Assembly (NCBI GenBank): GCA_021399345.1
Contig: JAAFKI010000145.1
Span: 1 to 25,937, forward strand
From: Candidatus Heimdallarchaeota archaeon
GTDB lineage: Archaea > Asgardarchaeota > Heimdallarchaeia > Heimdallarchaeales > Heimdallarchaeaceae
Length of the DNA stretch: 25,937 nucleotides
Reading direction: 5' to 3'
Shown here: piece after piece, positions 1-25,937 of the stretch
Layout: each line of letters begins with the position of its first letter
Numbering within the stretch: position 1 is the first letter of the stretch
Position numbers and translations under genes: made by a program
Notes under the pieces: model-generated
The model's input: the letters and a program-made list of their open reading frames with translations, nothing else
What the model was told of the DNA's origin: nothing
Databases searched by the model: none

Positions 1-114
1 CGTCATCACCTTTTTCCCCTGAATTCCCTATAAAAGCTCCCGTAATATTTGATTCTTAAGTGTCTTTCAAAGTGATTCATAGTGCTCTTAATATGACTAC
101 ATGACAAAAACTAT

Positions 115-309
115 TCATAATTTATAGACAATAAAAATATCCTTTTCAAGATCAACTCCATGATATGAAATAGGCATAACGCTATTTGCTCTTTTTGTAA
201 CCCCTTCAGACACCCTTACTAGCCATCCTTTGTGGACTACAGTATCCCTAGCTAACCAAGCTCTATGTGCCAATTCCTGAAAGAGAAGAACATCTTTTTT
301 CATCTTCAA
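115..309 (-). pseudogene. Truncated GNAT-family acetyltransferase (N-terminal fragment only)
   Basis: ELAHRAW...GWLVRVSEGVTKRANSVMP matches the N-terminus of a ~250-aa GNAT family (E.LA..AWP...GWLLR...G.TxRANSV). The ORF stops at 64 aa (TGA 115-117). Reading through hits TAG within 6 codons, and no acetyl-CoA motif is seen in 1-114. Confidence 0.6.
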
Positions 310-388
310 TATCTACTCATCTGATATTTTCTATTTATTGTTTTCCACTAAAGAAATTTACTTAAAGGATATAACCACTTATTATAAT

Positions 389-1792
389 ATGCGAAGCCTT
401 CAACTATCATTAGTCACATCTTCTGGTATATTATTGGCTTCAAAACCTGAGATTCTTACAGAAATGCAACACATCTTAGCTTCAAGTCTTATTAGTGCAA
501 TCATAACATTCGCAAAAGAAGTTCATAGACAAGAACTTCAATCAATTTCATATCACGATAAAAATATCTCATTTGTTCAAATCTATGAATTCATAATAAT
601 TATTGAAACTAAGGTAGAAGAAACACTTTTTTCTGATAGGCAACTTGCTCAGATTATTGAACAAATACGTATTAGTGCTGAACCATTGCTCTCAAAAAGA
701 GATCCTGATCTCCTTTCTGAAGGAGAAGCAGCTTTAATTTTAGAACATACACTCCATGATATATCCAATCTACCACTTTTCTTTGCGAAGAATCCTTTGA
801 TAAGTTCTGAACCACTTTTATTTAGTTTGGTCAAATTTGATGAAACTGACATAGAAATTATCGAAACTGTAGGCAAGAAGGAAGATGCGAATGAGATACT
901 TGATATGCTAACAAAATATAACCTGAATGCAGAATTCGAAGGAGAATTATCAGGGATTCTTTTATTAACTCCTGAAAAGAAAAACTCAGCTCTAGTAATT
1001 GTTGACGCGCAAGGACCACAAACAGTTCTAGGGATTCTAATATTTCCACGAGAATTAGACTACATAGCTTTCAGAATTTTTCCTCTAATCCAAGATAAAT
1101 TGAAGATAATTTCAGAACAAGATAATCAACTAGAAATGCTTGAAATCTTAGATCTTATTCAAAATATTGAAGATCCAGGAAATCATTTTTCTACAGTCGA
1201 TATAGAAGATCTTTCACTATCTTTTCTGAAAAATGCAATAGGGAATAAACTTGATACAATTCTTTATCCTGTTATCACTGAAGAAAATGTAATAATAGTT
1301 GGTGATAAATTAACTTCTAGAATGGTGATTGACACCCTTTCAATTTTTAATCAACATATAACTTTAGATATAATACAATGGGTGGACGAAAAAATAGATG
1401 TAAATGAAGTTAATCTGGACAAGGGTATATTTGGTATGCCATTGAATCAATTTAAGAAATTAAGCTCTACAGGAAAAATACCCGATAAGACAACAATAGT
1501 TAATCTAATTGATGGTGAAATTAAAGGAAATAAAGAAGGTACTCACTTTATTACTCTATTGGACAAACTAAAAGATCAAGATTTGGACAAGGCTTCTGTT
1601 GTTATTTTCAATGAATTGCGAAAATTAGTTTCTATGGCTTATATCATTACATCGTTTTCTCTTTATGATAAAGAACAATCTGAAATGCTCTTTAGAAATC
1701 TATTTCAACACTCAGGATTCCCTGCAAGTTTTGTAAACAAAGCTACAGAATTAGCATTGAAAAGAAATCCATTATTGACCAAGATAGTTTAG
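389..1792 (+). CDS. Longin/roadblock-like + DENN-like domain protein (Asgard eukaryotic-signature type)
   Basis: Long ORF; ATG 389 is preferred over TTG 338. The N-terminus SGILLAS...SSLISAIITFAKEV...LQSISY is an Asgard longin/roadblock pattern. The middle LFSLVKFDE resembles the uDENN first strand. The C-terminal LDTILYPVITEENVIIVG...LSIF...GIFGM...TIVNL resembles the cDENN core, followed by a helical tail. Confidence 0.6.
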   Translation: MRSLQLSLVTSSGILLASKPEILTEMQHILASSLISAIITFAKEVHRQELQSISYHDKNISFVQIYEFIIIIETKVEETLFSDRQLAQIIEQIRISAEPLLSKRDPDLLSEGEAALILEHTLHDISNLPLFFAKNPLISSEPLLFSLVKFDETDIEIIETVGKKEDANEILDMLTKYNLNAEFEGELSGILLLTPEKKNSALVIVDAQGPQTVLGILIFPRELDYIAFRIFPLIQDKLKIISEQDNQLEMLEILDLIQNIEDPGNHFSTVDIEDLSLSFLKNAIGNKLDTILYPVITEENVIIVGDKLTSRMVIDTLSIFNQHITLDIIQWVDEKIDVNEVNLDKGIFGMPLNQFKKLSSTGKIPDKTTIVNLIDGEIKGNKEGTHFITLLDKLKDQDLDKASVVIFNELRKLVSMAYIITSFSLYDKEQSEMLFRNLFQHSGFPASFVNKATELALKRNPLLTKIV

Positions 1793-1880
1793 CCTTTATT
1801 CTAAAATAAAGATATATAAATATGTTAAAGCAAATACTCAACGGGAGCTATTCCACAATTTGTTGAAGTTGAAGATCTAA

Positions 1881-2684
1881 ATGAGTGTTAAGTCTGAAGT
1901 AATGGTTAAAGTAGACAATTTAGTAAAAAGTTTTGGAAATGTTGTAGCAGTAAACGGACTATCTTTTGAAGTAAAACCAGGAGAGATATTCGGCCTACTA
2001 GGTCCTAACGGAGCCGGAAAGACCACTACAGTAAAAATCCTTCTCGGATTAATAGAGGAAGACAGTGGTGAAATAGAAGTTTTTGGTCTTGATCCTAGTA
2101 AAGAGGAAGTTAAGGTAAAAGATCGTATTGGGTATGTTTCAGAAGATCCATTGATCTATAGATCGATGACTCCTAGGATGCTTTTTAATTTCATATCTTC
2201 TATAAGAAAACTAGACGAAAAAGAAACAACAGAGAAACTCAAGTATTATTTTGAAAGTTTCGAAGCTGTTGAATATTATGATAAGCTGATTGCAACTCTC
2301 TCAAGAGGAAATAAACAAAAAATGCAAGTTATAGCCTCTCTACTACATGAACCTGATTTATTGATCGCGGATGAACCACTCACTGGTTTAGATGCTAAAT
2401 CAGCTAAAGTCCTTAAAGAAATCCTTGAACTTCACACAGAACGTGGTGGTTCAGTTATTCTATCAACTCATATTCTAGAAGTTGCAGAGGAAGTTTGTGA
2501 TAGGATTGCTATCATGGATAAGGGTAAACTTGTAGCTATTGGAACTTTGGAAGAACTTTCAGTAATGGCTAATAAAGCAGGTGCTGATTTAGAGGATATC
2601 TTCCTCAAACTAACAAACCAAGATGAATCTATTACACACATCGTTAAGAATCTACGGAAAATGTTAGGAAACAATAAAAAATAA
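1881..2684 (+). CDS. ABC transporter ATP-binding protein (ABC-2/CcmA-like exporter)
   Basis: Walker A GPNGAGKTT, signature LSRGNKQK, Walker B LLIADEP, H-loop STH. Confidence 0.96.
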   Translation: MSVKSEVMVKVDNLVKSFGNVVAVNGLSFEVKPGEIFGLLGPNGAGKTTTVKILLGLIEEDSGEIEVFGLDPSKEEVKVKDRIGYVSEDPLIYRSMTPRMLFNFISSIRKLDEKETTEKLKYYFESFEAVEYYDKLIATLSRGNKQKMQVIASLLHEPDLLIADEPLTGLDAKSAKVLKEILELHTERGGSVILSTHILEVAEEVCDRIAIMDKGKLVAIGTLEELSVMANKAGADLEDIFLKLTNQDESITHIVKNLRKMLGNNKK

Positions 2685-2695
2685 GATGATTATAG

Positions 2696-4435
2696 ATGAA
2701 AAATTCCGAACTATACAAGGTTTCCAAAAGGGTCTATAAAGAAGCTATTCTTCATGCTCAATTACAAGCAGCAGGAAGTAACCAACAAAGATTCCTCGAA
2801 AGAATACAAAAAGATCGTGTGGCAAGATCTCAAAATATCATCTTCAAGTTTATGGCAGCTGTATACATTGCTTCATTAGTTTTCCTACCCGTAATTTCAA
2901 TCTTCCAGATTTACTTAAATTTCGGATCAAATCCTGAATGGATAACTTTTGCTGGAAGTCTATCCTTTTCAATATTTTTCATTTTTCAGCTTGTTATTCT
3001 GATTGTATTCGCCTTAATGTTATCCTGGGGAATAATGTCTGGAGGTCCTTATGAATGGGTTCATACATTACCTTTCAATAGAAACCATATTCAAAAAATA
3101 GGTCTCTTTACATTTGCTCGTAGTATTAATATACAGTTAATAGTTATGAGTCTCGTCTTACCCATTGGCGTTACCACAGCTGTAAGTTTAGCTGCTGGTT
3201 TATATCTTGGAATAGGAAAGATATTTTTGATTAGTATAGTTAGTATTATTATCTCAGTTCTGAATACTATCTTCAATTTAGCTGTTTTAGTAATTTTAGG
3301 TAGAAAATTAGCTATAGTTATGGAAGAATACGATTTCAACTCAAAACGAGCTAATTTCGTTCGTATATCTACCATGGTAATTTATCTGATAACTTCCATG
3401 TTAGTTGTAATTACAATCCAATATGGTATAGAAAAGCTTCCTATCCTCTTTCAAATTAGTCCATTAACTGCTGGATCTACCTCGATAATGAATATTGTTC
3501 TATCATTCATTGCCATTCCATTTTCTTTAGGCTATCTGATGACCATCTTCTTAGTGGACATCTCTATGATTCCTAGTTTAGTGATTGTTGGATCAGTTAC
3601 TGGATTTTTACTGTATATACTGCTGGTTTATTTAGTAACAAAGAAAGCCTTGAAAACTCTACGAAATATCTCTTCACCTGACATCAAAAGATTTGATCCG
3701 AAGAGAAAGAAAACTGTAGTTGATGATATTAAAATTAAATCTACTACTCCAACGAGAGCATATATGAAAAGAGATATTTCTATTATAACCAGAGAAACAC
3801 AGCAGATTATGATTCTAATAATGCCAATAATGATTCCAGTATATGCAGCAATACTGGGCTTTACGGGAGCATTTACAGTAGTTCTTGGCAATACAGGATT
3901 GACTGATTTGTACATAGTACTTATGTTTTTTATTGTGATGAATTCATTCATTCTGAGTGTAAGTTTGACTAACATAGAAACTGGTGGAGAAACGATTACT
4001 GCTTCACTTCCAATTAATCCTAGAGAACAAGTAAAAGCAAAATTACCCTATTTCTTCAGCATAATAATAGTTGCTATACTTGTAGCCCAGATCTTTCTTG
4101 TTAGTTCACCAATTTTCTATCCCTCATTGTATCTAACTTTAGCTTTCCTTCCTGTATTTCCTCTGATTGGTATATCTTCACTTCTGTTTAAAATACTACT
4201 TTTTGGAAAGCTCAAAAACAAATTTGCAGTTGAAGAAATAAGAGTAAAATATAAAATTTACAAGTATATACTAGGGTTTGTATTTGTTGCATGTTTAATG
4301 GCTCTTTTCCTCTATACAGCTTATGTTGGTTATTGGGCGATATTTACAGCTGAAGCAATTGTTTCTGTAATTGTTTTCTTCTCTTTCAACTATATGTTTC
4401 CCAAGGCAAAATGGAAGGTTAAGTATATCTTCTAA
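2696..4435 (+). CDS. ABC exporter permease (multi-pass membrane protein)
   Basis: 579 aa with more than 12 hydrophobic segments, two 'LP' repeats (HTLPF, ASLPI) and KRDISIITRE, typical of archaeal ABC-2 permeases. Starts 11 nt after the ATPase. Confidence 0.85.
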   Translation: MKNSELYKVSKRVYKEAILHAQLQAAGSNQQRFLERIQKDRVARSQNIIFKFMAAVYIASLVFLPVISIFQIYLNFGSNPEWITFAGSLSFSIFFIFQLVILIVFALMLSWGIMSGGPYEWVHTLPFNRNHIQKIGLFTFARSINIQLIVMSLVLPIGVTTAVSLAAGLYLGIGKIFLISIVSIIISVLNTIFNLAVLVILGRKLAIVMEEYDFNSKRANFVRISTMVIYLITSMLVVITIQYGIEKLPILFQISPLTAGSTSIMNIVLSFIAIPFSLGYLMTIFLVDISMIPSLVIVGSVTGFLLYILLVYLVTKKALKTLRNISSPDIKRFDPKRKKTVVDDIKIKSTTPTRAYMKRDISIITRETQQIMILIMPIMIPVYAAILGFTGAFTVVLGNTGLTDLYIVLMFFIVMNSFILSVSLTNIETGGETITASLPINPREQVKAKLPYFFSIIIVAILVAQIFLVSSPIFYPSLYLTLAFLPVFPLIGISSLLFKILLFGKLKNKFAVEEIRVKYKIYKYILGFVFVACLMALFLYTAYVGYWAIFTAEAIVSVIVFFSFNYMFPKAKWKVKYIF

Positions 4436-4544
4436 TTTCTTATTTATCAAATCTTGTAAATTCAATTGTAGTTTTTTTATAATCATTTCAAGGTAAATAT
4501 TATATACCAGTAGATTAGTCTCTGAAACCTACAGAGGACACATA

Positions 4545-5540
4545 ATGAAGATTCTATTGACTGGTCCATTTGGCAATGTAGGAGAGAGTACACTTAGCGA
4601 ACTATTACGAAGAGGATATGAAGTTCGGTGCTTTGATAAGAAAAATAGAAAGACAAAGAAAGTTCAGAAAATCCTGTCCAAACTGGGAGCTTTTGAAACA
4701 ATTTGGGGTGATATTCGAAATAAAGAAGACGTAGAGAAGATAGTTCAAGATGTAGATTTTGTTATACATTTATGTGCTGTGATACCACCAGAAGCAGATG
4801 AGGTTCCAGAATATGCTACGCAAGTAAATGCTGGAGGTATGCAAAATCTTGTTGATGCTCTTGAAAAACTGGAAAAGAAACCAAAAATACTTTTTACAAG
4901 TTCCTTAGCTATTTATGGCTCAAAGATGGCTTTACCTCCACCAAGATATGTAACAGATGAGATTAAACCTCTTGAACATGATCTTTATGCTTTTCAGAAA
5001 TGGGATATGGAAAAAATACTTCAGGCTAGTTCTCTAAATTGGATGATTCTTCGATTAACAGCTGTTCCTTCATTAAGACAACCCATGAAAATTCCTGCTC
5101 TCATGTTTGAAGTACCTTTTGACCAAAGAATCGAATTTATTCATACTTGGGATGTTGCTCTAGCATGCGTTAATTCAATTGATAACTTTGTAAAACACAA
5201 AATAATGAATCTTGCTGGAGGAGAAAAGTGTCAGATGACAGCGGGAGAGTATATAACCAGACAACTGAAAGCTTTTGGTGTAGGTCCTATTCCTAGAGAA
5301 TGTTTTTACGAACCTAAGACTAACGATGACTGGTTTCATACTGATTGGCTTTTTACAGAAGACTCTCAAGAGCTACTTCAATATCAAAGATATACTCTAG
5401 AAGACTATGCGAAAGAGTTTGAGAGTAGAATAAAACTTCGAAGATTTCTAGTTAGTTTAGTTAATCCATTAGCACAGCTGTTTCTTATCTTACGCTCTCC
5501 GTATTATAGACAAAACAAAAAGTCTGCAAGAAATAAATAA
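4545..5540 (+). CDS. Extended SDR: NAD(P)-dependent epimerase/dehydratase, 3-beta-HSD-like superfamily
   Basis: TGPFGNVG Rossmann motif, GDIR, VIHLCA, FTSS, catalytic YxxxK (YAFQK), FIHTWDVA; amphipathic C-terminal helix. Confidence 0.88.
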   Translation: MKILLTGPFGNVGESTLSELLRRGYEVRCFDKKNRKTKKVQKILSKLGAFETIWGDIRNKEDVEKIVQDVDFVIHLCAVIPPEADEVPEYATQVNAGGMQNLVDALEKLEKKPKILFTSSLAIYGSKMALPPPRYVTDEIKPLEHDLYAFQKWDMEKILQASSLNWMILRLTAVPSLRQPMKIPALMFEVPFDQRIEFIHTWDVALACVNSIDNFVKHKIMNLAGGEKCQMTAGEYITRQLKAFGVGPIPRECFYEPKTNDDWFHTDWLFTEDSQELLQYQRYTLEDYAKEFESRIKLRRFLVSLVNPLAQLFLILRSPYYRQNKKSARNK

Positions 5541-5547
5541 TTTTCTT

Positions 5548-6150
5548 CTAAAAAATCATGTACTTGGGTTTGAACATTCCTACCATTACTAGCCACATTT
5601 TCTTGAATATATTACTGGGGAAAATTGAATCAAATATTTCTTGAAATGTTCCATTTGGGGCCCCTATTGTTATTCTAAATGCACAAGCTTTATCATAAGT
5701 GCATTCCACACAATTCTTTCTAAACCTCTCACCCTCATCCAATAACCCTTCTTCTGCTATTATGTCTTGGAAATTTGCAAAAGGGTCTATATTTCCTGAG
5801 AAATTATCAAGTAAATGCCCATAATGTTTTGTAAACAAATCAGCAAATAATCTTAATCTGTTTTTATAAGCATCTAGATTTTCTTCTGGATCTGTGTACA
5901 TAATTACAGTTATTTTTTCTGTTGGAAAAGTCAAAGTTTTTGCTTGGTCCATTTTAAATTCATGAAACTGGTTTGGATTTGCTTGATCGAAGAGCAACAT
6001 GGCGTTTAATAGAGCAGAATTAAGCATAGTTTCATCAGTAAATGTATTATCTTTTGCTAAATCAATGCAATGCATGCCAATATGACACATTAAAGAACGA
6101 CCAAAGAGAGGTAAACCACTTGAATGTGTAATGATTATATTCTGTATCAT
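5548..6150 (-). CDS. Longin-like domain protein with cysteine clusters
   Basis: ATG 6150 is preferred over GTG 6171. MIQNIIITHSSGLPLFGRS...SALLNAM...F...FTKHY...FSGNIDPFANF is the Asgard longin/sigma-adaptin-like pattern. It also carries CHIGMHC and CVECTYDKAC. Confidence 0.6.
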   Translation of the reverse strand: MIQNIIITHSSGLPLFGRSLMCHIGMHCIDLAKDNTFTDETMLNSALLNAMLLFDQANPNQFHEFKMDQAKTLTFPTEKITVIMYTDPEENLDAYKNRLRLFADLFTKHYGHLLDNFSGNIDPFANFQDIIAEEGLLDEGERFRKNCVECTYDKACAFRITIGAPNGTFQEIFDSIFPSNIFKKMWLVMVGMFKPKYMIF

Positions 6151-6204
6151 TAAGCAACCTTGATTTAACACTATATTTCTTTTTTGCTGTTTGTAAGGAG
6201 TTTG

Positions 6205-7587
6205 TTATCTCATTTCTTTCATTTCTACTACTCTCTTCTCCAATCTAGCAATATCAGCTGCAAAAGCCATTAAGTGAGATTCTAATGATACTCTAGCACT
6301 AGTTAGAACATCTTGTTTAGTCTTAGATTGTACATTTTTCAGGAAGGTTTCCATTATTACTACATCCCCTCCACCATGACCACTTAATCTACCAGTTTTT
6401 CTAACTATAGTCTTCTTATTTGTCAAGTGATTATAAAGGACAAGATTATCTCCTGAAGCAAGAAATTCCCCAATTATTGTTCCTCTTGTTCCATCAACTC
6501 TTATAGTTCTCCCTTCTTCATTTGAAAAACCATGTAATGTAAAAATAGCAGTTGTCTGGTCTTCAAATTCAATATTGATAACTTGGTGATCAACAACATT
6601 ATGTTCATCCATACTATAGACACATCGACCATAGTTGGTCTCATTTAGAGCTTTTATTTTACCTTCTCTTGACATATCTGAAGATATAGTGCTTACTGGC
6701 CATTCCGAATAGTCTTTAACTTTTCTAAAAAGAGGTAGGTTAGTTAATTTAGGAAACTTTAGTACAGATTTTACAATGAATTTCTCTAAACCTTTAGAGC
6801 TTTTTGCTCCAATCTGCAATAAAGGTATTATATCAAGATAGATCCGGGATGCATTGTATAAACAAGATTTTTCAATAGGACACCCTTGAATACAGTAATC
6901 TGGTGCTCCATCAGGCATATTATCTCTTCCAAAATATTTCTGAGAGCCAAAAGAGCTTAACCTTTGAACTCTTTGCCCTACCAACCAGAATAAGATATCC
7001 ATATCATGACAAGATTTTGCTAGAATCATGGGACTTGATTTTTCTCTATTATGCCAATGTCCTCTAACATAAGAATGAGCATAATGAAAGGGAGAAACAT
7101 TTTCACGTAAGGATATATTCACAACATCTCCTATCTTACCAGATTCGATTATTGATTTTATGGCAGAGAAAAATGGTCCAAAACGTAAGCCATGACAAAT
7201 TTGCAAAATCTTACCAGTACTTTCTGAAACATCAGCAAGAGACTTACATTCCTTAAGAGTAGTTGCCATAGGTTTCTCAAGAAGAACATCATAACCTAGA
7301 TTCATTGCTTTAATTGCAGGCTCATAATGCATTTGATCTTGTGTCATTATTAGTGCAACATCAGCAAATTTTTCTTTTTCAAGTAAGGGTTCCCAGCTTT
7401 CAAAACTGTTTTCTTCAGAAATCTCATGCTTTCTAACAAATTTATCTCTTCGAGCTTTTTGAGGTTCAGCAACTGCAATAATATTGATAGATTCTGGATT
7501 ATTAAGTGCATATTCTCCAAAAGTATCTGCACCTCTCTCCCCTGCTCCAATTAAGATGGCTGTTATTTGCTTGATCATAATGTTCAT
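6205..7587 (-). CDS. Gfo/Idh/MocA family oxidoreductase
   Basis: IGAGERG, VAEP, LLEKPMA, HSYVRGHW, LAKSCHDMD, GHGGGD, SHLMAFAAD. The start may be ATG 7578. Confidence 0.93.
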   Translation of the reverse strand: MNIMIKQITAILIGAGERGADTFGEYALNNPESINIIAVAEPQKARRDKFVRKHEISEENSFESWEPLLEKEKFADVALIMTQDQMHYEPAIKAMNLGYDVLLEKPMATTLKECKSLADVSESTGKILQICHGLRFGPFFSAIKSIIESGKIGDVVNISLRENVSPFHYAHSYVRGHWHNREKSSPMILAKSCHDMDILFWLVGQRVQRLSSFGSQKYFGRDNMPDGAPDYCIQGCPIEKSCLYNASRIYLDIIPLLQIGAKSSKGLEKFIVKSVLKFPKLTNLPLFRKVKDYSEWPVSTISSDMSREGKIKALNETNYGRCVYSMDEHNVVDHQVINIEFEDQTTAIFTLHGFSNEEGRTIRVDGTRGTIIGEFLASGDNLVLYNHLTNKKTIVRKTGRLSGHGGGDVVIMETFLKNVQSKTKQDVLTSARVSLESHLMAFAADIARLEKRVVEMKEMR

Positions 7588-7733
7588 CTATTCTTTTTTT
7601 ATGTTTTTTTGATTTTTTCCCTCTCTCTACTCTTTAACCTTGTTCAACCATATTACATTTTTCCAAAGAAGACTGAGTCATCTACGAAACACTAAAATGA
7701 AATAGAAGAATAGATTATTATTCTTTTTGGATT

Positions 7734-8870
7734 CTAAATATTTACTATTTCTTCAGAGAACACAACATTTCTTTTCGCAAGATAATCTATAACACTGCGA
7801 TAAACTTCAGTATTTTTTCCTAAATATTCTGGAGGAATGATTCCTTTTTGGTTGAATTTTCCTTCTAACAAGACTTTAGCTACAGCTGTGCAAGTATATC
7901 CTGTTGTTCGCGCCATTGATATGATTCTCTTCTCTCTATCGTACCTATCAAGCATATCATAGGTATAACGTAGTTTCTTGTCATCTTTCATTCCTTCAAT
8001 AACTATCTTCATAACAGTAAAATCTTCATCTCCTTCTTCTAACACCCATTGATCAAATAGAAGTTTAGATGTTAACTCAATTGGTTTGATTTTTTTTCCT
8101 TTTACATCAATTTCCTCTGTATTGAAGAATCCTGTTTCTCTTAGCATTCTCACCTTTTCTATATGACCAGGATATCTTAGTGTTTTTTCTTTCATGAAAG
8201 GAATATCCATTGTCTTGATGAGAGATCTAAGACCATCGGTATTGAAAGCTTCTAGAGTTCCTATTTCTGGAAAATATAATAATTCAGGTTCAGATAATGC
8301 TGGTTTAACAACTATCTCACTATTCTCAATATATCTGGCTAATCTGAGGTATTCCTCGATTACATCAGTGGGTGAAAAAGGTGCTTTATATTCAAAAGGC
8401 CAGTTCCTTTCTACAGGTAATCCCCCAACATAACATAGGAAAATTTCTGTTTTATCTAGGATTGAATCAATATAACCAAGTATGATGTTACTTGAACCAG
8501 GAGCTACTCCACAGTCAACAACAGCTGTAACTCCTTTCTCCTTTGCTAATTCATCTAAGCTTAACGCATCTTCCTCGAAAAATGAGATATCTACTATATT
8601 CTTTCCTGCTTCTATCACTGCTTTGAGGGACCCATAACCTATGAAACCAGGAAGAGCTCCAATTACTAAATCAAAATCCTTCACAATATCTTTGATGATA
8701 TTGGGATTGGATAAATCTGCACATATTCCATGAAGATCATAATCATGTGTCAGTTTATCTAAAACTTCTTGGTTAATATCAACTATTGAAACCTCAATAG
8801 AGGGATCTTCTGCTAGATCTCTGGCAATAACATTTCCTACAAATCCTGCACCTAAAACTATGACTTTCAA
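7734..8870 (-). CDS. Saccharopine dehydrogenase family protein (lysine 6-dehydrogenase-like)
   Basis: VLGAGFVG, GALPGFIG, VDISF, DCGVAPG, YVGGLP, EAFNTDGLRSL, EKTLRYPGH, SMARTTGY; TTG start. Confidence 0.92.
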   Translation of the reverse strand: MKVIVLGAGFVGNVIARDLAEDPSIEVSIVDINQEVLDKLTHDYDLHGICADLSNPNIIKDIVKDFDLVIGALPGFIGYGSLKAVIEAGKNIVDISFFEEDALSLDELAKEKGVTAVVDCGVAPGSSNIILGYIDSILDKTEIFLCYVGGLPVERNWPFEYKAPFSPTDVIEEYLRLARYIENSEIVVKPALSEPELLYFPEIGTLEAFNTDGLRSLIKTMDIPFMKEKTLRYPGHIEKVRMLRETGFFNTEEIDVKGKKIKPIELTSKLLFDQWVLEEGDEDFTVMKIVIEGMKDDKKLRYTYDMLDRYDREKRIISMARTTGYTCTAVAKVLLEGKFNQKGIIPPEYLGKNTEVYRSVIDYLAKRNVVFSEEIVNI

Positions 8871-8939
8871 CTTTTAATCACAAGAGCATAAGAACTACCT
8901 TATAATTAAAACTTTTCAAAAACAAGTAAACAAGTGCTG

Positions 8940-9047
8940 TCATCAAGTGCTTCAAAAGATGTATTAGTATAACTTGGATTCCCCCGTAACTTCGGCTGAC
9001 AGAAATATTATAAGTGTTCAAACATATAGTATTGAAACACTTGATGA
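8940..9047. promoter_or_regulatory. Inverted 16-bp repeats plus a third partial copy in a divergent intergenic region
   Basis: TCATCAAGTGCTTCAA (8940-8955) and TTGAAACACTTGATGA (9032-9047) are reverse complements at 15/16 positions. AAGTGTTCAA occurs at 9012-9021. Confidence 0.5.
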
Positions 9048-9056
9048 GCTGAAAAT

Positions 9057-10982
9057 GTGAAAAAAAGAACTATTATTTACTTTCTAATTTTAGTATTTGT
9101 TGTTAATACTAGTTTAGTTTCAGGAAAAGCTGATGTAGAAAATGAACCCTTCTTCACACTCATTTTGAAAACAAGTGGTTGGGGAGTAAAACCTGATTAT
9201 GGTTTGTTCATTGCAAATGATTTGCGAGAAATAGGAATTAATGTTGAAGTGAAAGTTCAGGAATGGTGGTACATCTATCCAATCTATCCACCTTATATCG
9301 GTGATTGGGATTTGTTCATTTTCAATTATTACTTCAGTCCGTTTGAACGTGCTTTAATGGCTCTTTATAGCGAAGAAGGTCTCGTTAATTTCTCTGGCCT
9401 AGGAAATGATTTACCTTATGGTATGGAAAGCGAAGACTTACTAGTTCGTATAAATGAAGAAGCTGATTTTGAAGCAAGACGAAATATTACCTATGAATGG
9501 CAGCAATTACTTATGGAAAAAATTTACCCTGTAATACCACTTTTTTCTCAAAGAATTTATACTGGAGTATGGGCTAATACTTTAGGTTATGATGAAGAAT
9601 GGGGGATGATAAACTCGCTCCCTTATATGAATTATGAAGGCTATCATGAAGGTCAAACTAACCTGGATGAACTTAATGTAGCTGATGCGAATTGGAAAGA
9701 TTTAAACCCGATTTTTTCAGATGATTTTTCAAGCTCCTATATCTGTGAATTATTAACCGAACCAATTATCCAGTTTTCTCCTGATTATTATCCGATGAAG
9801 ACAGGTTTAGTGGAAGATTGGGATATTATAAATAACACTCATTACAAATTCTATGTAAGAGATAATATTTTCTGGACCCCTTCATTCAATATAACTGGAA
9901 GAACAGCATCATCTCCAGAACTTGATGTAGCTTCAACTCCTCTCATGGTTGGACTTAATGGCGATTTAAGCAATGGTGTTAACCAGCAATTAAGTGCTAA
10001 AGATTTTGTTTTTACCATTTTAGCTCATAGTAGTATGATTTCAGAGGGAAAGATGAATTATGATTGGGTAAAAAATATCTATGTTGATTCTTCAAATGAA
10101 CTTGTTTTTCATATTGAGGTTGATGCGAACTCTACTACTGAAGCAATTGAACCATACGCTCATGTGCTCTCTGAGCTAGCAATTAGTTGTTTGCCTGAGT
10201 TCTTTTTGAATTCAACAGATCCATCAACATATTTTACAGAAAGTGGAATACCTTATTCTGGTCTTTTTCCGGAAATAGTTGAATCACCCCAATGGCAAAC
10301 ATTTAGTTACTCAGCATTTGGTACTGGTAAATTCATGTTAGATTATTTTGTAAAAAATTTAGTAACTGTCTTGCAAAGAAATCCTCATTGGTTTGGTGTA
10401 GGTGCGAAAGATGGCCAAACAGGACTGGTTCCTTTTGTGGATACTGTTAATATAAGAGTAATCCCTGATATTTCTGCTGAACTAGCTGAATTTCTAGCTG
10501 GTGAACTGGATTTTACAGGGTTATCAATGTTCCCCTCAACAAGAAAAGAAATGCAATCCGATCCACGTTTTATTGTAAATACAAAAATATCAAATATCAT
10601 TGAACTCTGCTCTATCAATTTGCGTAGACCTTATTTGGGAGGTGAAGATAATTTTATTTGGGCTAATCAAACATCTGATGAAAGTTATACTAAAGCTTTA
10701 GCTGTTAGGAAGGCAATTAGCTATGCAATAGATAGAAATGCAATGAATATATTGGAACATATACCTCTTCATCACCCATTCCCAGATACATATTACTCAA
10801 TGCAGTATGAGAATATAACAAGATATGATTATAATTTAGAAAAAGCATGGGAATGGATGAATAAAGCTGGTTACACATGGGAAACACACACTACCTTAGA
10901 TTTAGATTTTGAGCTTATTGCAGTAACTGTACTTTGCTTAATCCCAGTTTTCTCAAATCGGATGAAGAGAAGAAGAAAATGA
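9057..10982 (+). CDS. Family-5 (peptide/nickel, cluster C) ABC solute-binding protein, C-terminally membrane anchored
   Basis: Signal peptide; DLNP, SAKDFVFT, GTGKFML, LQRNPHW, GELD, VRKAISYAIDR, YDYNLEKA; hydrophobic C-terminal segment with KRRRK tail; GTG start. Confidence 0.88.
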   Translation: MKKRTIIYFLILVFVVNTSLVSGKADVENEPFFTLILKTSGWGVKPDYGLFIANDLREIGINVEVKVQEWWYIYPIYPPYIGDWDLFIFNYYFSPFERALMALYSEEGLVNFSGLGNDLPYGMESEDLLVRINEEADFEARRNITYEWQQLLMEKIYPVIPLFSQRIYTGVWANTLGYDEEWGMINSLPYMNYEGYHEGQTNLDELNVADANWKDLNPIFSDDFSSSYICELLTEPIIQFSPDYYPMKTGLVEDWDIINNTHYKFYVRDNIFWTPSFNITGRTASSPELDVASTPLMVGLNGDLSNGVNQQLSAKDFVFTILAHSSMISEGKMNYDWVKNIYVDSSNELVFHIEVDANSTTEAIEPYAHVLSELAISCLPEFFLNSTDPSTYFTESGIPYSGLFPEIVESPQWQTFSYSAFGTGKFMLDYFVKNLVTVLQRNPHWFGVGAKDGQTGLVPFVDTVNIRVIPDISAELAEFLAGELDFTGLSMFPSTRKEMQSDPRFIVNTKISNIIELCSINLRRPYLGGEDNFIWANQTSDESYTKALAVRKAISYAIDRNAMNILEHIPLHHPFPDTYYSMQYENITRYDYNLEKAWEWMNKAGYTWETHTTLDLDFELIAVTVLCLIPVFSNRMKRRRK

Positions 10983-10986
10983 GAAC

Positions 10987-12432
10987 TTACTCTTCAGTAG
11001 ATCTGACAGCTGGAGATGGTTGAATTTGCTCAGCATCAGGTAATATAATTTCCTTAAGTTCAGGCGTTTGAAAATCTTCAGTATCTTGAACCTGTTTCAT
11101 ATTTGTGAAGAACCATGAAATTGCTAAAACAGCAAATCCTCCAACAATCGACCCCCAAAAGACTGGTCTTATTGCATTAGCAGTTTCAGCTATTACACCT
11201 GCTAGAATCATTCCTAAAGGTGCTGAAATTTGAGCAAGAGTCTGTCTTACTGACATAACTCTACCCATTTTATCACTAGGAACAACAGTTTGCCAAATAA
11301 ATTGACTTGACAGATTCATCAGCGGTAAAGTTAATCCCATTATAAACATTCCAATTCCCATAAACCAGAACCAATTAACAGGCGTTAAAGAAATCATTAG
11401 AAATCCCAAATAACTAACGAATATCCCTCCTGCTACCCCTACTACTTTCTTCTCAAATCCTTTCCAGAAAACAAGTATCAATGATGATATAATCATACCT
11501 GCTTGAAAGAAAGCCATTGTGTAAGCTAGATGGGTTACATCACCTTGTAATGTAACATCAACATATAAGTTCATTAGAGTAAATAAAGGTGTTATAAACA
11601 AGTTAGCACCAGTGAAAACCCCAAGTAAAGCTAATAATCCTTTTTTGTTTCTGATAAAATTAATTCCTTCTTTGAAATCATACCAAAACTTCGTTTCTTT
11701 TACTTTTTTCTCAACTATTTTTGCAATTTCTGGAATTTTAACTATCAAAAGAGGGATTACTGCAAAAAGAAATGTACCCGCATCAATCCATAGTAAATCA
11801 GATATTTCAACATTTGGTATAGCGTACAACAAAGCTGCAACAACTGGACCTATAAGGAAAATTACGCTATTAGTAAGAAAATTAACGCTATTGAACCGAT
11901 TAAGAAGTTTTCTTGGAACCATTAAAGGTGTTATTGCTTGAATGGCTGGTCCTTGAAAAGCTTGAAACACACCTCTTACTGCCAAAACGGCTAATAATAC
12001 CCAGACTAACTCGAAGGGACCTTTACTAATTAGCATATCTCCTGGATCAGTATATCCAAACAATCGATTAATTCCACTAAGATTTAGTGCATGATTTGAA
12101 AATTGAAAAATCTCAAACTCAAACATAAAGAAGAAAATCATACCAACTGTTACTAAAGCTTGAAGAAAGTCTACTGAACCAATTAATTTCTTCCGTTTCC
12201 ACCTATCAACAAAAACCCCTGCAATTGGAGTAACAATGATCATGGGGAGAAATCCAGCAAGATTAGCATATGCTAAATATAATGCACTCTGTGTTCTAAC
12301 GGTTATCCACCAAATCATTACAAACTGAATGATAGATGAGCCTAATAGCGATACAAGTTGTCCTGACCAGAAGGTTAGATAGCCTTTGAGATTATATTCG
12401 CTATTATTTCCATTTTCAGCTAAACTAGTCAT
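10987..12432 (-). CDS. MFS transporter (macrolide efflux MefA / DHA3-like)
   Basis: FWSGQLVSLLGS, motif A GVFVDRWKRKK, FQGPA, DFKEGINFI, VPSDKMGRV; 12 transmembrane segments. Confidence 0.93.
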   Translation of the reverse strand: MTSLAENGNNSEYNLKGYLTFWSGQLVSLLGSSIIQFVMIWWITVRTQSALYLAYANLAGFLPMIIVTPIAGVFVDRWKRKKLIGSVDFLQALVTVGMIFFFMFEFEIFQFSNHALNLSGINRLFGYTDPGDMLISKGPFELVWVLLAVLAVRGVFQAFQGPAIQAITPLMVPRKLLNRFNSVNFLTNSVIFLIGPVVAALLYAIPNVEISDLLWIDAGTFLFAVIPLLIVKIPEIAKIVEKKVKETKFWYDFKEGINFIRNKKGLLALLGVFTGANLFITPLFTLMNLYVDVTLQGDVTHLAYTMAFFQAGMIISSLILVFWKGFEKKVVGVAGGIFVSYLGFLMISLTPVNWFWFMGIGMFIMGLTLPLMNLSSQFIWQTVVPSDKMGRVMSVRQTLAQISAPLGMILAGVIAETANAIRPVFWGSIVGGFAVLAISWFFTNMKQVQDTEDFQTPELKEIILPDAEQIQPSPAVRSTEE

Positions 12433-12448
12433 TTAAACTCTAACCTAA

Positions 12449-12519
12449 GTTTCTCTCTTGTTGGAGAAACATTTATAGTTTGTATATTTAAAGTTTCTCT
12501 GTGTTGGGAGAAACTTTAA
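12449..12519. promoter_or_regulatory. Twin palindromic operator GTTTCTC-N8-GAGAAAC
   Basis: Site 1 is 12449-12470. Site 2 core is 12493-12514, extending to perfect 12-bp arms TTAAAGTTTCTC/GAGAAACTTTAA (12488-12519). Both lie between the divergent MFS and regulator genes. Confidence 0.8.
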
Positions 12520-12566
12520 TAAACCTGAATGAGATTAATAACTTGCAATAAAAAATAGTTGGTTTT

Positions 12567-13262
12567 ATGAGTTTTGAAGATAAGCTTGATCCAGATTATG
12601 TTTGTGAAACTGTAGAAATAATTAAAGATCCTAGAAAGTATCAAATGTTAGAAGAGCCGAATTTAGAGCCAATTATTGTGGCATTACGTAAAGGTCCTAA
12701 AACTGTCAATGAATTGGAAATAGAATATAATGCTATTGTAAAAGAAAAGATACAAAAAATGAATCTAACACGTAAGGAGGAAGAAGTTTTAGAGAAGAAG
12801 ATGTTTAGACAAGCTAAAACGCTTTATAAATACATCAAAGTGCTTAAGGAAAACGGTTTTGTTGTTAAAGCAGGAAAACGTTATACCAAGAATCAAAGAG
12901 CTGCAGAAACTCTGTATGGGAGAACAGCTAAACTTTTCTTTCACATAGGAGGAAAGCAATCTTGGCTGGATTCTGAAACAATCAAACCTTCTCTAGAATT
13001 TATGTCTAAACTGTTAGGTATTATGAATCAAACTAAGAAACCATCAGTAAAGAAGCTTAGAGAGATTCTAATTTCAGTGGAAACCAAAGTAAATCAAGAT
13101 CTAGAGAATCTCTTCACTACTTTCTCTAAAGAAATTGCTGATATATCAGAGGATATTACTTATGAAAATTTTAAATTCCTCATATTCGGTTTAAATCTTA
13201 TACTTTTGATGAAGAATTATCCAGAATTTGAAGACGATTTGAAGAAAAGTAAAATTATTTAA
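12567..13262 (+). CDS. Winged helix-turn-helix transcriptional regulator (ArsR-like, with helical insertion)
   Basis: IIVALRKGPKTVNEL...KTLYKYIKVLKENGFVVKAGKR...ETLYGRTAK; divergent from the MFS gene. Confidence 0.8.
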   Translation: MSFEDKLDPDYVCETVEIIKDPRKYQMLEEPNLEPIIVALRKGPKTVNELEIEYNAIVKEKIQKMNLTRKEEEVLEKKMFRQAKTLYKYIKVLKENGFVVKAGKRYTKNQRAAETLYGRTAKLFFHIGGKQSWLDSETIKPSLEFMSKLLGIMNQTKKPSVKKLREILISVETKVNQDLENLFTTFSKEIADISEDITYENFKFLIFGLNLILLMKNYPEFEDDLKKSKII

Positions 13263-13286
13263 TTATCCTTGATAATATTGGTATGA

Positions 13287-13658
13287 ATGATAACTGGTGT
13301 GGATGTTGTCTTTATTCATGTTAAAGATCCAGTAAAAATGATGAAATGGTATAGTGAAGTACTTGAGTTAGAATCGGGTTTTTCAACTCCTGACTTACAT
13401 TGGCAAGAATTTACATTTCTTAAGAAAGCACCTTCTAGATTTGCTTTAGACTGCGTGAGTGAGAAACCTTCAGATGTAGAACAACAAAAGATAATGATTT
13501 CTTTTAAAGTAAAAGATTTGAAAGAATTCGTTGAGAAATTAGAATCTAAAGGAGTAAACTTCTATGGTTCTCAAAAAATAATTGATGCAGGACCAACACT
13601 ATTTGCGACCATCCAAGATATTGAAGGTAATTGGATACAATTATCTCAAAGGAAGTAG
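13287..13658 (+). CDS. VOC/glyoxalase family protein
   Basis: VFIHVKDP...KWYSEVL, ISFKVKDL, LESKGV, FATIQDIEGNWIQL. Confidence 0.92.
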   Translation: MITGVDVVFIHVKDPVKMMKWYSEVLELESGFSTPDLHWQEFTFLKKAPSRFALDCVSEKPSDVEQQKIMISFKVKDLKEFVEKLESKGVNFYGSQKIIDAGPTLFATIQDIEGNWIQLSQRK

Positions 13659-13765
13659 TAGATCCTTTTTCCATTTAGCTACAATTCTTTTTTGGAAATG
13701 TTGGAAATGACACAAGAAGTATTTTAAATGAGTAATCAAAATAAACCAAGAAAAGAGAGATTAAA

Positions 13766-14893
13766 ATGGTTGATATTATAGATTATCTGCTTTCTTTTGA
13801 TGCCACTATATTCTTTATAGCCCTTGGAATTTACAGCGGTTTTTTAGTAATAATGTTTCTAGGAACAAAATTTCTTCCTGGAATCAAAACACAAGGCGAA
13901 CAGCTAAAGGATGGTTCAAGGAAAGACTACAAATTGACAGGCTTAATGTTATTCATGATCTCAACTTTAACTGCTGTTTTAGTTTTTGTCTTAAATGAAA
14001 CTGTTTCTGCAAGATGGAATTTAACATATATAGCTCGAGCATTTTTTCCACTACTAATCATTGCAACTATTTTTTCATTTATATGGAGTCTTCTACTCTT
14101 CTTCTTGGGAAGACGAAAGCAAGGAGAGAGCAAAAGTAAAGGAGTAAAAGGGGTTTTGCATGATTTTTGGTTTGGACCAGAATTGAATCCAACATGGTGG
14201 GGAGTAGACCTCAAGATGTTTACTTATCAACCATCTCTAATTGGTCTTTCATTTATTAACTGGAGTTTTCTCTTTCTACAACTACAAGAATCGGGATATA
14301 TTTTACCACAAATGTGGATGTATCAGGGATTTTGGTGGTTCTATCTGTTTACCCATTATATTCTCGAAGAGTTCATGCTTACAACATGGGATATTATGGC
14401 AGAGAATTTTGGATTTATGCTAGTGTGGGGAGATTTAGTTTATGTCCCATTCTTCTATTCTATTGCAGGATGGTTTATTATAATTCAAACTGAAGCTTTC
14501 ACTATTTATCCAATTATTATCTTATGTCTAGCTTATTTTGTCTCAATCTGGATTTTTAGGGGATCCAATATACAGAAATTTAGATTCAAAAGAAATCCTA
14601 ATATCAGAATTTGGTTTAAGCCAGCTAAATCTTTAGAGGGAAAAATACTTATCTCTGGATTTTGGGGGATAGGTAGAAAACTAAACTATTCAGGAGAAAT
14701 ACTTACTTATCTTGTTATAACTTTAACAACAGGAATTTACTCCCCAATCCCCTTTATTCTCCCACTTTCATTATTAATTCTTCTTACTCATAGAGCATGG
14801 CGTGATGATAAGCGATGTAGGAAAAAATATGGAAAACTTTGGGAAGAATATTGCTTAATTGCAAAATATAAGATGATACCGAAAATATACTAA
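13766..14893 (+). CDS. ERG4/ERG24 family sterol reductase (Delta14-sterol reductase / LBR-like)
   Basis: DFWFGPELNP...DLKMF, TTWDIMAENFGFMLVWGDLVYVPFFYS, IFRGSNIQK, LISGFWGIGRKLNYSGE, HRAWRDDKRCRKKYGKLWEEYC...IPKIY. Confidence 0.92.
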   Translation: MVDIIDYLLSFDATIFFIALGIYSGFLVIMFLGTKFLPGIKTQGEQLKDGSRKDYKLTGLMLFMISTLTAVLVFVLNETVSARWNLTYIARAFFPLLIIATIFSFIWSLLLFFLGRRKQGESKSKGVKGVLHDFWFGPELNPTWWGVDLKMFTYQPSLIGLSFINWSFLFLQLQESGYILPQMWMYQGFWWFYLFTHYILEEFMLTTWDIMAENFGFMLVWGDLVYVPFFYSIAGWFIIIQTEAFTIYPIIILCLAYFVSIWIFRGSNIQKFRFKRNPNIRIWFKPAKSLEGKILISGFWGIGRKLNYSGEILTYLVITLTTGIYSPIPFILPLSLLILLTHRAWRDDKRCRKKYGKLWEEYCLIAKYKMIPKIY

Positions 14894-14904
14894 TTAGAAA
14901 GAAA

Positions 14905-15177
14905 TTAGAAGATAGTCCTATATGGGGGATTCTTTGCCATTTCTTTCAATTCTTCTTGGGTAGCTGTTGCCATGATATATGTTTTGATTCCCCCAATTAA
15001 GTTTCGAACATCATAGTCCCTTTGCAGAAGATTCATTTGAGATATATAAGCTCTAAAACCTTCTTGACAGAAAGCATAAATTGGTTTATCGTCTGGCAAT
15101 TCATCTAATCTTCTAAGTCTTGCTGCAGTCGAAGCTCCACCTGCAACACCACCTACAATAATAACTTTCTTTGACAT
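14905..15177 (-). pseudogene. Internally deleted CoA-disulfide reductase-rhodanese fusion
   Basis: The first 26 aa (KVIIVGGVAGGASTAARLRRLDE) are the CoADR FAD-binding start. They join directly to LPDDKPIYAFCQEGFRAY...VRNLIGGIKTY, the C-terminal half of the rhodanese domain. Confidence 0.8.
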
Positions 15178-15236
15178 GGTAATTCACTATGTTCATAGAT
15201 AATAAACAAAATCGTGAAGTAAATTTTATTTAAAAC

Positions 15237-16754
15237 TCAATCGTTTGTACGGTTTTTTCTTCTTTTAAGAAATGCTAAAATAAGAATAGAAATCCAGAGA
15301 GTATTTAGAAAAGTAACGTCATTTGTGGTAGTGTTTTCTGATTTAAACGCATAAATATCAATGGAATGTGCAGATCCATCAATTTCATATCCATTTTTAC
15401 CAGAAAAATCTGTCCAAAAGTTTCCTTCCTCAAGATTTGAATCAAACCATATATTCTGTTCTCCGTCGTCAAAAGCTTGGCTAAACCCATCTAGATTATT
15501 ATATACAAACTCATTGTGGTGTATTCTATTGAAATATGAATATTGATCTAGATAGACTCCATATTCAGTGTTTTCAAAGAAGTAGTTATAAGCTATAACT
15601 GAATCAGATGAATTTGTAGAATAGATGCCGTTAAACTTACTCTTTGAAATATAATTTTGTCCGATATAAATCTCATCCGATTTTCTAAGATATATCCCAT
15701 GAATGCCACTTGAAATTATATCATTACCCGAGATTAAAGCCTTTGAAACATAATTAAAAAATATGCCATCACAAGAACTTTCAGAAAAATTATTCTTCGA
15801 AGCCGTAACATAATCACTATTTTCTATATGTAAGTTGTAAACGATACTTCTAGAGCAAAAATTCTCCAAAACAGTAGCGTAATGAGAATAGTTCTCAATT
15901 TTGATTCCAACTTCTGTTCTATCAATAGTGTTGTTATAAATAAAACAGTATTGACTTTCTGAGCAAAGTATTCCCCCTTCAACTCTATCATAAATATAAT
16001 TTGTAGAAATCTCAGAATAATCACCTCTACTTATTGAAATCGCAATCTCATTAGGTGATGGTCCCAGATATCCTTGCATTGTTATTCTATTGTTACTTAT
16101 AATACTATTTGGACAACTACTGATACTTATACCTTGATCACATGCGTATAAAATGTTTGATTTCAATATTGTTCTAGCTAAATCATATCCTCCTACACAG
16201 TAAATACATGAAGTAAAATTGTTATTTTGAATTAAACACCCATCTGAATTGCGTAAAAACATAGCAATGCTAAACTTCTCAAAAGTGTTATTTTCGATTA
16301 TTACTTCTTCAGAGTATTTAATTTGTAAACCTGTATTTTCATAATACACCATATTCTTGAATGTATTAGATTCAACAACTGCTGTTCCTAAAGTAATATT
16401 TTCTAGATATATTCCATCATTATTTGCAACAAGTGTATTATTTGTAACAACAAAATATTTAGCTGTATTCTTAATGAATATCGAATATCCATTAGGTGAT
16501 ACATTGCTAAAAGCCATATTTTGTATTAAGTAAGGATTCTCTGAAGTACCGTTCCCTGGAAACCCATAGTCGATAAATCCAGAATCTGAAGTTATATATA
16601 TATTTATCAAAAATGAGAGTTTTTTTCCAGAATCTATTTGAACAGAACTCGAACCTGTACTAGAAAGAATCATTGTATATGATAATGAAAATATAAGAAT
16701 CATCAGAACGAATAATCGACTCAGTTTGAATTTTGTCAATCTACTCGTTCTCAT
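15237..16754 (-). CDS. Secreted right-handed parallel beta-helix (NosD/CASH-like) surface protein, paralogue 1
   Basis: Signal peptide, DYGFPGNGTSENPYLIQN, many I..N..GI repeats, GNFWTDF...YEIDG...DIY, C-terminal transmembrane segment plus KRRK. Confidence 0.88.
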   Translation of the reverse strand: MRTSRLTKFKLSRLFVLMILIFSLSYTMILSSTGSSSVQIDSGKKLSFLINIYITSDSGFIDYGFPGNGTSENPYLIQNMAFSNVSPNGYSIFIKNTAKYFVVTNNTLVANNDGIYLENITLGTAVVESNTFKNMVYYENTGLQIKYSEEVIIENNTFEKFSIAMFLRNSDGCLIQNNNFTSCIYCVGGYDLARTILKSNILYACDQGISISSCPNSIISNNRITMQGYLGPSPNEIAISISRGDYSEISTNYIYDRVEGGILCSESQYCFIYNNTIDRTEVGIKIENYSHYATVLENFCSRSIVYNLHIENSDYVTASKNNFSESSCDGIFFNYVSKALISGNDIISSGIHGIYLRKSDEIYIGQNYISKSKFNGIYSTNSSDSVIAYNYFFENTEYGVYLDQYSYFNRIHHNEFVYNNLDGFSQAFDDGEQNIWFDSNLEEGNFWTDFSGKNGYEIDGSAHSIDIYAFKSENTTTNDVTFLNTLWISILILAFLKRRKNRTND

Positions 16755-16793
16755 TAGTATTTAATTTACTTTTTTACTTATAATCTTTTACTC

Positions 16794-18323
16794 TTACAAA
16801 ACTCTCTTCAACCTTCTCTTTGAACTCTTAGAGTATCTCATTTTTCTTTTAGAACCTAGAAAGTAAATTGCTATAATAGTAATTGCGGAAAAGATAATTT
16901 CTGTTGAAGTTGATACATTGTTTGTATTTGTTGGTTTAGAAAATAAAGGGTAAATATCTACAGATCCAGCAGTACCGTCAATATAGTAATCTCCTTCACC
17001 TTCATAATCCATCCAAATATTTCCTTCTTTTTGAGTAAGATCGAACCATGTATTATTTTCTCCATTGTCACATGCTTGACTATAACCATCTAGGTTATTG
17101 TTATAGAATTCATTATGGTGAATAACATTGTTAGATGATTGTATATCAAAAAAAAGACCAAACTCTGAATTTAGATGAATATAATTATTAATAATAGTAG
17201 AATCATCTACATTATCACAATAAATTCCAGTAAGTTCATTTCTAGCTATATAGTTCTGACCTATAAAAACATCAGGACATGTAGAGAAATATAATCCATG
17301 ATATTCTGCACTTACTACATCATTATTTAGAAAAACAATTTTGGAGACATCATGAAAAATGACATTATGATAGGTACTTAGTGAGAAATTGTTCCTAGAA
17401 CATATAATATTTTCACAAGACTCTACAAATAAACTATAATATCGACTTTTCGCACATGTATTTTCTGTGAGAGTAATCTGATTGGAATTTGATTTAATTT
17501 CTATTCCTACACCTGCATCTTCAATGATGTTATTGTGAATTATATTGTTAGAACTCTCTGAAAGAAAAATTCCTACATCATAAGGAAATTCGAAATAGTT
17601 TGAAGAAATTTCTGAATATGTAGTTTCAGAGAAATAAACACCCGTATGATCATCAATATAATTGTTTTTAATTGAGATATATGAACTACCAGAAGTAAAT
17701 CTAACACTTCCTAGTAAATTGTGTTCGATATTGATATTATGAGATCCAACACCAAATAGACCACTGTGAATATCATTGTTATAAATATCTATATCTTCAC
17801 TCCACCAAAGCTCAATAGGTCTATAGCAATATATGAAATCGTTTTTCTCTATTCTTATTCCATTTGAAGACACAATACTTATTCCAATATTGGAATGAGG
17901 CCATGAAATATCTGAAAAGTCGAAAGTATTGTCTAAAATAACACCAGTTCCACTTGCAATATTATTTATATATATTGAATAGTTGTTATTTGCTGTTATT
18001 ATATTGTTTGAGATTACAAAAAATCTAGTTGTATTTTCTATGTGAATTGAAGACAGTGTAGTAGAATTCTCACTTAAAGTCATATCTTGTAGAAGATATG
18101 GGTCAGAATGTGTTCCATTCCCTGGAAAACCATAATCAATGAAATCTGAATCTTCATTAATATATATATAACTTATAGACGAAAGATTCAAATCTTGCTT
18201 TAATATCTGAATATTGTTTGTTGAATTAAAGATAAATTTAGAATTTAAAATAAAAAATGACACAATAAAGAATAGAACTATAAGCTCTCTTTTCTTAAAG
18301 GTCTTTACATTGATCATTTTCAT
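16794..18323 (-). CDS. Secreted right-handed parallel beta-helix (NosD/CASH-like) surface protein, paralogue 2
   Basis: Same architecture: DYGFPGNGTHSDPYL, GNIWMDY...YYIDG...VDIYP, transmembrane segment plus basic tail. The start may be ATG 18317. Confidence 0.88.
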   Translation of the reverse strand: MKMINVKTFKKRELIVLFFIVSFFILNSKFIFNSTNNIQILKQDLNLSSISYIYINEDSDFIDYGFPGNGTHSDPYLLQDMTLSENSTTLSSIHIENTTRFFVISNNIITANNNYSIYINNIASGTGVILDNTFDFSDISWPHSNIGISIVSSNGIRIEKNDFIYCYRPIELWWSEDIDIYNNDIHSGLFGVGSHNINIEHNLLGSVRFTSGSSYISIKNNYIDDHTGVYFSETTYSEISSNYFEFPYDVGIFLSESSNNIIHNNIIEDAGVGIEIKSNSNQITLTENTCAKSRYYSLFVESCENIICSRNNFSLSTYHNVIFHDVSKIVFLNNDVVSAEYHGLYFSTCPDVFIGQNYIARNELTGIYCDNVDDSTIINNYIHLNSEFGLFFDIQSSNNVIHHNEFYNNNLDGYSQACDNGENNTWFDLTQKEGNIWMDYEGEGDYYIDGTAGSVDIYPLFSKPTNTNNVSTSTEIIFSAITIIAIYFLGSKRKMRYSKSSKRRLKRVL

Positions 18324-18344
18324 ATAATTAATATACAGCTCTGC

Positions 18345-18366
18345 TAATAAATTCTATTCACATTTT
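18345..18366 (-). promoter_or_regulatory. Duplicated promoter block (BRE/TATA-like) upstream of paralogue 2
   Basis: AAAATGTGAATAGAATTTATTA on the - strand; 21/22 identical to 19905-19926. Confidence 0.6.
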
Positions 18367-19876
18367 ATAGCATTCGTTTATGATATTTTTTTCTTCTAGA
18401 AATCGCAGAATATAAAGTTAAGATAGATATTGAGAACCAGATGATTTCCATTGAAACTGATAGATTGTTAGTCTTTGTAGGATCAGACCCTAAGGGGTAC
18501 ATATCAACAGAACGAGCATCACCGTCAATATAATAATCTCCTTTTCCTGAATAATCCATCCACAGGTTACCTTCCTGTAGCACAGGATCGTACCAAGAAT
18601 TATTTTTTCCGTGATCACAAGCTTGGCTAGTTCCACCAATGTTATTATTATAGAATTCATTATGATGAACAACATTGTTCTCTGACCGTAAATCAAATAG
18701 AATACCGTACCCAGTATTTTCATGAATATAATTATAGATAATAGCTGATTCATCTACATTATCACAGAATATCCCAGCACCTTCATTCCTTGCAATATAA
18801 TTTTGGCTCATAAAAACTTCAGAACATGTAGCAAAGTATATCCCATAATATCCAGCACCTATTACATCATTATTGAGGAAAACAATTTTGGATACAAAAT
18901 GAAAAAGTACACTCTGATATCCTCCCTGTGAAAAGTTATTGTAAGTAAAAGTTATATGATCACACGACTCTACTAATAAGTTATATTGAGAACTTGATGA
19001 ACAGGTATTTTCGTTAAAAACATTGTTATCAGAATTTGCTTTAAGTTCAATTCCAATAAATGCGCTTTCAATAGTGTTATTGTATATGAAATTATTAGAA
19101 CTCTCTGAGAAATATATACCAGTTTCAGTTTGGACTGCTTTTATGTAGTTCGAGGATATCTCGGAATATGTTGTTTCTAAGAAAGTAACACCGTTGTGAG
19201 CATCCATAAAATTGTTACAAATTGAAATATATGAGCATAAATAAGTAGTAAAAACCCCCCGAGTTGAGCTTAATATCAAATTATTTTTAAAAACAATAAA
19301 ATTGGCCCTAACGCACGCTAATCCAGTAAAACAAAGCTCAATTTTATTATTATTAATTTCAATATCTTCACAATACGAAAGACTAAAAGCATAACCACAG
19401 TCATAGAAAAAGTTATTTTCGATTCGTATGTTCTTACTCCCTAAGATCCTAATTCCTGTGTTAAATCCATGTGAGAAATCAATTGTATTATTAGAAATAA
19501 TTACTGTTCCACTAACAACATTTCTTAATTGAATTGCATTACTATTATTAGCTGTTATTGTATTGTTTGAGATAATGAAACATTTGGTTGTATCTTGAAT
19601 GTGAATTGACGACCCAGCTGGTGATTCATCAATTAAAATCAAATCTTGAATGAGATAGGGATCATTAATTGTTCCATTTCCTTGGAATCCATAATCAACA
19701 AAATCTGAATCCTCATTGATATTTATGTATGGAAAAGATAAGAGATTCATTTCCTGATTAGAAGCTTGTATATTATTTGTAGAATTGAGGAAATTATTAG
19801 AACTAAGTAATAAAAGTGAAAGAATCAAAACCAGAACCATAAGTTCTTTTTTCTTAAAACGTCTTGCTCTGTTCAT
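18365..19876 (-). CDS. Secreted right-handed parallel beta-helix (NosD/CASH-like) surface protein, paralogue 3
   Basis: Same architecture. ATG 19876 (MNRARRFKKKEL) aligns with paralogue 2 MINVKTFKKREL, so it is preferred over TTG 19903. Confidence 0.88.
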   Translation of the reverse strand: MNRARRFKKKELMVLVLILSLLLLSSNNFLNSTNNIQASNQEMNLLSFPYININEDSDFVDYGFQGNGTINDPYLIQDLILIDESPAGSSIHIQDTTKCFIISNNTITANNSNAIQLRNVVSGTVIISNNTIDFSHGFNTGIRILGSKNIRIENNFFYDCGYAFSLSYCEDIEINNNKIELCFTGLACVRANFIVFKNNLILSSTRGVFTTYLCSYISICNNFMDAHNGVTFLETTYSEISSNYIKAVQTETGIYFSESSNNFIYNNTIESAFIGIELKANSDNNVFNENTCSSSSQYNLLVESCDHITFTYNNFSQGGYQSVLFHFVSKIVFLNNDVIGAGYYGIYFATCSEVFMSQNYIARNEGAGIFCDNVDESAIIYNYIHENTGYGILFDLRSENNVVHHNEFYNNNIGGTSQACDHGKNNSWYDPVLQEGNLWMDYSGKGDYYIDGDARSVDMYPLGSDPTKTNNLSVSMEIIWFSISILTLYSAISRRKKYHKRML

Positions 19877-19904
19877 TCTCTCATTAATAATATGATTGTT
19901 CAAT

Positions 19905-19926
19905 TAATAAATACTATTCACATTTT
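19905..19926 (-). promoter_or_regulatory. Duplicated promoter block (BRE/TATA-like) upstream of paralogue 3
   Basis: AAAATGTGAATAGTATTTATTA on the - strand, 28 nt before ATG 19876. Confidence 0.6.
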
Positions 19927-19931
19927 TTTAA

Positions 19932-20984
19932 CTAACCAGAAAGAAGTTCTTCGACAATCTTTCTCTCGAATTCATAAACTGGTTCACTCTGCCAAACCTT
20001 ATGTCCCAGAATTTCATTAATTCTATGCATGTATTTGTTACTTTGAGCACTACTTGTTCTCCAATACTTTACTTTAGTTTCTTTCAGTAGAGTTAATAGT
20101 GATTGATATTTTACAGCTAACCCTAAACCATTTCCTCTGTGCTCAGAAATTATTCCTGTATCATCTTGCCATGCAATAGCAGGTTGATATTTGTTTATTG
20201 CAACTGTTGTGTAACCTACAGGTTTTTTTGTCTCTTCATGTACCGCTACAAATGAAATAAACTCTTGTCCAGCTTTTCTATTTCTCTCAACAATCGCTTG
20301 ATGACGGTCTACAGTGACATTCATATCCTCTTCTGTCAAGTCTTCTTTAGGCATGTCATTCCAAACTTGTTCAACAATTTTCACAAACTCCCCTTCGTCA
20401 AAATGGGATTTATAATTTCCATCATCAACTCGAACAATTCGATATCCTTTACTTAATGCCTGTTCTCTTTGCTTCTTCGCTTCTCTTTCAACACCATTGA
20501 GATCAACTTCTTCCAAATCAACCATTATGATAACTTCTTCATAACTGTGTTTTTCATTAAATTTCTGTAGGAAATGTTCCCCTGGAGAATGCTTAGGTGC
20601 ATCAGCTCCAACCTTCTTGATTTCTTTGGGTAAGGATTTTACCATTTCCTTGAGAATTCTTGAACCTACTCCTTTCCTTCTTTCTTTAGGAGAAACATAT
20701 AGTCTGAACCATGACCTATCTAAATTATCATACATGGTATTCCAAAAAATAACCCCAAAACCAATTACTAAGTTATTTTCATCCACAGCTATTGCTTTCA
20801 TTTTAGCAGAACCTTTCTCACGAGGAATGTTCCAGAAATTTCTGTAATAGTCCAATGAAGGGGGAAGAAAACCATTCCATTCCTCGTCACACAGTTGTCT
20901 TAAAGCGAAAAACTGCTCATGGAATTTTTCAGGAATATCTTTGTTTTCTCCAATGTAAATTTGGATAGAGGTCATATTCTTCAC
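19932..20984 (-). CDS. Tandem-domain GNAT N-acetyltransferase
   Basis: Two acetyl-CoA motif A copies, VSPKERRKGVGS and TGIISEHRGNGLG; also N.YM..INE.LG. Confidence 0.9.
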   Translation of the reverse strand: MKNMTSIQIYIGENKDIPEKFHEQFFALRQLCDEEWNGFLPPSLDYYRNFWNIPREKGSAKMKAIAVDENNLVIGFGVIFWNTMYDNLDRSWFRLYVSPKERRKGVGSRILKEMVKSLPKEIKKVGADAPKHSPGEHFLQKFNEKHSYEEVIIMVDLEEVDLNGVEREAKKQREQALSKGYRIVRVDDGNYKSHFDEGEFVKIVEQVWNDMPKEDLTEEDMNVTVDRHQAIVERNRKAGQEFISFVAVHEETKKPVGYTTVAINKYQPAIAWQDDTGIISEHRGNGLGLAVKYQSLLTLLKETKVKYWRTSSAQSNKYMHRINEILGHKVWQSEPVYEFERKIVEELLSG

Positions 20985-21075
20985 TTGATAGAAGAAAACA
21001 GTAGTTGTTAATTAAAACTTATGATTTAGAATATATCTTAAGGAAGAACAAATTAACTTAGAATATCTCTTGTTT

Positions 21076-21867
21076 TCAATCTATTTTGAATCCATGCCTT
21101 CTTATCACGTCAATCAAAGGTTCTCTTCCAAATCCTCTTCTAATCATCTTTCTAGAAATATGTTCTGACCAGGAGTATTTATCATAGTCAATTTCGTCTT
21201 TATGTCCTTCAGGAAGAGGAATCTTTGCCTTGTTTTTGATGTAGTATCCTTGAGTAATATATCCCTCATCCATCTCCTTCATGCATTCTCTTAATTCAAC
21301 TTCATTAAGGTCTTTGTAGGAATCCTCAAAAGCGCTGTACTTCAGCGGAAATCTTGGGCGTATTTCTGTCTCCTCTGATGGTTCTGGATATCCTAAGCAT
21401 AAACCAACAACAGGAAAGACTCTTTGAGGTAAATCAAAAACTTCTGCAACTGAATCTGCTCTTTGAGGAATTACACCTAGTAGCACTGAACCCATACCGA
21501 GTGAATCAGCTGCTAGGATAACATTTTCAATAACCAATGTTACATCTTGCACTCCTAACCATAAAGCCATTGAATCATCAAATCCATATTCATGACCTCG
21601 TAGATTCATTATTTTTTCCATCCTCTTCAAGTCAATTAAGAATATCATTAGAATTTTAGTTGTAGGATAAATTCCAACTCCCTTGATTTCCTTCATCTTA
21701 GTTTTATCAGCTGTATAAACAATACTACAAACTTGAGAAGCAAATGGAGCTCTAAAACCTGCTTTTAGAATTTTCTCCAGTTCCTCTTTCTGAATTTCTT
21801 TATCGGAAAATTTTCTGATAGATCTTCTCTGATGTATTACCTTGAAAATATCTGATTCTATTGCCAT
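21076..21867 (-). CDS. Nitroreductase family protein (NfsA/Frp-like)
   Basis: RRSIRKFS, RAP, AADSLGMGSV, LPQRVFPVVGLCLGYP, RPRFP. ATG 21867 is preferred over TTG 21894. Confidence 0.92.
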   Translation of the reverse strand: MAIESDIFKVIHQRRSIRKFSDKEIQKEELEKILKAGFRAPFASQVCSIVYTADKTKMKEIKGVGIYPTTKILMIFLIDLKRMEKIMNLRGHEYGFDDSMALWLGVQDVTLVIENVILAADSLGMGSVLLGVIPQRADSVAEVFDLPQRVFPVVGLCLGYPEPSEETEIRPRFPLKYSAFEDSYKDLNEVELRECMKEMDEGYITQGYYIKNKAKIPLPEGHKDEIDYDKYSWSEHISRKMIRRGFGREPLIDVIRRHGFKID

Positions 21868-21980
21868 ATTATTACCACAATTAACTTGTAACAAGTATTA
21901 CAGTTATCAATTAAAAATATATGCGAGATTTTTAAAAAAAAATTCAGCAACTTTGAAATAAAAAAGAAGAAGATCTATTC

Positions 21981-22436
21981 TTAATCTTCCAGTAGTGTTT
22001 CTTCTGATTTCTTTTCCTTTCTCATTGTTTCTTTTCCACATTCAGGACAATTCAAGCGTCTTGCATCATACACAACCATACAGTCTGAGCATGCAGTAAG
22101 CTTTCTAGCGGCATAATCATCTTCTTCACGTTCCTCCTTAGAAACCATAGGAGCACCTGGTTCAGGAATAACTAAAAATTTGATAAATCTAACAAACATC
22201 AACAATAGACCTATACATACTAGAGAACCAAAAGTAAGTCCCAATATACTACCCCAATGTATTAATTGAATATAAGCCCGTGATCCAGCATATCCTAGAA
22301 AAATAGACCACATGCAAAGTAATAGAACCATAAAACCTAGGTAGATATAAATCCTGTTTTTAATTGATGCCAGTTTTTTTTCCAATTCCTTAATTTTGTT
22401 TTTCTCTTGAAAAAAAATGTCTTCTGTTTCACTCAA
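21981..22436 (-). CDS. Two-TM membrane protein with C-terminal zinc ribbon
   Basis: Short coiled N-terminus, two hydrophobic helices, CSDC-x10-CPECG. Confidence 0.7.
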   Translation of the reverse strand: MSETEDIFFQEKNKIKELEKKLASIKNRIYIYLGFMVLLLCMWSIFLGYAGSRAYIQLIHWGSILGLTFGSLVCIGLLLMFVRFIKFLVIPEPGAPMVSKEEREEDDYAARKLTACSDCMVVYDARRLNCPECGKETMRKEKKSEETLLED

Positions 22437-22501
22437 AGAATTTCTAACTCCAACTAGAGATTATTGAAATTTAGAATTTAAATATTTCCTAAATCAGATT
22501 A

Positions 22502-22873
22502 TCAAGGAATTTCTACAACACAAACTTTTGGTTCAGCGGTTGGATCATCCACACCTAGCGGATAAAGAACAAAGATGACAAGTTCAATCCCTGCAATGGT
22601 TTTATATCTTGAAGTTGTTGACAACCATCCCCTTTCCCCTAACTCTGAAAACTCCTGATGAAGTTTAACATCTAAATCATTCATTAGTTCTACAGCTTGG
22701 ATGGCATCATCTATCGAAAGTGATTTACAATCTGTTTGATCAAAGATTTTCAAAGCAAACTCTTGATAAGGTTTATCTCCTCTCTGATAATGCCCACTAT
22801 TTATTCTGGACTCAATTGCATGATATTCTAGATAATACTCATTTATGCTCATAGCAGGAACTAAGTATTCCAT
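22502..22873 (-). CDS. Hypothetical protein
   Basis: 123-aa ORF that fills the gap between genes, with protein-like composition. No family recognised. Confidence 0.6.
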   Translation of the reverse strand: MEYLVPAMSINEYYLEYHAIESRINSGHYQRGDKPYQEFALKIFDQTDCKSLSIDDAIQAVELMNDLDVKLHQEFSELGERGWLSTTSRYKTIAGIELVIFVLYPLGVDDPTAEPKVCVVEIP

Positions 22874-23015
22874 GTTTATATCTTTGTTGGCTAACTATTT
22901 TGGAGAAAATATAGGCACCTTACCACAAGGTTCCTTTTCTTTGCCACAAGGTTATCATACAAGAACTACGAGTATACAAAAAGGTCCTACCTGTATTTCT
23001 ATTGGAAACTATAAT

Positions 23016-24995
23016 CTATAGTTTTACTATTATTTTTCGAATGAGAATTATAATAACCGGTAATAAGATTAAGAATCCAATACTTCCAAACAAAACAGGA
23101 TAAAAGATTTCAGGTAAGAAATCTCTAGGACACTCAGGTATATGATATCCAGAAGCTTCAAACCATTCAAGTGATTTATCCAAATCATAATCATATTTTA
23201 TAATATTATCATAATAGTAGTAACTGGTTTTTGGATAAACAACACTATGAGAGATAGAATATTCTCCATCGTGTAGTTTTGTATTCATCTCCTCTCTATC
23301 TATACCATAACAGATTGCCTTTCTTACACCAACTCCTAAATTGTATTCTTCTTTTCCTGGAACATCATAATAGATACGATTATTTTCTGCTCCAATAAAT
23401 GGTCTTCTAAAATTGAAGAATAAGATTTCTTGTTCTTGTTGCAGTAGACCCTGGACTTCAAATCTGCAATCTGATTGAATCTGTTTCCGTTCAAATGGCA
23501 ATAGATTTAAAGCATTAGTAAGATCAATTCTACCTTTCTTAAATTCCTCTAATTCAGCTGAAAGATCAGGTATTACTTTGATATTAAAAGTGTCAATAAA
23601 TGGCTTCAATCCTAATTTTCCATCAATTGCACCTTTACCGTACCAGCCATCCCATCTCTTCAGAACAGTTATTGAATTTTTGATAGAATAATCCAAACTA
23701 TATTTACCACAACCAAATGCGGAAGTACTGTAAGCTACCCATTGTGGAGTGAGTTCAATTCCAGGATATAATCCAGTAGTCTGGATACCACCCATTGTTC
23801 CCCATACATAAGGATTGGTGGAATTCAAGAAGAACTCTGGTAGAACAAACCATGGTCTACTTATACTTGCCCACATGTCTGCATATGGTTCAGCTTCAGG
23901 AGTATCTGGGTCACCGTCAATATGAATGTGGAATGATAAATCATCTCCAGGATCAACATAACAATCTGACATCCATTCATGATAACTGGTACTTTCGCTA
24001 GTAATGTTACTAGCCCAAGCGAGATAAGTAAATACAGCATCGTGTGCAGTAACTTGATGACTGGAACCAGTACTTGGTAAACCATCTTTCAATCCGACTA
24101 GTAAGTCTTCACTTGTTAATGGACCTGAGTTAGCATCTCTGTCAGTGGTATCATAAGATGGGTTCCAATAGACATCATCCATCATCCAGAACTGATAATG
24201 GGTTTCATCTATTTGTTCCCATTCATAGACAAGACCAGTTTTTAAAGGAGCAAAACCAGGACTTATTTGGATAATAGGTTCCAATAAAAGACTTGTAACA
24301 AATGAACTTGATCCATCATCTGAGAATAAGGGGTTTAGATCTTTCCAGTTTGCATCTGCAATATTGAACTCTTTTATATCTTCTTGTCCTGTGTGTAGAC
24401 CGTCATATCTCATATATGGAAGGGAATCTACTATTCCCCATTCAGCATTATACCCTTTAGTATTTGACCAAACTGCTTGATAATACTTGGGTGAAAACAA
24501 TGGGAGATAAGGTATAATTTTATCCATTACAAGCTGCTGATATTCGTAGTAGAGAGTTTTTTTTAGTTCAAAATCTACAGTATTGTGAATTTCTTCAAGT
24601 AGTTGATTACTTTGATTTACATAAGGTATATCCGTGTCTATCCCAAAAATATTTAGTGAACCAGAAAGAGTAAACAAATCATCTGGTGAAGGAGGAGTAG
24701 GCCATGGTCCAAAGGATTTTACAGCCTTTATCAAGCCTAAATCATAATTATGAGTTTCTAACAAAACACCCCAAAAAACTGTCCATTCTTCTATTTTCAA
24801 AGAAACTTCTATTCCAATATCCTTCAAATAATCAGCTATATATAAAGCATAATCTGGTCTAATACCTCCTCCATTAGTTTTAATTGATATTTTTGCAATT
24901 GGTTCATGATAAACAAATGAGTTTACTAAGAATTTTGAGCTACTAGAAATCATTAAAATTACAATTAATGAAACTAATATTCTCTTCTTTCTCAT
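23016..24995 (-). CDS. Family-5 ABC solute-binding protein, C-terminally membrane anchored (paralogue of 9057-10982)
   Basis: Shares ADANWKDLNP, KTGLV, TAHDAVFT, LPEFFLNST, SAFG.GK, VRKAICYGIDR, YDYDLDK; signal peptide and C-terminal transmembrane segment. ATG 24995 is preferred over TTG 25001. Confidence 0.88.
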   Translation of the reverse strand: MRKKRILVSLIVILMISSSSKFLVNSFVYHEPIAKISIKTNGGGIRPDYALYIADYLKDIGIEVSLKIEEWTVFWGVLLETHNYDLGLIKAVKSFGPWPTPPSPDDLFTLSGSLNIFGIDTDIPYVNQSNQLLEEIHNTVDFELKKTLYYEYQQLVMDKIIPYLPLFSPKYYQAVWSNTKGYNAEWGIVDSLPYMRYDGLHTGQEDIKEFNIADANWKDLNPLFSDDGSSSFVTSLLLEPIIQISPGFAPLKTGLVYEWEQIDETHYQFWMMDDVYWNPSYDTTDRDANSGPLTSEDLLVGLKDGLPSTGSSHQVTAHDAVFTYLAWASNITSESTSYHEWMSDCYVDPGDDLSFHIHIDGDPDTPEAEPYADMWASISRPWFVLPEFFLNSTNPYVWGTMGGIQTTGLYPGIELTPQWVAYSTSAFGCGKYSLDYSIKNSITVLKRWDGWYGKGAIDGKLGLKPFIDTFNIKVIPDLSAELEEFKKGRIDLTNALNLLPFERKQIQSDCRFEVQGLLQQEQEILFFNFRRPFIGAENNRIYYDVPGKEEYNLGVGVRKAICYGIDREEMNTKLHDGEYSISHSVVYPKTSYYYYDNIIKYDYDLDKSLEWFEASGYHIPECPRDFLPEIFYPVLFGSIGFLILLPVIIILIRKIIVKL

Positions 24996-25090
24996 AAACA
25001 AACCACTAATAATATCACAACAGGCATTTATAATGGTTTTTCAAAAATCTAATTTCCATTCAACTTCTTTTTCAGAACTTAAATCGACTA

Positions 25091-25243
25091 TTTTATATAG
25101 TTAGTAAAGGGGTTGAGCTTAACACAGTATAGGAAGACATACTAAAATTAAGTGTGAAGGTTGATAGGAATTCTTTTTCAGGTTCGGAATGGGTCTTTCT
25201 AATTCACTATTCTACTAAATACTGCTAAAAAAGGTGAATATTC
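25091..25243 (+). promoter_or_regulatory. TATA box, putative ~125-nt structured 5' leader and GGTGA SD site
   Basis: TTTTATAT at 25091-25098; stems at 25118-25152 and 25164-25210; AGGTGA at 25232-25237 before ATG 25244. Confidence 0.5.
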
Positions 25244-25937
25244 ATGTCAAAAGATAGAGCGGTAAGAAGCTCTCAAAAATTCAAACCAACAAATAGATCT
25301 AAAAAACAAGTAAGTTTTAAATCAAGAGAAGGTTCCAAATTTAAATCTGGAACTAAACCAAAAAATCGTTCTAGAGATAGTGGGAAGGAAGAAACAAGAA
25401 TTAGTCGCTCTGGGAGTAGACCAAGTTATCGATCGTCTAACAGATCACCTAGTAGGTCATCCAATAGATATGATTCTGGAAACAGGAGATCATCAGGTGG
25501 AAGACCATCAGACAGGAGATCATCAGGTGGAAGACCATCAGACAGGAGATCATCCGAGAGGGGAAACGTTGAACTTCACACAGCAACTTGTGCTAAGTGT
25601 AAGAAAGAAACTCAGGTACCTTTCAAACCAACAGGATCTAAGCCTGTTTATTGTCGAGAATGTTTTCAAGATCAAAAACCACAAGATAGATCTAGACAAG
25701 AAAGAAGATCTCCTAGTCGCTCTGGGAGTAGATCAAATTACCAGTCTTCCAATAGGTCATCTAATAGATATGATTCTGGAAGTAGAAGACCATCAGAGAG
25801 GGGAAACGTTGAACTTCATACTGCAATTTGTGCTAAGTGTAAGAAAGAAACTCAAGTACCTTTCAAACCAACAGGATCTAAGCCTGTTTATTGTCGAGAA
25901 TGTTTTCAAGATCAAAAACCACAAGATAGATCTAGAC
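25244..25937 (+). CDS. Arg/Ser-rich protein with tandem CxxC-x17-CxxC zinc-binding domains (3' partial)
   Basis: Manually translated, open to the window end: MSKDRAVRSS...RSGSRPSYRSSNRSPSRSS...ELHTATCAKCKKETQVPFKPTGSKPVYCRECF, with the domain present twice. Absent from the ORF track because there is no stop codon. Confidence 0.92.
   Translation, partial: MSKDRAVRSSQKFKPTNRSKKQVSFKSREGSKFKSGTKPKNRSRDSGKEETRISRSGSRPSYRSSNRSPSRSSNRYDSGNRRSSGGRPSDRRSSGGRPSDRRSSERGNVELHTATCAKCKKETQVPFKPTGSKPVYCRECFQDQKPQDRSRQERRSPSRSGSRSNYQSSNRSSNRYDSGSRRPSERGNVELHTAICAKCKKETQVPFKPTGSKPVYCRECFQDQKPQDRSR
25482..25554 (+). repeat. 30-bp coding tandem repeat (~2.4 copies, RRSSGGRPSD)
   Basis: ACAGGAGATCATCAGGTGGAAGACCATCAG at 25482 and 25512, with a partial copy at 25542. 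Confidence 0.92.
25556..25937 (+). repeat. Direct repeat of the zinc-finger exon-like unit, 240-bp period
   Basis: 25556-25697 versus 25796-25937: 142 bp with 4 mismatches by eye. The window ends inside the second copy. Confidence 0.92.

Follow-up and report, generated by a model that had tools for sequence, protein, structure and literature searches.

Does a gene near the start of a contig from a Heimdall-group Asgard archaeon encode a complete DENN protein preceded by an additional longin domain, and would such a protein act on a small GTPase? The question arises from a stretch of 25,937 nucleotides, here called the window. The DENN fold is the eukaryotic module for switching small GTPases, and together DENN and longin modules stand at the core of the control of membrane traffic and nutrient signalling in eukaryotes. 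The occurrence of such modules in Heimdallarchaeia bears on the origin of the eukaryotic trafficking and signalling machinery.

Reading frame and conservation of gene A

The open reading frame extends on the forward strand from a TTG at 338 to 1792 of the window. The ATG at 389 aligns with the conserved Met-1 of 40 homologues, and the gene (gene A) is therefore placed at 389..1792, the TAG stop codon included. Homologue alignment and an AlphaFold2 model describe its product of 467 amino acids, P0001, as a predicted double-longin DENN protein. Full-length homologues of conserved length form 56 clusters, and the family is restricted to one order-level branch of Heimdallarchaeia. These clusters, a confident model and a dN/dS of 0.11 against the closest relative together argue that gene A is not a chance reading frame.

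A Pfam scan of P0001, with a copy of the database that lacked PF27109, returned no match to a DENN, longin or any other family, and four homologues scanned with the same copy yielded nothing of either kind above noise; the sole hint in these scans was Intu_longin_1 in two homologues (E 0.009 to 0.07). Nothing significant was found when P0001, the family profile and the profile of its first domain were compared with PDB sequences, the best match being the dynein roadblock light chain (E 0.84). Precomputed matches to PF27109 (SMCR8_C) are recorded on homologues, without qualification for P0020, as weak for P0030 and as faint for the others, and none is recorded for P0001. The motifs on which the original prediction relied are all present in the translation, namely SSGILLASKPE...LISAIITFAKE at residues 11-44, LFSLVKFDE at 143-151, ILYPVITEENVIIVG at 290-304, IFGM at 347-350 and IVNL at 370-373.

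Predicted domain order

The full-length AlphaFold2 model (pLDDT 85, pTM 0.86) has four parts, and residues 130-467 modelled alone gave a pLDDT of 89.5 and a pTM of 0.90. Each of the four segments that had been read from the sequence coincides with one predicted domain. The first, D1 (residues 1-129; 389..775, forward strand), is modelled as a classical longin with the order beta-beta-alpha-beta-beta-beta-alpha-alpha over residues 1-126, and it is matched by PDB structures, among them Sec22b (Z 11.7, rmsd 3.1/124) and the Lokiarchaeal longin 8yqg (Z 11.4). D1 is also the best conserved part of the protein, with 54% identity between paralogue clades compared to 31-36% elsewhere. The second, D2 (residues 141-243; 809..1117, forward strand), is longin-like, with the order beta-beta-alpha-beta-beta-beta-alpha, and occupies the uDENN position; its structure matches include the Lokiarchaeal longin 8yqg_B (Z 8.5, rmsd 3.8/125) and the longin of Lst4, the FNIP orthologue (4zy8; Z 7.9, rmsd 3.6/111). 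No similarity between D1 and residues 130-467 was detected by hhalign, which argues that D2 is not a recent duplicate of D1. A helical linker follows (residues 244-299; 1118..1285, forward strand), carrying the motif EDPGN(R/H)FS with D262 and G264 invariant. The cDENN-like alpha/beta core (residues 300-395; 1286..1573, forward strand), with conserved VVGDK, DTLSIFTQH and CGM motifs, and the dDENN-like helical tail (residues 396-467; 1574..1789, forward strand) complete the model; the elements of the core run from 301 to 394 and the helices of the tail from 399 to 466. Both have matches among PDB structures, those of the core including DENND1A, SMCR8, FLCN and DENND10. The double-longin-DENN architecture originally proposed is thus the one that the model returns, with an extra N-terminal longin followed by a longin-like uDENN, cDENN and dDENN in that order, and we consider this predicted fold and architecture highly probable.

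The DENN core and the tri-longin alternative

The DENN assignment of the C-terminal part was examined by VIA-align, an exhaustive comparison with 48,161 PDB representatives that is independent of Foldseek. The top six matches were all DENN proteins, with FLCN at Z 11.8 (rmsd 3.4 A/176 residues), DENND1A at Z 12.5 (rmsd 5.7/183), SMCR8 at Z 12.5 (3.4/191) and DENND10 at Z 9.8, and the next were unrelated secretion ATPases that reached Z <= 9.5 over the alpha/beta core only. When residues 272-465 were aligned with residues 168-373 of DENND1A the Z score was 12.9. The original prediction had staked its DENN assignment beforehand on the superposition of the C-terminal ~200 residues on a DENN core; the C-terminal ~190 residues do superimpose on DENND1A (Z 12.5), SMCR8 and folliculin (Z 11.8), and the assignment is therefore not refuted. 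In Foldseek all 17 PDB matches of residues 130-467 at E<=0.001 were DENN-family chains, with the entire GEF domain of DENND1A/B spanned at E 7.5e-9. The arrangement expected of the superfamily is also found in the model, since the alpha/beta core is followed by a helical bundle and D2, a longin-type domain, stands directly upstream of the core. Two longin-DENN proteins of lesser length from the same genome align with the cDENN core in hhalign, one at a probability of 95% (E 3.7e-8) and the other at 88%. The nearest ESM Atlas clusters, which serve as leads only, are a Heimdall cluster with PF11704 Folliculin in 23% of its members and clusters of eukaryotic FLCN, SMCR8 and C9orf72.

The best overall structural matches to P0001 are DENND1A and DENND1B (Z 12.5-12.9), tripartite uDENN-cDENN-dDENN GEFs of Rab35 (PDB 6ekk, 3tw8). 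Sequence identity to these is 12-15%, and the lobes of the model are oriented differently to each other (global TM about 0.35). Unlike them, P0001 has an additional N-terminal longin and is without a known Rab35-like partner.

Two consecutive longin-type domains could also indicate a subunit of a tri-longin Rab GEF of the Mon1, Ccz1, Fuzzy and Inturned type in place of a DENN protein. Chains of Mon1-Ccz1, BLOC-3 and Fuzzy-Inturned match the full-length model in Foldseek (E 5e-6 to 1e-3), the first longin domains of Fuzzy, Mon1 and CCZ1 match D1 at Z 10-11.5, and tri-longin Rab GEFs (Mon1-Ccz1, HPS1-HPS4, Fuzzy-Inturned) form heterodimers of paralogues, a likeness to the gene pair described below. 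Three consecutive longins are nevertheless not what the model contains. Where the third module of those proteins is a longin, that of P0001 is a parallel alpha/beta core with a helical bundle, its best matches independent of Foldseek are all DENN proteins, and once D1 is left out the tri-longin matches drop to E about 8e-3 or worse while the DENN matches stay. We give this alternative hardly any credence and retain the DENN assignment.

A sister gene at the same locus

A sister gene, B, 37% identical to gene A, is carried by contig C180 of this genome, a fragment that continues the locus of gene A. The genes run in the order TldD, B, a GNAT acetyltransferase and A, and the GTPase cassette of relatives (see below) is not among them. 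The N-terminal 67 codons of the GNAT gene lie at 127..327 on the reverse strand of the window and the remainder on C180; in relatives too, a GNAT gene sits between the two DENN paralogues. Homologues fall into two clades, A and B, and at least 11 genomes of the genus have the two genes as same-strand neighbours. For gene B the dN/dS is 0.16 against the closest relative, which is itself without a cassette at the locus, and both sisters are under purifying selection.

When A and B were co-folded the score was 0.47 in all three runs, compared to 0.00 for the best of three controls, with at least 85% of contacts in agreement between runs and a partner pLDDT of 76. In calibration, 58 of 80 solved complexes attained the co-fold mark, as did 2 of 110 mismatched pairs. 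Scores of 0.60 or below account for just 7 of those 80 complexes, yet for both of the passing mismatches, and since 0.47 falls in this band the support for a heterodimer is weak. The co-fold score may stem from the model's memory of the solved FLCN-FNIP2 and C9orf72-SMCR8 complexes, and the predicted interface is not separable from that of a homodimer, the paralogues being 37% identical. Protein A would probably dimerise with its sister, a pairing that would resemble FLCN-FNIP and C9orf72-SMCR8. The A/B duplication is restricted to one genus of Heimdallarchaeia, and the pair is consequently not the ancestor of these eukaryotic pairs.

A GTPase cassette in relatives

As originally noted, no GTPase gene is visible in the window: the genome has approximately 40 Arf/Ras-like loci, all of them on contigs other than that of gene A, and contig C180 also carries no GTPase gene. 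In relatives, a cassette just upstream of the DENN gene or genes encodes a 154-aa protein, an Arf-like GTPase and a 7-TM protein. The GTPase, P0091, matches Pfam Arf at E 2.6e-41 and has an orthologue in 9 of the 31 genomes of the family. In all seven genomes that could be checked the DENN gene(s) follow this orthologue on the same strand at a distance of 1-2 kb, the 154-aa and 7-TM proteins being encoded alongside it, and the linkage reaches a different genus (G086) in which the DENN homologue is just 22-23% identical. Clusters of DENN gene, GTPase and small protein were found in L006, L011 and L012 (cassette GTPase at L012:7663-8190) and in seven genomes of a genome search, genus g4 included.

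No such cluster was found in the present genome (88.6% complete), where searches with the 154-aa and 7-TM proteins found nothing and the best match to the Arf-like GTPase was just 41% identical. The two GTPase loci of this genome that come closest to the cassette GTPase are C147:6352-6885 and C187:5490-6011. The locus of the window is thereby an instance in which the pair stays under selection after loss of the neighbouring GTPase cassette. Roughly two in three genomes within the genus keep the pair and are missing the GTPase orthologue, which argues that the pair is not dependent on that particular GTPase. G026, a complete genome from another genus, has a single-copy DENN gene without any of these neighbours. 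A Roadblock/longin-like nature of the 154-aa protein is a lead and no more; hhalign detected no similarity of D1 to it or to the 207-aa longin-like protein of the window.

Regulator, scaffold or transporter adaptor

Helped by the Arf-like cassette beside the pair in relatives, we infer that gene A may encode a regulator of a small GTPase, as put forward in the original prediction, or a scaffold for one, and we lean modestly towards this reading. Protein A would be cytoplasmic and its GTPase most likely of the Arf family; GTPase binding, the direction of regulation and dimerisation are putative. Bacterial TagF, of DENN-like fold, is also among the structure matches, and a common fold does not therefore imply a common function.

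An alternative to be weighed is an adaptor of longin/DENN fold that has nothing to do with GTPases and, for example, regulates from the cytoplasm the two proteins encoded directly downstream. An ABC ATPase (1881..2684, forward strand) follows gene A within about 90 bp, and a multi-pass membrane protein (2696..4435, forward strand), whose orthologues in relatives have weak matches to PF09847 12TM_1, lies next to it. Thirteen genomes of the genus keep this order of gene A and the ABC genes, as do 5 of 7 loci that were examined among relatives, the A/B pair is under purifying selection even where the GTPase cassette is missing, and TagF provides a DENN-like fold without a GTPase role. Against this, the synteny of the ABC pair with gene A covers most of the genus but does not extend to another genus of the family. 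Exceptions within the genus are the closest relative (L007) and three other genomes, and complete genomes from another genus also lack the linkage, so that it looks like shallow synteny. The GTPase linkage goes deeper, reaching a relative at 22% identity, and we know of no precedent tying DENN proteins to ABC transporters. An adaptor of this kind seems unlikely to us. A deep association with the transporter was rejected, since about 640 kb separates the genes in both complete genomes of another genus.

Exchange factor or GTPase-activating protein

If protein A does act on a GTPase, it could do so as a GAP of the folliculin/SMCR8 type, in which the longin-longin heterodimer of A and B would provide an Arf- or Rag-like GTPase with its arginine finger. 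FLCN, SMCR8 and C9orf72 are among the closest solved analogues, and homologues of P0001 carry the SMCR8_C matches. In D1, R58 is invariant in clade B and variable in clade A, with Lys in P0001, a pattern that recalls catalytic/non-catalytic pairs such as SMCR8/C9orf72. Position 58, at the beta3-beta4 turn, is Arg in 80% of sequences; the finger of NPRL2 (R78) is presumably one hairpin later. The cassette GTPase of relatives is Arf-like, and C9orf72-SMCR8 is an Arf GAP according to the title of PDB 7mge.

In all GAP-type longins, and also in the FLCN/SMCR8-type longins of Heimdallarchaea, the second longin beta-strand opens with a GP motif (PMC12290439). Neither longin-type domain of the present family has it. 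D1 reads SSG-[I/L/M]-LL, where G13 is invariant but the next residue is I, L or M and never Pro, and the beta1-beta2 loop of D2 is DETD in P0001 and xxKG in the consensus. R58 is furthermore not retained in distant family members (C or H), no Arg of D1 is invariant across the family, and the sole family-wide invariant Arg, R229, is in a helix of D2. Arg58 was not adopted as a folliculin-type finger, being Lys in P0001, not retained in distant members and placed in a domain without the GP motif. The GAP alternative appears improbable to us. Since the first longin lacks both the GP motif and an invariant Arg, we would favour, without strong grounds, a role as exchange factor or platform over that of an arginine-finger GAP.

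Relation to known systems

The eukaryotic heterodimeric GAP complexes FLCN-FNIP and C9orf72-SMCR8 share with P0001 the order of longin and then DENN and the C-terminal fold (Z 11.8 for FLCN, 12.5 for SMCR8), and they are paralogue pairs, as is the P0001 family. P0001 differs from them by its extra longin, the missing GP motif and the lack of a clear arginine finger. In lysosomal nutrient sensing the C9orf72-SMCR8 and FLCN-FNIP complexes are recruited by multi-pass transporters. It is conceivable, though we think it a long shot, that a membrane-bound GTPase switch of archaea is assembled from the A/B pair, the Arf-like GTPase, the 7-TM protein and the 154-aa protein, the last possibly a longin of the NPRL2 kind. 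Such a switch would be homologous to these complexes in its logic and perhaps by descent, and the lineage of the window would have rewired the pair to a different member of its set of ~40 small GTPases once the cassette was lost. The Arf-like GTPase encoded in the same cluster in some relatives is a candidate client, and GEF or GAP activity is therefore directly testable.

Archaeal DENN proteins are already known, and the copy in the window adds little beyond earlier publications. The text of Liu et al. (Nature 2021) describes Asgard DENN proteins, including FLCN-like ones in Heimdallarchaea, which resemble the P0001 family in lineage, in their longin and DENN blocks and in their expanded paralogues. 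A cluster of a DENN gene with a small GTPase and a small Roadblock-superfamily protein, reported in the same text, is similar to the cluster found here in relatives. Compared to the proteins and cluster as described there, the P0001 family has two longin-type domains before the cDENN core and an adjacent A/B pair, its GTPase is Arf-like and not Rab-like, and a 7-TM protein is added. The family offers a compact, paired archaeal example that is predicted to be well folded.

The Heimdallarchaeal FLCN/SMCR8-type longins come from the same archaeal class as P0001 and are structurally related to eukaryotic GAP longins, and unlike the two longin-type domains of the P0001 family, which are without GP, they have both the GP motif and an arginine finger (PMC12290439). 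A 364-aa protein encoded on C153 of the present genome may belong to this class.

An extra longin domain in front of a DENN module

Gene A occupies positions 389..1792 (+) of a window that is AT-rich (GC about 32%), within one long open reading frame (338..1792, +), and encodes a product of 467 aa, P0001, from the ATG at 389; residue 1 is aligned with the conserved Met-1 of 40 full-length homologues. The original prediction, that this is a four-part protein in which a longin/roadblock-like domain precedes a complete DENN module, was confirmed as an observation, and all sequence strings quoted for it were found in the translation in the order and places described. P0001 had no match in the local Pfam library at E<=1 and nothing significant among PDB sequences. 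The AlphaFold2 model, built from a 41-sequence alignment (mean pLDDT 85.2, pTM 0.86), consists of a first longin-type domain (D1, residues 1-129, beta-beta-alpha-beta-beta-beta-alpha-alpha), a second one (D2, residues 141-243, beta-beta-alpha(alpha)-beta-beta-beta-alpha), a helical linker (residues 244-299), an alpha/beta core (residues 300-395) and a helical tail (residues 396-467).

The best Foldseek matches to P0001 in the PDB were DENND1A, DENND1B, DENND10, C9orf72, FLCN and SMCR8 (E 4e-8 to 2e-5), with tri-longin GEF subunits ranking next after these DENN proteins. A second aligner placed residues 272-465 on DENND1A 168-373 (Z 12.9, rmsd 5.2 over 179) and residues 274-460 on 3v42, a crystal structure of the folliculin DENN domain (Z 11.7, rmsd 3.5 over 176). 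For D1 its matches were Sec22b at Z 11.7, a Lokiarchaeal longin at Z 11.4, and the longin domains that come first in Fuzzy, Mon1 and CCZ1. Modelled alone, residues 130-467 reached a pLDDT of 89.5 and a pTM of 0.90, and all 17 Foldseek matches at E<=0.001 were DENN-family chains, the weakest being bacterial TagF. DENND1A and DENND1B (343-381 residues) align to this part over 363-391 columns, with global TM-scores that are low (about 0.35) because the lobes are placed differently in the model. A Foldseek-independent search of 48,161 PDB representatives with the same model again returned the DENN family, namely DENND1A and SMCR8 (both Z 12.5), FLCN (Z 11.8, rmsd 3.4 A over 176 residues) and DENND10 (Z 9.8); secretion ATPases matched the alpha/beta core alone (Z <=9.5), and D2 matched the Lokiarchaeal longin 8yqg (Z 8.5) and the longin of Lst4, the FNIP orthologue (Z 7.9). 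Given these DENN-protein matches, the last ~200 aa can be superimposed on a DENN core, as the original prediction needed, and its four-part anatomy is right in the light of the predicted domains and structure matches. The models thereby support the interpretation of P0001 as an extra longin domain joined to a DENN module.

The cDENN core is also related to two single-longin DENN proteins of the same genome, one of 336 aa on contig C59 (1060-2070; hhalign probability 95%) and one of 364 aa on contig C153 (1027-2121; 88%). In both, the core begins about 100 residues closer to the N-terminus, consistent with one additional domain in the P0001 family; sequence similarity between D1 and D2 was undetectable. 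About 3 kb from the C59 gene is an Arf-profile locus whose open frame spans 315 aa.

Distribution and relation to known DENN proteins

A word-indexed search of 5.8 billion proteins yielded 56 clusters of homologues, nearly all of 454-473 aa, and the named ones all trace to assemblies labelled Heimdallarchaeota, Heimdallarchaeaceae or 'Asgard group'. At E<=0.001, an exhaustive HMMER comparison with 1.84 billion representatives recovered no more than 38 proteins. The phylum was sampled through 301 genomes: full-length matches (E<1e-40) were present in 24 of the 28 genomes of the window's own family, in 5/11 of another family belonging to that order and in two genomes of one further family of the class, and were not found in the rest of this sample. 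Other Heimdall proteins (250-790 aa) gave weaker matches limited to residues ~270-466. Many homologues carry precomputed matches to PF27109 (SMCR8_C), unmarked in strength (E<=1e-5) for the homologue P0020, weak in P0030, and faint in all others.

P0001 belongs to an already published class. Asgard archaeal DENN proteins were described by Liu et al. (bioRxiv 10.1101/2020.10.19.343400), who found their paralogue families expanded in the Loki, Hel and Heimdall lineages, reported Heimdall proteins whose domains are arranged as in FLCN, and predicted an operon that joins a DENN gene with genes for a small GTPase and a Roadblock-superfamily protein; the DENN fold has been termed abundant in all domains of life (PMC13392464). 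Particular to the P0001 family are its extra longin and adjacent gene pair, and to its relatives an Arf-like GTPase with a 7-TM partner, although a figure in Liu et al. may show these features too.

A sister gene and a locus split by the assembly

A second full-length member, gene B (product P0089, 37% identical to P0001), lies on contig C180 at 1283..2686 (-). A maximum likelihood tree (quick method) divides the family into two clades, one with each product. In relatives A and B are same-strand neighbours, either adjacent or with an opposite-strand GNAT gene between them, and at least 11 genomes of the genus carry the pair on one contig; a single copy is found in genomes from two other genera of the family, two single-contig genomes among them. 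Codons 1-67 of a GNAT acetyltransferase gene are found at window positions 327..127 (-) and codons 80-260 of the same gene on C180 at 719..1261. The pair is thus separated merely by a contig break, the window contig, C78, and C180 being adjoining pieces, and from the shared gene the true order is TldD, B, GNAT (interrupted), A, ABC ATPase, membrane protein. C180 also holds a TnpB-like ORF (IS200/IS605 OrfB-type, 1..633) that runs off the contig end, and the GNAT gene was probably disrupted by an insertion sequence that broke the assembly too. The gap between this ORF and the GNAT part is 86 bp, and that part apparently has an in-frame stop.

Both A and B are under purifying selection (dN/dS 0.11 and 0.16, respectively, against the relative L007), and identity between the clades is highest in D1 (54%, with 31-36% in the other domains). 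The duplication parallels the eukaryotic FLCN/FNIP and SMCR8/C9orf72 pairs and, being limited to one genus, does not precede them. When A and B were co-folded, each with its own clade alignment, the score was 0.47 in 3/3 runs and the best of three controls reached 0.00; at scores of 0.60 or under the mark was passed by 7 of 80 solved complexes and by both of the mismatched pairs that pass at all (58/80 and 2/110 overall). The runs share at least 85% of contacts, with a partner pLDDT of 76. By the tool's rating this is weak support for a pairing of A with B; the score is as compatible with a homodimer as with a heterodimer, and it may owe its pass to resemblance to the FLCN-FNIP2 and C9orf72-SMCR8 complexes, which have been solved.

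Association with a small GTPase

A small-GTPase gene was looked for in the window and none was found, and of ~40 Arf-profile loci in the genome none is on the window contig or C180. The locus L012 of a relative carries, at 7186-9923 (+) upstream of the DENN genes, a same-strand cluster encoding a 154-aa orphan, an Arf-like GTPase (Pfam Arf, E 2.6e-41), a 7-TM protein and a flavin-reductase-like protein, followed by B, GNAT on the opposite strand, A, an ABC ATPase and a 12-TM protein. This order is kept up to the contig ends in L006, L010 and L011, and the four-gene cluster recurs in L006, L011 and L017. Among the language-model neighbours of the 154-aa protein is an archaeal cluster, 19% of whose members have NPR2 matches.

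Orthologues of the cassette GTPase (62-90% identical) occur in 9/31 genomes of the family, and in all seven placeable genomes the gene lies 1-2 kb upstream of the DENN genes on the same strand, adjoining the 154-aa gene. The order 154-aa protein, Arf-like GTPase, 7-TM protein and DENN homologue is kept even in G086, a genome of a different genus whose homologue is 22-23% identical to A and B. This conserved order is the strongest argument for a small GTPase as the family's partner. Strict dependence on the cassette GTPase is weighed against by about two thirds of the genus's genomes, which keep the pair without it, by G003 and the complete G026 of another genus, where the DENN gene has no such neighbours, and by the present assembly (88.6% complete), where 154-aa and 7-TM queries were unmatched and the best Arf match was 41% identical. 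The L007 locus lacks the cassette as well. In 13 genomes of the genus, the genes next downstream of A are those for the ABC ATPase and the membrane protein, an arrangement not seen in L007, three further genomes of the genus or the other genus; we treat this linkage as shallow synteny.

The original prediction also made P0001 a small-GTPase regulator: its structural side, DENN and longin folds, stands, and a regulatory function is plausible from the cassette in relatives. In the catalytic longins of FLCN, SMCR8, C9orf72 and NPRL2, as in a class of Heimdall longins, the second strand is reported to begin with a GP motif, beside the arginine finger; this motif is missing from DENND proteins and non-GAP longins (PMC12290439). 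D1 of the family reads SSG-[I/L/M]-LL with G13 invariant and P20 after the strand, and neither D1 nor D2 has a GP motif. No arginine of D1 is invariant across the whole family; at position 58, Arg is present in 80% of sequences and throughout clade B, P0001 has Lys, and distant members have Cys or His. R229, the sole invariant arginine of the family, sits in the long helix of D2. On these sequence features we lean towards a putative exchange-factor or platform role rather than a folliculin-type GAP.

Other genes in the window

At 5548-6171 (-) the window encodes a protein of 200-207 aa with a longin/roadblock-like N-terminus (IIITHSSGLPLFGRSL) and several Cys. It had no Pfam match and no similarity to the D1 longin by hhalign; in L006, L008, L010, L011 and L012 a gene of equal size sits at the corresponding place, between an epimerase and a GFO/IDH/MocA oxidoreductase. 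Three tandem paralogues of ~505-512 aa with NosD/right-handed beta-helix domains lie at 15237-19903 (-), and a full-length ERG4/ERG24 sterol-reductase-family protein is encoded in this archaeal genome at 13766-14893 (+; Pfam E 3.5e-70).

Follow-up and report, generated by a model that had tools for sequence, protein, structure and literature searches.

The window analysed here is an entire contig of 25.9 kb (C78) from a Heimdall-group Asgard MAG of 3.27 Mb, which is assembled in 199 contigs and is 88.6% complete. At positions 13766–14893 (+) it carries an exact ATG-to-stop ORF of 375 aa, which is assigned to the ERG4/ERG24 family of NADPH sterol C=C reductases, bacterial 'E-type' clade, from its match to PF01222, its match to the structure 4QUV and the existence of nine intact orthologues. 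The PF01222 (ERG4_ERG24) match (E 3.5e-70, 237.4 bits, cut-off 27) covers profile positions 71–432 of 432 and residues 20–375 of the protein, and is its sole Pfam match. The result was reproduced by a six-frame search of the genome, and the genome search detected only this one PF01222 copy in the MAG. None of the NCBIfam models matches the reductase. The motif blocks LISGFWGIGRKLNYSGE and THRAWRDDKRCRKKYGKLWEEYC are both found in the translation, in agreement with a sequence-only reading made earlier on this DNA, which had reported all the signature blocks of the family, including the C-terminal NADPH-binding region. The intact sterol reductase ORF claimed in that reading is confirmed by the exact ORF and by the full-length PF01222 match, in a Heimdall/Asgard genome in which the sterol pathway was not found.

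Directly upstream of the reductase lies a glyoxalase/VOC-fold gene (13287–13658, +; PF00903, E 2.3e-7), which is syntenic in the near orthologue loci. The convergent downstream neighbour is a 90-aa in-frame remnant (14905–15177, −), recognised by comparison with the relatives, where the corresponding gene encodes a CoA-disulfide-reductase-type flavoprotein of 570–587 aa fused to rhodanese. This remnant serves as an anchor for the comparison of synteny and of the empty site, and it has no part in the function of the reductase. A TATA-like box, TTTTAAAT, precedes the start codon by about 40 nt (13722–13729, +). Its TTTAA core is invariant in the upstream regions of all eight orthologues compared, including three with otherwise unalignable flanks. 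The box had been proposed earlier as the gene's own, and judging from its sequence and conservation it may act as a promoter. A putative purine-rich SD-like site, GAGAG, is located 6 nt before the ATG (13755–13759, +); near orthologues have GAGAG as well, and distant ones have GGTG or GTGAG at the same position.

The AlphaFold2 model of the reductase, computed with a 47-sequence alignment as input, has a pLDDT of 93.6 and a pTM of 0.91. It predicts a polytopic all-helical membrane fold like that of MaSR1, the delta14-sterol reductase of Methylotuvimicrobium alcaliphilum (4QUV). In a Foldseek search, chains A and B of 4QUV rank first (TM 0.85, rmsd 2.7 Å over 374 columns, E 2e-21) and the match that follows has an E value of 0.08, leaving 4QUV as the only significant structural match. 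Sequence search against PDB also finds 4QUV (E 1.7e-61, 212 bits), together with the 592-aa chain 9L5R (E 3.4e-33, 119 bits), deposited as delta(14)-sterol reductase and, from its length, presumably eukaryotic. The archaeal protein and MaSR1 share 34% identity in the structural alignment. They differ in length, the former being about 50 aa shorter and aligning in sequence only from residue 73 of MaSR1 onwards, and they also differ in setting, since the host of MaSR1 makes sterols whereas the archaeal carriers have no detected pathway.

The roles of individual residues are taken here from two papers that cite the MaSR1 structure (PMC12489058; PMC4951196). Tyr193 (codon 14342–14344, +) is, in the alignment to 4QUV, the equivalent of MaSR1 Tyr241, for which a catalytic role is predicted (PMC12489058), and all seven Heimdall sequences and all 23 bacterial sister sequences have Tyr here. 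The C-terminal cofactor block comprises residues 297–362 (14654–14851, +), in which W300, R304, N307, Y308, E311, R343, R346, D347, C351, K354, Y355, W359, and Y362 are all conserved in the seven Heimdall sequences. By alignment, N307 and R343 are the counterparts of N359 and R395, the NADPH residues of MaSR1, and of N547 and R583 of LBR, and the mutation of the latter two lowers NADPH affinity (PMC4951196). Glu311 occupies the position of the predicted catalytic Asp of MaSR1 (D363), with the carboxylate retained. Glu at this position characterises the bacterial sisters (22/23) vs 7 of the 76 other sequences, 69 of which have Asp, and its use in place of Asp is probably functional.

The sequence-only reading had placed the gene in an apparently archaeal genome, and this holds. 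With archaeal and bacterial models, no 16S rRNA was found assembled in the MAG, and the host lineage was set from TBP, from two eukaryote-like actins (E about 1e-130) and from the named relatives, the records with close orthologues being named Candidatus Heimdallarchaeota. The GC content of the contig is 0.326 vs 0.335 for the genome, and its tetranucleotide correlation with the MAG (r 0.991) is inside the MAG's range. The reductase itself (GC 0.331, GC3 0.267) is AT-rich like the neighbouring genes (GC3 0.19–0.27), as noted before, whereas GC3 of the bacterial homologues is 0.93 in Myxococcota and 0.43 in Moorea. The same gene and neighbourhood are present in at least five independently assembled Heimdall MAGs, in one of them on a 153-kb contig, with the conserved order saccharopine dehydrogenase, SBP, MFS, 231-aa hypothetical, glyoxalase, reductase, CoADR-rhodanese, NosD-like genes, GNAT, and nitroreductase. 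A search for related loci across genome contigs returned six Heimdall and three distant Saprospiraceae loci. A bacterial contaminant or a chimeric contig binned into an archaeal MAG might be suspected, the closest relatives beyond the genus being bacterial and the estimated contamination of the MAG being 2.8%, but the reductase tree agrees with the RpoB tree, and the shared neighbourhood, the neighbour-like GC3 and the tetranucleotide fit also speak against such an artefact. Given the markers, the composition and the synteny in independent MAGs, contamination or chimerism is excluded for practical purposes, and its probability is negligible. The possibility of a bacterial or chimeric contig, raised earlier as fatal to the claim, thus does not apply.

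Comparison of the related loci shows how the gene sits in its genus. In genome G007, which lacks the reductase, the flanking genes abut with 36 bp between them, forming an empty site from which the glyoxalase gene is missing as well. The deeper-branching orthologue locus of G001 has an extra 3 kb, in which an IS605 OrfB/TnpB gene and one unknown ORF are located. Co-transferred sterol genes were also sought beside the deeper-branching orthologues, and there are none in these 3 kb.

The nine orthologous CDSs are intact, with pairwise dN/dS of 0.06–0.16 at unsaturated dS (0.2–0.43), and the reductase is maintained by purifying selection. Three copies deserve comment. The apparent split of the gene in G016 is a scaffold gap of N, and a pseudogene is therefore rejected; the copy in G006 is divided across contig ends; and the internal stops suspected in the G018 and G009 copies sit upstream of the start, both CDSs being intact. 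It could be argued from the missing pathway partners that the transferred gene is now non-functional or has a non-catalytic structural role. This is very improbable, as the low dN/dS in nine intact orthologues, the retention of every catalytic and cofactor residue and the conserved promoter element all count against it, and the one split copy reflects a scaffold gap only.

The distribution of the reductase in Asgard archaea is narrow. PF01222 is matched at E <= 1e-20 in 11 of 400 Asgard genomes, all belonging to one of 85 genera, and two closed genomes of the same family are without the gene. In the RpoB tree of the family, which includes the carriers with a full-length RpoB match and omits G020 (interrupted RpoB), every placed carrier falls in one 11-member subclade (SH-aLRT 93). 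The remaining three subclades of the genus (eight genomes) have no carriers, and the distribution requires at least two changes of state. The sole non-carrier in the carrier subclade is G011. Loss of the reductase in this genome was considered and is not claimable, because the orthologue of the flanking gene is absent from the same MAG and the region is probably unassembled. Internal branching of the reductase tree mirrors the RpoB tree.

Beyond the genus, the closest proteins belong to bacteria, with 47–54% identity (Nostoc, Moorea, Myxococcota, Plesiocystis, Deltaproteobacteria). When 1.84 billion cluster representatives were searched exhaustively, 165 clusters were obtained at E <= 1e-30, from which, with named sequences added, trees of 106 rows (quick search) and 47 rows (careful, LG+C20) were built, a phylogeny having been proposed in the earlier reading. 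In the careful tree, the Heimdall reductases are monophyletic (100/100) within a clade supported at 99/98, the named members of which are all bacterial; the 106-row tree agrees in nesting the Heimdall clade among bacterial reductases. The bacterial relatives around the archaeal clade include Myxococcota, Nostoc, Moorea, and Streptomyces, and the clade itself is part of an unresolved polytomy (84/95) with Myxococcota, a Plesiocystis group and a Proteobacteria MAG. The stem branch leading to it measures 0.42 substitutions per site, a length which may leave room for some functional drift.

Labelled eukaryotic sequences fall across a 96/89 branch from the Heimdall reductases. They comprise newt LBR, Priapulus and fungal delta14-reductases, a DHCR7-labelled cluster, plant FACKEL-type sequences, and sequences from a red alga, a choanoflagellate, Rigifila, and Amoebozoa. 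Eukaryotic ERG24, TM7SF2, the C-terminal domain of LBR, FACKEL and DHCR7 have the Pfam family and the cofactor motifs in common with the archaeal enzyme, and the carriers are Heimdall-group archaea, considered closest to eukaryotes. The gene might, given this host group, be ancestral in Asgard archaea and related by descent to eukaryotic ERG24/LBR/DHCR7, and the sequence-only reading had seen in it a bearing on how eukaryotic sterol and nuclear-envelope proteins arose. Such relevance is not supported, and several observations count against it. Carriers make up a single subclade within one of the 85 Asgard genera sampled, and the gene is nested among bacterial sequences; it has Glu where eukaryotes mostly carry Asp; and the protein, with 375 aa and PF01222 only, is without the Tudor/RS nucleoplasmic N-terminal domain of LBR. 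In an AU test of the same hypothesis, the Heimdall sequences were forced together with 16 eukaryote-side sequences, the constrained rows being picked after the tree was seen, and the joint clade was rejected with the present sampling (delta lnL 149, p 3e-70). Next to no probability is therefore left for an ancestral gene.

The one-genus distribution, the single RpoB subclade, the nesting among bacteria and the AU test together point to a single old bacterium-to-archaeon transfer, followed by vertical descent under purifying selection. The earlier reading had warned that a lone recent transfer with no activity would lower the significance of the gene; the transfer is indeed a lone one, but it is an old event, not a recent one, and selection has kept the gene. 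The donor would be a bacterium that makes sterols and belongs to the clade containing Myxococcota and Nostocales-type cyanobacteria, and the one horizontal transfer would have been into the ancestor of a single subclade within a genus of Heimdall-group Asgard archaea. After the transfer, the gene would have taken on the composition of its host and acquired an archaeal promoter of its own.

The bacterial sister enzymes provide the context for the function. In four of the five sister genes examined, the reductase is within or beside sterol-synthesis genes. The Myxococcota locus has an ERG2-type isomerase, a CYP-type P450, ferredoxin, the reductase, an FAD-binding oxidoreductase and two 3bHSD genes, while the Moorea locus has SQS, three P450s, 3bHSD, a KstD-like flavoprotein, three Rieske/KshA-type oxygenases, a methyltransferase and EBP. 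In Nostoc, the reductase is followed by squalene epoxidase, oxidosqualene cyclase, Rieske oxygenases and ERG2, and in a further sister genome squalene epoxidase adjoins the reductase. The Plesiocystis copy is not clustered with sterol genes. Such bacterial sterol clusters have been described (PMC7306690; PMC10202945). The adjacency of P450 and ferredoxin suggests delta-14 reduction by the sister enzymes, and no assayed enzyme of the sister clade was found in the literature.

The bacterial sterol-cluster reductases of the Myxococcota and Nostocales/Moorea types are similar in size to the archaeal enzyme (about 368 aa), show 47–52% identity to it along the full length, and have in common with it the Glu at the position of MaSR1 D363 and all the cofactor residues. 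They are annotated as delta14-sterol reductase or DUF1295. Their genes are found in clusters with OSC, SE, CYP-type P450, ERG2/EBP and Rieske demethylases, whereas the archaeal gene stands alone and has a host-like AT-rich composition and an archaeal-type promoter. The archaeal clade retains 82 of the 90 sites (91%) invariant across three bacterial sister groups, and leave-one-out retention for those groups is 89–99%. The archaeal changes are mostly conservative, and the degree of retention argues against a change of substrate class.

The rest of the sterol pathway was not found in the archaeal genomes. No squalene epoxidase or cyclase is present in the window, as stated earlier, and the squalene/oxidosqualene cyclase N domain (PF13249), squalene epoxidase (PF08491) and P450 (PF00067) were found in 0 of the 25 genomes of the genus, the host and 24 others. 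In the host genome, the cyclase C domain (PF13243), SQS/PSY (PF00494) and FA_hydroxylase (PF04116, ERG3/25-type) are absent as well, and tblastn with the proteins of the bacterial clusters detected no P450, ERG2, EBP, Rieske/KshA, ferredoxin, or SQS. The genome search for squalene synthase, epoxidase, cyclase and P450 that had been recommended thus gave a negative answer for the host. Pathway absence means here 'not found in 25 genomes', the MAGs being 72–92% complete. A 3bHSD/epimerase-type gene in the window (4545–5540) was considered as a sterol gene and rejected, because generic NAD epimerase gave it the better score. No system for the uptake of sterols was identified.

De novo synthesis by the carriers, with the missing steps either unassembled or performed by non-homologous enzymes, is highly improbable. 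The N or C domain of OSC/SHC, SE and P450 were all not found in 25 genomes, and to miss them all by chance in that many MAGs is very unlikely; SQS, FA_hydroxylase, EBP, ERG2 and Rieske/KshA-type genes were likewise not found in the host genome. We know of no sterol route that dispenses with a triterpene cyclase. The incompleteness of the MAGs allows some room for such synthesis, as does the use by bacteria of non-homologous enzymes for some sterol steps, for example SdmAB and Bsr (sources include PMC10202945). With no cyclase, epoxidase, CYP51 or squalene synthase found, the reductase is an orphan enzyme, and it therefore probably acts on sterols from outside.

Other steroid-type genes in these genomes were also considered. 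One of them, a 554-aa gene on the archaeal contig C41, shows 46% identity with the Moorea-cluster flavoprotein. This KstD-like gene scores 715 bits on the NCBIfam 3-oxosteroid 1-dehydrogenase equivalog, below the cut-off of 788, and matches over its full length PDB entry 7P18 (E 2e-122), deposited as 3-oxosteroid 1-dehydrogenase. It occurs in 30 of 400 Asgard genomes, among them 19 of 24 of the genus and all 11 reductase carriers, and is also present in two sister genera and two distant families (about 40% identity). Members of the KstD family can act on non-steroid cyclic ketones. The gene is compatible with steroid-type chemistry in the family, and its support is circumstantial, as it derives from related genomes, the gene is far more widely spread than the reductase, and the family includes activity on non-steroid ketones. 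An SRD5A-like Steroid_dh gene was rejected as a partner, being present in 23 of 31 genomes of the family, non-carriers included; it is probably a core gene, for example of the polyprenol-reductase type.

The ORF product is proposed to be a catalytically competent, membrane-embedded, NADPH-dependent sterol double-bond reductase with a MaSR1/ERG24-like mechanism, in which the conserved Tyr-acid pair would protonate the double bond and NADPH in the C-terminal pocket would donate the hydride. Its substrates would be sterols or sterol intermediates from the environment or from partner organisms, and the target bond may be delta-14, delta-7, or delta-24(28). If the enzyme were strictly delta-14-specific, its substrate would be a transient biosynthetic intermediate, the abundance of which outside cells is unlikely. 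The sequence-only reading had suggested that the enzyme modifies scavenged sterols or reduces another isoprenoid, and this is still the best available account. Taken as a whole, the proposal of a competent orphan reductase, gained by bacterial transfer and most likely acting on scavenged sterols, is moderately probable.

The enzyme may alternatively have been recruited to reduce a non-sterol substrate that the archaeon makes itself, for example at a double bond of an isoprenoid quinone, of a polyprenol or cyclic terpenoid, or of a precursor of the ether lipids. All characterised members of PF01222 known to us act on sterols, the catalytic and cofactor residues are unchanged, and the sites invariant in the sterol-cluster sisters are kept no less than among the bacterial groups themselves. 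These observations make recruitment unlikely, despite the longish stem branch and the missing endogenous source of sterols, both of which fit it. Reviews and preprints state that Asgard archaea lack sterol pathways and that sterol metabolism was not identified in them, and in the literature Heimdall relatives make cyclic diterpenoids, which is also in its favour. SQHop-type terpene cyclases were not found in the 25 genomes of the genus, a result that removes the halimadienyl route in this genus insofar as such cyclases match these Pfam models.

A parallel to the preferred reading, action on scavenged sterols, exists in Coxiella burnetii, a bacterium with no sterol synthesis and with two reductases of the family, CBU1158 and CBU1206/Stmp1; the latter has activity on the sterols of yeast, and its proposed role is to modify sterols that come from outside the cell (PMC8787468). 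In both cases, a prokaryote without the sterol pathway keeps an ERG4/ERG24-family enzyme. The Coxiella genes have been described as eukaryote-like and probably come from amoebae, whereas the archaeal gene comes from bacteria. Coxiella also lives in sterol-rich host vacuoles, whereas no host association is known for the archaeal carriers.

The reductase belongs to a known family in a new host domain and was acquired from bacteria; no published report of the gene in these archaea was found in the literature. A tempting inference is thereby removed, as the reductase is not a vestige of eukaryogenesis and, being taken from sterol-making bacteria, says nothing on the source of the eukaryotic enzymes. 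What it offers instead is a clean and datable case in which a membrane lipid enzyme passed from a bacterium to an Asgard archaeon and was kept there by selection without its pathway. The Glu-type clade of bacterial reductases is now delimited and is itself uncharacterised. The finding also raises the question whether some Heimdall archaea import and modify exogenous sterols, which bears on sterane and stanol biomarkers in sediments and on the Asgard START proteins, which transfer sterols in vitro. More specifically, this marine sediment and seep Heimdall lineage may take up eukaryote- or bacteria-made sterols and transform them via the reductase, possibly with the KstD/AcmB-like enzyme, a proposal that is tentative and on balance somewhat doubtful. 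If true, it would be the first sterol metabolism in Archaea, and it could contribute to the hydrogenation of sterols in sediments or place tailored sterols in the archaeal membrane.

Upstream of the glyoxalase-reductase pair lies a syntenic gene (12567-13262, plus strand) for a 231-aa protein without a Pfam match, paralogues of which in related genomes are 27-35% identical. Its N-terminal part, read by eye, resembles a winged-helix DNA-binding domain, and the protein may therefore be a regulator. Downstream of the reductase, a 90-aa ORF (14905-15177, minus strand) joins an FAD-binding N-terminus to a rhodanese C-terminus; comparison with the intact genes of relatives, which encode CoA-disulfide-reductase-type plus rhodanese proteins of 570-587 aa, identifies it as a remnant formed by in-frame internal deletion. 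It is followed by three tandem paralogues (15237-19903, minus strand) encoding NosD/right-handed beta-helix proteins of 505-512 aa, which have hydrophobic, basic C-terminal tails and are probably cell-surface proteins. The NosD-like genes differ in copy number and identity among related MAGs. In one related reductase-carrying MAG, G020, the RpoB match (C1:84819-89249) is split into residues 1-310 and 303-972; the two pieces are about 1.5 kb apart inside a single stop-free open frame of 1637 aa, so the interruption looks like an inserted intein.

Elsewhere in the source MAG, two genes resemble those of steroid enzymes. A 554-aa homologue of KstD/AcmB-like 3-ketosteroid delta1-dehydrogenases (contig C41:81923-83584, minus strand; locus L051:7921-9585) matches PDB 7P18 (E 2e-122) and scores 715 bits against NF005882, under the 788-bit cut-off. 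Its neighbours on either side are DUF998, SDR, and FMN-reductase genes. The gene occurs in 30 of the 400 Asgard genomes surveyed. Within the genus 19/24 genomes carry it, and it is also found in two sister genera and, at about 40% identity, in two distant families; a literature search found no published report of it. The second, a Steroid_dh gene (SRD5A-type, PF02544; contig C109:19134-19589, plus strand), is a strong match (E 2.3e-53). Being present in 23 of the 31 family genomes, closed ones among them, it is a core gene and may encode a polyprenol reductase, not a steroid enzyme.

Bacterial reductases of about 368 aa with the Glu-type residue form a distinct ERG4/ERG24 clade (loci L048, L050, L104), and their genes sit within sterol clusters of Myxococcota and cyanobacteria. 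No test of their regiochemistry was found in the accessible literature. TnpB genes adjoin the sterol clusters of Moorea (L050) and another cyanobacterium (L105). An IS605-family OrfB/TnpB gene (Cas12f1-like TNB; L023:4354-5613, on the 153-kb contig of the related MAG G001) is also found immediately upstream of the archaeal reductase in the deeper-branching orthologue group. This recurrence beside the reductase and the cyanobacterial sterol clusters suggests a mobile-element hotspot, whereas any part in the transfer of the reductase would be speculation.

Follow-up and report, generated by a model that had tools for sequence, protein, structure and literature searches.

RNA thermometers and autoregulatory operators are structured 5′ UTRs that regulate their genes in cis. 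The archaeal leader described here shares with them a weak, U-rich hairpin containing G-U pairs, a long leader and, next to it, a gene for a putative nucleic-acid-binding protein; unlike them, its hairpin does not cover the ribosome-binding site, and it is known only from one Heimdallarchaeaceae-group genus and from its sequence alone. Archaeal mRNAs are also targeted by antisense RNAs acting in trans, as exemplified by sRNA162 of Methanosarcina mazei (PMC3510493) and RNA-257 of Sulfolobus solfataricus (PMC3674436). As summarised there, both systems, like the present locus, have an abundant RNA with a long stretch complementary to an archaeal mRNA (to its 3′ UTR in the case of RNA-257). Their regulatory partner, however, is a dedicated sRNA that was studied experimentally, whereas here it would be an rRNA, with a predicted pairing restricted to a single clade.

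A second comparison concerns RNAs that are encoded with their halves swapped. The SRP RNA of Thermoproteus tenax is permuted and circularised (Plagens et al. 2015, PMC4731332), and brown algae have a permuted mitochondrial 5S rRNA (Valach et al. 2014, PMC4267664). The host 5S rRNA gene described below resembles the T. tenax SRP RNA gene in its swapped halves, in the location of its new ends in a tRNA-splicing-type motif and in a cut-and-join reaction that would restore the native sequence; it differs in that the product is 5S rRNA, that a hairpin insert of ~30 nt precedes the 3′ half and that ligation is predicted. With the brown-algal molecule it shares native ends closed by a hairpin, but in the algal molecule the ends have moved to the three-way junction and the permutation persists in the product, whereas the host gene is broken in helix III and flanked by a splicing-type motif. 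In closed Heimdallarchaeum genomes, 5S genes could not be predicted (PMC8813620).

The zinc-ribbon gene and its promoter

We analysed a window of 25,937 nt, comprising positions 1 to 25,937 of contig JAAFKI010000145.1 from a Candidatus Heimdallarchaeota archaeon. A plus-strand gene at 25244–25937, whose ORF is cut by the contig end, encodes an Arg/Ser-rich product with repeated CxxC-x17-CxxC zinc ribbons (TIGR04272, PF23477). It scored 120 bits, above both curated cut-offs (36 and 27), and the remainder of the ORF is probably carried by another contig of this genome (G000:C21:1–490), which has a 60-nt overlap with the window contig. Full-length orthologs have three to four ribbons; one ortholog contains 16% Arg and 15% Ser, and 30 RS/SR dipeptides were counted in one ortholog. 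The protein is SR-like, with up to four zinc ribbons on Arg/Ser-rich linkers, and two paralogs are present in some genomes. Its nearest named relatives are found in Ca. Heimdallarchaeota and Heimdallarchaeaceae genomes, AB_125 among them. The amino acid composition marks it as a putative RNA-binding protein. CxxC-x17-CxxC proteins of M. mazei bind zinc, and the portions of their description used here give no function and make no mention of 5S rRNA (PMC12704099). As portrayed there, these proteins have the domain in common with the host protein and are small and single-domain, whereas the host protein carries three to four copies on its Arg/Ser-rich linkers.

Several features surround this gene. 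Within it, a second, shifted frame is open for 186 codons (25380–25937, plus strand) and is probably a shadow frame that reflects the repetitiveness of the coding sequence. The minus strand at 23016–25001 encodes a divergent family-5 solute-binding protein, in which Pfam covers residues 316–620 only and normally late motifs lie near the N-terminus, consistent with a permuted binding protein. Elsewhere in the genome (G000:C83:8690–8880), a small single-domain CxxC-x17-CxxC gene has its own conserved leader of ~120 nt, which is common to loci L042, L044–L046 and L054 and is unrelated to 5S rRNA.

We read a predicted archaeal TATA box of the zinc-ribbon gene at 25092–25099 (plus strand), and an AT-rich box lies at the same distance in all orthologs for which the region is assembled. 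Its position would place the transcription start near 25121–25123, giving a leader of ~122 nt as counted from this predicted start. The initial annotation had proposed that two leader segments, a 9-mer at 25115–25123 and a 14-mer at 25181–25194, lie in antisense order to conserved 5S rRNA sequence, about 50–55 nt apart. Both strings are present at these positions, but their spacing is 57 nt. The 9-mer ends ~25 nt downstream of the TATA box, at the predicted transcription start, and is complementary to the host 5S over only 6 contiguous nt; its 13 occurrences in the genome, against 15.8 expected, are at chance level, and its last bases differ in most orthologs. Gene copies of a short type (L069, L070, L074 and L076, in G008, G029, G018 and G005, respectively) lack the entire long leader as well as the N-terminal part of the protein; immediately after the same promoter and motif they have an in-frame GTG, as in leaderless mRNAs. 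This layout supports the start site and indicates that the 9-mer belongs to it. The 9-mer is, moreover, retained in gene copies that have no 5S-matching site. The two-piece antisense design was rejected, its upstream arm being part of the transcription start. Judging from the position of the promoter, the 9-mer probably lies outside the transcribed leader and the 5S match around the 14-mer within it.

The 5S match and the permuted 5S gene

The one other occurrence of the 14-mer in the genome, on contig C135, identified the host 5S rRNA gene, which lies outside the window on the minus strand (G000:C135 ~50324–50200, within L001:6191–6370 and G000:C135:50190–50369). Against this 5S, the 14-mer extends to an exact antisense match of 22 out of 22 nt (25175–25196, plus strand), stronger than had been claimed. 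It spans loop C and the 3′ strand of helix III, the last nucleotides of the permuted 5S gene, and is the best match of the 5S genome-wide (BLAST E 4e-5). When the 5S sequence was shuffled, a match of at least 14 nt was present somewhere in the genome for 1534 of the 2000 shuffles, so that 14 nt alone is ordinary, and a match of at least 21 nt for none; the Markov expectation for the 22-mer is 5e-6. Thus, the 22-mer is non-random for one genome. Chance becomes less remote across ~250,000 windows, where, by a rough estimate, 0.01–0.1 such cases would be expected for 5S alone, and near-matches (21 nt with up to two mismatches) arose in 19 of 150 shuffles (13%).

The leader ranked first among 2571 host upstream regions in predicted duplex formation with 5S (−39.4 kcal/mol against a mean of −11.2), 19 of which reached −21 kcal/mol or better. 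In the folding model, the 21–22 bp duplex has an energy of −39 kcal/mol, or about −27 kcal/mol once both RNAs have been opened.

The locus does not look like a remnant of a 5S gene. Rfam gives no 5S on either strand of the region, and the RF00001 search of the window found neither a full nor a half 5S fold at the site on the minus strand, in agreement with the initial annotation, which had held that the minus strand does not fold as a 5S gene. The identity of the segment to the 3′ end of a stable-RNA gene could nevertheless point to an att integration scar duplicating the 5S 3′ end, and 3′ ends of stable-RNA genes are the usual place for att duplications. However, no second half is present, in every copy the promoter, leader and gene are homologous and adjoin without interruption, and viral contigs are without the match. 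A decayed 5S gene or an att scar was therefore largely refuted, and we regard either as extremely improbable.

The host 5S gene is circularly permuted: its back half comes first, with model positions 51–115 preceding 1–51, the native ends are joined by a short loop, and a hairpin insert of ~30 nt precedes the 3′ half. It adjoins a tRNA-Ser gene and is the only 5S gene detected in the host, where the RF00001 genome search missed it because of the permutation. A permuted 5S was matched in 29 of 30 family genomes. Two single-contig genomes (G027 and G030; L026, L027, L232 and L233) carry two permuted copies each and no canonical 5S above the cut-off, so that the permutation is not an assembly error. 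The flanks of L026 and L027 are unlike those in the host genus and have no separate outer motif ahead of the insert. Our literature searches returned no description of this layout.

The flanks of the permuted gene form a predicted bulge-helix-bulge motif, with an outer helix of 10 bp, a central helix of 4 bp and 3-nt bulges, in which compensatory changes were seen in other genera (L025, L029 and L031; judged visually in the alignment). Cleavage and ligation in the manner of tRNA splicing are predicted to restore the canonical 5S junction, possibly with removal of the ~30-nt hairpin insert before joining, and the RNA is probably processed into a ring. The 22-nt match covers the predicted cut end. 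It also covers the central-helix strand and the bulge of the motif, as would suit a leader that serves as a trans-acting sponge or chaperone for the 5S precursor, pairing with the 3′ strand so as to block the splicing-type motif. Such a role is very improbable: the permuted 5S is family-wide and the match is found in four genomes, and an mRNA leader is far scarcer than pre-5S, which we counted against it.

Folding and conservation of the leader

The leader is a structured 5′ UTR hitherto undescribed, for which an Rfam search gave no family below an E value of 6. In the RNAalifold consensus, supported by pair counts, 25125–25130 pairs with 25219–25224 to form a basal helix, P1 (87.5% of cells paired), and 25165–25201 forms a conserved U-rich hairpin with outer (25165–25170/25196–25201) and inner (25176–25179/25186–25189) helices and a variable loop (25180–25185). 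The hairpin helices are ~93% paired over 16 copies. Taken together, the internal helices had 90.6% of their cells paired over these 16 copies, compared with 35–56% in slid controls, and five pairs showed two-sided change. Covariation for this internal fold was modest (12–18 of 500 shuffles), and the single leader folds no better than its shuffled derivatives (z +1.2). The 22-mer covers the inner 5′ arm, the loop and the 3′ arm of the hairpin. The 14-mer had been placed in the hairpin loop, which holds for 5 of its nucleotides (25181–25185); the other 9 are in the 3′ arm. A Shine-Dalgarno-like element, read from the sequence, lies at 25232–25237, 35 nt downstream of the 22-mer, and its core GTG is invariant in the alignment.

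We recovered 23 long-leader copies of the gene, all from one Heimdallarchaeaceae-group genus. The 5S match is perfect in four of them, each from a different species: the host (G000), G009, G013 and G024. These and G011 form one nested clade (99/99; 94/94 in a second tree), and the 5S-locus tree recovered the same clade plus G018, in which a long-leader copy was not found. In G011 (L088, near 1590–1610), a clean deletion of ~33 nt has removed the hairpin together with the 5S match and left the gene start intact. The other 18 long-leader copies have kept the internal hairpin, with the 5S pairing broken: twelve copies with a known 5S form 12–18 Watson-Crick pairs out of 21, and the match is likewise imperfect in six further copies from public assemblies. 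Judged from its place on the trees, the perfect match appears to be a derived state.

The pattern of substitutions follows the hairpin. The five Gs of the 3′ arm all face C or U in 5S; inside the hairpin, two of them face C and three face U. G-to-A changes in this arm, counted with G001 left out (misregistered) and L228 added by hand, fell 13 times at G-U hairpin pairs and never at G-C pairs, although these are kin sequences and not independent events. We found no change in the 3′ arm that keeps the 5S pairing yet breaks the hairpin. In the 6 genomes whose 5S has U for C, none of the 8 leader copies shows the compensating A. Conservation of the 22-mer was 0.86, compared with 0.83 for the rest of the leader, and was lowest in the loop (0.72). 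Within the clade, its invariance (22 of 22 positions) was not above that of the flanks (46 of 48 adjacent positions; Fisher p 0.2 against the whole leader). One U-to-C change of the clade costs a hairpin pair (pair 65–70) and converts a G-U pair with 5S to G-C; the same C is present in L230, which has no good 5S match. Judged as an antisense target, the leader thus shows complementarity beyond chance and no conserved pairing with compensatory changes (perfect in 4 of 23 copies). Conservation and covariation in orthologous leaders, which had been named as a check of the idea, break down outside one clade of five species.

Beyond the orthologs, a family-wide mechanism found no support. Among 103 leaders of CxxC-x17-CxxC genes from bacteria and archaea, the motif was present in two Heimdall copies of the same gene, with 0.7 expected, and leaders of other such genes, from the same lineage or from other archaea and bacteria, were without it. 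A search of 400 Asgard genomes with a 20-nt pattern, which is blind to lineages whose 5S differs at those positions, detected exact non-5S copies in the four clade leaders alone. Metagenome scans added no clade members.

These data bear on the proposal, made in the initial annotation, that the leader senses 5S rRNA. In a clade-specific form of it, free or unligated host 5S would be a regulatory RNA for the SR-like zinc-ribbon protein: loop C of 5S would meet the hairpin loop and zip up to 21–22 bp, and expression would shift if 50S assembly or 5S ligation lags. The leader has the strongest 5S duplex of all 2571 upstream regions, with a favourable net energy after opening of both RNAs; within the site, the loop shows the least pairing; the site is unchanged in four species, and its match takes in the 3′ end at which the permuted pre-5S is predicted to be cut; and the downstream product is basic and Arg/Ser-rich. 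On the other hand, pairing is lost in the 18 other copies without covariation, the site is deleted in the sister G011, and the motif is missing from other CxxC-x17-CxxC leaders. The site lies 35 nt from the ribosome-binding site of the ribbon gene, with no clear predicted switch, and in the folding model, blocking the 22-mer gave no clear opening of this ribosome-binding site. We also counted against sensing that uL5 and uL18 cover loop C and helix III of 5S shortly after it is made, and our literature searches gave no precedent for 5S rRNA as a direct antisense regulator of an mRNA. We consider such a sensor unlikely.

Origin and meaning of the match

Since the perfect match is found in one small branch and the hairpin is conserved for its own folding, we consider it likely that the hairpin of this 5′ UTR folds in cis and that its 5S match is unselected, a by-product and not a ribosome sensor. 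The leader mRNA would fold on itself through the basal helix and the weak U-rich hairpin, and, because this intramolecular fold is the part that is conserved, it most likely works in cis. The fold probably tunes translation or stability of the mRNA, possibly by melting or by binding of the gene's own basic product. Genus-wide, the hairpin is only loosely like the antisense of 5S loop C, and in the nested clade a perfect match appears to have arisen once, via at least two changes. We infer that there is no selection on the 5S pairing, the perfect state being most likely the outcome of drift on a near-match or of one-off copying from the 5S gene or RNA, two origins that we regard as roughly equally likely. 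Several observations count against the unselected reading: the rarity of the 22-mer in one genome, its unchanged presence in four species, the hairpin pair that the U-to-C change of the clade has cost, and the modest covariation and single-leader z value of the fold.

Within this preferred reading, copying of the segment from 5S, with no 5S-related function, is a possibility that we hold only tentatively. The hairpin could have been seeded long ago by an antisense copy, or a near-match could have been perfected recently through gene conversion or RNA-templated repair. The exact tract stops where the linear 5S intermediate is predicted to have its cut end, and the host flanks align weakly, on both sides, to the antisense of the re-joined 5S (combined p 0.04–0.05, post hoc), fitting the mature junction better than the genomic trailer. 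This signal is marginal, however, and is weaker in relatives; a match extending across the re-joined junction, which the relatives do not have, was for its part rejected as marginal. A tract of 21 nt is also short for recombination, and, the perfect state being nested, an old copy would imply either that the match was made perfect a second time or that it was lost many times in parallel.

If the match is unselected, which we hold to be the more likely case, the cis-folding hairpin would be an undescribed but ordinary structured leader, and it would warn that a long match to rRNA can come about within a hairpin; if the copying variant is true, it would record 5S sequence moving into a leader. 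If the pairing were functional, 5S rRNA would act as a direct antisense regulator of an mRNA, a role for which we found no precedent, and gene control in the closest archaeal relatives of eukaryotes would be tied to ribosome assembly. The permuted 5S gene matters more than the leader match itself: a family-wide permutation of 5S would explain why 5S prediction failed in the closed Heimdallarchaeum genomes (PMC8813620).
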